64,000 bases of DNA from an uncultured Candidatus Saccharibacteria bacterium. GTDB lineage: Bacteria; Patescibacteriota; Doudnabacteria; UBA920. The stretch lies in contig CAZYQT010000005.1 of the NCBI GenBank assembly GCA_964650255.1, positions 2,006-66,005 on the forward strand. Reading direction: 5' to 3'. Positions 1-64,000 of the stretch are shown in pieces. The translations under genes and the position numbers were made by a program. Under the pieces are notes generated by a model. That model worked only from the letters and a program-made list of their open reading frames with translations, made no database searches and was not told where the DNA came from. Numbering within the stretch: the stretch's first letter is position 1; each line of letters begins with the position of its first letter.

Positions 1-2005
1 CTAAGGCTTTCACAGTAATGAACTGAGGATAGTTAAACATAAAACCACTTTGCTGTTTCCCAAATAAATCTCCAAAACCTCGTTCTTTTAAGTCCAGTTC
101 TGCTAAGGCGAATCCATCAGTCGTTTTGGTTAAAGCTGTTAAGCGCCTGGTATCTTGCTGGCTAGCCTCAGTGGTAAAAAGAAAACAGTAGCAATCGTAT
201 TTGTTGCGTCCAATGCGTCCCCGTAGTTGGTGTAGTTGTGCCAAGCCAAATCTTTCCGCCCCTTCAATAATCATAGTGGTGGCATTGGGAATGTCGATGC
301 CAATTTCAATTACCGAGGTGCTGACCAAAATGTCGAGCTTGCCGGCGGCAAATTCAGCCATAACTTTGTCTTTATCTGCGCCTTTCATTTTTCCGTATAG
401 CAGGCCCAGCTTAAGTTTTGGGAATACCTCAGTTTGTAATCTCGTAAATTCTTTTTTAACGGACCGGACTTCGCTTGCCCCACTGCTTGTGCCAAGTTCA
501 GACTCTTCGACTCGTGGGGTAACCACGAATGCTTGCCTACCCGAGGCAATTTCTTGTCGGACCAATTCGTAAGCTTGTCCCCGGTTTTCCTCCGATACTA
601 TTTTAGTAATAACAGGCTTGCGACCGCTAGGCACTTGTGTCAATGTTGATACCTCTAAGTCCGCGTATAAAGACATGGCCAATGTTCGAGGGATCGGTGT
701 TGCCGACATCGACAATAAGTGGGGAACAGTAGCCTGACGTTTAGCGTTGTCCGCATTTAAATTTGTTGACAACAAAAAGCCGCGCTGTCCCACGCCGAAA
801 CGGTGCTGCTCATCAATTATTACCAGTGCTAAATTATTAAATTTGATTTTTTCTTGAAGCAAGGCATGGGTGCCGATACAAATTTTCACAACCCCAGATA
901 ACAAGCCATTAATAATGGTCTTTTTGTCTTTAGTTTTGTCGCTCTCTGCAAATGTTCTGGTTAGCAAAGCCAGGCCATCACCTGATCCGAGAATTTGACC
1001 GAAAGTGTCGAAATGCTGTTTGGCTAAGATTTCGGTTGGGGCTAATAAAACAGTCTGATACCCAGCTCCCGCGGTTTGTAGCGCAGCCAAAAGGGCTACG
1101 ATAGTTTTGCCACTACCTACATCGCCTTGCAGTAAGCGATTCATTGGCTGGTCAGATTCTAGATCTTGAAAAATTTCCCAAGCTGCTCTCTTTTGGGAAG
1201 CGGTTAGGGTGAATGGCAAGGTGTTTAAAAAGGTTTTAACCTGATCAACTTTAACTTTAATATGATAGCTGTCTCTGTTGGCCGAATTTTGTTTTAGAAT
1301 TTGTACTGCTAATTGCTGAGGTAAGACATCGTCTACAGCAACACGGAACCGAGCTTGAGTTAACAGTTCATCATTTTCTGGAAAATGTAACTGCTCAATA
1401 GCCTCAGCTATTGGCATTAATTCCTTATTTTTTGAAAGCAGATTTTTAGGGACAAAATCCTCCAGTTCATTAGTAGCCTGCAAGCAGATTTTTACAAGTT
1501 TACGCACCGTGCGCAAAGGGATAACTTCGCTGCGCCTATAAATTGGCACAAGGCGACCAGTGTGAAGACCTGCCATTTGCGAGTCATCAGTTTGGGTGTT
1601 GTCGGAAATTTTTTCGTAAGCTGGGTTTGTAAACTGCAGATGTTTGTAGCGAGTTACCTTGCCTGACAGTATTAACTCATCCCCAGTTTTAAGTTGATTG
1701 GCAATATAGGTTTGATTAAACCACACTGCGCGGATAATCCCTGTGCCGTCTTCTAAAGTGACTTCGCAGTAAGACATGCGACCGCGAAACCCAAAATTAG
1801 CTTTTACAGATTTAATGCGGCCCATGACGGTAATCACGTCATTCTCCTCGGCCTGGCCAATGCTAACTGTTTTGCGGTAGTCCATGTACCGAGTTGGGAA
1901 AAAATATAGTAGGTCCGCAATAGTTTTTACTCCCACAGACGAAAAAGCCGCAGCTAGTTTAGCTCCGACAAGTGGCAGAGTTTGAATTGAATCAGTTAGC
2001 TTCAT
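1..2005 (-). CDS. recG: ATP-dependent DNA helicase RecG. The 3' end is cut by the window edge (no stop in window, so absent from the ORF track).
   Basis: Manual translation of the minus strand gives MKLTDSIQTLPLVGAKLAAAF... with Walker A QGDVGSGKTIVALLA, DEAD-like IIDEQHRFGV and helicase-C HQLRGRIGR motifs. The frame stays open to position 1. An alternative in-frame ATG at 2021-2023 overlaps the tRNA. Confidence 0.85.
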   Translation of the reverse strand, partial: MKLTDSIQTLPLVGAKLAAAFSSVGVKTIADLLYFFPTRYMDYRKTVSIGQAEENDVITVMGRIKSVKANFGFRGRMSYCEVTLEDGTGIIRAVWFNQTYIANQLKTGDELILSGKVTRYKHLQFTNPAYEKISDNTQTDDSQMAGLHTGRLVPIYRRSEVIPLRTVRKLVKICLQATNELEDFVPKNLLSKNKELMPIAEAIEQLHFPENDELLTQARFRVAVDDVLPQQLAVQILKQNSANRDSYHIKVKVDQVKTFLNTLPFTLTASQKRAAWEIFQDLESDQPMNRLLQGDVGSGKTIVALLAALQTAGAGYQTVLLAPTEILAKQHFDTFGQILGSGDGLALLTRTFAESDKTKDKKTIINGLLSGVVKICIGTHALLQEKIKFNNLALVIIDEQHRFGVGQRGFLLSTNLNADNAKRQATVPHLLSMSATPIPRTLAMSLYADLEVSTLTQVPSGRKPVITKIVSEENRGQAYELVRQEIASGRQAFVVTPRVEESELGTSSGASEVRSVKKEFTRLQTEVFPKLKLGLLYGKMKGADKDKVMAEFAAGKLDILVSTSVIEIGIDIPNATTMIIEGAERFGLAQLHQLRGRIGRNKYDCYCFLFTTEASQQDTRRLTALTKTTDGFALAELDLKERGFGDLFGKQQSGFMFNYPQFITVKAL

Positions 2006-2022
2006 AGTATTCCAATACTGCA

Positions 2023-2099
2023 TGGTGCTCCCGGCAGGGATCGAACCTGCGGCCTTTCCCTCCGGAGGGGAACGCTCTAATCCACTGAGCTACGGAAGC
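2023..2099 (-). tRNA. tRNA-Arg, anticodon CCG
   Basis: The reverse complement folds as a cloverleaf: acceptor GCTTCCG/CGGGAGC, T-loop GGTTCGATCC, anticodon loop CTCCGGA, 3' CCA encoded. Confidence 0.85.
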
Positions 2100-2572
2100 T
2101 AAAACTTAATTCGGTGGGCAATGCGCTGGTGAATTAATTCGTGCTTTTCTGGATTTTCCGGCAGTAGCTCGCTTAAAATTTCTTGCACTTCATCGGCATC
2201 TTGTTCATGAAGTTCGATAGCTAAAAGATGGTTTAGGTAAGCAGTGGTTTCAATATTTAAAGTTTTATGATTATCGTTATCGACAATCCAAAATTGTTTT
2301 ATACGCGAGTAGGGGATATGGCTATCATCAACATGCAGACCGTGAGTACTAATAACTACGTTAACAGTTTTGGGTTTGTGTAATGCAAACAAGGCAAAGA
2401 AAATTGATATAATAACCATAGTTACCGCGCCAAACCAATCTTTCATAAACAGCTCAAAGGCAATCACTAACGCAGCTATTACTCCAAAAGTAATATACCA
2501 CGCAGCGTTTTTAGGGTAGTGACGGAATTCCGGTGCTTCCCATTCAATTATTGGTTCTGGTAGCTTTGCCAT
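2099..2572 (-). CDS. Hypothetical small membrane protein (157 aa) between two tRNA genes
   Basis: Track ORF with two hydrophobic helices near the N-terminus. Its stop codon overlaps the tRNA-Arg 5' end. I recognise no family. Confidence 0.4.
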   Translation of the reverse strand: MAKLPEPIIEWEAPEFRHYPKNAAWYITFGVIAALVIAFELFMKDWFGAVTMVIISIFFALFALHKPKTVNVVISTHGLHVDDSHIPYSRIKQFWIVDNDNHKTLNIETTAYLNHLLAIELHEQDADEVQEILSELLPENPEKHELIHQRIAHRIKF

Positions 2573-2592
2573 TTTGTTTTATTGATATTCTC

Positions 2593-2681
<89 letters not shown>

Positions 2682-2742
2682 CTAAGTTTAGGGCAGATTT
2701 ATTATACCATCATTGCCCTGGTAATAGAAGGGAAATAAAAGC

Positions 2743-2782
2743 AAACAAAAACAGGCCTCGCTCTAGACTTTGGCCTGTTTTT
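2743..2782. terminator. Bidirectional Rho-independent terminator
   Basis: Stem AACAGGCC/GGCCTGTT with a 13-nt loop, flanked by an A-run upstream and a T-run downstream. It lies downstream of the minus-strand anti-sigma gene. Confidence 0.5.
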
Positions 2783-2878
2783 AAGTAATTTCTGTTTCCT
2801 GTAGTACTCTCGTTTCAGGGCAGGGAACTACAATTTTTTGTAATCCTTTGCCCAGAAACGATTTACAGGACAGATAAA

Positions 2879-4006
2879 TTACTTTTGATTGTACTGTGGA
2901 GCGCTTGGCTCTACAATGAATGATCCTGTTGCTTGATTCGGGTCTGTAACTGGTTCAATTGTGGTATCTGGCTGAACTGCTGGTTCCTTTGGCTTAACAA
3001 CTGGCTTAGTAGTTGTAGTGGCGCCTTTTACTTCACCTGTATCTGCAGGGAGAAGAGAGATTTGCTTAGCTACCAGAACACCATTTTCAGTTTTAATTCC
3101 TGTAATTGATGCGCGTCCTACTGGCATCTTTATAGTGCTGGCATCAACTGTTTCGCCAGTGCTTGCAGTAATTACAGTTTGTTCATCCATTGCAAAGGTA
3201 TTATTTTCTACAGTAATGTAGTTCTTGTAAAAGTAAGTAATATTACCCGTAACCGATACTTTGTTCGGTGCATCGATTAAGACTTGATCGTTAACAGTGG
3301 CAACGATTTTCGCCAGCGCTTGATCTGTCTTAATGTTTTCATTTAGAGCAGTGCTAGCAGCTGGATCGCCCAGTTCTGTTAAGACATCTTTTTGCTGTTT
3401 GTTTACAGCTACCAAAGTGTCTAGTAATGTGGAGTCTTGTTTGGAGATGGCGTTAGCAGTAGCTATTGGTCCAGCCTGGGCAAAGGTTTTTGCACTCTGA
3501 GATTGCAGTGCCGCTATAGCGGCTGTTTCTGCTTCGGCATTACCACTTTGTGCAGCTTGGCGAACTTCATTAAGACGTTTTTGCATTAGCTCAACGTGGA
3601 TAACAGCAATTTTTTCTTGGTCACGAGTAAAGGTTAAGCGAGCTTCTTCTGTGGCTCGTTTCAATGAGTAAAGCGTGTCGCCGGGTAAACTTGATGAAGT
3701 TTGATTCGCCAAAACATTTCCACCGATCAGTACTACAACCAGGGCAATGGGAATAGCTGCAATACGGTAGTAAGCAACGGCACTCCAGAACCATCCTTTA
3801 GTGACTGCTTCTGAATATAGGTGGCGCTTGTATGGAGCGGGGACATCCAATTTAGGAATATTTAACCCAATTTTAGAAATGGCTAAAAGGCCACTAAGCT
3901 CTTCTTTGTGGTCAGGGTAATCAGCTAGGATTGCGTGTTGGCTTTCGCCATTTTGCAATCTTGTGATCGCTGTATCTAGTATTTCATTTATGGAGTGGTG
4001 GGACAT
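2879..4006 (-). CDS. Putative anti-sigma factor: cytoplasmic N-domain, one TM helix, extracytoplasmic coiled-coil domain
   Basis: Lies 1 nt downstream of the ECF sigma gene in the same orientation. Has a single TM (IAAIPIALVVVLIGG) after a ~75 aa N-terminal region and a Ser/Thr-rich C-terminus. Confidence 0.5.
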   Translation of the reverse strand: MSHHSINEILDTAITRLQNGESQHAILADYPDHKEELSGLLAISKIGLNIPKLDVPAPYKRHLYSEAVTKGWFWSAVAYYRIAAIPIALVVVLIGGNVLANQTSSSLPGDTLYSLKRATEEARLTFTRDQEKIAVIHVELMQKRLNEVRQAAQSGNAEAETAAIAALQSQSAKTFAQAGPIATANAISKQDSTLLDTLVAVNKQQKDVLTELGDPAASTALNENIKTDQALAKIVATVNDQVLIDAPNKVSVTGNITYFYKNYITVENNTFAMDEQTVITASTGETVDASTIKMPVGRASITGIKTENGVLVAKQISLLPADTGEVKGATTTTKPVVKPKEPAVQPDTTIEPVTDPNQATGSFIVEPSAPQYNQK

Positions 4007-4007
4007 T

Positions 4008-4592
4008 TTAGTCTTTAGAAATGTTATCTATGAGTTCTTTAAGTTTATTAATGGCGCGGTGTTGAATAACTCTGATGGCGCCTTCAGTCTTTTCCATAAT
4101 TTCGGCAATCGCAGCGTTATCTATATCTTCCAAAAATTTTAGTTTGATAACTTGCTGCTGTTCTGCTGTTAGCTCTTTAAGTAATTTGATGAACAAAGTT
4201 TGTTCGGTTTTCAAATTGACCAGATCAACAATATTGGTTTCGTACTCCAAAGTGTTTTCGATTTCTTCCAGCGGAACAATTTGTCGTTTGCTTCGGTAGT
4301 AATCGATTACCCGGTTGCGAGCAATTTGGAATAACCAACCTTCGAATGCTGCTGGTTGCTCAAGCTTGCGAAGATTCTTAAAAATCTTCACAAACACTTC
4401 TTCGGTTAAGTCCTCGGCTGTTTCTTTATGGCTTACGCGATAGAAGATAAACCGATAGACTCGCTCAAAGTAATGGTTATAAATAGAGCTTAACGCAGCA
4501 TCTGCTCCAGCTTGGGCTTGCCGCAAAATTGGGGCCAGTTTTTCTGGAGGCATTTGCGCATTATTTAAGTTGGAATGAGCATGGTCATTCAT
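4008..4592 (-). CDS. ECF-type RNA polymerase sigma factor (sigma-70 family, regions 2 and 4)
   Basis: Region 2 (YNHYFERVYRFIFYRVSHKETAEDLTEEVFVKIF...WLFQIARNRVIDYYR) and region 4 HTH (LTAEQQQVIKLKFLEDIDNAAIAEIMEKTEGAIRVIQHRAINKL). An extended -10 TGcTACAAT sits on the minus strand at 4680-4688. Confidence 0.85.
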   Translation of the reverse strand: MNDHAHSNLNNAQMPPEKLAPILRQAQAGADAALSSIYNHYFERVYRFIFYRVSHKETAEDLTEEVFVKIFKNLRKLEQPAAFEGWLFQIARNRVIDYYRSKRQIVPLEEIENTLEYETNIVDLVNLKTEQTLFIKLLKELTAEQQQVIKLKFLEDIDNAAIAEIMEKTEGAIRVIQHRAINKLKELIDNISKD

Positions 4593-4690
4593 AGAGACGC
4601 TCCAAAAAGGGGTTTGTTACAGGTAAAATTTAGTTTCTAAATCTAAAATCAGACCTTTAAAATGGCCTAAAGTGTCTTTATTGTAGCATA

Positions 4691-4711
4691 CAAAAAAGCC
4701 CATAAGGGCTT
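4691..4711 (-). terminator. Rho-independent terminator downstream of tRNA-Ser(GCT)
   Basis: Minus-strand hairpin AAGCCC-ttat-GGGCTT followed by TTTTTTG. Confidence 0.6.
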
Positions 4712-4718
4712 ACTTCTC

Positions 4719-4812
<94 letters not shown>

Positions 4813-4882
4813 ATAAGCTAATATTGATGCGGCCCACGGTCTGTCGCCGGGTCGCTATAACTCATGTATTTTAGCGAAAAAC

Positions 4883-5614
4883 TTAGTCTTTGGCAATGCT
4901 GATGCACCAGACTTGTTCTGCGCCAGCTTGTTTGAGCACGCGCGTGGCTTCGAGGAAGGTTTGGCCAGTAGTAGATACATCGTCTACTAATATAACTTTT
5001 CTTGGAAAATTCGGAATCTGATTAGCTTTAAATGCATTAGCTAAATTAGTTTGACGCGATTTGGCGTCTAAGTTCTTTTGGGTTTGAGTGTTTTTACTTC
5101 GTTGAAGTAGAGGATAGTAAGGCAAGTTTAATCCTTGCGCCATTACTTTGGCTGCAATTTCGGATTGATTAAACCCTCGCCATCTTAAGCGGCGTGCATG
5201 TAAAGGAATAGCGCAAACCACAAAATCTTTTAACGCAGAATATTCTTCTGGTTTGGACTCTCGTTTGTATATAGCATCAAAAAAGATATGCTCTGAGGCC
5301 AGTGCTCCCAGCACTGCAAAAACTTCCGGAACGAAGTAATATTTTCCAGTAATTATCATGTCAGCCACAGTTTTGTTTTGATAGGCAAAAGCGCTAAGTA
5401 GGCGATCAGGGGAGAATTCGGTTTTACAAGGAGTATGCGTGAATCCTTGCGGACTGGCGGAATTGCAAACAACACAAAAGTTGCGAACCAAACTAGGAAT
5501 TTGGTTCATGCAAAACTTGCACAAATAACCGCCTGATCTTTGACAACCAAAGCAGTATTTGGGATAGAAAACATCCGCTAAAATATTGAGGCCAAATGAA
5601 AGTAATCCTGGCAT
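4883..5614 (-). CDS. comFC: ComF family protein (double zinc-ribbon plus phosphoribosyltransferase domain)
   Basis: N-terminal CxxC...CxxC pairs (CFGCQRSGGYLCKFC, CVVCN...C) and the C-terminal PRTase motif ILVDDVSTTGQTFLEA. Confidence 0.75.
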   Translation of the reverse strand: MPGLLSFGLNILADVFYPKYCFGCQRSGGYLCKFCMNQIPSLVRNFCVVCNSASPQGFTHTPCKTEFSPDRLLSAFAYQNKTVADMIITGKYYFVPEVFAVLGALASEHIFFDAIYKRESKPEEYSALKDFVVCAIPLHARRLRWRGFNQSEIAAKVMAQGLNLPYYPLLQRSKNTQTQKNLDAKSRQTNLANAFKANQIPNFPRKVILVDDVSTTGQTFLEATRVLKQAGAEQVWCISIAKD

Positions 5615-5701
5615 GCAATCATTGTAAACCAGGCTACCTCAATTCTACGTAAAGTTTTGATAAAGTTTTGCGAACAAAAAACACTAGCGTCGCCAATGTT
5701 T

Positions 5702-6319
5702 TTAATAGAAATACCATTTGCTAACCTCAGGAGATGTACCTAGAATCATTTTTATATTTTTATCAGGATGAGCAACCATATGTGCAGTAACTCTTGTATG
5801 TCCTTCAACAAGAATAATATTTTTATCTATCGCTTGTATTCCTATAATCTCAGGATAAGATTTGCCTTTTTTCATGTCCGTCACAATTTCGTTGACATGG
5901 TTGTTAAAATTATCTCCGTCATCACTAATGACATCTATGATATCTAGATTTTTTACCCCATCTATTACAAGCCGCGTCCCTTGAGTTATTGTTAGGAATT
6001 TATCGTAAACCATATATTTTAGAATACCGAACTCTCTGGGTTCTATCTCGATATGTTCGTAAACTATGTCTTTAGGCCAGCCTTGGAATAAACCTGTTTT
6101 ATCTCCATAGCCTCGAAAATTAAGTAAAGAGGCTCGTATGGAGTTGTGTAGTTCATTATTTAAGTCAGGAGTGTCAATTAATGATCCTCTATCAAAGCCG
6201 TGTATCGCTAATTTTGATATAGGGTTTTCTATGTAGTTTTTAAAACGAGGTGAGTCAATCTCAGCTTGTAAAAAAGCTAGTATTATTTCATTCTCGTTCG
6301 ATGGTCCAATTTTGAGCAT
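5702..6319 (-). CDS. Hypothetical protein (205 aa) in an AT-rich orphan gene
   Basis: Clean track ORF with no recognised motifs and visibly lower GC than its neighbours. A strong terminator lies immediately upstream (after clpC). Confidence 0.5.
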   Translation of the reverse strand: MLKIGPSNENEIILAFLQAEIDSPRFKNYIENPISKLAIHGFDRGSLIDTPDLNNELHNSIRASLLNFRGYGDKTGLFQGWPKDIVYEHIEIEPREFGILKYMVYDKFLTITQGTRLVIDGVKNLDIIDVISDDGDNFNNHVNEIVTDMKKGKSYPEIIGIQAIDKNIILVEGHTRVTAHMVAHPDKNIKMILGTSPEVSKWYFY

Positions 6320-6330
6320 GATATCAATAT

Positions 6331-6360
6331 AACAAAAAACACCTCGGATTACGAGGTGTT
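6331..6360 (-). terminator. Rho-independent terminator after clpC
   Basis: Minus-strand hairpin AACACCTCG-taatc-CGAGGTGTT followed by TTTTTTGTT. Confidence 0.65.
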
Positions 6361-6372
6361 TTTATATGATGC

Positions 6373-8934
6373 TTAAACCGGTACAGCCACAGGAGCTTTT
6401 TGGATTTCGAATATTACTTCATCATTTTTTACGTCTGCGGCAATAGTAGTACCGGAAGAAATGTTTTGTGAAATAATTTTCTCGGCCAATGGATCGCTAA
6501 TTAAATCTTGGATGTTTTTGCGAATGTAGCGCGCGCCTTGCAAAGGGTCAAAACTTTTTTCAGAAATATACTTGATTAGCGCAGGAGTAACTTTCAGGGT
6601 GACTTGTTGCATAGCAAGACGCCGTTGAACATCACCAAATTGAATAGTGGTGATCTTGCGTAATTGCTGCATGCCTAGTGGGCGGAAGATTAACACTTTG
6701 TCGATGCGGTTCAAGAATTCTGGGCGCAAATCTTGCTTTAGTTTTTCTAACAGGCCAAGTTTAATCCGATCGTATTCTTTTTCAAGTTTAACTTTTTGGT
6801 CTTCTTCCATTTCGCGGTCCGCAAAACCAATCTTCTTAGCCTGGGCATTCAGTTCCTGCATACCTAAGTTAGATGTCATAATGATAACAGTGTTGGCAAA
6901 ATTAACCCGTTTGCCCTGAGCGTCAGTTAATTGACCATCTTCCAAAATTTGCAGCAAGATGTTGAATACCTCTGGATTAGCTTTTTCGATTTCATCAAAC
7001 AAAACCACAGAGTAAGGCTTGCGTCGCACAGCTTCGGTTAAGCGGCCGCCTTCTTCGTAACCAACGTAACCTGCTGGCGCGCCAACTAAGCGCGACACGT
7101 TGTGGCGTTCCATGAACTCAGACATATCGATGCGGATTAACGCATCAGGATCTTCAAATACTTCCTGGGCAATCATTTTCGCGGTTTCTGTTTTTCCCAC
7201 TCCTGTAGGCCCCAGGAACATAAATGAGCCAATCGGGCGCTGTGGATCTGCAAGACCTGCGCGTGAGCGGCGAATGGTTTTGGCAATTTCATTAACTGCT
7301 TCATCTTGCCCAACAATTCGGGTTTTTAATATCTTTTCTAAATTAGCGAGTTTGCCAATTTCAGTTTGCGCTAATTTCTTCAACGGAATTTTAGTCATCA
7401 TGGAAACAGTGGCCGCAATGTCTTCGCCAGTAATAGAGTAAACCGGATCAGTTTCGGACTTTTCTTGGGTTTCTAAAATTTTCTTCTGATGCAATAGTTT
7501 TTCTTCCTGACTACGCAAATGCAAGGCAGTTGTAAAGTCTTGCGACAACACTGCTTTAGTTTTTTCTTCTTCCAAAGCAACAAGCTCGTTCTCAACTTTT
7601 TTACGGTTCTTCGCAGTTTTGGAGTTGCTGTGAATGCTGCGCAAAGCAGAAGCAGTTTCATCAATTAAGTCCACTGCTTTGTCTGGCAAGAAATGATCTT
7701 GAATATAACGGTCGGAAAGTTCCACTGCCGCGTTTATAGCTTCGTCAGTAATGGTAATTCGGTGATGCTTTTCGTAATTAGGGCGTAGGCCTTTCAAAAT
7801 CGCAATCGATTCTTCTTTGCTTGGCTCTTCTACTAATATAGATTGGAAGCGGCGTTCAAGTGCAGCATCGTGCTCAATATACTTCTTGTATTCCGATAGG
7901 GTAGTGGCACCAATGGTTCGGATTTCGCCGCGAGCTAAAGCAGGCTTCAAAATATTGGCAGCATCAAGACTGCCTGTAGAAGCGCCAGCGCCAATCATAG
8001 TGTGAAGCTCGTCTATAAATAGAATAACGTTTTCATCGGCTTTAACTTCATCAATAATTTGTTTTAAACGATTTTCAAATTCACCGCGGAACATTGAGCC
8101 GGCCACAACTAGAGCAAGGTCTAAAGAGAGAATGCGCTTGTCGAGCAAAATATCTGGCACTTCGCGGTTGGCAATAGCCAAAGCTAAACCTTCCACAATG
8201 GCGGTTTTACCAACACCAGCTTCACCAATTAACACTGGATTGTTTTTGGTGCGGCGACCAAGAATAGAAGTGAGGCGTTCAATTTCTTTTTTGCGACCAA
8301 TCACAGGATCGATTGAACCCATGGCTGCTTTTTTAGTTAGGTCCGTTGTGTAATACTCTAAGACACTTCCTTTGCGACCATCTTGTGGTCCACCAGGTTG
8401 ACCGTGCGCATGGGGATGCTCGCCAGCAGGACCAGCTGCTCCACCAGGCATACCTTGTTCAGCCGGCATGTCTGGAAATTTAGAAATATTTTCAAATACA
8501 GCAACCAGGTTATGTTCTAGCTCACCAATATCAATTCCAAGCTTGGACATAATTACCTTAGCTCGGTTTGGTTGAGTGGTTAGTAACCCATACAAAAAGT
8601 GTTCGGTGCCAATAAATTGATACCCATACTGACTGGCGACAATTGCTGAGCGCTCAATAGCTTGTTTGAGATGTTCTGAAAGTACTGGTTTCCAGGAGTC
8701 AGTTTCGTGATTCTTGTTGACCAGTACCAACTCGGCTTTAATAATTTCTGGCGTAATTTTCGCTTTTATTAAAATTTCCGCAGCAAAAGAGCTCTTTTCC
8801 GCCACTATGCCGAAAAGAAGGTGCTCTGTACCAATATGATCATGACGCAGCTCTTCCGAGGCCATTTGCGCTGCAATAAGCGCATTTTTAGCTCTACTGG
8901 AAAGGCGTTCTAATATAAATGAGAAATTATCCAT
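6373..8934 (-). CDS. clpC: ATP-dependent Clp protease ATP-binding subunit ClpC (two Clp_N repeats, two AAA+ modules, short M-domain)
   Basis: Walker A GEAGVGKT and GPTGVGKT, Walker B ILFIDELH and [10 protein letters not shown], and a ~70 aa middle domain (ClpC-like, not ClpB). I place the start at MDNFSF (8934) because CIRCE and the promoter overlap the 33-nt extension in the track. Confidence 0.85.
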
Positions 8935-8960
8935 AAAGATTTGATATTTTGAGAGATTAA

Positions 8961-8987
8961 TTAGCACTCTCTTGCCGAGACTGCTAA
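8961..8987. promoter_or_regulatory. CIRCE-like inverted repeat (HrcA operator) upstream of clpC
   Basis: TTAGCACTC-N9-GACTGCTAA matches TTAGCACTC-N9-GAGTGCTAA with one mismatch. It sits between the candidate promoter and the clpC start. Confidence 0.55.
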
Positions 8988-8991
8988 TTCG

Positions 8992-9021
8992 AGTGTATCA
9001 GTGAGCGCGGGGTTATGTCAA
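8992..9021 (-). promoter_or_regulatory. Candidate sigma-70 promoter for clpC
   Basis: On the minus strand: TTGACA, an 18-nt spacer, then TACACT, immediately upstream of CIRCE. Confidence 0.4.
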
Positions 9022-9131
9022 GAATCTTTATCTCATCTTTAGCATAACACGCTATAATAAAATTGATATAAAGAAATAGTGCATAACTCCTTCAATTTTT
9101 AATACAATATTTTCTATATTTTATTACGTAG

Positions 9132-9620
9132 ATGTTCAAAAAAAGTAAACCTTTAAAAAAACCTGATGATGCTGACCACGGCTATGAATACGCATTGTTT
9201 TTGTTGAACCTGAGCATGCGAACTGAATTTGAGATGCGCGAAAAAATGGCACGCCGTGGTTACTTTCCAAAAATTATTGACGAAGTGGTGCAGCGCTTGT
9301 TCGACGATCGCTACTTAAACGACGACCATTATGCCGAAGTATTTATCGATAGCTTAAAGCGCTATAAGTACTATGGCAGATTCATGATGAAAAAAAAGTT
9401 ATACGAAAAAAAATTGCCCAAAGAGGTTATTGAGGACAAGCTACATGAACTTGTTACTGAAGATGATGAACTAGATATTGCCCAGCGCTATGTAGAAAAA
9501 AACTTTGGCCCGTTAAAAGAAATCAAAAAATTTGATTACGATCAAAAGCAGAAAGTTATGCGCAGACTAATGGCGCGTGGCTTTGGCTTGGATTTAGTGA
9601 AAAGCTTGCTCGGGGTTTAA
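9132..9620 (+). CDS. recX: Regulatory protein RecX
   Basis: RecX-type three-helical-repeat pattern (YALFLLNLSMRTEFEMREKMARRGY...VVQRLFDDRYLNDDHYAEVFI...VMRRLMARGF). Confidence 0.8.
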   Translation: MFKKSKPLKKPDDADHGYEYALFLLNLSMRTEFEMREKMARRGYFPKIIDEVVQRLFDDRYLNDDHYAEVFIDSLKRYKYYGRFMMKKKLYEKKLPKEVIEDKLHELVTEDDELDIAQRYVEKNFGPLKEIKKFDYDQKQKVMRRLMARGFGLDLVKSLLGV

Positions 9621-10519
9621 TGCATCTCGCGCAATCTCTGAATGCGTTCTTTAATTGGTGGGTGCGTATTGAACAGCGCTGTTAGCCAGCCTGGTTCTTT
9701 GCCCTCACTGGCATTTTTAAATGGACTAGCAATGTACAAATGAGCAGTAGCTTTATTTGCTGCTTCCAATGCTTCGCTGTCTTCAGCGATTTTTTCTAGA
9801 GCCTGTGCAAGTCCTTCTGGGTAACGTGTTAGTAAGGCGCCAGAGGCATCAGCTAAATATTCTCGCTTGCGGGACACAGCCAGCTGTACAAGCATGGCAA
9901 CAATTGGTGACAAAATTGCCAGCACAATTCCAATGAGCAAGAAAACGCCGCCGCCTTCGTTGCTATTGCTACGTCTGCGCCCGCCAAATATTGATGCGCG
10001 TATCATCCAATCAGCGAGTAAGGTAATGGTGCCAACCAAGACTACTACCAAAGTCATAAAACGAATGTCGTAGTTGCCAATGTGCGAAAGCTCGTGAGCC
10101 AAAACCCCTTCAAGTTCGCTCTGGTTTAAGCGTTGCAAAGCACCTAGGGTAACACAAACCACAGCATTTTTTGGGTTACGACCAGTGGCAAAAGCGTTAA
10201 TCGCGGTATCGTCAATAATATAAACTCTTGGCATAGGGAGGCCAGCAGTAATACAAAGATTTTCCACGGTTTTGTATAACTGAGGCTGCGCTTTTAAATC
10301 AATTTCTTGCGCACCAGAAATGGCCAAGGTAATCTTGTCGGAATAGAAGTAGGAAATGAGCGCGGAAACAGAGCTGAACACCACAGCCACAAACAACAAA
10401 ATAGGTGAGCCATAATACTGAGACATTATAAAACCGAACCCAATAATAATTATTAGGAATATAAAGATGAGCAATACAGAGTACGCTTTGTTTTTACTGA
10501 CCTCGGTATAAGTTAGCAT
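9617..10519 (-). CDS. htpX: Zinc metalloprotease HtpX (M48 family)
   Basis: HEXXH (HELSHIGNYD), four TM segments, and the C-terminal ...HPPIKERIQRL characteristic of HtpX. Confidence 0.85.
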   Translation of the reverse strand: MLTYTEVSKNKAYSVLLIFIFLIIIIGFGFIMSQYYGSPILLFVAVVFSSVSALISYFYSDKITLAISGAQEIDLKAQPQLYKTVENLCITAGLPMPRVYIIDDTAINAFATGRNPKNAVVCVTLGALQRLNQSELEGVLAHELSHIGNYDIRFMTLVVVLVGTITLLADWMIRASIFGGRRRSNSNEGGGVFLLIGIVLAILSPIVAMLVQLAVSRKREYLADASGALLTRYPEGLAQALEKIAEDSEALEAANKATAHLYIASPFKNASEGKEPGWLTALFNTHPPIKERIQRLREMH

Positions 10520-10521
10520 TG

Positions 10522-11067
10522 TTAGTAATTAAGTGGGCCACGTCCGCATTGAGCAGGAACGGTAATTTTGTTAACGGTAATAAATTTGGCGGTTGGAGGG
10601 GCGTCGCCACCAGATGTTGGCATTGAGTAATCAGAAATAGTTATGCTGGCTTGACCCGAAATATGATCGCAGGCAACAAGTCCTATTGAGCCAGCATCAT
10701 TTACTTTTAGAGATTGCTTGGCAAGGTTTTGATTTGAAAAACAGAAAAAACTTTTTGCGGGAATACCAGTTACAGCAGTTGAAGTTTTAAAACATAGCGT
10801 GTCACTATATAGGCTGTCGTGTTCCATTCCAAACGTACCTCTAACTGTTTGCTGATCAGAGTCAGCCATCATTGTTTTAGGTGGAGTTTCTGAATTTGTA
10901 TCTGTGTCCACATTTTTTAATTGCTGGTTAGTGTTCATCATTCGATTGCCCATTACACCGACTGGGATATTAGAATTTTGGCCAGCACCAAAGGCAACAA
11001 CCCCGATTATTACAGCAGCAGCAAGGCCGGTGGCTACGCCGAGAAAAAACTTTTTATCGAATTCCAT
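10522..11067 (-). CDS. Hypothetical secreted or membrane-anchored protein (181 aa)
   Basis: N-terminal signal anchor (LGVATGLAAAVIIGVVAFGA), Cys-containing, no recognised domain. Tightly linked to htpX and lemA. Confidence 0.45.
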   Translation of the reverse strand: MEFDKKFFLGVATGLAAAVIIGVVAFGAGQNSNIPVGVMGNRMMNTNQQLKNVDTDTNSETPPKTMMADSDQQTVRGTFGMEHDSLYSDTLCFKTSTAVTGIPAKSFFCFSNQNLAKQSLKVNDAGSIGLVACDHISGQASITISDYSMPTSGGDAPPTAKFITVNKITVPAQCGRGPLNY

Positions 11068-11078
11068 AAATTTATTTA

Positions 11079-11627
11079 TTAAAACTTAACTTCGACCGGC
11101 TGTTGTTCTGGGCCGTTGTCATCTATGTCAAAGAAATTGCGTTTTGCAAATCCTAGCATTGATGCAAATAGGTTGGTTGGGAAAACTTCAATTTTAGTAT
11201 TGTAGTCACGGACATTGCCGTTGTAGAAGCGGCGAGCAGCTTGAATTTTGTTTTCTGTATCTGTTAGATCGGCTTGTAGCTGCATAAAGTTTTGGTTGCT
11301 TTTCAAATCAGGATAATTTTCAGCTACAGCAAACAAGCTTTTTAAAGTACCAGAAAGTTGGTTTTCATCTTTAGCCATTTCTTCTGGAGTCTTGGCGCCC
11401 ATGGCTTGAGTACGCGCTTGGGTAACACGCTCTAGCACGCCAGATTCTTGGGCGGCATAACCTTTGACTGTGTTAACCAAATTAGGAATCAGGTCGTAGC
11501 GGCGCTTAAGTTGCACCTCGATATCTGCCCAAGCTTCGTCAACTCGATACCGTGAGCGGATTAAAGAATTGTAGATAATGGCAGCAACTGCAACAATTGC
11601 GACTATGATCAAAATTAAGATTATCAT
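11079..11627 (-). CDS. lemA: LemA family protein
   Basis: N-terminal TM plus LemA core (RYDLIPNLVNTVKGYAAQE...RRFYNGNVRDYNTKIEVFPTNLFASMLGF). LemA-HtpX is a common gene pair. Confidence 0.8.
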   Translation of the reverse strand: MIILILIIVAIVAVAAIIYNSLIRSRYRVDEAWADIEVQLKRRYDLIPNLVNTVKGYAAQESGVLERVTQARTQAMGAKTPEEMAKDENQLSGTLKSLFAVAENYPDLKSNQNFMQLQADLTDTENKIQAARRFYNGNVRDYNTKIEVFPTNLFASMLGFAKRNFFDIDDNGPEQQPVEVKF

Positions 11628-11698
11628 ATTGTTTTATGAATTAATGCTTTTCCTTATTATACCAGGAAACCCATTTATTGGTAATGTATACTATAGAT

Positions 11699-12214
11699 AT
11701 GTCAATTTTTAATGAAATTTTAAGATTTGCGATCCCATGTTGGGTGATTAACATGTCTTTGAATGGAATTTTTGTTGCATCAATATATTTTCCCAAACTA
11801 ACTGCTTTTGATAAACCTTTGGATGCTGGCAAGTTTTGGAACGGCCGACGCATTTTGGGAAACGCCAGAACTTGGTACGGGTTACCTGTTTCAGTTACAG
11901 CAGGGTTTTTAATTCACCTAATAATTAGCCACAATTTTAAGCATGCTCTGTTAATTGGAATTTTGAATGGCTTAACGGTTTATGTTGGAGATATTCTGGG
12001 GAGTTTTATTAAGCGGAGGTTAAACTTTCGCGATGGCCAGTTTTTACCTCTCGTTGACCATGGTGATTACGTAATAATTACAGGAATTGTATTTGGCTTG
12101 TTGCAAATCTTTCCCTGGAAAGTGATTGGTTTGGCTCTTTTGATAACGTATCTAGTGCACCCAATCGTGACCTACTTAGCCTTTCTGGGAAAGTGGCGGA
12201 ATGATCCTTTGTGA
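11699..12214 (+). CDS. CarS-like membrane protein (CDP-archaeol synthase / DUF46 family homologue)
   Basis: Motif pattern PCWVINMSLNG...PLDAGKFWNGRRILGNARTWYGL resembles the CarS signature (PayvaN...pID.G...G.RilGdGKTwrG). Four or five TM segments. The start could instead be at 11678 or 11753. Confidence 0.5.
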   Translation: MSIFNEILRFAIPCWVINMSLNGIFVASIYFPKLTAFDKPLDAGKFWNGRRILGNARTWYGLPVSVTAGFLIHLIISHNFKHALLIGILNGLTVYVGDILGSFIKRRLNFRDGQFLPLVDHGDYVIITGIVFGLLQIFPWKVIGLALLITYLVHPIVTYLAFLGKWRNDPL

Positions 12215-12262
12215 TTATTCTAAGTGCTTTTCTTTTTAGTTGGTTTTCTCTATAATTAGGCT

Positions 12263-12544
12263 ATGTTAAGCCGAGAAGAAGTCATCAAAATCAGCCAAAT
12301 GGCTCGCATAAAGCTTCAAGAAGATGAGATCGAAAAGTTCCAAAAGGACCTCTCGTCTGTTTTGGATTATGTAGATGAATTAAAAGCGGTTAATACTGAT
12401 GGGCTAGAGATTGTTTCTAGTGTGACCGGTTTGGAAAATGTGGAGCGCGAAGATAAGGCCGTATTGATTGACTACCAGGAAGAAATTTTGGCCAACGCGC
12501 CGGAACGCAGGGATCGATACTATAAAGTGAAATCAATTTTATAA
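12263..12544 (+). CDS. gatC: Asp/Glu-tRNA amidotransferase subunit C
   Basis: A 93 aa GatC-like sequence whose stop overlaps the gatA start (TAATG). Confidence 0.85.
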   Translation: MLSREEVIKISQMARIKLQEDEIEKFQKDLSSVLDYVDELKAVNTDGLEIVSSVTGLENVEREDKAVLIDYQEEILANAPERRDRYYKVKSIL

Positions 12545-14052
12545 TGGCTAATTGGGAACAGTTAGAGCTGCATGAGCTGCGCGAAAAATTAGACAACAAA
12601 GAAGTTTCGTCTGTTGAACTGACGAAATATTTTTTGGCGCGGGTAAAAGAATTGTCGCCGGTTGGCGATTCGCCAGAAGTACGTGAAAAGTTGAACGCAT
12701 TCATAACTTTGTGTGAAGACGAAGCTTTGGCGCAAGCTGTAGAAGCTGATGAATACATGGCCGCGGGTGGTAAGTCTAATCCACCATTGTGCGGCATTCC
12801 GTTTGCAGCGAAGGATTTATTTTTGACTAAAGGCATTCGCACTACTGCAGCATCAAAAATTTTAGAGAACTACATCCCACCATATGATTCTACTGTGATT
12901 GCGAAGTTGAAAGAGCAGAAAGCAGTGATGATTGGTAAGACTAATATGGATCAGTTTGCGCATGGCTCTTCCGGCGAAACTTCCTTTTATGGTGCAACAC
13001 GAAATCCGTGGGATACCACGCGCATGCCTGGTGGGTCTTCTAGTGGTAGCGCGGCTGCGGTTGCAGCAGGGCTTGCCCCTTGGACTTTAGCAACAGAAAC
13101 TGGCGGCAGTATTCGCCAGCCGGCATCGCTTACAGGAGTTAGTGGATGGAAGCCAACTTATGGCCGAGTTAGTCGCTATGGCGTGGCCGCGATGGCATCA
13201 AGTTTGGATAGCCCTGGTGCAATGGCACGCAGTGTAAAAGATTTAGCAATGATAGCGGAAGTAATTTCCGGGCAAGATGCAAAAGATTCCACAACTGGTC
13301 CGTACGATGTGCCAGCATATTTTGGTGAACTCAACGCAGATATACAAGGAATGAAAATCGGTGTGCCTAAAGAATATTTTGTTGATGGTATGCAGCCAGA
13401 AGTTCGCACGCGCGTGGAAGAAGCGATTGAAGTTTTGAAAAGCAAAGGCGCGGAAATTGTAGAAGTCAGTTTGCCGAACACGAAGTATGGCTCTTTGGTG
13501 TATGCAATTGTGTGCCCGAGTGAAGTATCATCGAACTTAGCGCGCTATGATGGCATCCGCTACGGCCACTCCACGCAAGAAGGTAAAGATTTGTTTGAAG
13601 TGTATGCTAAGAGTCGCGCTGCGGGTTTTGGTGATGAAGCCAAGCGCCGTATTATGACCGGCACTTATGTTTTGTCGGCTGGTTATTACGATGCTTACTA
13701 CAAAAAAGCGCAAGCCGTGCGTCGCTTGATTTTGAATGAGTTTGAAGAAGTGTTTAAGCAAGTTGATGTATTAGTTGCGCCGTCGTCGCCGAATGTTGCT
13801 TTGCCTTTAGGTAAAGCGGCTGACGATCCCTTGTTTGGTTATATTGCTGATCAGTTGAATATTCCAGGGTCTCTTGCTGGAACACCGGGACTTTCTATAC
13901 CTTGTGGTTTCGCTGAAGCAGATGGCAAGCAATTGCCAGTCGGTTTACAAATTATTGGCCCGCAATGGGGCGAACAAAAAGTCTTTAATGTTGGCGCTGC
14001 CTATCAGGAAGTAACTGATTGGCACACTAAGATTCCCGAAACTAATATATAA
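12544..14052 (+). CDS. gatA: Glu/Asp-tRNA amidotransferase subunit A (amidase signature family)
   Basis: Amidase signature GGSSSGSAAAVAAG and catalytic K/S context (AKDLFLTKGIRTTAASK). Confidence 0.9.
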   Translation: MANWEQLELHELREKLDNKEVSSVELTKYFLARVKELSPVGDSPEVREKLNAFITLCEDEALAQAVEADEYMAAGGKSNPPLCGIPFAAKDLFLTKGIRTTAASKILENYIPPYDSTVIAKLKEQKAVMIGKTNMDQFAHGSSGETSFYGATRNPWDTTRMPGGSSSGSAAAVAAGLAPWTLATETGGSIRQPASLTGVSGWKPTYGRVSRYGVAAMASSLDSPGAMARSVKDLAMIAEVISGQDAKDSTTGPYDVPAYFGELNADIQGMKIGVPKEYFVDGMQPEVRTRVEEAIEVLKSKGAEIVEVSLPNTKYGSLVYAIVCPSEVSSNLARYDGIRYGHSTQEGKDLFEVYAKSRAAGFGDEAKRRIMTGTYVLSAGYYDAYYKKAQAVRRLILNEFEEVFKQVDVLVAPSSPNVALPLGKAADDPLFGYIADQLNIPGSLAGTPGLSIPCGFAEADGKQLPVGLQIIGPQWGEQKVFNVGAAYQEVTDWHTKIPETNI

Positions 14053-14057
14053 AATAT

Positions 14058-15683
14058 ATGGAAGAAACCAATATAGCACAACAAATTGAAACTAACGCCT
14101 CCACAGGTTCTCTTGTGGCTACTGAAAAAACGTCTGTGTGGAGATCAGTATTATTTTTTATTGGTACAACAGTTTTATTCGGACTGATTGCAGCAGTGTT
14201 AACAACTGCTTTTCCGAACTATTCAGGGTGTGGGTTTCCTCAATTCGGGCCGTGTGGTAATTTGGGAGGTTTTCCTATGGGTTATTTTTCGTTTCATGAT
14301 TTTAGCATTTTATGGATATCTATTGGTTTAATAGTTAATACTTTATTTTATAGTGCTATTGTGTTAGTCGCTCGGTTAATCGTCCTATTGTTAGCTAAAT
14401 TAGTCAAAGGGTCAAAGAGTTTAGTCTTAGTTATATTAATTTTACTATTACCAATTACAGTCCCAATTTTATTGTGGATTATTTCTTTGGTTGTCACATT
14501 TCCAGGTTCTTTAAGGGATGTATTGTTTTACTTAGGGGACTTACCTTATTTTATTGGAGATAAAATAGGGGTGATAGATACCGTGGCATATGTACCAATA
14601 GAAAGATATGTTTTGATGATTGAAATTCTTATATCTGGTACCGTATTATTTGCAGTATTCTACCTACTTACTTTTTTGAAATCAAGTTTCACAGTACATA
14701 AGTACTACAAATTACTGTTTATAATACTTGCTGTTATTTACCCGGTATTAACTTTTATACCCCACCCATCTTTAGCTGTTATCGACGCACCATCTTATGA
14801 AGATTTGCCATTTACGGTCAGGAATATAATTAAGACTCAAACAGCGCTGCGTTATAATTTAGAAATTAAGAGTTTTCCTGAGGACCAAAAAGTCTATAGT
14901 GTTAGAGTTTGCGCAGCTGATTCTGTGGCAGCTATTAAGGAATTTGGTTCCGATAGTCCTTGTGGTTTCAGTATTTCATACATGCGTAGTAATTCTGGTG
15001 TAATCGAAGATTCAGTCGGAGAAACTTTGTATGATAATGAATTTATCCCACATGCTGGAATAGAAGGTTTAATTCCATCCAACCTAACTGGGAAAGAAAA
15101 AAAACTTATTGTATTTATTGAGCCCCATACGGATGAAGGAGGGATTGTGAGGGGGCTTAGAACTTATGAAGTTAGCCTGGCCAATTATGAAATCAGGCAG
15201 GATTTGGGAATTCCGAAGCTTGATTTCCCAACTGGCTGGAAACAGTATAATAATTTTGATGGATATTCCATTGCTGTCCCCGCAGATTATGTAATATATT
15301 CCAGTATCGATCGGAGCAGTGCTGAACCATGGATGAGGGAAGCCTGGGAAGGCTCGCATCGGGTAAATATTGGAATCAGCGAAAAAGCAGTTGCTGAAAC
15401 TGAATCCCCTCAAATTCACGTTAGAATTCTAGCCAATAACCTTTCCCCTGAAGAAGCACTGACGATGTATATTTCAGAAAATAAATTTATAAATCCTAAG
15501 GGCAGTATTAAAAAAGTTGCTTACCAAAACTCTGATTCATACCGCTGGGATGGGGATGGAACAATTGGCTCACCATTGTATGTAATGTTAGTTTCCCAGG
15601 GAGATCAGTATTTTGTACTGCAACAAGATACAGATGACCCCATCTTAACTCAGATTGCAAATTCATTCACAATTTACGAGTAA
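14058..15683 (+). CDS. Hypothetical polytopic membrane protein (541 aa) embedded in the gatCAB operon
   Basis: Starts 5 nt after the gatA stop and ends 1 nt before the gatB ATG. It has ~7 TM helices in the N-terminal half and a ~270 aa soluble C-terminal domain with no family I recognise. AT-rich relative to gatA and gatB. Confidence 0.6.
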   Translation: MEETNIAQQIETNASTGSLVATEKTSVWRSVLFFIGTTVLFGLIAAVLTTAFPNYSGCGFPQFGPCGNLGGFPMGYFSFHDFSILWISIGLIVNTLFYSAIVLVARLIVLLLAKLVKGSKSLVLVILILLLPITVPILLWIISLVVTFPGSLRDVLFYLGDLPYFIGDKIGVIDTVAYVPIERYVLMIEILISGTVLFAVFYLLTFLKSSFTVHKYYKLLFIILAVIYPVLTFIPHPSLAVIDAPSYEDLPFTVRNIIKTQTALRYNLEIKSFPEDQKVYSVRVCAADSVAAIKEFGSDSPCGFSISYMRSNSGVIEDSVGETLYDNEFIPHAGIEGLIPSNLTGKEKKLIVFIEPHTDEGGIVRGLRTYEVSLANYEIRQDLGIPKLDFPTGWKQYNNFDGYSIAVPADYVIYSSIDRSSAEPWMREAWEGSHRVNIGISEKAVAETESPQIHVRILANNLSPEEALTMYISENKFINPKGSIKKVAYQNSDSYRWDGDGTIGSPLYVMLVSQGDQYFVLQQDTDDPILTQIANSFTIYE

Positions 15684-15684
15684 T

Positions 15685-17208
15685 ATGGAACTAAAAGGCT
15701 ACAAACCAGTTATAGGACTCGAGATCCACGTGCAGCTTGCTACTAAGAGCAAGATGTTTTCGAGTGCGCCGTGCGATCCCGAAGAAAAAATTCCGAACAC
15801 AAATATAGACGAGGTCGCAACTGGCGAGCCCGGCTCTTTGCCGGTGATTAACAAAGAAGCAGTGCGTTTGGGCGTTATGGTGGGCATGGCTTTGAATTGC
15901 GAGATTCCGGAATATTCTAAGTTTGACCGCAAACATTATTTTTACCCTGATCTTCCAAAGGGGTATCAGATTTCGCAATTGGATCATCCTGTTGCGGCAA
16001 AGGGCTATGTAGATATTTCTGTTCCTGCGGATCCGAATCGTGAAGGAAACAAAGATGCTTACACAAAACGCATTAGAATTACGCGCGCGCATTTGGAAGA
16101 AGATGCCGGGAAGAACACACACCCAGAGGGTTTGCCTTATTCTTTAGTAGATTTGAATCGCGCCGGCTGTCCGCTTTTGGAAATTGTAACTGAGCCTGAT
16201 GTCGAAACAGCAGAAGAAGCGCGCATCTTTTTGCAGGAGCTGCAGAGAATTGTTCGTTATGTGGGAGCATCAAGTGCAGATATGGAAAAAGGCACGATGC
16301 GCTGCGAGCCAAACATTTCGGTGCGTAAGCCTGGTGAAGAAAGTTTGCCGAAATATAAAGTTGAAGTGAAGAACATCAATAGCTTTAAGTTTGCCGAAGC
16401 TGCAATTAATTACGAAATTCCGCGGCACATTGAAATGCTCGAAGCAGGTGAGATGCCAAAGCAGGTAACCATGGGCTGGAATGAAAAGTACAACAAGACT
16501 GTTGAACAGCGCGAAAAGGGTGAAGCTAATGATTATCGTTACATGCCAGAACCAGATTTACCAGAACTCCATTTTACAGAAGAGTTTAAAGCAAAGCTTC
16601 GTGCCGAACTACCAGAATTGCCAGCACAAAAGCGCGTGCGTTTTAAAGCTGAGTTCGGCTTGGATGATGCAGGAATTGAAACTTTGCTCAACTGGAAGCA
16701 AATGAATGAGTACTTTGAGGAAGTAGTAAGTGAAATTGATGCATGGATGCTCACTGATGGAAATTCTGACAACCAAGACTTGCGTGCGAAGTTAATTAAA
16801 CTTGCTGCTAATTGGTGTGTGCAAGATTTTTCCGCATTGCTTAATGCAGAGCTTGCTAATCCACTTGAATCACGAGTTAGTGCGGAAAATATGGCAGAAT
16901 TAGTTAAGCTAATCGACAACGGAAAAATTTCTGGGTCTGCTGCCAAACAAGTGTTTAAAGTAATGTACGAAAAAGGCGGTGAGCCAGATATGATTGTCGA
17001 AGACTTGGGTTTGGTGCAGGTGAGTGATGCTGGTGCGATTGAATCAGCTATCGACGAAGTTATTGCAGCTAACGAAAAAGCTGTTGCAGATTTTAAAGCT
17101 GGCGAACAAAAATCATTTGGCTTCTTGGTCGGCCAAGTTATGGCGCACATGAAAGGCAAGGCCAATCCGCAGGTTGTAAATGAGTTGTTGAAGAAAAAAC
17201 TAAGTTAA
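15685..17208 (+). CDS. gatB: Glu/Asp-tRNA amidotransferase subunit B
   Basis: MELKGYKPVIGLEIHVQL...GxxxVRKPGEE... core and the C-terminal GatB/YqeY domain. The track start at 15655 is a TTG extension; the ATG is at 15685. Confidence 0.9.
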   Translation: MELKGYKPVIGLEIHVQLATKSKMFSSAPCDPEEKIPNTNIDEVATGEPGSLPVINKEAVRLGVMVGMALNCEIPEYSKFDRKHYFYPDLPKGYQISQLDHPVAAKGYVDISVPADPNREGNKDAYTKRIRITRAHLEEDAGKNTHPEGLPYSLVDLNRAGCPLLEIVTEPDVETAEEARIFLQELQRIVRYVGASSADMEKGTMRCEPNISVRKPGEESLPKYKVEVKNINSFKFAEAAINYEIPRHIEMLEAGEMPKQVTMGWNEKYNKTVEQREKGEANDYRYMPEPDLPELHFTEEFKAKLRAELPELPAQKRVRFKAEFGLDDAGIETLLNWKQMNEYFEEVVSEIDAWMLTDGNSDNQDLRAKLIKLAANWCVQDFSALLNAELANPLESRVSAENMAELVKLIDNGKISGSAAKQVFKVMYEKGGEPDMIVEDLGLVQVSDAGAIESAIDEVIAANEKAVADFKAGEQKSFGFLVGQVMAHMKGKANPQVVNELLKKKLS

Positions 17209-17212
17209 CTTT

Positions 17213-17818
17213 ATGCCAGAGCAAAGAGATCGAAGTATTATCAATTTTTTGTACGAAGTTGGAACCATGCGCCGTTTGCCGCGAATTCACAGTCAAACCC
17301 TGTTGTCTAGCGACACATCCGACACAATCGCCTCGCATTCATATCGTGTAGCAGTGATTGCTTGGTTTTTAGCAAAAATTGAAGGCGCTGACCTATATAA
17401 GTGTATGGCTATGGGTTTGTTCCATGATATTGCTGAAGCTCGTACTGGTGACCACAATTGGATTCACAAAAAATATGTAAAAATACATGATGAAGAAATT
17501 TTGGAAGACCAGCTTGGTCCGTTACCGTTCCCAGATCTGAAAGAGCTCATGGATGAATACGAGAAGCGCGAAAGTGCTGAATCAATTATTGCTAAGCAAG
17601 CTGACATCTTGGATCAGATTTTACTATTGCGCGAGTATGAGTGGCAGGGGAATAAAGAAGCGGCGATTTGGCTTCATGGTAAGGACGAAGACACCAACAA
17701 AGGTAGGGCGCAAATGAAAAAGCTGACTTTGCCATCGGCAATTAAGCTGGGCGAAATGATGTATGAAGTTGCGCCATCAGAATGGTGGGAAAATATTTGG
17801 ACCAGTAAAAATCGTTAA
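17213..17818 (+). CDS. HD-domain phosphohydrolase (YfbR-like 5'-deoxynucleotidase family)
   Basis: HD motif (SHSYRVAVIAWF...GLFHDIAEARTGD). Confidence 0.7.
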   Translation: MPEQRDRSIINFLYEVGTMRRLPRIHSQTLLSSDTSDTIASHSYRVAVIAWFLAKIEGADLYKCMAMGLFHDIAEARTGDHNWIHKKYVKIHDEEILEDQLGPLPFPDLKELMDEYEKRESAESIIAKQADILDQILLLREYEWQGNKEAAIWLHGKDEDTNKGRAQMKKLTLPSAIKLGEMMYEVAPSEWWENIWTSKNR

Positions 17819-17828
17819 ACAAAAATAA

Positions 17829-18704
17829 ATGTCATATTTAGGAATCATCTTTGCTCTGGTTGCGCTTTTTGCATGGGGCTTTGGTGATTTTTTTATTCAG
17901 CGAGCATCGCGCAAGATTGGGATTATGCAAGCGTTGTTTTTTAACACTCTTGCAGTTTCTGTAGTTTTGTTGCCATTCGTTTGGAATCAGATCCCCAATT
18001 TAGTTTCTGATCAAGTAACCTTTTGGGCGTTAATCGGCATTGGAGTAGCCTTCTTTTTTACCGGAACCTTGCAGTTTTATGTTCTAGAAATTGGCAAGCT
18101 TGCTGTGGTGGAACCGATTGCAAGCTTGGAGCTTCCGCTTACTGTTTTGATAAGTGCTGTGATTGGCGCAGAACTCCTGTCTGCTCCAAGTTATGTTATT
18201 ATCGCAATAGTATTTTTAGGTATTGCGTTAACCGTTAGTCCCCACGCATTTCACCTGGGCCATATCTTCCGTAGGCTTGAAAAAGGAACCTTCGTTGCAT
18301 TGTTAGGGGCCTTGGGTATGGCGCTGACAAATTTTTTGATGGGTCATGCGAGTCAAATTAGTTCGCCAGTACTAACCGTGTGGTTAGTAGACGTAGTGAT
18401 TTTGGTTATGGCCACTGTAATTTTGTTATATAAGAATCAGTTTAAGCATCTGTATCAAGATTTTAAAAAAGCCCCCGGAGCAATTATTGCTGAGAGCACT
18501 TTAGATAATATTGCATGGCTGGCATATTGTCTCGCGGTTATATATATACCAATTTCCATTGCTATTACTATTAGCGAAAGTTACATAATTTTAGCAGTAC
18601 TGCTCGGCATTTTCATTAATAAAGAAAAATTAAAACACCACCAAACGCTCGGGATAATCTTTGCGATTGGCGGTGTTCTGCTGTTGTCGTGGATGACGGG
18701 CTAA
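17829..18704 (+). CDS. EamA/DMT-family transporter
   Basis: Ten predicted TM helices in a duplicated 5+5 arrangement, with the typical EamA N-terminus (LVALFAWGFGDFFIQRASRKIG). Confidence 0.7.
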   Translation: MSYLGIIFALVALFAWGFGDFFIQRASRKIGIMQALFFNTLAVSVVLLPFVWNQIPNLVSDQVTFWALIGIGVAFFFTGTLQFYVLEIGKLAVVEPIASLELPLTVLISAVIGAELLSAPSYVIIAIVFLGIALTVSPHAFHLGHIFRRLEKGTFVALLGALGMALTNFLMGHASQISSPVLTVWLVDVVILVMATVILLYKNQFKHLYQDFKKAPGAIIAESTLDNIAWLAYCLAVIYIPISIAITISESYIILAVLLGIFINKEKLKHHQTLGIIFAIGGVLLLSWMTG

Positions 18705-18952
18705 GGCCACATATGGTATGCCAATTCGAATGTTGTCCCGCTAAAATTGATGATACGTTTTTCGTCAATTGCCGATTTTGGATCATAATTGAATTGCAAT
18801 GCCATTTCCATTGCCGTTTTGCGAATAAGATCCCTAATTTCTTCAGAATGTTTTTTTCTGCGTATTTTGGGTCTTACAGTGCATTGGTAGTCAACCATCA
18901 GTCCTTGAGGTACGTACTGAAACGAACCTTCTACTAGAGTGTGATTTGCCAT
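18701..18952 (-). CDS. Hypothetical small protein (83 aa) downstream of miaA
   Basis: Strong RBS GGAGGA 8 nt upstream of the ATG. I prefer it over the antisense 82 aa Cys/Phe-rich ORF at 18689-18937. Confidence 0.4.
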   Translation of the reverse strand: MANHTLVEGSFQYVPQGLMVDYQCTVRPKIRRKKHSEEIRDLIRKTAMEMALQFNYDPKSAIDEKRIINFSGTTFELAYHMWP

Positions 18953-18971
18953 ATTAATTCCTCCGTCAATG

Positions 18972-19874
18972 TCACAATCTAACAGATTTTTGATAATCAG
19001 TCAACCATTCGATATTATTATTGCGTTTCCACCAAGTCATTTGGCGCTTGGTGTATTTTTTAATGGCGCTAAATAATTGCTCTTCCATTTCTTGCCTGGA
19101 GAGTTTGCCTTGCAAAAATAAAGCACAATATTTATATTCCAAACCAAAACTTTCTAACTTCTTCCATGACAGTCCCGAGGCACGAAGTTTCTTCACTTCT
19201 GCGACCATGCCCTGCTTAAGTCGCGACCTCAAGCGTTTTTGAATATTTCTTTCCAGTTTTTCTTTTCCTGGGTTCAGGCCAATCCACTCAACTGTATAGT
19301 TTGATGACTGCTTCAGCTTTGGCACTGGCTTTCCGGTAGACATTACAATTTCCAAGGCACGCATTAATCTACGGGGGTTTTTAGCATCAATTTCCTTAGC
19401 CCTTTTGGGATCGAGCTGTTGTAATAATTTATACATTTCAGTTGTAGTAAGAGATGAGAGTTTTGCCCGGAGTTTGATATTGGGTTTTACTTCGGGCAAA
19501 ACCTTGCCAAATACTACTGCATCGACCCAATGGGCTGTACCACCACAAATAATTGGCATTTTGCCTCGCGCGTAGATGTCATCAATAATTTTTTTGGCTT
19601 TGCGCTGAAATTGCGCTACAGAATACTGCCGCAAAGGCGAAGCCTCATCAATTAGGTGGTGGGGGATATTTTTATACACAAAAACTTTATGGCCTTCGCG
19701 CAAAAGCCACTTGCCAGACACTTTGCCTGAACCAATATTCATTCCTTTGTAAATTTGCCTGGAGTCAGCGGAAATAATTTCGCCATGGATTTTTTTTGCA
19801 AGCTTTACAGCAAACTCGCTTTTCCCGGAGGAAGTTGGGCCAACAACGGCGATTAAAGATTTTTTCAGATTCAT
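18972..19874 (-). CDS. miaA: tRNA dimethylallyltransferase
   Basis: P-loop AVVGPTSSGKS and IPT-family core (ISADSRQIYKGMNIGS...GGTAHWVDAVV). Confidence 0.9.
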   Translation of the reverse strand: MNLKKSLIAVVGPTSSGKSEFAVKLAKKIHGEIISADSRQIYKGMNIGSGKVSGKWLLREGHKVFVYKNIPHHLIDEASPLRQYSVAQFQRKAKKIIDDIYARGKMPIICGGTAHWVDAVVFGKVLPEVKPNIKLRAKLSSLTTTEMYKLLQQLDPKRAKEIDAKNPRRLMRALEIVMSTGKPVPKLKQSSNYTVEWIGLNPGKEKLERNIQKRLRSRLKQGMVAEVKKLRASGLSWKKLESFGLEYKYCALFLQGKLSRQEMEEQLFSAIKKYTKRQMTWWKRNNNIEWLTDYQKSVRL

Positions 19875-19914
19875 ATGATATGATTAAAGCACTGTAATAA
19901 TTAATATAACATAA

Positions 19915-20415
19915 ATGAATTCAAAGTACCTTTTTACCGCCATCGCTGTGGTAATCGTGGCTATCATCGCCTTGTTTATTTACAATAATAAGAACAAGAC
20001 CGATGTAGCCAGCCAAACCAACTCTGCTACGAATATGAACACCGAGCAGCAGAATAATAGCAACGAAGCTATGGCTAATACTAACGCAACAATAAACACT
20101 AACACCTCGGAGCAAACCAATACTCCAGATGGTAATGATGTCGCTGTATTCGAAGTTGCCTACGATGGCAAAGCTTACTCCCCATCACAATTGAAAATTA
20201 AGAATGGCGATGTAGTGGTGTTCAAAAATGAAAGCACCGAAAGCTTTTGGCCAGCATCCGCACCACACCCTACACATACCATTTACCCAGAGTTTGACCC
20301 GAAAAAGTCTTATGGTCCTGGTACATCATGGCAGTTTAAATTCACAAAGGTTGGTAGTTGGTCGTATCATGATCACTTAAACCCTTCTGCGTTTGGCAAG
20401 ATTATGGTTGAATAA
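19915..20415 (+). CDS. Membrane-anchored cupredoxin-like protein
   Basis: N-terminal TM, an Asn/Thr-rich linker, then a ~90 aa beta-sandwich-like domain (NGDVVVFKNEST...WSYHDHLNPSAFGKIMV) resembling EfeO/cupredoxin folds. Confidence 0.5.
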   Translation: MNSKYLFTAIAVVIVAIIALFIYNNKNKTDVASQTNSATNMNTEQQNNSNEAMANTNATINTNTSEQTNTPDGNDVAVFEVAYDGKAYSPSQLKIKNGDVVVFKNESTESFWPASAPHPTHTIYPEFDPKKSYGPGTSWQFKFTKVGSWSYHDHLNPSAFGKIMVE

Positions 20416-20428
20416 ATGAATCTGTTAA

Positions 20429-20455
20429 AACCGCCCACTTGGGCGGTTTTGTTTT
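20429..20455 (+). terminator. Rho-independent terminator
   Basis: AACCGCCCA-ctt-GGGCGGTT followed by TTGTTTT. Confidence 0.65.
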
Positions 20456-20489
20456 AAAGGCAATAAATGGTATAATTTATGGGAGTTTT

Positions 20490-21194
20490 ATGGACATTGA
20501 TACTAAATTACAATCATTTTTACAGGCAAAAGATGGTATACCCCACGCGTTTTTGTTTTTGGGCAATCCGCAGGTAGGCTTAGATGTGGCGCACGATTTT
20601 GCAGCCAAGGTTTCTGGCCAAAAATTTCCGAATGCAGATACAGTTATTTTTGATGCTGCCAATGGAGATGGCGTTCAAGGTATTCGTGAAGTTTTGCAAT
20701 TATCTGCCCTTATGCCAGTAGCTGCATCAAAAAAAGTTGTCCTTATGACTAATATGGATGCCGCCAGTGCGCAAATGCTTAATGCGTTGCTTAAAACCTT
20801 AGAAGAACCTACCCAGCACACAGTGTTTATTTTACTTTCCGACAGGCCGTTGCTTTCCACAGTTATGTCTCGTTGCCAAGTTATTAATTTGCCGAAAAGT
20901 GAATTTGAAACAGAAGCTTCTGCAAAACTTACCGAAGCAGTAGCGCTCTTAGAGACAAATCGCAGTGCTGGTCTTGCCGAACGAATGGCTTTGGTGAGCA
21001 CTCTCGCTAGTTTAGAAGATGACTTGTTGCCCCGAGTAATAGAGCGGTGGCTAGAGCTACAAACTCAGGAATTAAAAAAAGAACCGCAAAAATTTAAAGC
21101 CGTCCGAGCTAGTCTTGAAACTCTTCAAGCCTTACGCGGAAATTTTAATAAAAAAATGGTGTTGCAAAGTTTTGTAACATCAGGATTGGTTTAA
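20490..21194 (+). CDS. holB: DNA polymerase III delta' subunit-like (clamp loader)
   Basis: AAA+ clamp-loader pattern (HAFLFLGNPQVGLDVA...LKTLEEPTQHTVFILLSDRPLLSTVMSRCQVINL). I moved the start to MDIDTK because the track start overlaps the upstream terminator. TGgTATAAT lies at 20466-20474 and a GGGAG RBS precedes the ATG. Confidence 0.7.
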   Translation: MDIDTKLQSFLQAKDGIPHAFLFLGNPQVGLDVAHDFAAKVSGQKFPNADTVIFDAANGDGVQGIREVLQLSALMPVAASKKVVLMTNMDAASAQMLNALLKTLEEPTQHTVFILLSDRPLLSTVMSRCQVINLPKSEFETEASAKLTEAVALLETNRSAGLAERMALVSTLASLEDDLLPRVIERWLELQTQELKKEPQKFKAVRASLETLQALRGNFNKKMVLQSFVTSGLV

Positions 21195-21206
21195 ATTAAA
21201 ATCAAA

Positions 21207-22259
21207 ATGAAAAAATATATTCTCTTGCTAATTTGCGCCCTATCTTTAACTGCAGCTTCGTGCGACTTGTTCCCGCAAAAAACAGCGGGGATAATTAAAA
21301 CTTCAAACGGCGGTGTAGACTGGCAGGCTACTAATAATCTAAAAGACAACACCGGCACCATTGCTGGCCTAAGTATTTCTAACCTTGCTTTTGATCCTCA
21401 GGCTACTGACATTTTGTATACCAGCAGTTACAACGCTGGCTTGTATAAATCTACTGACGGAGGCGCTAGTTGGGAACAAATTCTTGGTCAAATTCCAGTA
21501 GTGGATTTCGTTGTGCATCCAAATGACTCAAATACAATTTACGCTGCTGGGTATTTCGAAGAGCGGGGCCGGGCGTTAGTCACAAAAGATGGTGGGAAAT
21601 CTTGGAATGCTATTTATAGCTCGGCAACTACTAACACTGCGGTAAGAGCAATTGCGCTTAACCCAAATAATACTTCGCAGGTGGTAATGGGGCTGTCGTC
21701 CGGAGAATTAATTATGAGTGCCGATGGCGGAGCAACCTGGCGACTTGTACAAAGTTATAACGACCGCATTAATAAAATTGTATGGAATAACGAAGGGCTA
21801 TATGTATTAATTAAAGCCACGGGAATTTCCAAATCTAATGATGGCGGCAACACTTTCCAGCTCATAACCTCTAGCTTGCAATCCGCTGGTAATACCAGTA
21901 CGCTGTCTATATTCGGGGACACTATAACGGCCTATAACCAAATGGCAATTAGTACTTCCAATACTAGCCTCATCTACTTAACTACTAACTTGGGGCTATA
22001 TCGATCTCAAAATGGCGGCATCTCATGGCAGTTTGTGAGCATGCCACTGCGCCAACAATCACTTGCCCCAACTGCAGTAGCAATTGCGCGATCGAGTGAT
22101 AATGTAGTCTATGTGAGCGCTAATAGTATTATTTACAAAACTACAGACGCTGGCAGTTCGTGGTCGTCATCTGATACACAGACCAATGGCTTAATAAATG
22201 CGATCTTGATTAACCCTGATTTGCCGCAAGCCGCTTACGCCGGAGTGTACGCAAAATAA
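21207..22259 (+). CDS. BNR/Asp-box repeat lipoprotein (Ycf48/sialidase-like beta-propeller)
   Basis: Lipobox LTAASC and six repeats of the (S/T)xDGGxxW type (TSNGGVDW, TDGGASW, KDGGKSW, ADGGATW, NDGGNTF, QNGGISW, TDAGSSW). Confidence 0.65.
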   Translation: MKKYILLLICALSLTAASCDLFPQKTAGIIKTSNGGVDWQATNNLKDNTGTIAGLSISNLAFDPQATDILYTSSYNAGLYKSTDGGASWEQILGQIPVVDFVVHPNDSNTIYAAGYFEERGRALVTKDGGKSWNAIYSSATTNTAVRAIALNPNNTSQVVMGLSSGELIMSADGGATWRLVQSYNDRINKIVWNNEGLYVLIKATGISKSNDGGNTFQLITSSLQSAGNTSTLSIFGDTITAYNQMAISTSNTSLIYLTTNLGLYRSQNGGISWQFVSMPLRQQSLAPTAVAIARSSDNVVYVSANSIIYKTTDAGSSWSSSDTQTNGLINAILINPDLPQAAYAGVYAK

Positions 22260-22283
22260 TTATTAATAATTTAGATTTTCTTT

Positions 22284-22841
22284 ATGTTCGATTCGATTCT
22301 CGCAACCCACAAACCACAATTTGAAAAAACCATGGAGCACTTTCACCATGAACTGTCTTCAGTGCGCACGGGTCGTGCTAACCCGGCATTGCTCGGAACA
22401 GTAATGGTAGACAGCTACGGATCTAAAGTACCAATACAGCAAGTTGCAAACATTACTGTGTCCGATGCTAAAACTTTAACTATTAGCCCATGGGACAAAG
22501 GCCAGATTCAAGAAATTGAAAAAGGCATTATGGCTGCCAATTTAGGCTTTACTCCAAGTAATGATGGTAATGTTGTGCGCATTAATTTGCCGCCGCTTAC
22601 AGAAGATCGTCGCAAAGAAATGGTAAAGCTAGTTGGGCAGATTGCGGAAAATGCTAAAATTGGAATTCGGCAAGTTAGGGAAGATATTTTGAAAGCAGTA
22701 AAACGCGAAGAGTCCGAAGGCAGCGCTACTAAAGATGATGTGGCATCAGCTCAAAAGAAAGTCCAGGAAGTAATTGATGATTACAACAAGCAGATCAAAG
22801 AAATCGCTGAAGAAAAAGAAAAAGAATTAATGACTGTTTAA
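22284..22841 (+). CDS. frr: Ribosome recycling factor
   Basis: 185 aa with the typical RRF sequence (SVRTGRANPALL...VRINLPPLTEDRRKEMVK). Confidence 0.9.
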   Translation: MFDSILATHKPQFEKTMEHFHHELSSVRTGRANPALLGTVMVDSYGSKVPIQQVANITVSDAKTLTISPWDKGQIQEIEKGIMAANLGFTPSNDGNVVRINLPPLTEDRRKEMVKLVGQIAENAKIGIRQVREDILKAVKREESEGSATKDDVASAQKKVQEVIDDYNKQIKEIAEEKEKELMTV

Positions 22842-23980
22842 TGATAATAACAATACTAATTTTTCTACTAGTCCTTTCTCTGCTCGTATTCGTTCACGAA
22901 CTCGGGCATTTTGTCGTGGCCAAACGCAGCGGCATGAAAGTGCACGAGTTTGGATTTGGTTTCCCGCCACGTATGTTTGGTATTCAAAAGGTTGGCGGTA
23001 AATGGAAAATGGTTTGGGGTTACAAAGATACCAAGACTGATGATACAGTGTACTCAATAAACTGGATCCCCCTCGGCGGTTTCGTAAAAATTATGGGTGA
23101 AGATAATGAAACAGCTGAAGATGAGCGCAGTTTTGTACGTAAACCATTCTGGCCGCGCTTTGCAACTTTAGTTGCTGGTGTGGTCATGAATTTTTTGCTC
23201 GCCGGTGTGTTGCTTGGAATAGGGTATATGTCTGGACTTCCTGTTGCCGTGGAGTCAATGGATCAAATTCCTCAGAATGCGCAGTTTAAAGATCGCCATG
23301 TAGCCATTATTGGAGTTGGTGAAGGCACCCCTGCGGAAAAGGCAGGGATTTTGCCAAGTGATATTATTCAATCAGTTAATGGTCAAACTTTTGATACAGT
23401 GGAAGCCTTGCAGGCATATATAAAAGAACACAAGGGTGAGAAACAATCATTCACAATTCAGCGGGTCAATGAAACTAAAACTATAGAAGTTGAAACTTTA
23501 TCTGAACCAAAAGAAGGTCAGGGCGTGGTAGGGGTTGGCCTGGCTTTGTATGGTAAGTTGAGTTTTTCGCCATTGCCCGCTATCGGGCAAGGCTTTAAAA
23601 CAGCTTGGGAGCAGCTCAGTAACATTGCCAGTGGTTTGTACCATTTGTTTACAGCTGGCGAAGGCTTAAAGAGTTTGGGCGGTCCAGTAAAAATTGCGCA
23701 GATCACTGGGCAGGTGGCAGATTTAGGTATAATTCCTTTGCTGCAATTTGCCGCATTCCTTTCTTTGAACTTAGCGCTACTGAACATTTTGCCAATTCCG
23801 GCTCTTGATGGCGGTCGCGTGATGTTCCTTATCATTGAAAAAATTCGCGGCAAAGCAAATAATCCCAAAATTGAGCAGTATGCCAATGCGATTGGCTTCA
23901 TGGTGCTAATTTTGTTAATGTTGGTTATTTCAGCCCGCGACGTATGGCAGCTTGAATCAATTAAAAACTTGTTTAACTAA
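22841..23980 (+). CDS. rseP: RIP metalloprotease RseP (site-2 protease, M50)
   Basis: HELGHFVVAK at the N-terminus, a PDZ domain, and the LDGG motif near the C-terminus. Confidence 0.85.
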   Translation: MIITILIFLLVLSLLVFVHELGHFVVAKRSGMKVHEFGFGFPPRMFGIQKVGGKWKMVWGYKDTKTDDTVYSINWIPLGGFVKIMGEDNETAEDERSFVRKPFWPRFATLVAGVVMNFLLAGVLLGIGYMSGLPVAVESMDQIPQNAQFKDRHVAIIGVGEGTPAEKAGILPSDIIQSVNGQTFDTVEALQAYIKEHKGEKQSFTIQRVNETKTIEVETLSEPKEGQGVVGVGLALYGKLSFSPLPAIGQGFKTAWEQLSNIASGLYHLFTAGEGLKSLGGPVKIAQITGQVADLGIIPLLQFAAFLSLNLALLNILPIPALDGGRVMFLIIEKIRGKANNPKIEQYANAIGFMVLILLMLVISARDVWQLESIKNLFN

Positions 23981-23981
23981 T

Positions 23982-25436
23982 ATGGCAGATTTTAAAAAAA
24001 GAGATTTAACTCCAAAATCCGAAAACATTTCAGAGTGGTACAACGACGTGGTTGTTCGTGGTGACTTAGCGGATTACTCCGACGTTAAGGGTAGTATGAT
24101 CATCAAGCCAAATGGTTATGCGATTTGGGAAGCTGTCCAGAAAAACTTAGATGCGAAGTTTAAAGAAGCTGGTGTTAAAAATGTTTACTTCCCAATGTTT
24201 ATTCCAATGAGTTTGCTGCAAAAAGAAAAAGATCACTTGGAAGGTTTTTCTCCAGAGCTTGCTGTTGTAACTCATGCTGGCGGTGAAGAGTTGAGCGAAC
24301 CTTATGCGGTCCGTCCGACTTCGGAAACAATTATGTACGATACTTTTGCCAAATGGATTAAGAGTTATCGTGATTTGCCTTTGCTTGTAAACCAGTGGTG
24401 TAATGTGGTGCGTTGGGAAAAGCGCACGCATCCGTTTTTGCGCACTTCGGAATTTTTGTGGCAAGAAGGCCATACTGTTCATAAAACCGCAGATGAAGCC
24501 AAAGAAATGGCTTTGAAAGCATTGAATTGGTACAAAGAATTTTACGAAAATGTGTTTGCGATTTCTCCTTTCGTAGGAATTAAAAGTGATAGCGAACGGT
24601 TTGCTGGTGCGAAACAAACTTATACAATCGAGCTGGTGATGCCAGATGGTAAAGCTTTGCAGGCTGCAACATCACATGATTTGTCGGACAACTTTTCCAA
24701 AGTGTTTAACATTGAATTTTTGAATGATAGTAACGAAAAGGTGAATCCATTTCAAACTTCTTGGGGCCTTTCTACTCGTTCTATCGGTGGTCTAATTTTA
24801 GTTCATGGTGATGATGCAGGTCTTGTGTTGCCTCCAAACGTTGCTCCAACTCAAGTTGTTATTGTAGCTTTGGGTGATAAAGATGCAAGCAAGCAAGAAG
24901 AGTTAAATAAATATGTATCAAAAATAGCTGAACAGTTAAAGTCTGTTGGCGTGCGCGTAATTGTTGATGACGATAATTCGCAGAGCATGGGATCACGTAT
25001 TAATAAATGGGAACTTCAAGGCGTGCCACTTCGTTTTGAAATTGGTGGTAAGGAAATGGCGCACAATGAAGTTACTTGGGTGCGCCGTGATACTTTTGAA
25101 AAGGGGAAGATGAATGCAGATAGTGTAGCCAAGGAAATCCCACAGGTTATTTCTTATATACAAGAGCAGATGCTCGAGAAGTCTAAGAAGATTAAAAGCG
25201 ATTTAACTGCTGAGGCAAAAGATTTTGATGAGTATAAAAACATTCTCGAAACTAAGCGATCATTTGTGCGCGTGTATTGGTGTGAAGAAGCTGAATGCGA
25301 AGCCAAAGTAAAACAAGAAACTAAATCTACTACTCGCTGTTTGGAACTTGAAAACATAGACATGGAAGAATCCGCGGTGTGCTTCCACTGCGGCAAACCA
25401 GCCAAACGCAAGTGGCTATTTGGAATGAGTTATTAG
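23982..25436 (+). CDS. proS: Proline--tRNA ligase, archaeal/eukaryotic-type class II
   Basis: Class II motifs, ProRS core and a C-terminal Zn-binding CxxC...CxxC domain. No bacterial-type insertion or editing domain. The start is MADFKKRD immediately after the rseP stop. Confidence 0.9.
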   Translation: MADFKKRDLTPKSENISEWYNDVVVRGDLADYSDVKGSMIIKPNGYAIWEAVQKNLDAKFKEAGVKNVYFPMFIPMSLLQKEKDHLEGFSPELAVVTHAGGEELSEPYAVRPTSETIMYDTFAKWIKSYRDLPLLVNQWCNVVRWEKRTHPFLRTSEFLWQEGHTVHKTADEAKEMALKALNWYKEFYENVFAISPFVGIKSDSERFAGAKQTYTIELVMPDGKALQAATSHDLSDNFSKVFNIEFLNDSNEKVNPFQTSWGLSTRSIGGLILVHGDDAGLVLPPNVAPTQVVIVALGDKDASKQEELNKYVSKIAEQLKSVGVRVIVDDDNSQSMGSRINKWELQGVPLRFEIGGKEMAHNEVTWVRRDTFEKGKMNADSVAKEIPQVISYIQEQMLEKSKKIKSDLTAEAKDFDEYKNILETKRSFVRVYWCEEAECEAKVKQETKSTTRCLELENIDMEESAVCFHCGKPAKRKWLFGMSY

Positions 25437-25508
25437 CTTGCTTTATTGCCTGTCCTGTTCTATTATTATCCCATTCGCTCAAAACTCAAATCTTAGGAGG
25501 TAAGATTT

Positions 25509-25820
25509 ATGCCAGGACATGCACGAGCTTACAAATTATGGTTACTTTTAGTTGTTGTTTTACTGTCTACCCCAATAACTAATGAATTTGGTGTGGCGGC
25601 TGGATTCGCACTATTCATTACCGGTGATTTTTTTATGGATCATACCACTCATCTGCGTCAACACCATGGTGAAAATGACGGCAATCCGCCGCCTGAAACC
25701 GCGATTGAGAGGTGGATGTTAAAACACCATATTGTTTCTCGCGTTTTAGGGGCTGCGTTACTTATACCAGGCTTCCTGATACTTTGTTCCTACATAACAA
25801 GGATAATAAAAATACGCTGA
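25509..25820 (+). CDS. Hypothetical small membrane protein (103 aa)
   Basis: Strong SD AGGAGGT 7 nt upstream, two TM helices, and a hairpin with a T-run downstream (25846-25885). Confidence 0.45.
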   Translation: MPGHARAYKLWLLLVVVLLSTPITNEFGVAAGFALFITGDFFMDHTTHLRQHHGENDGNPPPETAIERWMLKHHIVSRVLGAALLIPGFLILCSYITRIIKIR

Positions 25821-25896
25821 TTTTCATCAGTTTACATCCCCCTAAATTCCAGCTAATATAGATAGAGACGCTGGAATTTTTGATTAAAAATACTTC

Positions 25897-26949
25897 ATGT
25901 TTGAACCCATATTTAAGCGCTTTTCCCAGGATTTGGGAATCGATTTAGGAACCGCCAATACCCTCGTCTATGTTAAAGGCAAGGGCATTGTTATTAATGA
26001 GCCATCTGTGGTCGCTGTGAACCAGCGCACAAAGCAGATTTTGGCTATCGGCTCTGATGCCCAGCGCATGGTCGGCCGCACCCCTTCTCATATCGTTGCA
26101 ACTCGCCCTCTTGTTGATGGTGTGATTTCTGATTTTGAAATTACCGAAGCCATGCTTCGCTACTTTATTGATAAAGTTCACAATCAAACTTATTCTTTTT
26201 TGCGTCGCCCTCGCGTGGTTATTGGAATTCCATCAGGAGTAACAGAAGTAGAGAAGCGCGCTGTGCAAGATGCTGCAATTAACGCTGGCGCGCGAGAGGC
26301 TTACTTAATAGAAGAACCGATGGCTGCTTCCATTGGCGCACGTCTTCCAGTGCAAGAAGCGCAAGGCTCCATGATTGTAGATATTGGCGGCGGTACTACA
26401 GAAATTGCAGTGCTGTCTTTGGGTGGTGTTGTAATTGCTCGTAGCGTGCGTATTGCCGGCGATGCCATGAACGAACACATTGTGCAGTACGCGCGAGATC
26501 ATTTTGGTATGCTCATTGGTATTCGCACTGCTGAAGAAGTGAAATTAAAAGTCGGCTCCTGCTATCCATTGCCAGAACCACTTGCTGCGCAGCTTCGCGG
26601 CCGCGATCTTGTATCGGGATTGCCAAAAGAAATTACAGTCACAGATTCGCACATTCGCGAAGCGCTTCAACCAGCGATTAAAGTGATTATCAACAACATC
26701 AAAGCGATTATTGAAGAGATTCCGCCGGAAATTATTTCTGATATTATGCACCGCGGCATTGTGATTGCTGGCGGCGGCGCTATGCTTCGCGGCTTCGACG
26801 AACTAGTTCAGGATGAAACTCAAATGCCAGTGACAATTGCTGATGATCCCTTAACTTGTGTTGTGCGCGGTACCGGCATAGTAGTAGAAGATCTTGAAAG
26901 CCTCAAAGACGTGCTTTTGCCCACAGATTTCTCTCGCATTCCTCGTTAG
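25897..26949 (+). CDS. mreB: Rod shape-determining protein MreB
   Basis: Actin-like ATPase motifs (GIDLGTANTLVY, DIGGGTTEIAV). Confidence 0.9.
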   Translation: MFEPIFKRFSQDLGIDLGTANTLVYVKGKGIVINEPSVVAVNQRTKQILAIGSDAQRMVGRTPSHIVATRPLVDGVISDFEITEAMLRYFIDKVHNQTYSFLRRPRVVIGIPSGVTEVEKRAVQDAAINAGAREAYLIEEPMAASIGARLPVQEAQGSMIVDIGGGTTEIAVLSLGGVVIARSVRIAGDAMNEHIVQYARDHFGMLIGIRTAEEVKLKVGSCYPLPEPLAAQLRGRDLVSGLPKEITVTDSHIREALQPAIKVIINNIKAIIEEIPPEIISDIMHRGIVIAGGGAMLRGFDELVQDETQMPVTIADDPLTCVVRGTGIVVEDLESLKDVLLPTDFSRIPR

Positions 26950-27056
26950 TATTTTGGAAAGTTGTTGGCTAAGCAGGGGGTAAGCTAGCGCCAGGCTGCG
27001 TAAGCAGCCGAGAGCGCCCTCTGCGTGCCAATAACTTTCCTATCAATAAAACAAAT

Positions 27057-27857
27057 ATGAGATTCATCTATTCAAAAACTTTTTTAGCATTTGCCAGCGT
27101 TTTGGTTCTGATAGTCATAGGCCTGGTGATGCAAGCCAAAGGTTGGCTGCAGCCAATTGAATATGCACTTCTACAAGCACCACGACCAGTTTCTAATGTT
27201 GTGCGTAGTGTTGCTAATCCCATTCACACCTTTTTCTCTACTTTAGGATCTTTGCGCGGCGTAGTTAGAGAAAATGCCACACTTAGAAACCAAGTGGCAC
27301 AGCTGCAACAGCAACAGGTCCAATACGATAAACTCAAAAGTGACAACGACATCCTGCGCGATGAATTAAAATTTAAAGCCCAATCAAAACAAGTGCTCGA
27401 GCCGTGCACAGTGCTATCAATCGACCCACAGGAATTATCCGACGCAATGGTCTTAAGTTGCGGCAAAGAGCAGGGAATCGAAGAAGGCCAAGCCGTAATC
27501 AGCCAAGGCTACATGATTGCCAAAGTTGCTTACGTCGGCAGCTACACCACAACAGCGCTGCTTATTTCCAATGCGCAGTCATCAATCGATGCCAAGCTTT
27601 CTAAAAACAACACGGAAGGTGTTTTGAAAGGCTCGTTTGGATCGGGAATGGTTTTTGATAAAATTTCTCAAAATGCCGATGTGCAGCCGGGCGATTTAGT
27701 TGTTACCGCAGGAATTAATCCGCGCATCCCTAAGGATATTTTAATCGGTCAGATTGGAACCATACTGTCTGGCTCTAACGATTTGTTCAAAAGAATGAGT
27801 GTAACATCGCCGGTGCGTCAACGCGCAGTGGAGTTTGTCTATGTAGTTAAACAATAA
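27057..27857 (+). CDS. mreC: Rod shape-determining protein MreC
   Basis: N-terminal TM, coiled coil (ENATLRNQVAQLQQQQVQYDKLKSDNDILRDEL) and a C-terminal beta-domain. Position is after mreB. Confidence 0.8.
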   Translation: MRFIYSKTFLAFASVLVLIVIGLVMQAKGWLQPIEYALLQAPRPVSNVVRSVANPIHTFFSTLGSLRGVVRENATLRNQVAQLQQQQVQYDKLKSDNDILRDELKFKAQSKQVLEPCTVLSIDPQELSDAMVLSCGKEQGIEEGQAVISQGYMIAKVAYVGSYTTTALLISNAQSSIDAKLSKNNTEGVLKGSFGSGMVFDKISQNADVQPGDLVVTAGINPRIPKDILIGQIGTILSGSNDLFKRMSVTSPVRQRAVEFVYVVKQ

Positions 27858-27868
27858 TCAATTCAACC

Positions 27869-28399
27869 TTGAGATATATAATTTACATAATTTTAATTGG
27901 TGCGATTGTTGGGATTACTTTTGGCTTGTTCAGCTCCTGGGGGTGGAACGGGTTAGTGCCAGATATGGTTTTGTTGGTTGTAATTGCCCTCTCAGTAATT
28001 TTTGATAATTTTGATTATTTGTTTGTGGCTGCCATTGGTGGGTTTTGGTTAGATGTTGTGTACGGCTTGCCGATTGGCAGCTTTACTATTCCTTTTGCTT
28101 TGTGTGGCGCAATTAGCAGTTACTTTTTGCGCAAATGGTTGTTTTCGGAATTTAGGTGGTATCACTTTGTGATGGCAATTGCAGTGGCAACGATTTTTGT
28201 AAAACTGTGGATTGGGTTTTATGGGAATATGCTGTTCTTGTTCCACTGGTTTTCATTCGGCATTTCCTGGAAACAACTGTTAGGAAATTTAATTTTCGGG
28301 GTTATCGCAAATGTAATTTTGGCTTATCCGATTTATGTAATAGTAGAAATGTTTGCCCGTAGTCAATTGCGCTGGCAAAAGCATCGCATTAGGTTATAA
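27869..28399 (+). CDS. mreD: Rod shape-determining protein MreD-like
   Basis: Five-TM small protein following mreC. Confidence 0.6.
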   Translation: MRYIIYIILIGAIVGITFGLFSSWGWNGLVPDMVLLVVIALSVIFDNFDYLFVAAIGGFWLDVVYGLPIGSFTIPFALCGAISSYFLRKWLFSEFRWYHFVMAIAVATIFVKLWIGFYGNMLFLFHWFSFGISWKQLLGNLIFGVIANVILAYPIYVIVEMFARSQLRWQKHRIRL

Positions 28400-28405
28400 A
28401 TTTTT

Positions 28406-30373
28406 ATGATACCAATACCGCGCAATCCATTCGACATAGAGGGATCAGATTCGGCCCGCAAGGACCGGCGGAGTTTGGATTGGGAAGAAAGTGCCATGGA
28501 TTCCCAAACAGATGTAGAAGGATTTGCCGATGAAGCTCGTACGCCGTTTTCATCTCGCTGGTTACACTTTGGGATTGTGGTGGCGTGCGGCGTAATTTTA
28601 TTTCAACTGTTTAATTTGCAAGTTATGCAAGGTCGAGACTTGCGCGCTTTGGCTGAAGGTAATCGGCTACGTATTCAAACCATTTTGGCGCCACGCGGCT
28701 ATATAGTCGATCGGAATGGCGAACAACTTGCCCGTAACACTGCTAGCTTTAGCTTGGTGGTTACTCCTGCGGACGTGCCGAAAGATGGATTGGACAAGAT
28801 TATCGATCAACTCAGCCAACTGTTAAATATTCCCCGAGAAGAAATTCAGGACAAGCTTAAGGATCTCAATCGCAATTCGCTGCAGCAAATTGTTGTGAAG
28901 CGGGGGATCAGTCAGCAAGAAAGTATTTTATTTGAAACTCGCGCCAACGAGTTTGCCGGCTTCTCGGTGAGGAGTATTCCTATTAGAGAGTACTTAGATG
29001 CAGAAGCATTTTCGCATGCTCTTGGGTACACTGGTGTCATTTCTGAAAGTGAATTAACTGCACTAGAAGAGGAGGATTATGACCCAAATGACTTTATTGG
29101 AAAATCTGGGATCGAGCTGTCCTATGAAAAATATTTGCGAGGGGTAAATGGCAATACCCAGGTTGAAGTTGATGCTAGTGGGCGACCAATTAAATTACTG
29201 GGCAATGTTGAACCAAAGCCAGGCGATATTGTCCAATTGAGTATTGATGCAGGACTCCAAAAACAACTATATAATAGTTTTACAAAACTAGGCGGAAATG
29301 TGAAAGGGGCAGCAGTAGCACTTAATCCAAAGACTGGTGAGGTGCTGGCCCTTGTGTCTGTGCCTGGATTTAACAACAATATGTTTGCGTCAGGTATTTC
29401 CGGCGATGATTACAAGAACTTGCTGGAGAATAAAAACCTACCGTTGTTTAACCGAGCAATTTCCGGGGCTTATCCCCCAGGGTCAACAATTAAAATAATT
29501 GGCGCAGCTGCTGCATTGCAAGAAGGAGTGGTTACAGAAAACACAGTTATCAATGATAACGGTTTGTTGGTTATTCCAAATCAATACAACCCAAGCATTA
29601 AATATAATTTTTACGGCTGGAAGCATAGTGGCTTGGGTCCAATGACAGTTAAGTCTGCGATCGCAGAAAGTAGTGATATTTATTTTTACACCGTAGCCGG
29701 TGGTCATCCAAGTTCTAAAATTCACGGCCTGGGAGCAGACAAGTTAGCGAGTTACTATCGTCGATTCGGCATGGGAAGCGTAACTGGAATAGATATCCAG
29801 GGCGAAAAGCCTGGCCTTGTGGCAGACCCAGCTTGGAAAGCTAATTATTTTGAAAACGATCCGATTTCCAGTAAGTGGTATTTGGGTGACACCTACCATA
29901 TTGCAATCGGTCAGGGTGACATGTTGGCTACGCCACTTCAGGTGGCAGTATGGACTGCGGCAATTGCTAACAATGGCACTTTCAACAAGCCGCATTTGCT
30001 AAAGCAGGTGACTGATCAAAACGGCGGTACCGTGTTTGCACCTAAGCTAGAAAAATTAATTGATTCGCAGATTAGTCAAAGTTTTTTGAAAGCAGTACAA
30101 GAAGGTATGCGTGAAAATGTTATTGGTAGCAATGGAAGCGGGCGTCAGCTGGCCACTTTGTCAATGAGTTCGGCTGGTAAGACTGGTACTTCACAGTTTG
30201 ATGGCGCAGACCCAAGCCGTACCCACGCTTGGTTTACTTCTTACGCACCATACGAAAACCCGGAAATCGTAGTTACAGTTTTAGTTGAAGCTGGTGGTGA
30301 GGGGCATGCTGCAGCTGTACCGATTGCTAAAGATGCGCTAAAATGGTGGGCAGATAATAGGCATGGAAAGTAA
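28406..30373 (+). CDS. mrdA: Penicillin-binding protein 2 (peptidoglycan D,D-transpeptidase)
   Basis: STxK (GSTIK), SxN-like and KTG (AGKTGTSQ) motifs, and an N-terminal TM. Confidence 0.85.
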   Translation: MIPIPRNPFDIEGSDSARKDRRSLDWEESAMDSQTDVEGFADEARTPFSSRWLHFGIVVACGVILFQLFNLQVMQGRDLRALAEGNRLRIQTILAPRGYIVDRNGEQLARNTASFSLVVTPADVPKDGLDKIIDQLSQLLNIPREEIQDKLKDLNRNSLQQIVVKRGISQQESILFETRANEFAGFSVRSIPIREYLDAEAFSHALGYTGVISESELTALEEEDYDPNDFIGKSGIELSYEKYLRGVNGNTQVEVDASGRPIKLLGNVEPKPGDIVQLSIDAGLQKQLYNSFTKLGGNVKGAAVALNPKTGEVLALVSVPGFNNNMFASGISGDDYKNLLENKNLPLFNRAISGAYPPGSTIKIIGAAAALQEGVVTENTVINDNGLLVIPNQYNPSIKYNFYGWKHSGLGPMTVKSAIAESSDIYFYTVAGGHPSSKIHGLGADKLASYYRRFGMGSVTGIDIQGEKPGLVADPAWKANYFENDPISSKWYLGDTYHIAIGQGDMLATPLQVAVWTAAIANNGTFNKPHLLKQVTDQNGGTVFAPKLEKLIDSQISQSFLKAVQEGMRENVIGSNGSGRQLATLSMSSAGKTGTSQFDGADPSRTHAWFTSYAPYENPEIVVTVLVEAGGEGHAAAVPIAKDALKWWADNRHGK

Positions 30374-30388
30374 TCGAAGAAAAAACTA

Positions 30389-31261
30389 GTGGAACATCAG
30401 TTTATAAAAAATTCAAACGAGATTGATGGCCGCGCAATTGCAGCGGCTTTGTTTAGTAATATTAAAGCACGCGTGGAAAAATTAAATTTTCAGCCGCTGC
30501 TTTGTGATGTAATTGCAGGCGAGGATGCAGTTTCGATTTCATATGTAAAAATTAAGCGCAAGTTTGCCTTAGAATGTGGTTTGGATTTTTCGTTGGTGCA
30601 CTTGCAGAATGCAACTACTGCTGATGAAGTAATTACTGCTATTCAAATGGAGCAACAAAAATCAAATTTATGCGGGCTGATTGTCCAGTTGCCATTGCCA
30701 AAGCAAATTAACTCAGAGGATGTGTTGCGCGCCATAAACCCAGAAGTAGATGTTGATTTGCTAAACCCGCAATCATCAGAAAAATTTTATGAAAACCAAA
30801 GCAGTTTAGTCCCACCAACGCCTGGGGCAATTATGCAGATTTTGGAGCAACTTCCAATTGATCTTGCCAAGGAGAAAATTTTGGTTCTTGGGCAGGGCGA
30901 TTTAGTCGGCCGGCCGGTTACTAGTTTACTTCGAGCGAAAGGTTATGCAGTCGATGTTGCTACTGGCGATACTCCGAATAGACTAGAACTTTTGAAACAG
31001 GCAACTGTGATTATTAGCGGAGTGGGGAAGTCAGGAGTGCTAACTGGCGATGATGTTAGTGATGGAGTGGTTGTAATAGACGCTGGAACATCAGAATCTG
31101 GCGGCTCTATTTATGGCGACGTGGACTTTGAAACAGTGGCTCCCAAAGCGAAATTCATCACACCATCACCAGGTGGAGTTGGGCCAGTAACTGTGGCAAA
31201 ACTGTTGGAAAATGTTTTAAATGTTGCAGAACAAAGAGAGGGTAAAAACTATCAACAGTGA
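30389..31261 (+). CDS. folD: Bifunctional methylenetetrahydrofolate dehydrogenase/cyclohydrolase
   Basis: Typical FolD sequence (PGGVGPVTVAKLLEN). Confidence 0.85.
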   Translation: MEHQFIKNSNEIDGRAIAAALFSNIKARVEKLNFQPLLCDVIAGEDAVSISYVKIKRKFALECGLDFSLVHLQNATTADEVITAIQMEQQKSNLCGLIVQLPLPKQINSEDVLRAINPEVDVDLLNPQSSEKFYENQSSLVPPTPGAIMQILEQLPIDLAKEKILVLGQGDLVGRPVTSLLRAKGYAVDVATGDTPNRLELLKQATVIISGVGKSGVLTGDDVSDGVVVIDAGTSESGGSIYGDVDFETVAPKAKFITPSPGGVGPVTVAKLLENVLNVAEQREGKNYQQ

Positions 31262-31265
31262 AGGC

Positions 31266-31294
31266 TTGACAGGGACTTCATTAATCTGTAAGAT
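31266..31294 (+). promoter_or_regulatory. Sigma-70-type promoter for greA
   Basis: TTGACA, a 17-nt spacer, then TAAGAT. Confidence 0.5.
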
Positions 31295-31321
31295 GTAGAC
31301 CAATACTATTTTTAAATCCAA

Positions 31322-31783
31322 ATGTCTAAAAAATATTTACTAACCCAAGAAGGGTTGCTGAAACTGAATGAAGAGCTTAAGCATTTAATTAATGATAAGC
31401 GCAAAGAAGTTATTGAGCGCATTCGCGAAGCTGCAGCGCATGGTGATCTAAGCGAGAATGCGGATTATGCCCAAGCGCGTGAAGAGCAATCTTTCATTGA
31501 AGGTCGTATCCAAGAAATTGAAGATATGATTAAGAATGCAGAAATTATTACTGCATCAACACAGCATAACAACGTAACCATTGGCTCAACCATTAAAGTA
31601 AGGGTTGATGGCGAAGAGCGCACCTACTCAATTGTAGGTAGCAACGAAGCTAATCCGAGTGAGGGCAAGATTTCCAATGAGTCTACTGTAGGAAAATCTC
31701 TGCTTGGTAAAAAGATCGGTGATAAGGTTGTAATCGAAACCCCAGCTGGTGAAAAAGAATACGAGATTGTGGGGATTAACTAG
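31322..31783 (+). CDS. greA: Transcription elongation factor GreA
   Basis: Coiled-coil N-domain and FKBP-like C-domain (GDLSENADYAQAREEQ...). Confidence 0.9.
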   Translation: MSKKYLLTQEGLLKLNEELKHLINDKRKEVIERIREAAAHGDLSENADYAQAREEQSFIEGRIQEIEDMIKNAEIITASTQHNNVTIGSTIKVRVDGEERTYSIVGSNEANPSEGKISNESTVGKSLLGKKIGDKVVIETPAGEKEYEIVGIN

Positions 31784-31822
31784 CATCGCGTAAGATCGAG
31801 ATAATATTTAGATAAAAAGAAG

Positions 31823-31857
31823 AGCGGCGAAGTCGAGAGACTCTGCCGCTTTTTTTG
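31823..31857. terminator. Bidirectional Rho-independent terminator between greA and the convergent gene
   Basis: AGCGGC...GCCGCT stem followed by TTTTTTT. Confidence 0.6.
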
Positions 31858-31859
31858 AT

Positions 31860-32399
31860 TTATTGCGTCGTATCCGTGAGGTCATGGATGATATCGGCCC
31901 ACTCATCATCATCAATAACTTTCTTTTTGCTGAAAGCGAGATAACAGAATAATGGTAGGCCAAATAAAGGTACCGAAAAGGCAATTCTTTCATACCAAGC
32001 CATGTCATCGATAGGAGCAAAACTAAACACGTTGAAGAAAAAACAAGCGAAGAATAGTGGTATGGGAATTGAAGCAAAGAACAGTGCATGTTGCCACCAC
32101 CTCCATTGCTTGAACGGGATACTGATCTCTTTGGTTTGCGAGCTTAAGATTCTCGAGGTATTTTCTTCCTCTCTTAGGTCACGCGCCGTTTTTAGCAATT
32201 CCACGGAGCTGGGTTGTACCTCAATAGCAATGCTGAGGATCAAAAAGAGAAATACCATCCCAAGAACGGAATAAAATCCAAAGACTTTATAATTTTCTGA
32301 TCCCAAGAGAAGCAAAGAAATAAATATCCATGGAACTGTCATTAGAAACAGTAATTTTAGCCATAGCCTAGAATTAGCCCTTAACAATTTTATACCCAC
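31860..32399 (-). CDS. Hypothetical membrane protein (179 aa)
   Basis: Four TM helices and an acidic C-terminus. No family recognised. Confidence 0.5.
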   Translation of the reverse strand: MGIKLLRANSRLWLKLLFLMTVPWIFISLLLLGSENYKVFGFYSVLGMVFLFLILSIAIEVQPSSVELLKTARDLREEENTSRILSSQTKEISIPFKQWRWWQHALFFASIPIPLFFACFFFNVFSFAPIDDMAWYERIAFSVPLFGLPLFCYLAFSKKKVIDDDEWADIIHDLTDTTQ

Positions 32400-32520
32400 A
32401 TTAGCCTCCTTACTAAGTATTTTTTATTATTATGCATATTTAATTCCCAAAAGTCAATTAGTTCAAACCCCTATTTTTTGCTATAATTTAAAGACTAAAA
32501 ATCAAGAAAATCTTACAAAA

Positions 32521-33987
32521 ATGAACGAAAGACTGGACGATATTATTGCGCATCGCAAGGCCAAGCTGGAAAATCTCAAAGCTGCTGGCATGGAGCCGTA
32601 TCCATCAACTACTGAGCGCACTCACACTAACAACGAAGCCTTAGAAAAATTTGATGAGCTTTCCAACTCACATACGCACGTTATTTTAGTTGGTCGCATA
32701 CGCAGCATGCGTGGCATGGGCAAGCTACTGTTTTTGCATATTGATGATGGCTCTGCCCGAGTTCAAGTTTTGTTAAAGTCTGATAGTATTGGTGAAGATC
32801 GCTTTGGGTTTTTTGTAGATAATTTTGACTTGGGTGATTTTGTTCAAGTAAGCGGAACATTATTTGTCACTAAAACTGGTGAGCAAACTTTGCAAGCCAC
32901 TGATTACAAAATGCTGGCTAAGTCTTTACGACCCCTTCCAAGTGAACACTACGGTTTAGAAGACGTTGAAACCAAACTACGCAAACGGTACCTGGATGTT
33001 TTATTAGATTCCGAAGCACGCGAACTGTTCATCAAGAAAAATAAGTTCTGGACTTCTATGCGTAGCTTTTTAGTAGAACGTGGATTTCTTGAGCTGGAGA
33101 TGCCAATTCTTGAATCAACTCCAGGTGGTGCAGAAGCGGAGCCATTTACTACACACCACAATGCTTTGGATAGGGATTTCTATTTACGTATTTCTCTAGA
33201 GTTGCCTCTTAAAAAGATGTTAGTTGCCGGGTATGAAAAAGTGTTTGAGATTGGCCGCATCTTCCGCAATGAAGGAATTTCTACCACTCACCTGCAGGAC
33301 TACACGCAAATGGAATTCTATTGGGCTTATGGTGACTTTGAGAAGTTGCAAAAGTTTTTACAAGAGATGTATCAACAAATGATCCAAGACACTTTCGGGA
33401 CATTGCAAATTACTTCTGGTGGTGTGACCTGTGATTGGTCCGGAGATTGGGAAAAAGTTGATTACATGGCTTTGTTCAAAGAGCACACTAATATAGATCT
33501 AGAAACTTGCAGTGATGAAGACTTGAAAGCTTACGCAAAATCGCAGCACATTAAGTTTGAAGATTTTGCACAGCGCGGACGTTTAATAGATTTAATTTTC
33601 AAAAAAGTTCGTTCCAACATTAAAACAGACAAGCCGGTATTTTTGGTAAATCAACCGATTGAGCTAGAGCCACTCGCAAAGCGCGATCCGAGCAATCCGA
33701 AAGTTGTTCAACGGTTACAAATCATGGCTTACGGCACAGAGCTTGGTAAGGGGTTCGGTGAGCTAAATGATCCTATTGATCAACGCCTGCGTTTTGAAGA
33801 ACAAGCCAAGCTGCGCGAGGCGGGCGACAATGAGGCGCAAATGCTAGACGAAGATTATATGGAAGCCATGGAATACGGCATGCCCCCTGCAGCAGGATTT
33901 GGCTTATCAGAGCGTTTATTCGCAGTTCTGGCAGATAAGTCCATTCGCGAAATAGTTGTGTTCCCACCAATGAAAAATAAGGAATAA
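32521..33987 (+). CDS. lysS: Lysine--tRNA ligase, class II
   Basis: OB anticodon-binding domain plus class II motifs (FRNEGISTTH, ...GLSERL). TTGCTATAAT lies at 32478-32487 upstream. Confidence 0.9.
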   Translation: MNERLDDIIAHRKAKLENLKAAGMEPYPSTTERTHTNNEALEKFDELSNSHTHVILVGRIRSMRGMGKLLFLHIDDGSARVQVLLKSDSIGEDRFGFFVDNFDLGDFVQVSGTLFVTKTGEQTLQATDYKMLAKSLRPLPSEHYGLEDVETKLRKRYLDVLLDSEARELFIKKNKFWTSMRSFLVERGFLELEMPILESTPGGAEAEPFTTHHNALDRDFYLRISLELPLKKMLVAGYEKVFEIGRIFRNEGISTTHLQDYTQMEFYWAYGDFEKLQKFLQEMYQQMIQDTFGTLQITSGGVTCDWSGDWEKVDYMALFKEHTNIDLETCSDEDLKAYAKSQHIKFEDFAQRGRLIDLIFKKVRSNIKTDKPVFLVNQPIELEPLAKRDPSNPKVVQRLQIMAYGTELGKGFGELNDPIDQRLRFEEQAKLREAGDNEAQMLDEDYMEAMEYGMPPAAGFGLSERLFAVLADKSIREIVVFPPMKNKE

Positions 33988-33990
33988 TAT

Positions 33991-35343
33991 ATGTTAGACA
34001 TCAAATTTATCCGCGACAATACAGATGCGGTCAAAAAAGCTATTCAAGACAAAAATGTAGATTTAGATTTAGATCGTCTTTTGGAATTAGATGAACAACG
34101 ACGCAACCTTTTGCAAGAGAACGAAACGTTTTTAGCAACCAAGAACGCTTTTTCGAAAGAACTCCCAACTTTAGATGAAGAAGCTAAGAAGGTTAAGCTT
34201 TTGGAAATGCAGGAAATGGATGCACATCATACTGAGGTAAAAGAAAAGTTGCGCAACATTGAAGCTGACTACAATGGTTTAATGCTTTTGGTGCCAAACA
34301 TTCCATCACCAGAAAGCCCGATTGGTAAAGATGATACTGGCAATGTTGCATGGAGCTATTGGTCTCCAGAACTTGGTAAGGTGGATCCTAATGAGCAAGA
34401 CAAAGTTGCGCAGGTGCCAACCAAATTTGATTTTCAGATTAAGGACCATATTGCTTTGGGTAAGGATTTAGATTTAATTGATACTGATCGCGGCACCGAA
34501 GTATCTGGTTTTCGAGGTTACTATTTAAAGAATGAATTAACTTTGATGCACCAAGGGCTAATGTGGCATGTGATGGTGAAGTTGCGAAGCAAGGGGTTCA
34601 CTTTAATGCAAACCCCGACTTTGGTGCGAGAGTTTCCATTAACTGGCGCGGGAATGTTTCCAACTGGAAAAGCAGAAGTGTATCAGGTGGCCAACGCTGC
34701 TGGAATGGAAAGCCCTGAAGGCGAAATTAAAGAAAAGCAGTACCTTGCCGGCACATCTGAACCAGCCTTAATTGGTTATTACGCTAATCAAATTTTAGAT
34801 GAAGCTCAATTGCCGATTCAGCTTTCTGGGATATCAGCATGTTACAGAAGTGAAGTTGGTAGTTACGGTAAAGACACCAAGGGATTGTACCGCGTTAAGG
34901 AATTTTTGAAAGTTGAGCAAGTAGTAATTTGTAAAGCCGATATGCGCGAAGGCGAAGTATGGCTCGAAAAACTGCGTGAAATTTCCGAGGAAATTCTTCA
35001 GGAATTGAAATTGCCATACCGCGTATTGAATATTTGCACTGGTGATATGGGCGCAGGTAAATACAAGATGTATGATATTGAAACCTGGATGCCTGGCCGC
35101 AATAGTTACGGCGAAACTCACAGCGACTCCAACTTAACGGATTGGCAAGCACGTCGTTTGAATATCCGCTACAAAGATAAAGAAGGTAAAACTAAATTTG
35201 CTTATACGCTAAACAATACTGCTGTTGCCAGTCCGCGCATTTTAATTGCAATCCTCGAAAATTATCAGCAGGCAGACGGTAGTATTAAAGTCCCAGAAGT
35301 TTTGCAAAAGTACGTTGGCGCTGAAGTCATCAAGAAAAAATAA
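33991..35343 (+). CDS. serS: Serine--tRNA ligase
   Basis: N-terminal coiled coil and a class II core (YRSEVGSYGKDTKGLYRVKEF). Confidence 0.9.
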   Translation: MLDIKFIRDNTDAVKKAIQDKNVDLDLDRLLELDEQRRNLLQENETFLATKNAFSKELPTLDEEAKKVKLLEMQEMDAHHTEVKEKLRNIEADYNGLMLLVPNIPSPESPIGKDDTGNVAWSYWSPELGKVDPNEQDKVAQVPTKFDFQIKDHIALGKDLDLIDTDRGTEVSGFRGYYLKNELTLMHQGLMWHVMVKLRSKGFTLMQTPTLVREFPLTGAGMFPTGKAEVYQVANAAGMESPEGEIKEKQYLAGTSEPALIGYYANQILDEAQLPIQLSGISACYRSEVGSYGKDTKGLYRVKEFLKVEQVVICKADMREGEVWLEKLREISEEILQELKLPYRVLNICTGDMGAGKYKMYDIETWMPGRNSYGETHSDSNLTDWQARRLNIRYKDKEGKTKFAYTLNNTAVASPRILIAILENYQQADGSIKVPEVLQKYVGAEVIKKK

Positions 35344-35351
35344 ATTATCCT

Positions 35352-36644
35352 ATGGCCCGCACAGATAAAGTTCAATCCATGTTAGCGTTTTTTGCGCGAA
35401 AGATTTTGGCTAAACATCAGCCATTTATAATTGGAGTTACTGGCAGCGTTGGCAAAACTTCCACGCGCCACGCTATTGCGGCGGCCCTTGGGGCAAAATA
35501 CAAGTTGCGCGAACCGATTAAAAACTATAACAACGAAATTGGCATTCCTTTAACTATTATTGGTACCAAAAGTTGGGATGATGATGCCGGCTCTTTTGCC
35601 AAACAAAAAGCTTTAATGCGCATTATTTTGAAAGGACTTTTAGCTTGGCTTGGTAGCGATTACCCAAAGGTTTTAGTGTTAGAGTATGGCGTGGATCATC
35701 CTGGCGATATGGATATTTATTTAGAAATTGCTAAACCAAATTTAACCGTATTTACGGCTGTAGATTTTTCCCACAAGGAATTTTTTGAGTCCCAAGAACA
35801 AATTGCTCAAGAAAAAGGAAAGCTGGCAGCAGCCCTGCCTGCAGATGGAACTTTTGTGTATAACGCAGATGACCCGCTTGTCGCTTCTCAGGTAGCAAGA
35901 ACCACGGCGCGAACGGTTTCTTTTGGCACTGCTCAAGCCGGACATAGCGCAGACGTGATTTTAGAAAAAGTTGATATTTCCTTAGGGGGTCAAACTTTTT
36001 CAAATTTGCAAATTAAAACTCCTAGCAGAACTTTGCATGTAACTTTACCAGCGATTGGCGCTGCTCACGAGAAAGCTGCACTGGTTGCAGTTGCCGTTGC
36101 AGAAGCTATGGAGGTAGAATCAGATTTAATTATCAATGGGTTAGCAAATTACCGGCCAATGCCTGGGCGTTTGAACGTTATCTCTGGAATTAAAAAATCT
36201 ATAATTCTTGATGACTCCTATAATGCGGCACCCATTTCCACAATTGCCGGCTTAAATCTATTGGCTAAGTTTCCGAACAAAATTAAAATGGCAGCTCTTG
36301 GTGACATGCTAGAGCTTGGTGATAGTACAGACAAGGCGCACAAAGAAGTTGGGGAACTGGCAGCGGCTATGGACCTGCAAAAATTAATTACAGTGGGAGA
36401 GTTGGGTAAAAAGATTGCAGTCAGTGCAATTGCAGCAGGTATGCCAGCAGAAAAAGTAATTTCATTTCCAGATAGTGACACGGCTAAGAGTGAAGTCTTA
36501 AAAATGCTTGAGCCAGAAAGTGTGATTTTTGTGAAAGGCTCGCAAGGAGTACGTATGGAAAAAATTAGCAAAGAGTTAATGGCACAGCCTCTCAGCGCTG
36601 CACAATTTTTGCCCAGGCAATATGGTAAGTGGTTGGAATCGTAA
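35352..36644 (+). CDS. murF: Mur ligase family protein, MurF-like (UDP-MurNAc-tripeptide--D-Ala-D-Ala ligase)
   Basis: P-loop GVTGSVGKTST and Mur ligase middle and C-terminal domains. Confidence 0.7.
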   Translation: MARTDKVQSMLAFFARKILAKHQPFIIGVTGSVGKTSTRHAIAAALGAKYKLREPIKNYNNEIGIPLTIIGTKSWDDDAGSFAKQKALMRIILKGLLAWLGSDYPKVLVLEYGVDHPGDMDIYLEIAKPNLTVFTAVDFSHKEFFESQEQIAQEKGKLAAALPADGTFVYNADDPLVASQVARTTARTVSFGTAQAGHSADVILEKVDISLGGQTFSNLQIKTPSRTLHVTLPAIGAAHEKAALVAVAVAEAMEVESDLIINGLANYRPMPGRLNVISGIKKSIILDDSYNAAPISTIAGLNLLAKFPNKIKMAALGDMLELGDSTDKAHKEVGELAAAMDLQKLITVGELGKKIAVSAIAAGMPAEKVISFPDSDTAKSEVLKMLEPESVIFVKGSQGVRMEKISKELMAQPLSAAQFLPRQYGKWLES

Positions 36645-36659
36645 AATCGTAGAAACAAA

Positions 36660-37802
36660 ATGTTTTTCAAAAAGAAAAAACCAAAAATCGATCCCAAGAT
36701 TCGCTTTCAAAATAGGCAATTTAATCAAAAATTACATCAAGCAAGGACCTATAAACGAACTGTTCGCGCCATTCCAGAAGGCGGCTTTCAGCGGTTTTTA
36801 ACAGCGATCGGATTGGGTAGTGCCTGGAAGCAAATTTTGGCCTTACTAATTTTGGGCGGACTGATTTATATAGTTTATATTCCCAATTTTTTGAGCATTC
36901 AGAAAATTATTATTACTGGCATGTCGCCTGATGACACTACAGCCACACAAAACGCCGTGGAAGAGGTTATTAAGAGTGCGCATTTTTTCGACCCTCAGCG
37001 TAATTTATTATTTTTAAGCAAGAGCAGAGTCAGTCAAGCTGTTATGCATGTGGCCGGGGTTGATCGAGTGAATAGCATCAAAAAAGATTTCAAAAACAAA
37101 ACTGTTACAATATCAATTACATCTAAGTATGAAAGATTCTTAGTGCGCGACTCTGAAAAAGTTTATGATGTTTATAATGATGGCACCACAAAAGGTATAG
37201 CCGGGGTGGATAGGACCTATTGGGAATCATTACAAAACCCTGGTATGGTTAAGATTGATTTGAAGGGTAAGGTAATGAATGCCGACAATAAGCAGTTCCT
37301 TTCACCGGAAACAGTTAAGTATATTTTGGAAGCAGAAGATCAAATGAAGGGAATCGTTGGTTCCAGTTTGGCATTTGTGCAAATTACTTTGCCGGAGGTT
37401 AAAAAGCCAAGTGGCGAATTTGAGGAGAGCCCAGTTCCAGAAGTTGAAAATGCTCAGCCTGAAAAAGTTTCCCTTGATGATAAAATGACCACGCAGCTAG
37501 AGCCAGAAAATGATGGCAAGCCCGCAGTGGACGTTATATTGCCAACTCCAGAACCGCTGATTGAAATTAATTTGCCCCTAAAGGCTGATGAGCTAGAATT
37601 TTACTTGCAAAAAGGCAGTGACTCAAAAACCCTTTTTAGGGTTTTGATTGACACAAAAGAAAGTCCGCATGACATGGTTCAGCGGTTGAATTTATTACTG
37701 TCCCAAACTGCCTCTGATCGGTATAATTTATTAGCTTATATTGATTTGCGAGTAAAAACCCGAGCGTTTGTGTGCTTGCTTGGAACTGTTTGTGATAAAT
37801 AA
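36660..37802 (+). CDS. ftsQ: FtsQ/DivIB-like cell division protein (TM plus POTRA)
   Basis: Basic N-terminus, one TM, then a POTRA-like IQKIIITGMSPDDTTATQNAVEE segment. Lies downstream of murF. Confidence 0.5.
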   Translation: MFFKKKKPKIDPKIRFQNRQFNQKLHQARTYKRTVRAIPEGGFQRFLTAIGLGSAWKQILALLILGGLIYIVYIPNFLSIQKIIITGMSPDDTTATQNAVEEVIKSAHFFDPQRNLLFLSKSRVSQAVMHVAGVDRVNSIKKDFKNKTVTISITSKYERFLVRDSEKVYDVYNDGTTKGIAGVDRTYWESLQNPGMVKIDLKGKVMNADNKQFLSPETVKYILEAEDQMKGIVGSSLAFVQITLPEVKKPSGEFEESPVPEVENAQPEKVSLDDKMTTQLEPENDGKPAVDVILPTPEPLIEINLPLKADELEFYLQKGSDSKTLFRVLIDTKESPHDMVQRLNLLLSQTASDRYNLLAYIDLRVKTRAFVCLLGTVCDK

Positions 37803-37822
37803 AAAGCCGCGTAAGCGGCTTT
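37803..37822. terminator. Bidirectional hairpin terminator
   Basis: AAAGCCGC-gtaa-GCGGCTTT with an A-run before and T/A after. It separates the convergent ftsQ-like and GT-C genes. Confidence 0.5.
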
Positions 37823-37835
37823 AAAATGCATGTGG

Positions 37836-39440
37836 TTAGTTTACTTTATATTCTGTTACGTAAACCCATGTTCCCACATAGGGTCTGACTTCAGCAAAAC
37901 TTTTTTGAACTACTTCAGTCCAGTTTTTTGGTGTAGTGGGTTTGCTGCCGCCGAAGCCGTTGGTCCACAATAGCCACACAGTGTCGCCGTGTCGTGTTGA
38001 ATCGGAAAAATTAAGGACTAGATCATCATCAGTGAGGATGGCAGTGCCAGCATAGTGAGGTAGGTCATGTGTGAGGTGGCCATCAGTAAAAAGTAGCGGC
38101 TTCACAGAAGTTTCGTTGTAGTATTTGTAGTTGAAAAATTCAAAACTACTACCCACATAAATTTTATGTTGCGGTTCAACATTGGCGGTAAGGTATGCGC
38201 TGGCTGCGGCCATTCCCGGTTTAGTTTCTAATTGGAGCTTATCCCAATAATTCCAAACTGAGTAAAGATTTAGTAAAACCAGAACCAGGCTAAGTAAAGT
38301 AGCTAGTTGTTTGATTTTAAATTTACTTAGGAATAACGCCACTAAAATAGAATAGTACGCGCTGCAGAATATGAAATAGCGCACTAAATAGACTGAGCTG
38401 TTGTTGCCTTGGAGTTTGGCAATTATATAAAAGAGGATTGCGCCGCCGAACGGAGCTAGGAATGCCAGTATCGCCAGCCATTTTTCGGTTTCTTGCAACT
38501 TACGAATTACTTGAACAATAATTAGTAAGGTTAACATGGTGACAAATATCCAAAGAGGATTTGGGATTTGCCAGGATCCAATTAGCGGAAGTTTGGTTAT
38601 AGAATTGGGTAATCGAATGAGTAATTCCCATAATGTTGATGGAATACTCCATTCATCCATTGGCGGGATCCAATATCCAGCGCCGACTTGCTTGAATTGG
38701 AACAAAAAGACTTTCAACCAAGGAATAAATAGTATACCAATTCCCAGACCCGACAGCACCATCCAGCCGTATCGTTTAAATTCACCTTTGAAGTTAATAA
38801 TGCAATAAATGATTGCGTATATTCCTAGGGCTGCAACAGTGAACAACAAATAATAGTGAGTGTAAGTTAGAATGGCACTACACAATGTGAAGACCGCATA
38901 GTAAATTAGGAATCGTTTTTTTAACTTTGTCTTCAGTACTATATTGGTTTTACTGGCGTAGTAAGCAGTTTGATTGCGCAGAGCAGCACATAGAGCTAAT
39001 GCGGCAATCACTGCAAAGAACGCACCCATGGTGTACATGCGGGCTTCAGTGACATACTGCACTTGAAAAGGATTCACTGCAACGAACAGCGCAGCCCACA
39101 AAGCGGCACCTCGGTTGTTAAAGGCATATTTTACTAGATAATAAACGCCAATGACTGTGCCAACTCCGAAAAGCACGGACATGCCTCGCAGTGAAAACAA
39201 AGAGTTGCCAAAAATATAAGACCAAATACGCAAGAAAATATAATACATTGGTGGATGAACATCCAAACCAATTCGGTGCATCATTTCGCCCCATGGGTAT
39301 TTAATCAGCAACGCAGAAAAAGCTTCATCGTGCCAAAGCGATATTGAAGTCAAATGCCACAAACGCAGTACGAGTCCTAGGGCAGCGATGCAAATTAAAG
39401 CGAAATTGGTGCTAACTAGACTTTTGGCTTTTTGAATCAT
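37836..39440 (-). CDS. GT-C family glycosyltransferase (PMT/ArnT-like, GT39/GT83), 534 aa
   Basis: First-loop DE motif (LWHDEAFSA), ~12 TM helices and a C-terminal soluble domain. Confidence 0.7.
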   Translation of the reverse strand: MIQKAKSLVSTNFALICIAALGLVLRLWHLTSISLWHDEAFSALLIKYPWGEMMHRIGLDVHPPMYYIFLRIWSYIFGNSLFSLRGMSVLFGVGTVIGVYYLVKYAFNNRGAALWAALFVAVNPFQVQYVTEARMYTMGAFFAVIAALALCAALRNQTAYYASKTNIVLKTKLKKRFLIYYAVFTLCSAILTYTHYYLLFTVAALGIYAIIYCIINFKGEFKRYGWMVLSGLGIGILFIPWLKVFLFQFKQVGAGYWIPPMDEWSIPSTLWELLIRLPNSITKLPLIGSWQIPNPLWIFVTMLTLLIIVQVIRKLQETEKWLAILAFLAPFGGAILFYIIAKLQGNNSSVYLVRYFIFCSAYYSILVALFLSKFKIKQLATLLSLVLVLLNLYSVWNYWDKLQLETKPGMAAASAYLTANVEPQHKIYVGSSFEFFNYKYYNETSVKPLLFTDGHLTHDLPHYAGTAILTDDDLVLNFSDSTRHGDTVWLLWTNGFGGSKPTTPKNWTEVVQKSFAEVRPYVGTWVYVTEYKVN

Positions 39441-39442
39441 AA

Positions 39443-41107
39443 TTATTGAACTGTGTATACAGCTAATACTGCTTGGTTAAATTTATTACGCCGTTCTAAA
39501 GTTAGTTTGGCTTCAGGGTGATACTGTTTGAATTTTTTAATATCAAAAATACTAGATTGCGTGAACACGAGCCGGTCTCCTGGCTTGAGATTCTTGAGTT
39601 CCCATGAGTTTTCGGGATCCACCTGTTGGTATGGGTTGCCTTTATCGCTTGTAAAATAATCCACGGTTTGAACAGAGAACTTATCAAGTATAAGGAAAGT
39701 ATTATTTTTGTTGCCCGTGTTGTTTAGATAATCACTGACATTGGTTAAGTCAGACCGGAACGAGTAGAAGTTTTCTGGGCTATTAGCAGCAAAAATAAAG
39801 TAGAGGATGTAGGTTTGTAAGATGAGTGCCGCAATAAATACAATCGTCTTTGCATGAAAGGCAAAAGATAGTAGATTTTTTTGCCACCCCTGAAGATAAG
39901 GCCAGTACTTATTCACCACCCGCGAAGTCCATTCGACAACCCACATTAAACCCACGCTGGACATAATAAATACTACTGGGATAGTACCAATCGCACGCAA
40001 GCCGTGAGGGATACCTTCGGCAGTGGTGATTACAGGGATGAGCATGGCCCAAAACCACCCAGCGAGCAAAAAGTATTTCCAGTCGAGTTTATTTTTTATT
40101 GGAGTGAAGACATACCGGGCCGCTAGGGCAGTGGCGCCGATCAAACCCAAGGCAAAAAATGGAGCAATAATAATAGATAGGAATGCTTCACCAGAAATGT
40201 TGTGGCGCCAATTTAGATCGCCTCCCCAGAAGTAGGCGCGCATACTAGTCCAGAACACTTCACCTAATGTGCCTATTAGATTGCCGTGGTTAAGCGCAGG
40301 GCTAAATACGGATACTTGTCCGCTGCGACCAATAAACGATCCGGCATGTGTCCAGAAGTAATAAGCTATCCATGAGATAAAGACTAAAAAGCTGGCAATT
40401 AGGCCAATAAATGGTCCGAAAAACTTTTTAATATTTTGGAAGCGCGGAGACTTAATGATATCAACAGCCAATGGCCACAAAATTGCAACAGCAACAAGCG
40501 GTACCATTATCCTGTAGGCAATGTAGGTATAAAAACCTAGAGCAAAGGTTGCACCGGTAAGCACCGCCCACATGTAACGTTTGGCTTTGGTGGCGGCTTG
40601 AAAAGCCATTAGGCCAAAAAAGAAAGTGAATGTAGTAAATAAAGGAATTAAATTGGCGCGAAAAGCTGTGCGAGACAAGACTACATGCCAACTCGAAACC
40701 GCCATAAAGAATGATGCCCAAAGGGCAAGATTAGTTGCGCGACTAGTAATGGCATTGGGTTTGTCTCCATCGCGACTGCGGCCAAAGATTTTAAACAAAG
40801 CTCGAGCAACTAAGAAACAACCCAGCACCGCAATTACACCAACTAGAGCTGAAACAATATGATGCTGCCACGGACCTTTGCCAAACAGCTCCACACTGCC
40901 CCATAGCATGTAAAAGAACAAAGCCTCTCGGCCATTGCCGCGCTCGTAAAATGGTTGCAACTGTCCTTGTTGCATCAAGTTAATATCAAGGCCATTAGCG
41001 GCTTCGTCTGGAAACAATCCGCCAGGCATCGCCATAATCTGGTAATACCTAAAGAAGATTGCCAGGGCCATTATGCCGACTAGGAGCCATTTTTGTTTTG
41101 GTGTCAT
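39443..41107 (-). CDS. GT-C family glycosyltransferase (PMT/ArnT-like), second tandem copy
   Basis: GGLFPDEAANG motif, 12 or more TM helices. The track start at 41263 adds a non-hydrophobic extension. I prefer MTPKQKW (41107) or MNSW (41143). Confidence 0.65.
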   Translation of the reverse strand: MTPKQKWLLVGIMALAIFFRYYQIMAMPGGLFPDEAANGLDINLMQQGQLQPFYERGNGREALFFYMLWGSVELFGKGPWQHHIVSALVGVIAVLGCFLVARALFKIFGRSRDGDKPNAITSRATNLALWASFFMAVSSWHVVLSRTAFRANLIPLFTTFTFFFGLMAFQAATKAKRYMWAVLTGATFALGFYTYIAYRIMVPLVAVAILWPLAVDIIKSPRFQNIKKFFGPFIGLIASFLVFISWIAYYFWTHAGSFIGRSGQVSVFSPALNHGNLIGTLGEVFWTSMRAYFWGGDLNWRHNISGEAFLSIIIAPFFALGLIGATALAARYVFTPIKNKLDWKYFLLAGWFWAMLIPVITTAEGIPHGLRAIGTIPVVFIMSSVGLMWVVEWTSRVVNKYWPYLQGWQKNLLSFAFHAKTIVFIAALILQTYILYFIFAANSPENFYSFRSDLTNVSDYLNNTGNKNNTFLILDKFSVQTVDYFTSDKGNPYQQVDPENSWELKNLKPGDRLVFTQSSIFDIKKFKQYHPEAKLTLERRNKFNQAVLAVYTVQ

Positions 41108-41141
41108 ATTTGGTATAATTGGTACTGCTAACCAAGAATTC

Positions 41142-41471
41142 ATGCCATACGATAAGCACACACAAAAAGCCTGGGGCATTGCAATTGTCCTTTTTATTAT
41201 AACACTGGTTGCTGTGTATTTCAAAATGCGCAACGCTCCAGACACTGTAGCTTTACGATACAATATTATCGTTGGCGTTAATCAGATCGGGAGTAAGTAC
41301 GAGTTGTTAAAAATTCCTGCCACTGGCTTGTTAATCGGCATTGTTAATTACTTACTCATTCGATTGCAGAAATTTGATAAATCATTTTTGCCATTTTTGG
41401 CAGCTTTGACCACAGTCATGGTTAATGCCTTTTTACTCATCGCAGTTTTATTTTTATTCCGCGTTAGCTAA
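41142..41471 (+). CDS. Hypothetical small membrane protein
   Basis: Three TM helices. A plus-strand TGgTATAAT at 41111-41119 supports a divergent transcript running into the GT2 gene at 41481. The start is uncertain. Confidence 0.35.
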   Translation: MPYDKHTQKAWGIAIVLFIITLVAVYFKMRNAPDTVALRYNIIVGVNQIGSKYELLKIPATGLLIGIVNYLLIRLQKFDKSFLPFLAALTTVMVNAFLLIAVLFLFRVS

Positions 41472-41480
41472 AGTTTTAAT

Positions 41481-43157
41481 ATGTTCCGCACTCGCACACG
41501 CAGAGAACGATTTTGGGAAATTTTACCTGGCCTTTCCTTTTGGACGGTTTTTTTGGGTTCTATAGTCTTGTCTTTCGTTAAACCAGTTTGGGCAGCGGTG
41601 TTTATTGTTTGTTTTGATTTGTACTGGCTACTAAAGGCTATGAACACTTCGATTCATTTAATTTCGAGCTATCGCAAATTTCGAGTGTACGTAAAAATTG
41701 ATTGGCTTTATTTGATTAGCAAGCTGCAAAATCGGTCTGAATTAATTGAGCATATGGAAGAACTCGGGGTCAAGGCCGTCAAGTCGCTAGAAAAAAGGTT
41801 TTATAAAACCGAGGTAGAGAAGCTGCGCACAATGCCAGATAATGGCGTAATTAAGCGCCCATATACAGACTTCGTGCATTTAATATTAGTACCGTTTGTG
41901 GATGAATCCGAGGAAGTTCTTACATCAACTATCGGAGCTTTGGCCAGTGCTCAGTACCCCCATGATCGAATGATTGTTGTTTTGGCTTCGGAAGAACGGG
42001 CTGGGGCAGAGGCACAAAAAGTTGGCCAAGCCATGCTTGCAAAGTTTAAAGATAAATTTGCACACATGTTTTTAACTGTGCATCCAGATGGCTTGGAGGG
42101 GGAAATAAAAGGGAAGAGCGCCAATGCCAGTTATGCGGTTTCTTCGTTGCTGCCAAAGTTAGAAGAACTTGGCATTGCAGAAGAAGAGGTATTAATTTCT
42201 AATTTAGACAGCGATACTATTGTGCACCCGCAGTACTTTGCGCGCGTGATGTATGCGTTTTTAACTTCTGAAAAACCATACCGCCGTAGTTACCAGCCAA
42301 TTGCGATTTACAATAATAATATTTGGGATAGCCCAGCATTTATTCGCGTGGTGTCCATTTCGAATTCGTTTTGGCAGTTTACTGAAAGTTCCCGACCCGA
42401 CAGGCTTCGCACGTTCGCTTCGCATACAATGACCCTTAAGGCCCTGCGTGAGGTTGGGTTCTGGAAAAAAGATATCATCAATGAAGATGGATTTATTTAT
42501 TGGCAGTGTTACTTGCACTATAAAGGTGATTACGAAGTGGTCCCGTTGTTTATTCCGGTTTCGCTAGATACTTGTCTGGCTGACACTTTTTGGCAAACGC
42601 TGATTAATCAATACAAACAGAAAAAGCGTTGGGCATACAATGTGGAATATTATCCGCATTTGGTGCCAGCCATGTTAAAGAGTAAAGCGCCATTTTGGGA
42701 TCGGATGTATAAGTTGTGGCAATACGTTGAAGGTGATTTTAACTGGGCTACGGCTAGTTTGTTGATTACGGTTTTGGGTTGGCTTCCTTTGTTTATTGGC
42801 GGGCCGGAGTTTAAGGAAACAGTGATTGCTTATAACTTACCGCATGCTACCCGCACTCTAATGACGATTGCAACAGGATTTTTAATTTTCAGTGTGTACA
42901 TCAATTTAATTTTATTGCCACCGCGGCCAAAGAAATACAGTGTGTGGCGTAGTGTGATGATGTATTTGCAGTGGGTACTGGTGCCGATTGTTTCTGTGGT
43001 GTTCGGAAGTTTGCCAGCCATTGAAGCGCAAACTAGATTGATGATGGGTTGGTATTTAGAATTCTTCGTAACGCCAAAGGCCCGCAAAGGCGAAGTAACA
43101 GCTTCTACAATGCGCGAAATGCAAGCCGCAGAAAGCTCAGCAGGAGGGCAAAAATGA
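41481..43157 (+). CDS. Membrane glycosyltransferase family 2, processive-type (cellulose/chitin/hyaluronan-synthase-like)
   Basis: DxD (NLDSDT), Q(Q/R)xRW-like (QKKRW) and multiple C-terminal TM helices. Confidence 0.7.
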   Translation: MFRTRTRRERFWEILPGLSFWTVFLGSIVLSFVKPVWAAVFIVCFDLYWLLKAMNTSIHLISSYRKFRVYVKIDWLYLISKLQNRSELIEHMEELGVKAVKSLEKRFYKTEVEKLRTMPDNGVIKRPYTDFVHLILVPFVDESEEVLTSTIGALASAQYPHDRMIVVLASEERAGAEAQKVGQAMLAKFKDKFAHMFLTVHPDGLEGEIKGKSANASYAVSSLLPKLEELGIAEEEVLISNLDSDTIVHPQYFARVMYAFLTSEKPYRRSYQPIAIYNNNIWDSPAFIRVVSISNSFWQFTESSRPDRLRTFASHTMTLKALREVGFWKKDIINEDGFIYWQCYLHYKGDYEVVPLFIPVSLDTCLADTFWQTLINQYKQKKRWAYNVEYYPHLVPAMLKSKAPFWDRMYKLWQYVEGDFNWATASLLITVLGWLPLFIGGPEFKETVIAYNLPHATRTLMTIATGFLIFSVYINLILLPPRPKKYSVWRSVMMYLQWVLVPIVSVVFGSLPAIEAQTRLMMGWYLEFFVTPKARKGEVTASTMREMQAAESSAGGQK

Positions 43158-44212
43158 GCTACTTCGGCTTCGGCTTGTTCGCGTTTATAATGGCGGTGTT
43201 AATTACGCCAATCGTACGTTTTTTGGCGGAGCGAGTCGGGGCAGTTGATGTGCCTAGGCCGCCGCGTAATTTGCATACTCACACAGTTGCTAAGCTGGGT
43301 GGTTTGGCAATCTTTCTGAGTGTGGCTCTTGGTATGTTACTTTATGTGCACGCTGGAGCAATTGATCCTCTCATTGTGCCGTTTCGATTTGTATGGGCTT
43401 TGCTCTTGGGTGGGGCAGTGTTAATGGTCGGTGGTTTTTTAGATGACAAATACGAACTTCCGCCTTACATCTTGTGGATTTTTCCAACCATCTCTGCGTT
43501 GATAGTTGTTTTTTCTGGAATTGGAGTTGGAATTAAATTTATTAGCAACCCATTTGGCGCGCCGATTAATTTAGACTTCGCTTTACTTGGTGTGCCTGCA
43601 TCTGGTATTTTTATTTTTTTGTGGATGCTGGGCATGATGTTTACCACAAAATTTTTGGATGGTTTGGATGGACTTGTAGCTGGCATTGGTCTAATCGCTG
43701 GTCTGACTTTGTTTGCTCTGTCGTTAACCGATAGTGTGCAGCAACCAATTACTGCGAGTCTAGCAATTATTTTGGTTGGGGCGTTGGCTGGTTATTTAGT
43801 GTATGCGTTTCATCCAGCATCAATATTTCTCGGTGAGGGCGGCAGCACTTTAATTGGTTTTATTTTGGGAGTGCTCTCAGTAATTTTGGGCGGGAAGATT
43901 GCCACGGCTTTGCTGGTTATGGGGATTCCAATTTTAGATGTCGCTTGGGTAATTTTACAAAGACTGTGGTCGCGAAAAAGTCCGTTTCGTGGCGATCGAT
44001 TGCACATTCATTTTAAAATGATAGATTTAGGATTTTCCCAAAGACAGATTGCGTTGCTGCTATATGCACTGTCTGCAGGATTTGGTTTTACAGCGGTGTT
44101 TTTGCAAAGCATGGGTAAGCTTGTGGCCTTGGGAATTCTCTTTGCTATTATGGGCGTAATGGTATTGGGAGTGTTGTATGCGTACAAACGGAAACAATCC
44201 ATTAACGATTGA
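43154..44212 (+). CDS. Polyprenyl-phosphate N-acetylhexosamine-1-phosphate transferase (WecA/MraY family)
   Basis: Ten or eleven TM helices, DDxxE (GGFLDDKYELP) and DGLDGL motifs. The start overlaps the upstream stop (ATGA). Confidence 0.8.
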   Translation: MSYFGFGLFAFIMAVLITPIVRFLAERVGAVDVPRPPRNLHTHTVAKLGGLAIFLSVALGMLLYVHAGAIDPLIVPFRFVWALLLGGAVLMVGGFLDDKYELPPYILWIFPTISALIVVFSGIGVGIKFISNPFGAPINLDFALLGVPASGIFIFLWMLGMMFTTKFLDGLDGLVAGIGLIAGLTLFALSLTDSVQQPITASLAIILVGALAGYLVYAFHPASIFLGEGGSTLIGFILGVLSVILGGKIATALLVMGIPILDVAWVILQRLWSRKSPFRGDRLHIHFKMIDLGFSQRQIALLLYALSAGFGFTAVFLQSMGKLVALGILFAIMGVMVLGVLYAYKRKQSIND

Positions 44213-44270
44213 CTTTGAGTTAAAATTCTGTTAGTATTCCACAGTTACAAAATTCCCTGGAGGTCAAATA

Positions 44271-44669
44271 GTGAAAACTCAAAGAGCAAAGAGAAGTGCA
44301 GATGAGCTTCTACAGGAGCTTGCCATTTTGATGCATGATAAGAAATATGATTCAGTGAGTGACTTGTTAGAGACTTTTCCCGAGTTGATTAACAATCTCA
44401 CACCACGATGCGAGGTCCCATTGGTTATGGCCATTAAATGTTGGGATCCAAAATTGGTAGGGATCTGTATGAAGCACGGTGCTAACCCGACAGAGAAGCA
44501 CCATTGTTCAAAGGACAAAAAGGATAAAATCCCGATTTTAATTACCTTTGAGCAGTTTTGTAAAAGGATCCACAAACTCAAGACCAGGCAAGCTTGGGAT
44601 AGACATTTCAGGATTTACTCCCAGATGATTCTTGAGATGACAGAGGTGGCTCCATTTTCAAAGGGTTAA
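44271..44669 (+). CDS. Hypothetical protein (132 aa) with an ankyrin-repeat-like segment
   Basis: GTG start with a strong SD GGAGGT 7 nt upstream. Contains VPLVMAIKCWDPKLVGICMKHGANP. Confidence 0.45.
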   Translation: MKTQRAKRSADELLQELAILMHDKKYDSVSDLLETFPELINNLTPRCEVPLVMAIKCWDPKLVGICMKHGANPTEKHHCSKDKKDKIPILITFEQFCKRIHKLKTRQAWDRHFRIYSQMILEMTEVAPFSKG

Positions 44670-44679
44670 GCTTTAGTTC

Positions 44680-44708
44680 TTGACAAAATACCGCATTTTC
44701 GATAAGAT
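44680..44708 (+). promoter_or_regulatory. Sigma-70-type promoter for rplU
   Basis: TTGACA, a 17-nt spacer, then TAAGAT. Same architecture as the greA promoter. Confidence 0.45.
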
Positions 44709-44744
44709 TATGTGGTATTTTAATTTATAAGAATCAATATATCT

Positions 44745-45053
44745 ATGTCATTTGCAGTTATTGCCACCGGCGGAAAACAGTATTTGGTTGCCAAAGGTGA
44801 AAAAATTCAAGTTGAAAAGCTAGAAGGTAAAGCCGGGGACAAAATCACTTTTGACCAGGTTCTCGCCACTATTTCAGATAAAGACTACGTTTTGGGTAAG
44901 CCTGCCATCAAAGATGCAGCCGTTGAAGCCAAGATTCTAAAGCAGGGCCGCGGTAAGAAAATTGATGTCTTAAAGTACAAGCCAAAGAGTAAGTACCGCC
45001 GCAAGATTGGCCACCGCCAAGCTTACACTGAAGTCGAGATCACGAAAATTTAA
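44745..45053 (+). CDS. rplU: 50S ribosomal protein L21
   Basis: MSFAVIATGGKQYLVAKGEKI...YKPKSKYRRKIGHRQAYTEV. Confidence 0.9.
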   Translation: MSFAVIATGGKQYLVAKGEKIQVEKLEGKAGDKITFDQVLATISDKDYVLGKPAIKDAAVEAKILKQGRGKKIDVLKYKPKSKYRRKIGHRQAYTEVEITKI

Positions 45054-45065
45054 TTTGATCTTTTA

Positions 45066-45095
45066 AAAGCCACCCAAATGGGTGGTTTTTTGTTT
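45066..45095 (+). terminator. Rho-independent terminator after rplU
   Basis: AAAGCCACCC-aaat-GGGTGGTTTT followed by TTGTTTT. Confidence 0.65.
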
Positions 45096-45107
45096 TCCTG
45101 CGTGGGA

Positions 45108-45136
45108 TTGACTTGTGTAAGTAAATATGGTATTCT
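45108..45136 (+). promoter_or_regulatory. Candidate promoter of the GC-rich single-gene cassette
   Basis: TTGACT, a 17-nt spacer, then TATTCT. A strong SD AAGGAG lies 8 nt before the ATG at 45200. Confidence 0.3.
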
Positions 45137-45199
45137 TTTAAATCTGAAAACAAGCTTACTTGTTTTCGTGATAATAAAAAATACTAAGGAGACAATATT

Positions 45200-45886
45200 A
45201 TGTCAGTTGACACAGTTACGGAATGGCAGCGATGGCTTAGGCAGCAGCGCGAAAAAGGGAATATGCGTTTGTTCGATCATAATCTGAATCTGGAGCTGAA
45301 CGCTTCCGATGATGATGACGGCCGATCCAAATGGGGCGTCGGTAATTCTGATTACACAGGTCATCAGGCCTATCGACGCGATGATTCAGGTTTTTTCGAG
45401 GTCGAGTATGTCCAAGTTACTACTGACGGCAGAGAGGTCGGCGGCTGGTTCCAACCTTTAATCCGAGATTTGCCAGAAGGCGGAATCGCGGTTTTGGGAA
45501 GAGATAACGACTCTGAGCTCTTTTTGGTCAGTATCCGCGAGGAGCCCGGCAATCCGCCAGATAAAAATTATATTCTTTTAGGGCCATCTGCTCAGATGAG
45601 TTTGTCCAATGCTCGAAAAGATCACGGCGGTAACGCGCCGCCGCGGCACGAACTGATCAAAACCGCAATTTTGTTTGATCAGGTTCAGGACGGAGGACGT
45701 TTTAGGAACAAGGTCAATCAGATCGGGTTCACGGTGATCCCCTCGATACGGGATATAACGCTCAGTGATAAGGAGAGAATTTTCACCCGGGCAGAGTTGG
45801 TCGAGGCTATTCGTGCAGGGGAGTGCAACTCTCACCTCGTCGAGATCTTCTCGCGCGTTTCCGCTGACCTGCTACGTCTTCAATAA
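45200..45886 (+). CDS. Hypothetical protein (228 aa), GC-rich. Tentatively an NDP-hexose 2,3-dehydratase-like (EvaA/TylX3 family) single Nudix-fold domain.
   Basis: Own promoter, SD and terminator, and higher GC than its neighbours. Motifs RDDSGFFEVEYV, WFQPLI, GIAVLGR, EPGNPPDK and LGPSAQMSLSNARKDHGG recall (from memory, unverified) the 2,3-dehydratase half-domain. Confidence 0.5.
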   Translation: MSVDTVTEWQRWLRQQREKGNMRLFDHNLNLELNASDDDDGRSKWGVGNSDYTGHQAYRRDDSGFFEVEYVQVTTDGREVGGWFQPLIRDLPEGGIAVLGRDNDSELFLVSIREEPGNPPDKNYILLGPSAQMSLSNARKDHGGNAPPRHELIKTAILFDQVQDGGRFRNKVNQIGFTVIPSIRDITLSDKERIFTRAELVEAIRAGECNSHLVEIFSRVSADLLRLQ

Positions 45887-45915
45887 ATGCTTAGCAAGTT
45901 CGGTCAACCTATTTG

Positions 45916-45956
45916 GGCACAAAGTCAATCAAACGACTTTGTGCCTTCTTTTTTTA
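45916..45956 (+). terminator. Rho-independent terminator
   Basis: GGCACAAAGTC-aatcaaac-GACTTTGTGCC followed by TTCTTTTTTTAT. Confidence 0.65.
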
Positions 45957-45986
45957 TATCCAAAAAATTGCTATAATCAAGCCAAT

Positions 45987-46988
45987 ATGGCTAAGGTAAC
46001 GTTAATTCAGGTGGTTTGGAACAGCCGCAAATTCATTGAGCGGGTGTTTGCTGCAGCGCTTAATCAAACCTATAAAGATATTGAAATGGTTGCTGTAATT
46101 TCTGGCAATGAAGATGGCGGCAAAGAACTTATTCAAGAGAAATTTCCACAAGTAAAAATTATTGACCCAGGTTTTAATATTGGTTTTTCCCGCGGGCATA
46201 ATGAGTACTTTGAAAAAAGTGATTCCGAGTTTTTTCAACTCGTAAATCCAGATTTAATTATGGCGCCAACTTACGTGGAAGAAATGTTGAAGGCCTTTGA
46301 AGATCCCGCTGTAGGCGCAGCAACTGGAAAACTTTTGCGTTACGACTTTGACAACAACAAACCTTTAGATATTATAGATACCACTGGCGTGGTGTTTAGT
46401 AAAAGTGGTCGGGGCCGCGACCGTGGTCAGCACGAAGTAGACAAAGGTCAATACGACAGCTTAACAAAAGTTTTAGCAGTATCTGGTGCGGGACCAATGT
46501 ATCGAAAATCAGCGCTAGAAGCAGTTAAGACAATTGGCGCAGATGGCCGCTCGCAATATTTTGATGAAGACTTTCATTCCTACTGGGAAGATGTTGATCT
46601 TGGTATGCGCATGACGAACGCAGGGCTGAAGTGTGTTTTCGTGCCCAAAGCTGTGGCTTGGCATGGACGTGCAGCAGGATCGAGTAAGGGTGGGTATAAA
46701 AAGTTATTTTCTTACATTAAGTTCCATAATAAAATTAGTCCTTGGGTGAGGCAGCTAAATTACCGTAACCACATTTTCTTATTTTTAAAAAATACTCCTC
46801 GATTTTACCTAAAATTCTTTGCGCGAGAGATCTTCATGTTCGGCTATATTTTATTGTTTGAAACTGCTACATTAAAGGTATTGCCCCAGCTTTTTAAGCT
46901 CCTGCCGTCAATGTGGCAAAAACGCAAAGCCATTCAAAAATCCCGAAAAATCCCCGTAGAAGAATTTGAATCAATGCTCATTAATTAA
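45987..46988 (+). CDS. Glycosyltransferase family 2 (rhamnosyltransferase/WcaA-like)
   Basis: GT-A N-terminus (VTLIQVVWNSRKFIERVFAAALNQTY) and a DxD region. The track ORF begins upstream inside the preceding gene. I place the start at MAKV after TTGCTATAAT (45968-45977). Confidence 0.7.
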   Translation: MAKVTLIQVVWNSRKFIERVFAAALNQTYKDIEMVAVISGNEDGGKELIQEKFPQVKIIDPGFNIGFSRGHNEYFEKSDSEFFQLVNPDLIMAPTYVEEMLKAFEDPAVGAATGKLLRYDFDNNKPLDIIDTTGVVFSKSGRGRDRGQHEVDKGQYDSLTKVLAVSGAGPMYRKSALEAVKTIGADGRSQYFDEDFHSYWEDVDLGMRMTNAGLKCVFVPKAVAWHGRAAGSSKGGYKKLFSYIKFHNKISPWVRQLNYRNHIFLFLKNTPRFYLKFFAREIFMFGYILLFETATLKVLPQLFKLLPSMWQKRKAIQKSRKIPVEEFESMLIN

Positions 46989-47010
46989 TATTTATAAATA
47001 ATTCACACCA

Positions 47011-47901
47011 ATGGATTTAAGCATAATCATCGTTCCATATAAATGTAAGGACAACGTCGACATCACACTCGAGGCGGTTTTTAATTCTAAAACTCAATAC
47101 TCTTACGAAGTAATTATTGTTGATAACGATTCTAAAGACGGCACCGTGGAAATGATCCGCGAAAAGTATTTGAGCAACCCAGAAATTGCCGCTAAAACAA
47201 CCTTGATTGAGAATACTAACGAAGGCTTTGGCAAGGGAAATAATCGCGGTATTAAAATTGCGAAAGGAGAATATGTATTACTACTTAATCCGGACACTAA
47301 GGTTGCAGAAGACAACTTTGAAGTCATGATCAATTTCTTGAAGGCACATCCAAATGTTGGTATGGCAGGATGCAAACTTATTAAGGGCGATGGGGAAGTA
47401 GATTTGGCTTGCCGCCGTAGTGAACCAGACCCACGCGTGTCTTTTTACCGCCTAAGTGGTTTGCAATACATTTTTCCAAAAACCTTTGGTGGTTACAATG
47501 TTTTAGACAAAGGCTTTGACGAGGAAACTGAGATTGATTGTATCTCTGGTGCTTATATGATGATGACTAAAGATTGCTTACGCCAAGTTACTGGCTTCGA
47601 CGAAAGCTTCTTTATGTACGGCGAAGATATCGATCTGTGTCGCAGGGTTCGCCAAGCTGGATATAAAGTTTGGTATTATCCTAAAACTTATTCCTATCAC
47701 TTTAAGGGTCAGTCATCTAAGAAAGCATCAAAGTTTTCTTTGTTCCACTTCCATAACGCCATGTGGATTTATTATAAAAAGTACTATTACCACAAGAGCA
47801 GCTTCATTATGAATGGTTTAGTTTATTTCGGAATTTGGGCACGTTACTATTTAAAGTTGGTTATTAATCATTTCAAAACCGATAAAGCGATTAGTAAATA
47901 A
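47011..47901 (+). CDS. Glycosyltransferase family 2
   Basis: IIIVPYKCKDN...VIIVDNDSKDGT... plus a DxD-like region, GT2_3-like. Confidence 0.8.
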   Translation: MDLSIIIVPYKCKDNVDITLEAVFNSKTQYSYEVIIVDNDSKDGTVEMIREKYLSNPEIAAKTTLIENTNEGFGKGNNRGIKIAKGEYVLLLNPDTKVAEDNFEVMINFLKAHPNVGMAGCKLIKGDGEVDLACRRSEPDPRVSFYRLSGLQYIFPKTFGGYNVLDKGFDEETEIDCISGAYMMMTKDCLRQVTGFDESFFMYGEDIDLCRRVRQAGYKVWYYPKTYSYHFKGQSSKKASKFSLFHFHNAMWIYYKKYYYHKSSFIMNGLVYFGIWARYYLKLVINHFKTDKAISK

Positions 47902-47915
47902 TATTTTGAGTTTTT

Positions 47916-47948
47916 AAAAACCGCGTTTACCACGCGGTTTTAATTTTA
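47916..47948. terminator. Bidirectional terminator between GT2 and the convergent NUDIX gene
   Basis: AAACCGCG-tttacca-CGCGGTTT flanked by A-runs and T-runs. The NUDIX stop lies inside the stem. Confidence 0.55.
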
Positions 47949-48382
47949 TCCCAATGTTTACGGAGTAGGTCGCCATGTTCAGGAACAATATTTTCAGGGA
48001 TTTCTTTGAATACCTGGATGGCTGAAGAGTCTTCATCATGTTTCAGGGTCCCAGAAACTACATCGCACATGAATGTCGCACTAATTGTATAACCGTAGCC
48101 TCGTTCTTTTTCCTCTTCCGGAAAATACATATGATCCAAAAATGATAAGTTGTTAACTTCTAATCCAGTTTCTTCTAGCGCTGTTCGTATTACTGCTGCC
48201 TCAAGAGTTTCTTTAAAGAACACCATGCTTCCAGGAAAATGCCAAAGCCCTTCCCAGCCACCATTTTTGCGGAGCAATAAAACAACTCCGTCCTTACCGC
48301 GAATGACTATATCTACAGTCAGTCGGGTTATTTTTGAGTAGATAGCTTTGTACTCCTCGAACGGAATTGGTTTTTGGCCCAT
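47927..48382 (-). CDS. NUDIX hydrolase (sugar-nucleotide/ADP-ribose type)
   Basis: Nudix box GSMVFFKETLEAAVIRTALEETGLEV (G-x6-E-x7-RT-ALEETGL). Confidence 0.7.
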   Translation of the reverse strand: MGQKPIPFEEYKAIYSKITRLTVDIVIRGKDGVVLLLRKNGGWEGLWHFPGSMVFFKETLEAAVIRTALEETGLEVNNLSFLDHMYFPEEEKERGYGYTISATFMCDVVSGTLKHDEDSSAIQVFKEIPENIVPEHGDLLRKHWDKIKTAW

Positions 48383-48391
48383 AGTATATTG

Positions 48392-49150
48392 TTAAACTCC
48401 AAAAGTAGTTTGAGTACTGACTGGTTTTGGCTTGTTTGCTTGTTCACGCCTCCAGACATTTGCCTCATGATAAGATTCTATTGTACCAGCGTCAATCCAG
48501 GCCCCTTTCATAATCTCAGCTTTTAAGATGCCCTTTTCGCGGTACCAGTTATTTAAATCAGTAATTTCTAGTTCACCGCGAGCAGATGGTCTTTGTCCCT
48601 TAGCTGCCCCAACAACCTGATTGTCGTAAATGTAGATTCCAGTTTGGGCATACGGTGATTTGGGATGCATAGGTTTTTCTTCAATATCCAAAACTTTATT
48701 ATCTTTGTCTAAGATTACGTTACCCAATCGACTGCGCTCCTCGACCGGCACTTCTTTTACAAAAATTGTTGCCCCAGATTGAAAGTTTGTAATTGCATCG
48801 GTAATGGAATCTTCAAAAATATTATCACCTAAAATAAGAGTGACGTTATCGCCATCGTCCAAAAAGTTTTCGCCTATAATAAAGGCTTGCGCCAGGCCAT
48901 CAGGCTTGTCCTGAATTTCATAGGTAAATTTTGCACCAAAATCTTTACCAGAGCCTAATACGCGCATGTAGTCGCCGCAATGATCCGGAGCAACAATAAT
49001 TAAAATTTCTCTAACGCCGGCTTCGACCAATTTTTCAATTGGATAGAAGATCATTGGCTTATCATAAATTGGCAACAACTGCTTCGATGTTACCTTGGTT
49101 AGGGGATATAGCCTTGTTCCTAAGCCTCCGGAAAGAATGATGCCTTTCAT
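48392..49150 (-). CDS. rmlA: Glucose-1-phosphate thymidylyltransferase, short form
   Basis: GGLGTRLYPLT nucleotide-binding motif and RmlA-like core. 252 aa. Confidence 0.85.
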   Translation of the reverse strand: MKGIILSGGLGTRLYPLTKVTSKQLLPIYDKPMIFYPIEKLVEAGVREILIIVAPDHCGDYMRVLGSGKDFGAKFTYEIQDKPDGLAQAFIIGENFLDDGDNVTLILGDNIFEDSITDAITNFQSGATIFVKEVPVEERSRLGNVILDKDNKVLDIEEKPMHPKSPYAQTGIYIYDNQVVGAAKGQRPSARGELEITDLNNWYREKGILKAEIMKGAWIDAGTIESYHEANVWRREQANKPKPVSTQTTFGV

Positions 49151-49157
49151 TTATGTA

Positions 49158-50066
49158 TTATTTCACTAGACTTAATTTGTAATCTGTTTCTTGTTGCGTT
49201 TCTTCAAGAATTTCTTGGGCACGTTCGAGATTGGCCTTGAATTCTGGGAGTAGGCGACGCAATCGGGATTCGATTTCTTCCAACTCAATACCGAGCGCTT
49301 TTAATTTTGATGTATTTAGCACGCAGTCAACGCGCGTGGCAAGAGTCATGGCATTCAACTCATCTTTGGAGATTATGCTAATTTCCATATCGGGTTTTAC
49401 CAATTCTTTTAACAGCTGTGCCAAGCGGAATGGGGTCATAATTCCTGGGTTAGTAATATTGTAGAGTCCTTCTGCTCGAAGACCAATTAATTTATCCGTT
49501 ACTTCTATTAAGTCTTCAACAATCGTCATCGAATTAGCTGTATCAATGAATTTGTTGTAGGTTAAAAGCTTTGTTAAAGCATTTCGTTTATTTGCTTTGG
49601 CACTCATAAGCTGTCGGCCGCGAAGTAGGAGTACTTTTAGCCCTTGGCGTGCAGCGCGTTCCATAAGCAAATTTTCTGCCCAGACTTTTGTCCAAGAGTA
49701 AAAGGCCAAAGGATGAGCTGGGTCATCCTCAGTGTGGACAATATCTGCTGACTGACTTTCTTGCACGCAGCCGCTTGAGAGGTGCACTAGATAAACACCT
49801 GCTTCTTGGCAAGCTCGCCCAATTGTATCAGAGCCTAAAGTATTAACATCGAAGCACTCTAATTGATTCTGCTCACACCAGTCCAAGTTGGTTTTACCAG
49901 CGCAATTAATGACAACGTCTGGTTGAAAGTCTGCAATGGCGCTACTAACTTGATCAAAATTGCGTATGTCCACGTCTTGATCGATGGCCACTTCCTCACC
50001 TTTTTCTAGGTAGTATTCTTCATAGGCTTGGCCAAGTTGCCCTCGGCCGAATATTAGTACTTTCAT
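49158..50066 (-). CDS. rmlD: dTDP-4-dehydrorhamnose reductase-like (RmlD family SDR / 4-ketoreductase)
   Basis: Rossmann N-terminus (KVLIFGRGQLG) and YxxxK (YSWTK). RmlD-like length. Confidence 0.7.
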   Translation of the reverse strand: MKVLIFGRGQLGQAYEEYYLEKGEEVAIDQDVDIRNFDQVSSAIADFQPDVVINCAGKTNLDWCEQNQLECFDVNTLGSDTIGRACQEAGVYLVHLSSGCVQESQSADIVHTEDDPAHPLAFYSWTKVWAENLLMERAARQGLKVLLLRGRQLMSAKANKRNALTKLLTYNKFIDTANSMTIVEDLIEVTDKLIGLRAEGLYNITNPGIMTPFRLAQLLKELVKPDMEISIISKDELNAMTLATRVDCVLNTSKLKALGIELEEIESRLRRLLPEFKANLERAQEILEETQQETDYKLSLVK

Positions 50067-50092
50067 ATTTTTGTAGTTAATTTGTTGATGGG

Positions 50093-51109
50093 TTATTTTT
50101 TGTTCACTACTGCTTCGCCTCGCTTGGCGTACAGTGCCTCACTTTCTTCAGCCAGTGCCTGCCAAATGTGTTGGTTGGCAATATACCATTCAATAGTTTG
50201 TTTTAGCCATTCTTCAAAGTTATGCAATGGCTCCCAACCGAGTTCGTTTTTTATTACACTCCAGTCAACGTCATACTTTTGATCATGTCCAGGCCGGTCA
50301 GTTACATATTCAATGCGACTCTCTGGCAAGTCCATTAGTTTTAAAATTAATTTGGCAACATCTTCATTTTTAATTCCTTCAGTCATCCCGCCAACAGTGT
50401 AAGTTCGGCCTGGCTCACCTTTCAATAGAATTAATTCAATTGCTCGGCAATGATCATTAACATGTAACCAATCACGAACTTGATTGCCTGGTGTATAAAC
50501 GCGAATGTTGTTGCCGTTCAGAAGGCGGGCGATAGAGCGCGGGATAAACTTTTCTGGATACATCCGCGGACCAAAGTTATTACTGGCATTACTGATGGTA
50601 ACCGGTAAGCCATAAGTTTTGTGGTAAGCTCTCACCATGTGATCACTTCCGGCTTTGCTGGCCGAATAGGGGCTATTGGGTTTGTAGGTTGTATCCGCGG
50701 TAAACTTCCAATCTTCTTCTAAAGGGATATGGCCGAAAACTTCATCAGTAGAAATATGGTGGAATCTTTTTATGCCCAGTTCGCGAGCCACTTCTAACAA
50801 CACATGAGTTCCTAATACGTTTGTGCGGGTAAAAAGAAATGGATCATGAATGCTTCGGTCGACATGGCTTTCTGCGGCGAAGTGTACTACGCAATCGCAG
50901 CCGGACATGGCTCGGCGAACAACGTCTGGATCTGTAATATCACCTTCAATAAAAGTGATGGAGTCGTTGTGTGGGTCAAGGTTAGCTCTGTTGCCAGCAT
51001 AAGTAAGTTTGTCTAAAACAACGATTTCGTCGTTGGGATAGTGTTTGCGCCAGTGATGCACAAAATTAGAGCCAATAAAGCCGGCACCGCCAGTAATCAG
51101 TAATTTCAT
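50093..51109 (-). CDS. rmlB: dTDP-glucose 4,6-dehydratase
   Basis: TGGAGFIGSN, catalytic YSASK and RmlB-like overall sequence. Confidence 0.9.
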   Translation of the reverse strand: MKLLITGGAGFIGSNFVHHWRKHYPNDEIVVLDKLTYAGNRANLDPHNDSITFIEGDITDPDVVRRAMSGCDCVVHFAAESHVDRSIHDPFLFTRTNVLGTHVLLEVARELGIKRFHHISTDEVFGHIPLEEDWKFTADTTYKPNSPYSASKAGSDHMVRAYHKTYGLPVTISNASNNFGPRMYPEKFIPRSIARLLNGNNIRVYTPGNQVRDWLHVNDHCRAIELILLKGEPGRTYTVGGMTEGIKNEDVAKLILKLMDLPESRIEYVTDRPGHDQKYDVDWSVIKNELGWEPLHNFEEWLKQTIEWYIANQHIWQALAEESEALYAKRGEAVVNKK

Positions 51110-51178
51110 TCCTGTATTTTAGCAAAAATTGGCTCCCATTGAAAATTAAAAATCTCATAGCATATTGAGCAGTATCGA

Positions 51179-51207
51179 TTGACAAAACCAAAAAATATCA
51201 TTATAAT
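51179..51207 (+). promoter_or_regulatory. Consensus sigma-70 promoter upstream of the sortase-domain gene
   Basis: TTGACA, a 17-nt spacer, then TATAAT (perfect hexamers). Confidence 0.55.
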
Positions 51208-51244
51208 AACTGGTTATTAAAATTGTGATATACTTAAAACAGTT

Positions 51245-52678
51245 ATGGCTAATTCACCAGACAATCAAGACGATAAAAAACACATGGCTGCTAGCGATTC
51301 TATGCGTGAGTTTTTGAATATGGGGAGTAAGGAAGGCGAACTGTCACCGTCGATCGATCTTTCAGCCAATAGTGATTCGAAATCTGTAGAGGCGCAACAG
51401 ATTGGGGAGCTGCCACCAGACCTGCCGTTTTTAGATACTTTAGAAGAACCAGGAGAAGATTCAGAAGCTCCTTCGCAGACATCACCAAATACTCCGCCCA
51501 GCCCAGCTGGACCAGTGGAGCAAATTCTTGGGCCTGCTGCAGACAAAGGCAACGAAGGCTATGCTTTCGTTCTGTGGTTAGTAAAATCAATCGCTCCCTA
51601 CGTGGTAATTTTTGCGATCGGTTTAGGGTTGTACTTTTTCTATTTTAGCGACTTTTCATTTACTAGTGTTTTCAAAACCAACAGCATCACCCTAGAAAAG
51701 GTGACCAGCTCTTCCAATAAGGATTTGGAAAAACTGAAGAGTGACCAGAAAGAAGAATATTTAAAATGGATGTCGCAATTCTTTTTCGCGGTAAATGATG
51801 ATGCGATTATTTCTATGGATGCCGATGTTTCGGGGAATGGTTTGTCTAACTTTGAAAAGTATTTGTTGGATTTAAATCCAAAAGTTTACAGTACTCGCGG
51901 TACCAGTAAGCCCGATGGCGAGTTGGTAGCTGAAGGAATTAACCCTTGGACCGGTAAGCCTTTCACAGACAAGCAAAAAGAATTAGTTGATAAATACATT
52001 AGCAAAGAGTTAGTCAGCAACCGCATTACCGCGGCAGCGTTGAATCGTGGTGTAACTAAGTTTGCACAATATGTAAACGAAGACTCTCCTTATTACATAG
52101 ATCCGAACACGCTTAAGGAAACAGCGAACAATCCTGCCAATGAAACCCAGAACAATGAGATTGCTCATAACGCAGCTCAGCAGGCGAATTCACCTTCGGC
52201 AGGTAACATCAATCCCGGAAGCGATATTAATCAATCTATCCCAGGACACTTAGACATTCCGGCGAATAACATTTCCGTGCCTCTCATTTGGACTAAGGAT
52301 GTGAAAGATTTTGACAAAGATTTAAAGAATGGCGTGGTGCACTATCCAGGCACTGCTTTGCCTGGACAGTTGGGGACTAGTTATATTTCTGGTCACTCGA
52401 GCGGGTACCTTTGGGATAAGAGTGCATACAAAGAAGTCTTTGCTATTTTGGGAAATGTAACTGATGGTACTTCGTTTACTATCACGGCTACTTTAAATAA
52501 TGGCCAAAAGGTTCGCTATGACTATGTGGTTACTGGTCGAGGAGAGTTTGCTGCTAACGATCAGGCCCAGTTTGTGAATACTGCTGATTCCATGGTGGCT
52601 TTGTCTACTTGCTGGCCAGTGGGAACTACAGCGCGTCGTCTAGTTTTGTTCGCAAAATTAGTCCAAACTAGCCAATAA
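51245..52678 (+). CDS. Sortase-family transpeptidase with a long N-terminal disordered region and one TM
   Basis: C-terminal domain carries the sortase catalytic triad context: YISGHSS (His), ALSTCWP (TLxTC-like Cys), TTARRLV (Arg). The N-terminus is Pro/Ser/Glu-rich followed by a TM helix. Confidence 0.7.
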   Translation: MANSPDNQDDKKHMAASDSMREFLNMGSKEGELSPSIDLSANSDSKSVEAQQIGELPPDLPFLDTLEEPGEDSEAPSQTSPNTPPSPAGPVEQILGPAADKGNEGYAFVLWLVKSIAPYVVIFAIGLGLYFFYFSDFSFTSVFKTNSITLEKVTSSSNKDLEKLKSDQKEEYLKWMSQFFFAVNDDAIISMDADVSGNGLSNFEKYLLDLNPKVYSTRGTSKPDGELVAEGINPWTGKPFTDKQKELVDKYISKELVSNRITAAALNRGVTKFAQYVNEDSPYYIDPNTLKETANNPANETQNNEIAHNAAQQANSPSAGNINPGSDINQSIPGHLDIPANNISVPLIWTKDVKDFDKDLKNGVVHYPGTALPGQLGTSYISGHSSGYLWDKSAYKEVFAILGNVTDGTSFTITATLNNGQKVRYDYVVTGRGEFAANDQAQFVNTADSMVALSTCWPVGTTARRLVLFAKLVQTSQ

Positions 52679-52692
52679 TACTCTAATAATAT

Positions 52693-52722
52693 AAAAAGCC
52701 TCATAAATATGAGGCTTTTTAT
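52693..52722 (+). terminator. Rho-independent terminator
   Basis: AAAAGCCTCAT-aaat-ATGAGGCTTTTT. Confidence 0.65.
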
Positions 52723-52793
52723 TGTTGCTTTATATGCTGTATAGGCATAAAATAATATGATTTCCTCTGTTTTGATAGGGAAATCATCAGCTA

Positions 52794-52822
52794 TTGACAA
52801 GACATGGCTTTTGTGCTATACT
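52794..52822 (+). promoter_or_regulatory. Near-consensus sigma-70 promoter
   Basis: TTGACA, a 17-nt spacer, then TATACT with TGc extended -10. Confidence 0.55.
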
Positions 52823-52828
52823 GTTTGG

Positions 52829-53039
52829 TCATAGTTGAGTTCAGTTATGACAGATAGATTATTGCTCATCACCTCGAAATATTTACTTAGTCGAGCGTTT
52901 GGTGAGCACTGATCTGTCTAACAAGCTTGTATAGTTGTTGGGCGGCACCGCAAGGTGGCAGCAGCGTGCTGCAACCGCTTTAACGCGGTGTAGAAATTTT
53001 GCACATACTATTTTCAAATCGGGGGTTTAATTAAAAATC
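52829..53039 (+). ncRNA. Candidate structured, GC-rich 5' leader or cis-regulatory RNA (~210 nt)
   Basis: Predicted stems GTCAT...ATGAC, GCTCATCACCTCGA...TCGAGCGTTTGGTGAGC, a GNRA hairpin CACC-GCAA-GGTG, GCAGCA-GCG-TGCTGC, and mutually exclusive GCGG/CCGC versus ACCGC/GCGGT pairings. No ORF. Lies between the promoter and the RBS of the next gene. Confidence 0.3.
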
Positions 53040-53996
53040 ATGAAGTATATTTCACTTCTTTTCGTTGCGTTCATTTTCATTGCTTTCGCTGATGTTGCGA
53101 ATGCTCAAATCGTTAAAGACAAGCGTCGGGCGATAAGCCTTGGCACTTGCGTGGACATCGACCAGCTGCCTCAAGACGTTCAGGATCTCCTGGAGAATTC
53201 TGACCTTGATGAGTACGTTGATGAGTCGTCGCTCGACGGTATGGGGCCAAACAAGGTTCGTAATGCCGGCTGGGCAACAGTTGGTGTTTGGAATGAGAGA
53301 CCAGGCAATAAGCATCATAAAACGCAGTTTTGTTTTTCTGTTCTCGACGGCGATGCCGACGTTTGGACTCTGAACGGCGACAGGAATCCACAAGTTGGTT
53401 ATCTTGATAAATGTCTTAAAGACGGTAAACGAACTTTCAAAAATCGCATCCTCGTTCCACCCTCAAAGGTGGTAACAAAGGAAAAGATCGAGTTTAAGGA
53501 TAAGATCGTGTATAAGGACAAACTTGTCGAGAAGGATTGCCCGGAATGCCCGGATGATACTAAACTTGTCGAGGTCACAACTGGCAAGGAACGCTTAACT
53601 GGTGGGCTTAAGGGCACTGCTGTTTCGGCAGGAATTGCTTGCACAATCTCGGGGATTATAAATAAGTCCCTTAGGGACTGCGCAATTGATGCAGCTATAT
53701 CGGCAGGTGGTAATCGTGTTGCTCAGGCCGTTAATCCTTCACCCAATGCTGTCCGCGCTTATTGCGATGGAGAGAATAAGGTTTTCAAAAGAGGGAATGG
53801 CGGTAAGGTAGGCGGTTGTCAGCTGGAATGGGAAGGCAATACAGCCGTGTTGAAATTTGATGGCAAAGAGTGCAAATCACGCACCCTCGGCCACAATCTT
53901 AATACAACTGTTTTCGCGATTGAACGAAACAACGGACCATCCTCAACTCGGAAAACAATCAATACCCAGACACGTCGAGTTCGTGTTGTTAGGTAG
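53040..53996 (+). CDS. Hypothetical secreted Cys-rich protein (318 aa), GC-rich
   Basis: Signal peptide (LLFVAFIFIAFADVANA), about 14 Cys, a KDK-rich mid-region, no recognised family. GC is higher than neighbouring genes. Confidence 0.6.
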   Translation: MKYISLLFVAFIFIAFADVANAQIVKDKRRAISLGTCVDIDQLPQDVQDLLENSDLDEYVDESSLDGMGPNKVRNAGWATVGVWNERPGNKHHKTQFCFSVLDGDADVWTLNGDRNPQVGYLDKCLKDGKRTFKNRILVPPSKVVTKEKIEFKDKIVYKDKLVEKDCPECPDDTKLVEVTTGKERLTGGLKGTAVSAGIACTISGIINKSLRDCAIDAAISAGGNRVAQAVNPSPNAVRAYCDGENKVFKRGNGGKVGGCQLEWEGNTAVLKFDGKECKSRTLGHNLNTTVFAIERNNGPSSTRKTINTQTRRVRVVR

Positions 53997-54026
53997 CCGA
54001 TCCTGTACTTCATGAACCCTTAGCAA

Positions 54027-54062
54027 AAGCGGGCAATCTTCAATGATTGCCTGCTTTTTTCA
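54027..54062 (+). terminator. Rho-independent terminator
   Basis: GCGGGCAATC-ttcaat-GATTGCCTGC followed by TTTTTT. Confidence 0.6.
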
Positions 54063-54123
54063 TACCCATTTTTATCTATCAACCAGAATTTGCTATACTA
54101 ATGGCAAGTAAAACTCTAAAAAA

Positions 54124-54861
54124 ATGAAAAAATTATCTGTGGTAATTCCGGCCTACAATGAGGAAAAACGGATTACCGCCACCCTTAAGAGCGTTGATCA
54201 TTATCTCGAAAAGCAAAAGTACGACTATGAGATAATCGTTATCGACAATAATAGTAAGGATCGTACCAGCGAAGTCGTTAAAAAGTTAGAAGCAACTACT
54301 GTGCAAAAGTCTTCGGTGGTCTTGGTAAAAAATCCCGGCAAGGGCGCAGCGGTAAAAGCTGGCCTCCTGGAATCTGCCAAGGGCGACATTGTTATGTTTA
54401 TGGACGCAGATAATGCTACCCCAATTTCGGAAATCGAAAAGTTTTTGCCTTACTTCGATCAAGGCTACGACGTAGTAATTGGATCACGCTATACGAACCC
54501 GGATTTGGTTAAAGTTCACCAGCCCCTCTATAGAATTATTTTGTCTCGTATGAGTAACTTACTGATTCAGTTTTTGGCCGTACCAGGGATTAAAGATACC
54601 CAGCTTGGCTTTAAAGCTTTCACAGCAAAAGCAGCAAAAGATATTTTCCCTTTTGTGACTGTGCCTCGGTGGGGTTTTGATATGGAAGTACTTACTGTTG
54701 CCAATGCTCGTGGCTACAAAATTAAAGAAGTCGGTGTGTCTTGGACAGAGCATGGCGGCGGGCACGTGCCTTTAAAAGCTTATATTGAATCTCTTATAGA
54801 TTTATTAAAAATAAAAGTTCGTTCAATGTCGGGTCGTTACACTGCGAAACGACCAGCCTAA
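54124..54861 (+). CDS. Polyprenol-phosphate glycosyltransferase (GT2; Dpm1/GtrB/ArnC-like)
   Basis: LSVVIPAYNEEKRI...IIVIDNNSKDRT...FMDADNATP...QLGFKAF, a typical DPM1-like sequence. TTGCTATACT lies upstream at 54090-54099. Confidence 0.8.
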   Translation: MKKLSVVIPAYNEEKRITATLKSVDHYLEKQKYDYEIIVIDNNSKDRTSEVVKKLEATTVQKSSVVLVKNPGKGAAVKAGLLESAKGDIVMFMDADNATPISEIEKFLPYFDQGYDVVIGSRYTNPDLVKVHQPLYRIILSRMSNLLIQFLAVPGIKDTQLGFKAFTAKAAKDIFPFVTVPRWGFDMEVLTVANARGYKIKEVGVSWTEHGGGHVPLKAYIESLIDLLKIKVRSMSGRYTAKRPA

Positions 54862-54876
54862 TCTATTCATCAACAA

Positions 54877-56760
54877 ATGTTAAAACTAAAACTAAAATTA
54901 TTGGTATGTGTTTTAACTGCCACTTCCATTGTCGGAAGTGGGTTTTTTGCTATGCCTGCCAAAGCTGCAGACAAACAAGTTGCAGCTGTACGCCATGATT
55001 TCGTAATCAAATTAAAATCATCCGACGCTCAAATCCTAAAAGCCTTACCAGGCATTACCAATATTCAGCCGGTATTCATTAATGCCCAAAGTGATATCCT
55101 TTCTAATACCTATACTTTTAGTTCAACATCTTCACTAGAAGTTCTGCGCCAAACCTTCGAAGGGTTGTACCAATATCTGGACGCCAACGATCCCATAACA
55201 GATTCTGCAATCAAAACTTCTGGCAAAGCCAAAAAGGTATTACCTAACGACCCATTTTTTACCCAGAATGCTGTTAATGTAGATAAGCAGTGGGGATTGG
55301 TAAAAGCAAATTTTATCACTGCCTGGGAAACGAGCCTGGGGAAGCGCAGCACTGTAGTAGCGGTGATTGATACGGGCATTGATGGTACGCACGAAGATTT
55401 CGAGCACACTAAGTTTGTTGGCGGGTACAACACTATCACCAAAAAAACTCTTGTTGCTGGTGGGAACTCAGACGATAACGGCCACGGTACACTAATAGCA
55501 GGAGTAATTGCCGCTTCGACAGATAACAAAACTGGTATTGCTGGTGCGGCCTCCGGTGTTTCTTTAATGGCGGTTAAAGCTTTAAATTCTAGTGGCAGCG
55601 GCAGTTCATCAAAAATTTCTGAAGCTATTGTTTGGGCCGCCGACCATAATGCCGATGTAATTAATCTTTCTTTGGGTGGTATTGGATTTGGTCACGATAC
55701 TGTGTTAGCAAGTGCCATCACTTATGCCTTTAATAAAAATGTTGTGATTGTTGCAGCGGCTGGCAATGATGTTGCTATTACTGGAGGGAACCTCGATAAA
55801 GATCCAGTGTTTCCGATTTGTGATGATAATGGTCAGAACATGGTGATTGGTGTAACTGCCACAGACAGCAATGACCTCAAGCCATCGTTTGCTAATTACG
55901 GAAAGGCTTGTGTAGATGTTTCCGCTCCAGGCAAGCGCATTTTGTCCACTGTTAACCATGATCCAACTACAGGCCGCGAAGCCCCCGATGCTTACGCTTA
56001 CGCCTCTGGTACATCACTAGCAGTGCCGTTTGTAAGTGCTCAGGCGGGATTGCTTCGTTCAGTATTTCCAAGGGCCACTAATCGACAGATTAGAGACCGT
56101 ATTATCGGCACTGCAGACAGTATCGATGCTCTTAATTTAAGCCAGTGTGGTGACCAGTCTTGCGCTGGTTATCTAGGCGGGGGTCGTATTAATGCTGCAA
56201 AGAGTTTAGAGGCAAAGTTTGCGGATCTTGCTGATGGTGATGTCATTCAGGTTAAAGGAACATCAGAATATTTCTATATTAATGGCGGTAAGAGACAGCC
56301 GATCAGCCCCTTTGTTAAAGGACAGCGATTTGCAAGTGCGAAAATAAAAATAGTTCCACTTTCAGAGTTAGAGGATTTTCCAGAGGGGTCATATGCAGAG
56401 CCGTTAGACGGTACACTGGTGAAGAGTCCAAATGAAGGCGCTGTCTATTATATGCAAGATGGTTTGCGCCGACCATTAACAGCGCAGGTTTTTTCTATGC
56501 GTGGATTTAAGTTTTCCGATATTGTTACTTTGACCAACGTTGAGGTTGGGTCGTGGATTGAAGGTAGTTTCTTAGCCCCTCCAGATGGAACGATCGTTCG
56601 AGGCAAAACCAACCCAACTATTTATTGGACAGTCAACGGAATCATTCATCCGATCAACTATGAATTTTTCGTCAACCGTGGATTGAACGCGCTGCCTATT
56701 ATTTATTTTCCAGATGGTGATGTTGCTAAATTTCCACATGGCGACCCATATGTTTTGTAA
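54877..56760 (+). CDS. Secreted subtilisin-like serine peptidase (S8) with C-terminal ~57 aa repeats
   Basis: Asp (VAVIDTGID), His (HGTLIAG) and Ser (GTSLAVPFV) catalytic motifs, a signal peptide, and three C-terminal repeats (...YFYINGGKRQPISPFVKGQRF...). Confidence 0.85.
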   Translation: MLKLKLKLLVCVLTATSIVGSGFFAMPAKAADKQVAAVRHDFVIKLKSSDAQILKALPGITNIQPVFINAQSDILSNTYTFSSTSSLEVLRQTFEGLYQYLDANDPITDSAIKTSGKAKKVLPNDPFFTQNAVNVDKQWGLVKANFITAWETSLGKRSTVVAVIDTGIDGTHEDFEHTKFVGGYNTITKKTLVAGGNSDDNGHGTLIAGVIAASTDNKTGIAGAASGVSLMAVKALNSSGSGSSSKISEAIVWAADHNADVINLSLGGIGFGHDTVLASAITYAFNKNVVIVAAAGNDVAITGGNLDKDPVFPICDDNGQNMVIGVTATDSNDLKPSFANYGKACVDVSAPGKRILSTVNHDPTTGREAPDAYAYASGTSLAVPFVSAQAGLLRSVFPRATNRQIRDRIIGTADSIDALNLSQCGDQSCAGYLGGGRINAAKSLEAKFADLADGDVIQVKGTSEYFYINGGKRQPISPFVKGQRFASAKIKIVPLSELEDFPEGSYAEPLDGTLVKSPNEGAVYYMQDGLRRPLTAQVFSMRGFKFSDIVTLTNVEVGSWIEGSFLAPPDGTIVRGKTNPTIYWTVNGIIHPINYEFFVNRGLNALPIIYFPDGDVAKFPHGDPYVL

Positions 56761-56853
56761 TACATAGTGCAGTTGATTTTCACCTCGAAATCTTATATTG
56801 TAATAACAGCAAAGTTTAGCCGTCTAAAATAATAGGTTCGCAATTATTTACTT

Positions 56854-58740
56854 ATGAAGAAACACAAATCATTTTTAATTTACAGTTTAATTATCGGGGG
56901 TTTATTTTTTTCCTCCTTATCTAACCCCGCTGCAGTTTTAGCTGCTGAGCCAGTTCAGTCTGGATTCAACCCTAACAAACTTATTGATGATAAGGTTTTT
57001 TCCAATTCCAAAACTATGACTGCTTCTGATATTCAGAAGTTTCTAGATAGCAAAAACAGTGTTTTAGCAAACACCAGCGATTCATTTATATCCCAATTGA
57101 AGGAACCAGTTAGCAATCAAACTTTAAAGGAAACTTTGGAAGATCCAGGCGCATCATCAACCTCACCAAGGACTGCGGCGCAGTTAATTTTTGATGCTGC
57201 TAAATCTAGCGGCTTAAACCCGCAAGTTATTTTAGTCACTCTTAACAAAGAACAAAGTTTAATTACTGGGCGTCAGAATGCAACTCCAGAACAACTCCAG
57301 CGCGCCTTAGATTTTGCTATGGGTTTTGGCTGTCCAGACAGTCAACCTTGCGGCGACATCTATCGCGGTTTTTATTTTCAACTCTTTGGTGGAGTTGATG
57401 CAGAAAATAATCGTTACTTAGGTGCTGCAAAATCTTTGATGAAATCATTTGAAACCCCAGGCGGTCGTGGCCCTTGGTATAATGGTGCGACCTCAAAAGT
57501 TGGAGACACTATTACTTTGGGTAATACAGTTGGAAATTACGAAGGGGTTGAGGCAAATCAGACGGTCACTCTTTCAAACGCGGCCACTGCTGCGCTTTAC
57601 CGCTACACCCCACATGTTTTTAATGGGAATTATAATTTTTGGCGATTCTTTAAGCTGTGGTTTGGCGGTAAGTCCAGCGACTCAGGCAGTAGTGTGAACG
57701 GTTTGGTTAAAACCTCCTCGACTGGTGATGTGTATGTGGTGGAGAATAATACTCGGTACAAGGTTTTGCCATTCGTGGCCAAGGCCAACGATCTAAAAGT
57801 ATCCAAGGCAAAAAAAGTTAGCAAAAGCACGTTCAATAAATATTCTGATGGCGGCCTCTACCCAGTTCCAGATAATACTTTAATTAAAGTTGGCACTAAA
57901 TATTATTTGTTTTTAGCCAACCAGAAGCGACCAATTAGTGAAGAGAATATTAAGAGCCGTGGTTTAAAAATTGCTGATGCAATTGATGCTAACAGTTCTG
58001 ATGCTGATAAATACACAACCGGCGAACAAATTGCTATTACAGACGGCGCGGTTCTAAAGGGCACGTCCAGGCCAGATGTTTATTTGCTAACCAATGGCAA
58101 ACTCAAGCTATTTACATACGCTACTTTCCAGCAGTACGGAGCAGCAGCGAACATGCTCACTGTGGCCGACACTGTGATTGATGGTTATGCGAAAGATGGT
58201 TTAGTTTTGCCTAAGTCAGGGAGTTTGGTAAAGAGTTTTAACTCTGCAACTGTTTATTTTTACGAAGATGGTCAGAAAAAACCGATGGACGGAGAGATTT
58301 TCCGTAATCGCGGCTTTTCATTGAGCAATGTTTACGAACTCACTCAGGCGGAAATCGACGCCTTGCCGTTAGGACCATTCCCTTTGCCAGCCAACAATAC
58401 ATTTTTTGAGGACAAGAAAACCCATCAATTGTATTGGTACACCGATGGTAAGAAACGATCAATTTCGTCTTTTGTAGCCAAGCAAAAAAACATTACTCCA
58501 GATTTCAGTTTCGGTGAAGACACCATCAAAAATTTACCAGACGGAACTCCAGTGCTGCCAAAAGAAGGCACAGTGTTTAAGAGTGACAAAAAAGCAGACG
58601 TTTATATTATTAGTTCAAGTGTAGCTCGGCCTTTGTCTGCAGCTGCGTTTACAGCACGAGGTATTACTCCTGCTCAAGTTAATATTTTACCTCAGGCAGA
58701 AGTAGATAGCTATCCAAAAGGTTCGCTTTTGACACAATAA
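56854..58740 (+). CDS. Secreted repeat protein (628 aa) sharing the ~57 aa repeat with the S8 peptidase
   Basis: Signal peptide and an N-terminal domain of unknown function (possibly glycan-hydrolase-like). Six C-terminal repeats of consensus dGtlvK...vY.i..g.kRPi....f..rGf. Confidence 0.6.
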   Translation: MKKHKSFLIYSLIIGGLFFSSLSNPAAVLAAEPVQSGFNPNKLIDDKVFSNSKTMTASDIQKFLDSKNSVLANTSDSFISQLKEPVSNQTLKETLEDPGASSTSPRTAAQLIFDAAKSSGLNPQVILVTLNKEQSLITGRQNATPEQLQRALDFAMGFGCPDSQPCGDIYRGFYFQLFGGVDAENNRYLGAAKSLMKSFETPGGRGPWYNGATSKVGDTITLGNTVGNYEGVEANQTVTLSNAATAALYRYTPHVFNGNYNFWRFFKLWFGGKSSDSGSSVNGLVKTSSTGDVYVVENNTRYKVLPFVAKANDLKVSKAKKVSKSTFNKYSDGGLYPVPDNTLIKVGTKYYLFLANQKRPISEENIKSRGLKIADAIDANSSDADKYTTGEQIAITDGAVLKGTSRPDVYLLTNGKLKLFTYATFQQYGAAANMLTVADTVIDGYAKDGLVLPKSGSLVKSFNSATVYFYEDGQKKPMDGEIFRNRGFSLSNVYELTQAEIDALPLGPFPLPANNTFFEDKKTHQLYWYTDGKKRSISSFVAKQKNITPDFSFGEDTIKNLPDGTPVLPKEGTVFKSDKKADVYIISSSVARPLSAAAFTARGITPAQVNILPQAEVDSYPKGSLLTQ

Positions 58741-58745
58741 GCTGA

Positions 58746-60179
58746 ATGTCGAGCCCTTCGAAAAACATTTTGTGGTTGTCAGTTTCAAGGATCATTTCCC
58801 TGATCCTTTTGTTTTTAGCTTATTTACTCCTAACTAGTTACTTAGGGCCCTATCGTTACGGTCAATTTCAGTTTGTGTTGTCGTATGTGACTTTGTTTGG
58901 CGTAGTAATTGATTTCGGCATTCAGCAGTACATTATCAAAAAAGTTAGCGAGGATCGAAGCCAAGCTAAAAAATATTTTCACAATTTTTTAGCAGTGGAA
59001 CTGTTGATGGTGGTCATTGTTTATGGCGCCATGGTCGCAGTTGCTAGGATTAATGGCTATGATCCGGTAGTTATCAAGGCTATAACAGTGGCCGGGTTGG
59101 GTGTGGCCATCCATGGTTTAACTTATCCGTTCCTGGCTATTATCACGGTGTTTTATGATTTAAAGAAAGCCGCGTTTCTAAACTTTCTCAGTTCAGCTAT
59201 TAACGTGGCCATGATCTTAATCACCATTAAAGTCGGTGGGGGGATCGTTATGCTAACCTTCCAACAACTTATTTATGCAACTTTGGCGGTGGTTATCTAT
59301 TACCACTTTGTTAAAAAACACATTGGTAAACCAGAAATTTTACACGGCCTACGCACCCTAGATAAAAAATTAATCAAGACGATTTTGATTGCTGCGTTAC
59401 CATTCGCTCTGTTGGTAGGGTTTAGTACCGTGTATAATCGGATCGATGTGGTTTTGATTAAGCAAATTTTAGGGTACACCCAGACGGGTTTGTACTCAGC
59501 TGCCTATAAGTTTTATGATTTACTAGCTTTTTTCCCAGCGGTGGTTTCACATACTTTGTACCCACTCTTTTCTTCACTCATGGCTGAGGGGAAGCTTGGA
59601 GAAATTCGTACCATCCTCGAAAGATATTTACGATTCATGGCGGCCTTGGCTTTACCGATTGGTATGGGCGGGATGTTGCTTTCAAAACAGATTATTGGGA
59701 TCCTTAGTCCTGAGTTCACTTCGGCAGCAACAGTTTTAGCTATCCTCGTCTGGGCGCCATCAATATTATTTATGTACATTGTGGTTAACTCTTTAGTTAT
59801 TTCTCAGCTTACTAAATGGGCAATGGTGATTACTGGTGTGAATGTTTTGGTGAACATAGTTGGTAATATAATTCTACTACCGAGAATTGGAATCGAAGGC
59901 GCCGCGATTATGACTTTAGTTTCAGAATTTTTGCAAGGAGTTTTCTATTTTTACTTTGTACGAAAAAAGATTACAGATTTTCATTTCTTCAGTTTAATCT
60001 GGCGACCAATTTGCGCAGCCGTCATGATGGGGGTAGTGGTATGGTTTATTCGCGATTGGCCTTTGGTGGGAGCAATCGTAATCGGAGTGGTAGTTTATGG
60101 TCTTTCTTTATTTGCTCTTCGCTTTTTCCATAAAGATGATGTTACGTTTATTAAGGCATTGGTGAGTCGTGGCGTTTAA
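58746..60179 (+). CDS. Wzx-like oligosaccharide flippase (MOP superfamily polysaccharide biosynthesis protein)
   Basis: About 12-14 TM helices and a typical Wzx/MurJ-family N-terminus (ILWLSVSRIISLILLFLAYLLLTSYLGPYRYGQFQF). Confidence 0.7.
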   Translation: MSSPSKNILWLSVSRIISLILLFLAYLLLTSYLGPYRYGQFQFVLSYVTLFGVVIDFGIQQYIIKKVSEDRSQAKKYFHNFLAVELLMVVIVYGAMVAVARINGYDPVVIKAITVAGLGVAIHGLTYPFLAIITVFYDLKKAAFLNFLSSAINVAMILITIKVGGGIVMLTFQQLIYATLAVVIYYHFVKKHIGKPEILHGLRTLDKKLIKTILIAALPFALLVGFSTVYNRIDVVLIKQILGYTQTGLYSAAYKFYDLLAFFPAVVSHTLYPLFSSLMAEGKLGEIRTILERYLRFMAALALPIGMGGMLLSKQIIGILSPEFTSAATVLAILVWAPSILFMYIVVNSLVISQLTKWAMVITGVNVLVNIVGNIILLPRIGIEGAAIMTLVSEFLQGVFYFYFVRKKITDFHFFSLIWRPICAAVMMGVVVWFIRDWPLVGAIVIGVVVYGLSLFALRFFHKDDVTFIKALVSRGV

Positions 60180-60615
60180 AAAAACAACCCGGGTCATGGT
60201 TTTCGGTACCTTTGATATGATTCACCCGGGCCACAAACATTTTTTTCAACAGGCTCGTGCTTTGGTAAAACCACCGGGCAAAGCTTATTTAATAGTATCT
60301 TTGGCCCGGGATAAAAACGTGCATCGTATAAAAAACAAGCTACCAATGGCGAACGAACAAAAACGACTAGCTCAAATTAAAGCTTTGCCAGAGGTAGATA
60401 AAGCTGTGCTTGGAGCTATTGGTGACCACATTCCGCCAATTGTTAGACTTCACCCAGATATTATTGCGCTTGGTTACGACCAAACCGCCTATGTAAAAGG
60501 CTTGCGTCGCGATCTAAAGGCTGCAGGGATTAACCCAAGAATCATTCGCTTGAAACCCCACAAGCCACATTTGTATAAAACATCGATAATTCAACCCAAG
60601 CTATCTTTGCGATAG
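60169..60615 (+). CDS. ribL: FAD synthase, archaeal RibL-type (CTP-dependent FMN adenylyltransferase; cytidylyltransferase fold)
   Basis: GTFDMIHPGH (HxGH), ARDKNVHRIKNK...NEQKRLAQIKALPEVDKAVLG and PDIIALGYDQT closely parallel RibL. Overlaps the flippase stop by 11 nt. Confidence 0.65.
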   Translation: MAFKKTTRVMVFGTFDMIHPGHKHFFQQARALVKPPGKAYLIVSLARDKNVHRIKNKLPMANEQKRLAQIKALPEVDKAVLGAIGDHIPPIVRLHPDIIALGYDQTAYVKGLRRDLKAAGINPRIIRLKPHKPHLYKTSIIQPKLSLR

Positions 60616-61500
60616 GTATAGGCTCATCAGAATAATTACCAGGTACAATCTCGTAGCCATGTAAATTTTTATTTGAACTTTGCGAATCGTTGATATTTGC
60701 TCCTGTTCTGATATTTTTGATTGTTCAAACATAGCTGCCGCAGTATACAAAGAGAAGAGTATGGTTAAAAATACATACCAATAATTTTGCTCAGAAATTT
60801 TTGATAGAGCTAGTAGTATTAACATTGCACCCACGCTAAGTGCCGCCCAGCTTAGGAGCAGTAAATTTTTTGTTTTTAATATTATCGCTAAGGAGCTGCG
60901 GCCGTGGGCGTGGTCTCCCAAGCGGTCTCGAATGTCCTTAAGAATTACTCGGCCGAAAGCAATCAGTAACAATCCGGAAACTACCGCTACATCTGTTGAC
61001 GTTATGCTAGTGCTTCCCAATCTGGCGTAAATCCCTAGATAGTAGGGAACTATGATTGAGCCAATTAGTATGGACACAATTGCTAAAAACGGATTTTTGG
61101 AAAACTCGAATTTTGGATATGAATAGCAAAACCCAATTGCTAACATCAGAAACGTCAGAGCTATGTATAAATATTCCTTGAATATAAACCACGGAACCAC
61201 CACTCCCAAAAGTACCGAAGCCAAGAAGAGGTAGACAGCTAGATATCGAGCGAATATTAGGGGTATTAACCCTTGCGTTAGTGGCTTATTCCGGTGGTTG
61301 GCTAGGTCGATATTATAATCGTAGATATCATTTATGGTGTGAATAAAGAAAACTGTTATAAGCAGAATTAAAATACCTAGGACCGGGCTACTGTGTGCAG
61401 TTGAGTTGTGTAGGAAGTATCCCAATAGCAAGACAATCAGTCCATCTACTGCTTCTCTTGCTCCAACTAGTTTCAAGAATGCATTAATTTGAGTGGTCAT
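60601..61500 (-). CDS. UbiA-family polyprenyl/phosphoribosyl transferase
   Basis: NDIYDYNIDLANHRNKPL (NDxxDxxxD Asp-rich motif) and 8-9 TM helices. I place the start at MTTQINAF; the track extension is Cys-rich and non-membrane. Confidence 0.65.
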   Translation of the reverse strand: MTTQINAFLKLVGAREAVDGLIVLLLGYFLHNSTAHSSPVLGILILLITVFFIHTINDIYDYNIDLANHRNKPLTQGLIPLIFARYLAVYLFLASVLLGVVVPWFIFKEYLYIALTFLMLAIGFCYSYPKFEFSKNPFLAIVSILIGSIIVPYYLGIYARLGSTSITSTDVAVVSGLLLIAFGRVILKDIRDRLGDHAHGRSSLAIILKTKNLLLLSWAALSVGAMLILLALSKISEQNYWYVFLTILFSLYTAAAMFEQSKISEQEQISTIRKVQIKIYMATRLYLVIILMSLYLSQR

Positions 61501-61560
61501 TTTAAATTCACCAATTAGTAACATATTAACACAGCATGGTTTCCGTGATACAATTATGGC

Positions 61561-61791
61561 ATGTTTGAAGCAATAGTTAGGCTCCATTTAATGGAGCTGG
61601 GGATAGTCATTATACTTTTACCAGTTATAGCGTTACATGTTTTCCTGGCTGTACATGGAAAGGTTGCTGGGAAAAAGGGATTTACGTATTTGTCTGTATT
61701 TATGCTGCTGTTACTTATTGCCGCTTTAGGCTTCGGCGCATTTTGGGGAGTATTGATGATGATATTTATATTGTGGCCACCTTCTTATTAA
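61561..61791 (+). CDS. Hypothetical small membrane protein (76 aa)
   Basis: Two TM helices, divergent from the UbiA gene. Weak evidence. Confidence 0.3.
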   Translation: MFEAIVRLHLMELGIVIILLPVIALHVFLAVHGKVAGKKGFTYLSVFMLLLLIAALGFGAFWGVLMMIFILWPPSY

Positions 61792-61807
61792 GAAAAGAAT
61801 AATTTTA

Positions 61808-62125
61808 ATGAACCAACCATCTTATTATCCTTTCAAGCTAGCGGTCAAAATTGCCTTTTTTGGTATATTAGTCCCTTTGCTTTGCATTAATGCATTACTG
61901 ATGGCAATGTACCAATTTGGAGTTGATGGCGAATTGGCTAACAATTTGTTATGGATTTTTGTGATAGTTATCCCAATTACTTATGGAGTAATTTTTTTCC
62001 AAACTGTTGATAAATTCGCTTCCCAAACAAAACAGATACCAGGCCAGTCGTCTAACCTGCCAACATCAAACCAGCCCATAAGTGAACTAGAGCCCAATTC
62101 AAACTTCACTGAATTCGATAAATAA
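61808..62125 (+). CDS. Hypothetical small membrane protein (105 aa)
   Basis: Two TM helices. Followed immediately by a clean terminator. Confidence 0.4.
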   Translation: MNQPSYYPFKLAVKIAFFGILVPLLCINALLMAMYQFGVDGELANNLLWIFVIVIPITYGVIFFQTVDKFASQTKQIPGQSSNLPTSNQPISELEPNSNFTEFDK

Positions 62126-62149
62126 CCTGCTAACCTAGCAGGTTTTTTT
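62124..62149 (+). terminator. Rho-independent terminator
   Basis: AACCTGCTA-acc-TAGCAGGTT followed by TTTTTTTAA. Confidence 0.6.
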
Positions 62150-62281
62150 AATGTTACTTTTCCCGTAAACAGGCGTATATATAGCAGAAACCCAGTTTCT
62201 CGCACCCCCTTATATTCGTGATACAATTTAATTGTGGAAATTACAGAATCAAAAATTATAGCTGCCTGCAAAGCAGGTGAG

Positions 62282-62800
62282 ATGGAATCGTTTGTGTATC
62301 TTTACGACCGCTACGTGGAAAAGATCTACAAATTTCTTTACTTCCGGACTTTTGACCAACAGTTGGCCGAAGACATTACCAGTCAGGTATTTTTAAAGGT
62401 GATGAATAAGATTAGTACCTTTAACGAATCCAAGGGAACTTTCCAAGCCTGGCTGTACCAGATAGCTCGCAACCTGCTTATAGATGAGTATCGCAAACAA
62501 AAACCCACAGATAATATTGATGCTCACTTCGATTTAGCAAGCGGTATTAATTTAGAAGCAGAAACTGGACAAACTCTCACTAACGAAGCGCTCCATAAAT
62601 TGCTCATGACTTTGCCAGCGGAAGCACAAGAATTAATTACCATGCGCTTGTGGCAAGAAATGCCTTACGCGGAAATCGCGGCCGTTACCGGAAAAACCGA
62701 AGGCAGTCTAAAGATGCAATTCTCGCGCATCATTCTCCAATTACAAAAACACTCCCACCTTTTGGTCTTGCCATTTATTTTGGCTCTAATCCTTAACTAA
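62282..62800 (+). CDS. ECF-type RNA polymerase sigma factor (second paralogue)
   Basis: Regions 2 and 4 (LYDRYVEKIYKFLYFRTFDQQLAEDITSQVFLKV...WLYQIARNLLIDEYR; MPYAEIAAVTGKTEGSLKMQFSRI). I prefer the ATG at 62282 with AGGTGA RBS over the track GTG at 62234. TGaTACAAT lies at 62219-62227. Confidence 0.8.
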   Translation: MESFVYLYDRYVEKIYKFLYFRTFDQQLAEDITSQVFLKVMNKISTFNESKGTFQAWLYQIARNLLIDEYRKQKPTDNIDAHFDLASGINLEAETGQTLTNEALHKLLMTLPAEAQELITMRLWQEMPYAEIAAVTGKTEGSLKMQFSRIILQLQKHSHLLVLPFILALILN

Positions 62801-62805
62801 ATTTT

Positions 62806-64000
62806 ATGACAGAATTAAACAACGAACAGCTCACACAAATCTTGACTGAGTTAGGGTTGGATCCGAACGATTCACAAGCCCGAAAAACAGTCCAACGGCT
62901 CTTGCAGTCTCGCCCGAATATTCCAATGAACGAACAGTTCTTTAGGCAGCTGCGTGAGGATGTGCAGTATCAGGCCGCGCAAATGTCGCCGTCACATACA
63001 TCTAATAATTTATCAACTAATTTTACAGCCATGTTTATAAATAAAATTTTAGCTTCTGCGCTCGTAGTTATGATCGTAGTTGCTGCCGGTGGTTTTTGGT
63101 ACATCCAAAACCGGACCGACAAACCATTGTTTCAAAGCCCAGCGGCCAAAGAAGCCAATCAGCTTCTATCTGGAAAGTTTGATGTTGCCGAAGCCCCAGA
63201 GGAATCTTTTGGAGACCTGCATAAAGTCTCTATCGTAAACGCAACCGAGGCAGCAAAGTTAAACAGTAATAGTAAGCCTGCTGCAGAAAACGGAACTTCG
63301 ACCGAACCAGGCATGTCTGCTTCAATGGGCTCTAGCACTAACATGTCCCCGGATTCTAACGATAAGATGGCCATGCCTGCCCCTGCGCCAATAAACCCCG
63401 ACCCGGTTCCTGAAAGTTATAATTTTGTGTACGAAGGTAAGGATATTTCCTCAATGTTGGCCAAAAGCCAACCGGTTTTAAAGCGCAAACCACCTGTTCA
63501 AAAAGGCACGGGAATTGCTAGTCGAATCATCAGTTTGTTAAGTTTTGGTTTAATTGATTTGGATAAATTCCATGACTTGGCAATTCAGTACATTACTTTC
63601 TTAGAGGACCGTGACTATGGCTACATGCTTAATGTGGATTTAATGCAAGGTACTGTTAATTTAAATCAGAACTGGGAGAAGTGGCCACAGCCTGAGTACG
63701 TATGCAAAAGTCCAACGGATTATTGTGGCCCGTTACCTCGGATTACTTTAGAAAATTATCCGAAAGACGATGCGATTATTTCTGTTGCCGATGATTTCGT
63801 AAAAGAATACGGTATTTCTTTGGAAGCTTACAGTAAGCCACAGATTATTGATCAGCAGTGGCGCGTGTACTATAAGAATTTGCCAGAAACAGAAAAAGCA
63901 ACCTTCTATTTCCCAGAACAAGTTTCTGTTGTGTATCCTTTGATGCTTGACGGCAAGCAAGTTCTTGATGAGGGTGGAAACCCAAACGGTCTAACAGTTA
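62806..64000 (+). CDS. Putative anti-sigma factor or membrane regulator, partial (runs off the window)
   Basis: Open frame from the ATG 6 nt after the sigma stop to the window end, with no stop. Cytoplasmic N-domain, one TM (ILASALVVMIVVAAGGFWYI) and an extracytoplasmic domain. Same architecture as the pair at 2879-4592. Confidence 0.5.
   Translation, partial: MTELNNEQLTQILTELGLDPNDSQARKTVQRLLQSRPNIPMNEQFFRQLREDVQYQAAQMSPSHTSNNLSTNFTAMFINKILASALVVMIVVAAGGFWYIQNRTDKPLFQSPAAKEANQLLSGKFDVAEAPEESFGDLHKVSIVNATEAAKLNSNSKPAAENGTSTEPGMSASMGSSTNMSPDSNDKMAMPAPAPINPDPVPESYNFVYEGKDISSMLAKSQPVLKRKPPVQKGTGIASRIISLLSFGLIDLDKFHDLAIQYITFLEDRDYGYMLNVDLMQGTVNLNQNWEKWPQPEYVCKSPTDYCGPLPRITLENYPKDDAIISVADDFVKEYGISLEAYSKPQIIDQQWRVYYKNLPETEKATFYFPEQVSVVYPLMLDGKQVLDEGGNPNGLTV

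Follow-up and report, generated by a model that had tools for sequence, protein, structure and literature searches.

Saccharibacteria are tiny bacteria that live on other bacteria, and a literature search found no description of gene regulation or of structured non-coding RNAs in the Patescibacteria (CPR). The closest described systems for the element considered here are the 5'-terminal stabiliser hairpins of mRNAs for envelope and secreted proteins, such as E. coli ompA, B. subtilis aprE and Lactobacillus slpA, which need structure rather than sequence. Other points of comparison are the RNase III processing hairpins of phage T7 (R1.1) and of the rnc and pnp leaders, the trp-type attenuators and T-box leaders, the hairpins of processive antitermination, and the orphan leaders and riboswitch candidates catalogued in Rfam. 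We analyzed a 64-kb stretch of DNA from an uncultured Candidatus Saccharibacteria bacterium (hereafter, the window), for which an initial annotation had proposed a promoter-driven structured leader ahead of an unfamiliar secreted protein. The leader is real, conserved and marked by covariation, and it matches no catalogued RNA family. We suggest, with a probability of roughly 45%, that it is a new lineage-specific, cis-acting 5' leader RNA of the Saccharibacteria, probably a stability or protein-recognition element.

Like the ompA, aprE and slpA leaders, the window RNA has a hairpin at or within ~1 nt of the predicted 5' end, and it shares with them a strong promoter, a monocistronic layout, a secreted product and a long untranslated leader. 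Unlike them, it conserves its stem sequences and carries a second hairpin of 68 nt. This second hairpin resembles RNase III processing hairpins, being a helix of ~24-26 bp with small mismatches and an asymmetric internal loop in a 5' UTR, a likeness that is architectural only. With the Rfam orphan leaders and riboswitch candidates the element has in common its promoter-proximal position, its location on the gene strand and its covariation-backed and competing helices. In contrast to these, it matches no model, shows no recognisable expression platform, does not conserve its unpaired nucleotides at a distance and is restricted to one group of Saccharibacteria.

The leader lies in a cell-surface locus that encodes a sortase, glycosyltransferases, an S8 protease and a flippase. 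From the stop codon of the sortase gene (52678) to the ATG of the next ORF (53040) there is a gap of 361 nt, as the ~360 nt first reported. It may be, as was also stated, the largest non-coding stretch of the window; larger gaps between long ORFs elsewhere in the 64 kb hold plausible small ORFs. An intrinsic-terminator-like hairpin (52691-52722, + strand), with a 14-pair stem and a T-run, ends the sortase transcript, and is followed by a sigma-70-type promoter (52794-52822, + strand) made of TTGACA (52794-52799), a 17-nt spacer and TATACT (52817-52822). Both had been called correctly from the outset, and the promoter, with 11 of 12 consensus matches, gains an extended -10 TG (52814-52815). Across the 64 kb, two sites of the form TTGACA-N16-18-TAWAMT occur where 0.2 would be expected; the second lies upstream of the sortase gene. 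The promoter is kept at every related locus, and the -10 hexamer is separated from the first hairpin, P1, by a constant 5 nt in the 12 close loci, so that the 5' end of the transcript, as predicted from the position of the promoter, would be base-paired. Downstream of the ORF, a sequence reading gives another terminator-like hairpin with a T-run (54029-54061, + strand; the same hairpin is listed on the - strand at 54051-54032), which makes promoter, leader and ORF a monocistronic unit. A TGcTATACT -10 element (54091-54099) then precedes the GT2 gene.

The ~211 nt between the promoter and the signal-peptide ORF fold on the + strand to -66.4 kcal/mol (z = -3.2, with 0/200 shuffles as good), in keeping with the dense secondary structure that had been described; the - strand gives z = -2.3. 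The leader had also been called GC-rich, but its GC content of 0.422 is that of the window (0.419), and only positions 52938-52991 are GC-rich (0.65). The conserved part of the leader is instead its AT-richer 5' core (GC 0.39), which comprises two hairpins. P1, a 7-bp hairpin that begins at the predicted transcription start (52828-52851, + strand), is 96% paired over 12 sequences and has two pairs changed on both sides (UA to GC, and AU to GC or UA). P2 follows it directly as an irregular hairpin of 68 nt (52852-52919, + strand), made of an outer stem of 10 bp and a middle stem of 9 bp separated by a 1x1 mismatch, then a 3' bulge, an inner stem of 5 bp and an apical loop of 13 nt (52878-52890). 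Its folding z is -6.3. In an unfitted MAFFT alignment of 14 sequences P2 is 94.3% paired, with nine pairs changed on both sides, a level of pairing reached by 0/500 shuffles and far from the 32-40% of slid controls. For the core as a whole, 96.7% of pair cells are paired and six pairs (15 cells) are changed on both sides, and neither the paired fraction nor the covariation score was reached in 500 shuffles. The comparison with orthologous regions that the initial annotation had proposed as a check thus returned 94-97% pairing with six to nine compensatory pairs, beyond every shuffle. The RNA is placed on the + strand by its G.U pairs, present on that strand only, and by covariance-model bit scores of 109-121, against 20-31 on the - strand.

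Relatives were gathered by pattern searches, and 14-15 sequences entered the comparisons. The core was found in 14 distinct Saccharibacteria loci, with one copy per locus; 12 copies are close (77-121 bits) and two distant (L019, 42 bits; L017, 28 bits). Gene order is constant, running from the sortase through terminator, promoter, RNA and secreted-protein gene to GT2 and the S8 peptidase, and all matches to the core in genome collections came from Saccharibacteria or Patescibacteria MAGs. The core is the best-conserved DNA of the locus, above any neighbouring gene: its nucleotide identity to the window is 78-95%, against 72-81% for GT2 and 67-75% for the sortase, while the downstream ORF and the 3' domain of the leader are mostly undetectable by blastn in relatives. 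In global pairwise comparisons, identity within the core (0.79) exceeds that of the flanking spacer (0.52). In L017 and L018, a long structured leader occupies the same position ahead of unrelated secreted proteins, which ties the RNA to the locus and not to one protein family. The element exists, is specific to the transcribed strand, is selected for base pairing and is positionally fixed after the sortase gene. A phage origin was considered and rejected, since exact matches in viral contigs numbered zero, and 80 loci seeded by a loose pattern gave no covariance-model match in 745 kb, a null that doubles as a specificity control.

Conservation within P2 is uneven. Among the 12 close copies, 10 of the 19 outer and middle pairs never vary and the apical loop is almost invariant. 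L016, L017, L018 and L019 diverge in both the apical loop and the 3' bulge, the loop of L018 being a UUAA tetraloop, and conservation of unpaired P2 nucleotides was not found in the more distant copies. Even there, the lower and middle stem is preserved in sequence, mismatches included. The 3' end of P2 also takes part in a third helix, P3 (in its window form 52914-52945, + strand), where CUGUCUAACAA pairs with UUGUUGGGCGG; GUCU (52916-52919) belongs both to P3 and to the base of P2, and the two helices therefore compete. A downstream complement to this 3'-end element of P2 is present in 15/15 leaders at -10 to -20 kcal/mol, and for 13 of them no more than 1% of shuffles do as well.

The GC-rich 3' domain (52946-52990, + strand, by sequence reading; GC 0.65) is far less constant. 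The three hairpins first described there, the GNRA hairpin CACC-GCAA-GGTG (52946-52957), GCAGCA-GCG-TGCTGC (52958-52972) and ACCGC-TTTAAC-GCGGT (52974-52989), are all present on the + strand. The alternative CCGC/GCGG pairings claimed with them are possible in the window, where CACCGC (52946-52951) can pair with GCGGTG (52985-52990), and recur in most relatives. As the key structure, however, these GC-rich hairpins give way to the P1 and P2 core: the domain is shared only with L001 and in part with L009, and elsewhere it is different (L002), reduced to one hairpin (L013) or absent (L011). Beyond it stands the ribosome-binding site, which is the G-run that had been reported (53021-53025, + strand; GGAGG in most relatives), although its spacing of 14 nt to the ATG is long. 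Its predicted unpaired fraction is about one half in either competing fold, and folding of 13 leaders gave no consistent pairing that would hide it. No terminator-like site was found within 52830-53039. With neither a terminator nor a helix that sequesters the Shine-Dalgarno sequence, no expression platform of riboswitch type is visible.

The ORF (53040-53996, + strand) encodes a secreted protein of 318 aa in which a signal peptide and a variable N-terminal domain precede a C-terminal domain of ~130 aa that is conserved. A Sec-type signal can be read from the sequence and neither Pfam nor NCBIfam gave a match, both in agreement with the initial annotation; the cysteines number 10 and not ~14, and the supposedly GC-rich ORF (0.469) does fall in the top 2% of 957-nt windows, but with a modest excess. 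Searches against PDB sequences were negative as well. The protein belongs to a small family. AlphaFold models it poorly at full length (pLDDT 50) and better for the C-terminal domain (pLDDT 70), and no fold match was found for the models. We note that its gene is the most rapidly diversifying of the locus, with swapped N-terminal domains. Horizontal transfer, as might be suspected from GC content, was set aside, given how modest the excess is and that every relative carries the gene in synteny. The protein is not a candidate sortase substrate either: it lacks a C-terminal motif of LPXTG type, its tail is polar and basic, and LPTTG occurs in only 2/14 family members, ~80-85 residues before the C-terminus. 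The ORFs of 6/13 loci start with AUGAGACAG, which resembles the 5' strand of P2, and three more have AGACAG or AACAG nearby. Pairing of the P2 strand or loop with the start-codon region is not general, however, since the AUGAGACAG start is missing in the window, L001, L011 and L016; such starts probably reflect homologous signal peptides.

A scan of the whole window against Rfam 15 (4227 models) returned only three tRNAs at gathering score. Within 52600-53150 at E<=10, nothing credible fell in 52828-53039 and RF00230 (T-box) was not listed, while the matches with E<0.1, weak ones to leader and sRNA models, all lay on the sortase terminator, one of them also spanning the promoter; ten related loci gave no matches. 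The scan that had been recommended for riboswitches, SRP RNA and 6S RNA was thus negative at gathering score, and without meaningful result at E<=10. By eye, GGGCGGCACCGC resembles a T-box sequence, but no model matches, the segment is missing in relatives, and the downstream gene, for a secreted protein without known family, is not aminoacyl-tRNA-related. We would also separate this locus from that of the Pam pilus of Ca. Mycosynbacter, whose operon is a different one that adjoins ATP synthase genes and is hence unrelated (doi 10.64898/2026.03.03.709456).

What such a leader does is open to several readings. It could be a new riboswitch or other signal-sensing leader, in which P1, P2 and P3 form an aptamer and a ligand shifts the P2-base/P3 and CCGC/GCGG pairings so as to change expression of the secreted protein. 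A conserved, structured and covarying leader is what this would require, and the switch-like features are widespread: UGUCUAAC can pair with either of two partners, but not with both at once, in 15/15 leaders, the ensemble energies of the P2 and P3 states lie within 4 kcal/mol in 12/13, the P3 partner carries the matching change for single substitutions in L012 and L016, a lone GCGG has two rival CCGC sites in 9/15, and the apical loop is nearly invariant among close copies. Nevertheless, moving UGUCU from its upstream to its downstream partner leaves the modelled RBS exposure unchanged; L011 lacks and L013 barely retains the 3' domain, which would have to serve as expression platform; an apical loop and bulge that differ in four relatives are unlike a ligand pocket; and the downstream gene offers no metabolic hint of a ligand. 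Given these points, together with the lack of an Rfam riboswitch match and of a leader terminator, the riboswitch or attenuator originally proposed is a possibility, not a finding, and we regard a sensing role as doubtful. Its boldest form, in which the P1-P2-P3 core would be the sensor of a signal-responsive RNA class unique to episymbiotic Saccharibacteria and P2-base/P3 strand exchange would link a signal from the host or the envelope to production of a secreted protein that is hypervariable and faces the host, strikes us as distinctly doubtful. The chain of exclusive helices (P2 base/P3, GCGG/CCGC, ACCGC/GCGGU) does recall trp-type attenuators and T-box leaders, but a U-tract terminator, a conserved leader peptide and a T-box match are lacking here, as is a downstream gene of the aminoacyl-tRNA or amino-acid kind. 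The core might instead be the product itself, a small RNA of ~95-120 nt processed from the 5' end of the mRNA and acting elsewhere, with the ORF merely sharing its promoter. Such a role would suit a core that folds compactly and stably into two hairpins, is conserved far more strongly than the ORF, persists when the downstream gene family changes and keeps its apical loop among close copies. It remains unlikely, since no locus has a terminator or U-run after P2, a secreted-protein gene with a good RBS always follows the core immediately and on its strand, the loop of the core showed no consistent complementarity to other sequences by inspection, and each locus has only one copy.

Two further readings concern translation and transcription of the leader. 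The leader had been described as free of ORFs, but one of 21 codons with an ATG start does exist within P1 and P2 (52847-52912, + strand), and a translated peptide (M-T/A-D/G-R-L-L-L-I-T...), acting in peptide-dependent attenuation or as a small protein, might account for the conservation, the more so as an ATG occupies this position in 9/12 close copies and starts frames of 11-21 codons whose N-termini are alike. We judge this ORF a non-gene and the peptide reading barely credible. The ATG has no RBS before it and lies inside the P1 stem; CTG replaces it in two lineages, L005 (with L006 and L007, whose cores are identical) and L011, where the A-to-C change is compensated across P1; and neither L017 nor L019 was seen to have an ATG at that position. 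Indels of one nucleotide shift the frame, giving peptides of 4-21 codons across copies, the shortest in L002. The alignments, read by eye, display no third-position substitution bias, codons 7-8 being invariant at all three positions, and coding would leave the compensatory stem changes unexplained. An attenuator built on this unconserved ORF, in a leader with no terminator, was likewise rejected. A processive-antitermination RNA, like put of phage HK022, EAR or the LoaP-associated hairpins, would use the hairpins to modify RNA polymerase for read-through of terminators into the glycosylation and envelope genes. Two stem-loops directly after a strong promoter, in a locus with polysaccharide and envelope functions, and a terminator placed after the ORF and before GT2, S8, flippase and other genes are in its favour. 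We consider it very unlikely all the same: there is no sequence similarity to these elements, and EAR and comparable Rfam families gave no match, so the resemblance is architectural only; the downstream genes seemingly have a promoter of their own, as the extended -10 element before GT2 suggests; and no NusG paralogue was noticed among the genes of the loci examined.

Our preferred reading, a stability or protein-recognition element, can be set out as follows. Transcription from the strong sigma-70-type promoter would yield an RNA whose first bases form P1, with P2 directly after it and the 3' end of P2 free to pair alternatively with the downstream strand of P3; a variable 3' domain and an exposed RBS would then lead into the monocistronic gene for a rapidly diversifying secreted protein. 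We posit that the leader acts in cis on its own mRNA. Its fully paired 5' end would shield the message from 5'-end-dependent decay, and P2 would be the recognition site of a putative trans-acting factor, either an RNase specific for double strands, RNase III for example, or a protein that binds RNA, that sets mRNA stability or translation. Exchange between the P2 base and P3 may tune recognition by this factor. In support of such a role stand the paired predicted 5' end, the monocistronic unit with its own strong promoter and terminator, the tie of the RNA to the locus rather than to one protein family, the lack of a visible riboswitch-type platform, and a lower stem that is kept at a distance while apical loop and bulge are not. 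Against it, a simple stabiliser would not need stem sequences so conserved that more than half of the outer and middle P2 pairs are invariant, though this could partly reflect close kinship of the genomes, or recombination; and the P2-base/P3 and CCGC/GCGG alternatives fit a sensing switch, whereas the stability reading has no need of them.

At this locus the best-conserved sequence precedes the most rapidly diversifying gene, and rapid diversification with swapped N-terminal domains is the pattern expected of a host-interaction factor. Should message stabilisation be all that the leader does, it would be new but an ordinary case of a known kind. A role in controlling or stabilising the mRNA of this protein would offer a handle on how epibionts regulate their surface proteins, as well as a compact native expression element for the emerging genetic systems of Saccharibacteria.

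The gap between the sortase gene (51245-52678, + strand; Pfam Sortase) and the gene for a 318-aa secreted protein (53040..53996, +) specifies what we show to be a new, lineage-specific, structured 5' leader RNA. As the initial annotation had described, a terminator-like hairpin stands at the end of the sortase gene (52691-52722, +; terminator scan) and is followed on the + strand by a near-consensus promoter (TTGACA at 52794-52799, 17 nt, TATACT at 52817-52822; score 11/12, with an extended -10 TG), which is kept across the aligned post-sortase gaps. Sites of the form TTGACA-N16-18-TAWAMT occur twice in 64 kb, against 0.2 expected; the sole other near-consensus promoter in that span, a 12/12 sigma-70 TTGACA-17-TATAAT (51179-51207), lies upstream of the sortase gene. 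With a further terminator-like hairpin and T-run 3' of the secreted-protein gene (54029-54061), promoter, leader and gene would form a monocistronic unit. Ahead of the GT2 gene, after that second terminator, stands an extended -10 element, TGcTATACT, that matches the leader promoter in form (54029-54099 region).

At gathering thresholds, Rfam 15 returned only three tRNAs from the whole window (- strand; 2026-2099, 2596-2681 and 4722-4812). A permissive scan of 52600-53150 gave nothing credible in the leader, all its matches at E<0.1 falling on the sortase terminator, one of them reaching across the promoter too, and 10 related loci gave no Rfam match. Since a description of this leader RNA was likewise not found in the literature searched, the RNA family is new; the kind of element, a structured cis-acting leader, is familiar.

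Homologues of the secreted protein are few: they number 5 in a word-indexed search of 5.8 billion proteins, 14 in a profile search, and 249 at E<=0.001 (22 of them at E<=1e-30) in exhaustive HMMER over 1.84 billion cluster representatives. Among the HMMER matches listed, most of the weaker ones are proteins of ~200-450 aa that align only with the N-terminal part of the profile (about the first 110-210 positions), an N-terminal domain of the 'YFSSG..AC..AL.NGTA.FYRP' type, so that this domain seems to occur more widely than the full-length family. Syntenic loci were drawn from contigs with homologue genes and from DNA-pattern scans of genome and metagenome collections, the genome-collection matches all being titled Saccharibacteria or Patescibacteria MAGs; reach was extended through sortase orthologues, of which >400 exist, and three more distant loci (L017, L018 and L019) were fetched. 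The loci share one gene order: rhamnose and glycosyltransferase genes precede the sortase gene, then come a gap of ~340-390 nt and the secreted-protein gene, in some cases a small ORF, and after these GT2, an S8 peptidase and a ~630-aa protein. GT2 is the best-conserved protein of the locus (79-95% amino-acid identity in loci with the leader core). The S8 peptidase (54877-56760), in its C-terminal region, and the next, 628-aa protein (56854-58740) have repeated segments in common (20-35% identity, tblastn cross-hits), pointing to a shared repeat domain that may bind the cell wall. In L019 the space between sortase and leader promoter is enlarged by about 600 nt (7537-8095), the insert consisting of dispersed direct repeats of ~240 nt and ~91 nt with TGTCATCCTGAG...GAAGGATCTCTT motifs that look like miniature repeat elements.

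The conserved block in the gap alignments is a ~95-nt core (52828-52919), which RNAalifold folds on the + strand into P1 (52828-52851; 7 bp) and P2 (52852-52919; three stems, outer, middle and inner, with a 1x1 mismatch, a bulge on the 3' side and an apical loop of 13 nt). The first P1 pair lies 5 nt from the -10 hexamer in 12/12 close loci, a constant spacing from which we infer a base-paired 5' end for the predicted transcript. Folding with orthologous gaps, as the initial annotation had recommended, revealed conserved structure and compensatory changes in this core. A covariance model built from nine sequences detects a single + strand copy in each locus, scoring 77-121 bits, against just 20-31 bits on the reverse strand. 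Pairing extends to 96.7% of cells over 12 sequences, and both sides have changed in 6 pairs (15 cells); in none of 500 shuffles was the paired fraction or the covariation score as high, and slid controls gave 26-43%. P2 is found at 42 bits in L019 and at 28 bits in L017, where the sortases are 53% and 54% identical; L018 (sortase 45% identical) gives no match to the model, although its promoter is the same, its leader is long, GC-rich and structured, and a hairpin like P2 but shorter is present. When 14 P2 sequences were aligned with MAFFT, with no fitting to the model, 94.3% of cells were paired and compensatory changes appeared at 9 pairs (equalled by 0/500 shuffles; slid controls, 32-40%), and the P2 fold z is -3.5 to -6.9 in every copy tested. 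G.U pairs occur only on the + strand, and the RNA is therefore the + strand transcript. The apical loop of P2 (AAUAUUNACUUAG) is nearly invariant in close copies and different in L016, L017, L018 and L019; the lower and middle stem of P2 is retained, mismatches included. Identity to the window is 78-95% for the core, 72-81% for GT2 nucleotides and 67-75% for sortase, the secreted-protein gene and the 3' part of the leader are undetected by blastn in most loci, and global pairwise identity is 0.79 in the core versus 0.52 in the spacer upstream of the promoter.

The leader is ~211 nt long before the ATG at 53040, much as first estimated, and is densely structured (+ strand fold z = -3.2 against shuffles; - strand weaker, -2.3), with every hairpin then named present where it had been placed. 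The emphasis then placed on the GC-rich hairpins was misplaced, the conserved element being the 5' core: the region 3' of it, with the GNRA and GCAGCA hairpins, is different in L002, absent in L011 and cut to one hairpin in L013. Nor is the whole leader GC-rich (0.422 versus 0.419 background; only 52938-52991 is, at 0.65); the secreted-protein gene is, modestly (0.469), and its product has 10 cysteines instead of ~14.

The signal peptide of that protein, read from the sequence, ends ANA before Q. Family N-terminal domains are of three unrelated types, with a Pro/Thr-rich linker next in many members; then comes a conserved C-terminal domain of ~130 aa, and many members have a Pro/Thr/Arg-rich tail. 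AlphaFold models the full-length protein poorly (pLDDT 50); its model of the C-terminal domain (pLDDT 70, pTM 0.56) predicts one strand, a hairpin of two long Gly/Ala/Ser-rich helices and a six-stranded beta-meander. A short motif, G-I/V-P-T-R-P-R/T, is common to the C-terminal tails of the family proteins of L002, L010 and L012 and also ends an unrelated 370-aa membrane-anchored protein of L017 (8630-9742); it may be a signal for processing or anchoring that these proteins share. Two members have an internal LPTTG ~80-85 residues before the C-terminus (P0008, residue 311; P0013, residue 317); the other 12 have no LPXTG.

How might the leader act? A leader peptide is the least probable answer. 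The initial annotation saw no ORF here; an ATG at 52847 does open 21 codons, and 9/12 close copies have ATG there with a similar N-terminus. It is without a ribosome-binding site and lies inside the P1 stem; the frame stops after 4 codons in L002, the ATG is CTG in L005, whose core L006 and L007 share, and in L011, a change compensated across P1, and no ATG was seen here in L017 or L019; indels shift the frame, and substitutions have no third-position bias in alignments read by eye. This evidence argues against translation, and the constraint on the core is RNA structure, not coding. A processive-antitermination RNA is only slightly less improbable, and a small RNA derived from the 5' UTR, akin to the embedded one first proposed, is unlikely too, if less so.

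A novel riboswitch or sensor, the other early proposal, is the foremost of these alternatives and still doubtful. The competing helices speak for it. In 15/15 leaders a GUUAGRCA-like sequence downstream is a second complement to the P2 3' end, (C)UGUCUAAC, with which it forms helix P3; this partner is adjacent in the window, L001, L009 and L011 and distal elsewhere, closing the variable domain. P3 duplex energies are -10 to -20 kcal/mol (<=1% of shuffles in 13/15 leaders), the partner carries the matching change where L012 (U->C) and L016 (A->U) are substituted, and the P2 base and P3 compete because GUCU is common to both. The alternative GCGG/CCGC pairings noted earlier hold in part: two CCGC sites vie for one GCGG in 9/15 leaders, and the feature is not universal. 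Against a riboswitch, the loops are not conserved and no expression platform is visible: the terminator scan found no terminator within the leader, no consistent pairing of the ribosome-binding site was found across folded leaders, and forcing UGUCU upstream or downstream left the exposure of that site unchanged in the 13 modelled leaders (ensemble energy shift <=4 kcal/mol in 12/13). We also note that the secreted-protein gene begins with AUGAGACAG... in six loci (L005, L006, L010, L012, L013, L014), a copy of the P2 5' strand (GACAGACAGAU) and therefore complementary to the P2 3' strand; AGACAG or AACAG lies near the start in L008, L002 and L009, and the copy is absent in the window, L001, L011 and L016.

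We posit, as the most likely reading and with a probability of about 0.45, that the leader works in cis, as an element for stability and recognition. P1 would shield the transcript 5' end, P2 would offer a dsRNA-specific RNase or an RNA-binding protein a site defined by sequence and shape, and exchange between P2 and P3 could modulate that site. In L017 and L018 the genes that follow the leader encode other secreted proteins, to which the family profile gives no match; the RNA is therefore tied to the position in the locus and not to one protein family.

Follow-up and report, generated by a model that had tools for sequence, protein, structure and literature searches.

We found that a repeat unit carried in tandem by two neighbouring secreted proteins, an S8 serine peptidase and a second protein with a conserved N-terminal domain, is very probably homologous to the R1–R4 repeat domains of the mycobacterial type VII secretion system (T7SS) protein EccB, the outer part of which these domains make up. 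Both genes lie in the window, that is, the whole 64,000-nucleotide stretch of DNA that was analysed, and here the EccB-homologous unit occurs outside T7SS. On balance we favour the reading that the tandem tails hold exported enzymes on the wall through non-covalent, multivalent contacts.

Two secreted proteins with the same tandem unit

The units are 57–59 residues long in both proteins and follow one another back-to-back, spanning nt 56230–56757 in the S8 peptidase (protein 1) and nt 57694–58737 in its neighbour (protein 2) (Table 1). The tails of the two proteins align with E = 5e-22 across 174 residues in BLASTP, and the same comparison returned five more registers, each shifted by ~57 residues. 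An HMM made from the six units of protein 2 detected the three units of protein 1 with i-E values of 1.4e-7, 8e-14, and 4.7e-11, and an HMM made from the protein 1 units detected all six units of protein 2 (1.3e-3 to 8e-13); the test is not circular, since each model was built on one protein and searched in the other. Given the BLASTP score and the reciprocal detection, the likeness of the tails is not due to chance, which confirms the proposal of an earlier note that both proteins bear the same repeat in 3 and 6 copies. The four peptides quoted there were all found in the translations, but the array takes up 55% of protein 2 (residues 281–628) rather than its C-terminal two thirds. A six-frame translation of the whole window contained no further unit-bearing ORF.

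Table 1. Positions in the window of the two repeat proteins, their units, and the neighbouring genes.
Feature	Position (nt)	Strand	Details
Sortase with a long N-terminal extension	51245..52678	+	Sortase 2.3e-15, aa 336-473 (Pfam)
GT2 glycosyltransferase, first cassette gene	54124..54861	+	ORF; 15 nt before the S8 gene
Protein 1: S8 serine peptidase, secreted, thermitase-like, 3 C-terminal repeats	54877..56760	+	ORF, 627 aa
Protein 1 unit 1	56230..56406	+	aa 452-510
Protein 1 unit 2	56407..56583	+	aa 511-569
Protein 1 unit 3	56584..56757	+	aa 570-627
Protein 2: secreted; signal peptide, conserved N-terminal domain, six repeats	56854..58740	+	ORF, 628 aa
Protein 2 N-terminal domain	56944..57687	+	aa 31-278
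Protein 2 unit 1	57694..57870	+	aa 281-339
Protein 2 unit 2	57871..58041	+	aa 340-396
Protein 2 unit 3	58042..58215	+	aa 397-454
Protein 2 unit 4	58216..58392	+	aa 455-513
Protein 2 unit 5	58393..58563	+	aa 514-570
Protein 2 unit 6	58564..58737	+	aa 571-628
Wzx/MurJ-type polysaccharide flippase	58746..60179	+	Polysacc_synt 1.1e-25, MurJ 1.1e-7 (Pfam)
Cytidylyltransferase-like protein, last cassette gene	60169..60615	+	CTP_transf_like 4.3e-14 (Pfam)

The identity from unit to unit is low (12–37%) and no tandem repeat was found in the DNA itself, which together point to an old duplication and rule out a recent one at the DNA level. Each repeat position is separately conserved, with 37–48% identity among orthologous units and 21% among paralogous ones. 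The array of protein 1 is acidic (pI 5.4) and that of protein 2 is basic (pI 9.2). Both proteins have signal peptides, that of protein 1 at its N-terminus having been judged by eye, and neither contains an LPXTG motif or a membrane or C-terminal anchor.

Protein 1 belongs to the Subtilase S8 family, with Peptidase_S8 matching residues 157–415 at 1.5e-47 (Pfam) and the catalytic triad motifs intact (DTG165, HGT203, and GTS378); its tail has no Pfam match. Exactly three repeats are present in all 120 homologs of protein 1 among the matches listed. The nearest solved enzymes are the Ak.1 protease and thermitase (E-values of 5e-42 to 3e-40), and the best 60 PDB relatives are of the thermitase or subtilisin types, not mycosins. 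The best NCBIfam match is the mycosin model TIGR03921, at 175.1 bits under a cut-off of 278.75. A link to mycosins and T7SS via the protease was rejected on this sub-cut-off score, the thermitase and subtilisin types being nearest, and the lack of T7SS genes among the window ORFs of at least 150 residues.

Protein 2 has no match in Pfam or NCBIfam. It has 661 homologs in the protein database, and a scan of GTDB species genomes with the family alignment A1 gave 272 confirmed loci, nearly all labelled Patescibacteria. The AlphaFold model has a mean pLDDT of 89.9 and a whole-chain pTM of 0.48, and the N-terminal domain (N-domain) is modelled with a pLDDT of 93.1 and a pTM of 0.91. The N-domain has a mean identity of 68% among orthologs and contains the invariant residues E133-Q134, within an NKEQSL motif, and C160/C166; E133 is located at the C-terminal end of the helix 123–134. 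A Foldseek search of the N-domain against the PDB gave nothing significant. Its top ranks, all with E of at least 0.67 and TM of at most 0.40 and thus non-significant, are enriched in lysozyme-like enzymes, including SltB1/Slt35, GH73 enzymes (LytB, AtlE, FlgJ, and SagB), and g-type lysozymes. No sequence link to such enzymes appeared in profile searches against the PDB and PHROGs or in an hhalign comparison with a GH73-bearing protein. The N-domain is possibly a very divergent lysozyme-like glycosidase, the catalytic nature of which we infer.

Relationship of the unit to EccB

The modelled unit runs strand-strand-strand-helix-strand-helix (pLDDT ~90 in the AlphaFold model), in agreement with the published EccB repeat of 51–57 residues, which has a four-stranded sheet and two helices (PMC4769845). 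Searched against the PDB, the repeat-only profile A2 matched EccB1 (4kk7 at 1.2e-4 and 3x3m at 1.7e-4) and next EccB3; the match to EccB1 covers unit positions 4–57 and is aligned on repeat R1. In a Foldseek search of the PDB with the full protein 2 model, the top 11 matches are all EccB proteins (EccB5, EccB1, and EccB3), with E-values of 5.4e-9 to 2.9e-6 and a probability of 1.00, and the next match follows at E = 0.017. The N-domain alone yields no EccB match in Foldseek, so the repeats are the source of this structural signal. The Pfam EccB model scored 44.9 bits, against a cut-off of 27, inside the array of P0307, a related non-EccB protein composed of a BACON domain plus seven repeats, and the best match of that model among 60 repeat proteins reached 8.8e-17. 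Weak PF05108 matches were present in 6 of the 62 protein 2 family members; the two window proteins themselves gave none at E ≤ 1 in Pfam and did not reach the gathering score. It is the A2 profile, the top Foldseek matches, and the Pfam EccB model passing on a related protein that argue for homology with the EccB repeats, and the unit is therefore not an unrecognised fold but one with solved structures.

Pfam scans of both proteins and the 62 family members gave no SH3b, LysM, CW_binding_1/2, PG_binding_1, SLH, SPOR, GW, or ChW match at E ≤ 1. The earlier view that the unit is not a named cell-wall-binding repeat agrees with the Pfam and NCBIfam scans, which find no such domain. Genes for EccC, EccD, EccE, MycP, and WXG100 proteins were absent among the window ORFs of at least 150 residues and from the syntenic loci. 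The fold is also present on small actinophage proteins, from Rhodococcus phage Weasels2 (E = 3.1e-6, TM 0.70) and Streptomyces phage LukeCage. At the sequence level, a tblastn search through 50,697 phage genomes with the tail of protein 1 found nothing.

The conserved pairing of an S8 peptidase with EccB-type repeat proteins in Patescibacteria could be taken, rather than as a coincidence, for a free-standing relative of the T7SS EccB-MycP periplasmic cap, with both arrays assembling an extracytoplasmic processing chamber or a wall-embedded complex, a reading that we consider improbable. If true, it would mean that the T7SS ectodomain arose from an older, widespread wall-associated module, and that the EccB repeats are wall-binding domains, settling a hypothesis raised in 2016.

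Distribution, gene cassette, and proposed retention on the wall

Contrary to the earlier suggestion, the repeat is not specific to this lineage, nor is it confined to this pair of genes: an exhaustive HMMER search found it on 5,219 protein-cluster representatives, in many architectures and in 3–16 copies. Where a partner domain can be recognised, it is most often that of a peptidoglycan hydrolase (Amidase_2, SpoIID, M23, glucosaminidase, and CHAP). Among the best 150 of the 5,219 representatives, at least 38 carry Amidase_2, SpoIID, M23, or glucosaminidase, and 106 have the array at the C-terminus.

The gene order is conserved as GT2, S8 peptidase (three repeats), protein 2 (six repeats), flippase, and cytidylyltransferase, and this cassette is conserved across several classes. 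The S8 gene lies directly upstream of the protein 2 gene in 66 of the 72 assessable genomes, and in 65 of those 66 the peptidase bears exactly three repeats. The GT2 assignment is based on syntenic homologs with Glycos_transf_2 and on a positional homolog in 61 of the 80 loci. The flippase gene starts 5 nt past the protein 2 gene and is overlapped by the cytidylyltransferase-like gene, both in conserved positions. The co-location with flippase and glycosylation genes pointed out in the earlier note is thus real and holds across loci for the GT2 and flippase genes. A sortase gene is situated upstream of the cassette in L003, in L004, and, within the flank examined, in 15 of the 80 loci. Promoter-like sites are fewer than the shuffled expectation, and terminator-like sites are about equal to it.

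A surface-retention or glycan-binding role, as the earlier note proposed, is kept as the best reading because both proteins have signal peptides and carry their tandem arrays at the C-terminus, no other anchor is present, and the fusion partners are rich in hydrolases; wall binding and its ligand are what we infer from these. Points counted for wall targeting are the hydrolase partners, the 3–16 copies, the basic array of protein 2, and the cell-envelope locus. In this reading the unit is an autonomous small domain that Patescibacteria have moved out of the T7SS context and attach in tandem to the C-terminus of Sec-exported enzymes, threefold on the S8 peptidase and sixfold on protein 2. Such arrays would hold the enzymes to the cell envelope via multivalent non-covalent binding of a wall polymer. 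Peptidoglycan is one candidate ligand; the other is a wall glycopolymer that may contain rhamnose and may be made and exported by the products of the GT2, flippase, cytidylyltransferase, and rml genes nearby. For the EccB repeats, peptidoglycan binding is itself a hypothesis only (PMC4769845), and the functions demonstrated are protein-protein contacts (PMC8131196).

The acidic array of protein 1 was counted against wall binding, as were those 46 of the best 150 representatives whose partners are unknown or of another kind, for example PA14, PKD, cohesin, and CAP. The fixed copy numbers (3 and 6) and the position-specific conservation fit a defined architecture as well as an avidity array.

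By analogy with EccB, the S8 and protein 2 arrays might instead bind each other or themselves as a protein-protein scaffold of a defined extracytoplasmic complex, wall contact being secondary or absent. EccB dimerises through R1 and R4, and EccB5 is the docking partner of the S8 protease MycP5 (PMC8131196); the adjacency of the two genes with exactly three repeats on the peptidase, the fixed copy numbers, the individually conserved repeat positions, and the opposite charges of the arrays are all consistent with such a scaffold. However, enzymes of many unrelated kinds, peptidoglycan hydrolases above all, carry the repeat in 3–16 copies, a subfamily of protein 2 with eight repeats has no S8 neighbour, and the S8 domain is thermitase-like rather than mycosin-like, so we regard the scaffold as unlikely.

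The arrays might also bind the wall of a host cell and bring the protease and the putative glycosidase to the contact site, which we judge to have a small probability. The producer belongs to the Patescibacteria, many of which live attached to other bacteria, and the other carriers of the fold that were found are actinobacterial EccB and the small actinophage proteins; Saccharibacteria are known to use Actinobacteria as hosts. Against host-directed action, the cassette lies among genes with which the producer builds its own envelope (GT2, flippase, and cytidylyltransferase) and is conserved in several classes, and the proteins with an Amidase_2-repeat-SpoIID arrangement resemble housekeeping autolysins. 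It is very improbable that the arrays are passive spacers or stalks, which would keep the catalytic domains away from the membrane or bridge the wall and bind nothing specifically. The tandem domains do look rigid, with confident per-domain models and a low whole-chain pTM, but a stalk would need a membrane or covalent anchor as its base, which both proteins lack, the conservation is position-specific, and the module has been recruited selectively to wall hydrolases.

More than 5,000 protein clusters carry this module, which at present has neither an annotation nor a name of its own. A large share of the surface enzymes of Patescibacteria, autolysins and proteases among them, has no recognised targeting domain, and a stand-alone model of the unit would annotate them. 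The occurrence of relatives mostly on peptidoglycan hydrolases lends comparative support to wall binding by the EccB periplasmic repeats; the question of their ligand dates from 2016, and proteins of the window type are simple soluble material for testing it. The cassette is a sign of a dedicated module for envelope remodelling in a largely unculturable group, and, should their ligand be defined, the arrays could be turned into affinity reagents with which to probe Patescibacteria or their hosts.

Comparison with known systems

EccB, a core component of T7SS/ESX (Pfam PF05108; PDB 4kk7, 3x3m, 5cyu, 6sgy, and 7nps), and the window proteins have the ~55-residue repeat domain in common, but there are clear differences in how it is arranged. 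EccB has a cytoplasmic segment at its N-terminus and a single transmembrane helix; its repeats, exactly four in number, fold pairwise with quasi-two-fold symmetry around a central β-sheet core (PMC4769845). In contrast, the window proteins have signal peptides of the cleavable type and linear arrays of three or six units without a core domain, and their N-terminal part is an S8 peptidase or a novel N-domain. EccB genes accompany those of EccC, EccD, EccE, and MycP, whereas the window proteins have no such neighbours.

The classical modules, namely the CW_binding_2 triplets of the Clostridioides Cwp proteins, LysM, SH3b, choline-binding repeats, and SLH, have no sequence relationship to the window repeats in Pfam searches of both proteins and the 62 family members. 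The logic of these Gram-positive modules is nevertheless alike: secreted hydrolases and proteases carry them in tandem at the C-terminus, they give non-covalent retention, and their copy number varies between proteins. PlyCB (PDB 4F87), the cell-wall-binding subunit of the streptococcal phage lysin PlyC, is linked from the literature only and is absent among the 50 Foldseek PDB matches listed for the protein 2 model.

In the case of the peptidase, the catalytic domain and the intact triad are common to protein 1 and the thermitase/Ak.1 subtilases (MEROPS S8A). Mycosin possesses a C-terminal transmembrane anchor, and the C-terminus of protein 1 is a repeat array instead. In the solved structures of thermitase and Ak.1, the chain is ~280 residues long and ends at the catalytic domain, to which protein 1 adds three repeats.

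Repeat units in the two secreted proteins

Two neighbouring open reading frames, an S8 peptidase (protein 1) and the adjacent secreted protein (protein 2), had been described in the earlier note as sharing a repeat in three and six copies, respectively, and our analysis confirmed both the reading frames and the common repeat. The tail of protein 1 aligns with the C-terminal part of protein 2 over 174 residues (E = 5e-22), and five more significant alignments between the two tails are shifted in register by ~57 residues. To avoid circularity, an HMM was trained on the six protein 2 units alone; it recovers the three units of protein 1 (i-E 1.4e-7, 8e-14, and 4.7e-11), and the reverse HMM, made from the protein 1 units, recovers all six in protein 2. 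The six-frame translation of the 64-kb window contains the unit nowhere else. The arrays are contiguous, and that of protein 2 covers 55% of the protein instead of the C-terminal two thirds stated before. Pairwise identity among the units is only 12–37% and Tandem Repeats Finder saw no DNA-level tandem repeat; hence, the unit duplication is old.

Features of the repeat-bearing cassette and of other loci in the window
Feature	Window position (nt)	Strand	Residues or length
Amidase-family ORF, likely GatA	12544-14052		
ORF between Amidase-family ORF and GatB gene	14058-15683		541 aa
GatB gene	15655-17208		
Sortase gene	51245-52678		477 aa; sortase domain aa 336-473 only
Protein between sortase and GT2	53040-53996		318 aa
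Cassette: GT2, S8 (three repeats), N-domain (six repeats), Wzx-like flippase, cytidylyltransferase	54124-60615	one strand	
Protein 1 ORF	54877..56760	+	627 aa
Protein 1 units	56230-56757	+	aa 452-510, 511-569, 570-627; 57-59 aa each
Protein 2 ORF	56854..58740	+	628 aa
Protein 2 N-terminal domain (uncharacterised, highly conserved family)	56944-57687	+	
Protein 2 units	57694-58737	+	aa 281-339, 340-396, 397-454, 455-513, 514-570, 571-628; 57-59 aa each

The sole Pfam match across both proteins is Peptidase_S8 at residues 157-415 of protein 1; neither the protein 1 tail nor any part of protein 2 is matched in Pfam or NCBIfam, even at E<=1. The protein 2 family numbers 661 matches (full-length identity 42–82% among the matches listed), all of them hypothetical by name and lacking any Pfam domain. 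Each repeat position of protein 2 is conserved on its own, with 37–48% identity between orthologs versus 21% between positions, and the N-terminal domain shows 68% identity among orthologs.

The unit and the repeat domains of EccB

We thinned 713 units of 120 homologs to an alignment of 62 diverse units (A2) and searched it against the sequences of every solved structure. Significant matches were confined to EccB1 of Mycobacterium tuberculosis (4kk7, E = 1.2e-4; 3x3m, E = 1.7e-4), a core protein of the type VII secretion system (T7SS), with EccB3 next in rank; positions 4–57 of the unit align with R1, the first of the repeat domains in the EccB1 ectodomain. The EccB1 structure has four repeat domains of 51–57 residues, each with a four-stranded sheet and two helices (PMC4769845). 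In the AlphaFold2 model of full-length protein 2 (mean pLDDT 89.9), every unit contains three strands, a helix, a strand, and a helix. The top 11 Foldseek matches of this model in the PDB are EccB5, EccB1, and EccB3 chains (E 5.4e-9 to 2.9e-6, probability 1.00), and the next match falls to E = 0.017. When the N-terminal domain is modelled on its own, a Foldseek search of the PDB gives no EccB match, so the similarity sits in the repeats. The Pfam EccB model PF05108 weakly matches 6 of 62 protein 2 family members, scores 44.9 bits against a gathering cut-off of 27 within the repeat array of P0307, a database protein composed of BACON and seven repeats, and reaches a best E-value of 8.8e-17 among 60 repeat-bearing proteins without the protein 2 N-domain or an S8 domain. 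Our confidence is high that the unit and the EccB repeat domain are homologous; the libraries searched contain no stand-alone model of the unit.

Protein 1 and protein 2 are not EccB proteins, and no T7SS genes appear among the window ORFs scanned. Both have N-terminal signal peptides, as judged by eye, and carry linear arrays lacking the core domain found in EccB. Mycosins, the S8 proteases of the T7SS, dock on EccB (PMC8131196). A mycosin model is the best NCBIfam match of protein 1, but its 175 bits are far under the cut-off of 278.75; among solved enzymes, the S8 domain is closest to Ak.1 protease, thermitase, and subtilisin Carlsberg, and its top 60 solved relatives include no mycosin. 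Pfam scans of 30 more ORFs of the window turned up housekeeping and envelope genes, none of them EccC-, EccD-, or EccE-like.

Distribution and gene neighbourhood

An exhaustive HMMER search with A2 of 1.84 billion cluster representatives matched 5,219 proteins at E<=1e-3; 2,001 of these reached E<=1e-10 and 181 reached E<=1e-30. The best 150 of the 5,219 are 162 to 3,254 aa long with 3–16 units, and the array reaches the C-terminus in 106. The protein 2 N-domain occurs in 24 of these 150, an S8 domain in 19, and a recognised peptidoglycan-hydrolase domain in at least 38; 23 are essentially repeat-only and 46 have other regions. In 60 repeat proteins that lack both the protein 2 N-domain and an S8 domain, Pfam detected SpoIID (23), Amidase_2 (20), Peptidase_M23 (4), Glucosaminidase (2), and CHAP (1), besides PA14, PKD, cohesin, LGFP, CAP, trypsin, and others, and Amidase_2–repeats–SpoIID is a recurring architecture. 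Because of this spread and variety of partners, the repeat is a promiscuous module, and the view that it is specific to the protein 1/protein 2 gene pair does not hold.

In a viral structure library, structural matches to the repeat fold fall on proteins of Rhodococcus phage Weasels2 (A0A1I9SA71; E = 3.1e-6, TM 0.70 over a 115-aa target) and Streptomyces phage LukeCage (A0A345MGB2; E = 4e-4), followed by weaker matches to phage proteins with an M23, amidase, CHAP, or lysozyme annotation; phrog_9616 (118 aa, function uncharacterised) also matches weakly. The two named actinophage proteins and phrog_9616 are small (~100-118 aa), uncharacterised, and hold about two units each; by analogy with PlyCB, the actinophage proteins could be free-standing wall-binding subunits.

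The window genome belongs to the Patescibacteria (CPR), and the homologs are labelled Patescibacteria, Saccharibacteria, Doudnabacteria, and Uhrbacteria. The intergenic spacings in the cassette are only 15, 93, 5, and -11 nt, which suggests one transcription unit; searches for promoters and terminators were uninformative. The cassette order and strand are kept in dozens of Patescibacteria species genomes (loci L003, L004, and L005-L084). Among 80 loci from GTDB species genomes, the commonest order is that of the window, often with a sortase ahead. An S8 gene lies immediately upstream of protein 2 on the same strand in 66 of the 72 loci with enough upstream sequence, and carries exactly three repeats in 65 of the 66, as do 120/120 S8 homologs listed. 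An 8-repeat protein 2 subfamily (e.g., database protein P0091) has no S8 neighbour. Five loci (L055, L073, L078, L080, and L082) bear GTDB labels of 'uncultured Gammaproteobacteria' or 'Candidatus Binatia', yet encode full-length, Patescibacteria-typical protein 2 homologs, and are probably mislabelled or contaminated MAG bins.

The neighbouring envelope genes encode rml-type sugar-nucleotide enzymes, GT2, GT4, and GT-C transferases, a sortase, PBP2, a Mur ligase, and MreB. Upstream of the cassette there is often a sortase, together with one or two small hypothetical proteins that are secreted. The long N-terminal part of the window sortase has a low-complexity Pro/Ser-rich stretch and then a hydrophobic segment. 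The 318-aa protein that follows has an apparent signal peptide, no Pfam match, no LPXTG noticed by eye at its C-terminus, and a recognisable same-position homolog in only 5 of the 80 loci. In loci L001/L002 (6001-9967), an 8-repeat protein 2 homolog is followed by an opposite-strand 587-aa protein with PG_binding_1. Elsewhere in the window, Pfam gives no match at E<=1e-4 for the 541-aa ORF, which lies between gat genes, where at most a small gatC would be expected.

Proposed functions and comparison with known systems

The N-terminal domain of protein 2 was modelled with a pLDDT of 93.1 and a pTM of 0.91. Glu133-Gln134, within the motif NKEQSL where a helix reaches its C-terminal end, is invariant, as are the pair Cys160/Cys166 and many of the aromatic residues. 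Foldseek found no significant match in the PDB; the top, non-significant ranks (E 0.67-10, TM<=0.40) are mostly lysozyme-superfamily peptidoglycan glycosidases, namely SltB1, SltB2, Slt35, LytB, AtlE, FlgJ, SagB, g-type lysozymes, and phiKZ gp144. Searches at the sequence level were negative (profile against PDB, hhalign against a GH73 protein, and PHROGs). One may reasonably hypothesise, with a chance of about one half, that the domain is a divergent lysozyme-like glycosidase, and it may represent a new peptidoglycan glycosidase family.

As the best-supported reading, we infer that the arrays would keep exported enzymes attached to the cell wall via multivalent, non-covalent binding, because the proteins have export signals without another anchor, the arrays are tandem and C-terminal with copy numbers varying across proteins, wall hydrolases are strongly enriched among the fusion partners, and the neighbourhood is one of envelope biosynthesis. 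Peptidoglycan would be the default candidate ligand. A wall glycopolymer is an alternative candidate, since PlyCB, structurally related to the repeat fold according to the literature, binds a polyrhamnose wall carbohydrate, and the cassette adjoins rml genes and contains a glycosyltransferase, a flippase, and a cytidylyltransferase. The main rival, a defined complex between the S8 and protein 2 arrays, is compatible with the tight gene pairing, the fixed copy numbers, the position-specific conservation, and the opposite net charges of the arrays (pI 5.4 in protein 1 and 9.2 in protein 2); EccB repeats have been demonstrated to dimerise and to support S8 protease docking (PMC8131196). Wall retention and such a complex are not mutually exclusive.

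Recognition of the repeat is useful for annotation, and the repeat proteins allow ideas on the ligands of EccB repeats to be tested. In the searchable open-access and bioRxiv literature, no paper uses the term EccB-like or ties EccB repeats to Patescibacteria or to hydrolase wall-binding domains. Tandem wall-binding repeats are a familiar concept, and the fold and the domain are already known from EccB; the apparent novelty lies in recognising the EccB-type domain as a C-terminal module that, though unnamed, is very widespread on secreted Patescibacteria hydrolases and has a place in a conserved envelope cassette.
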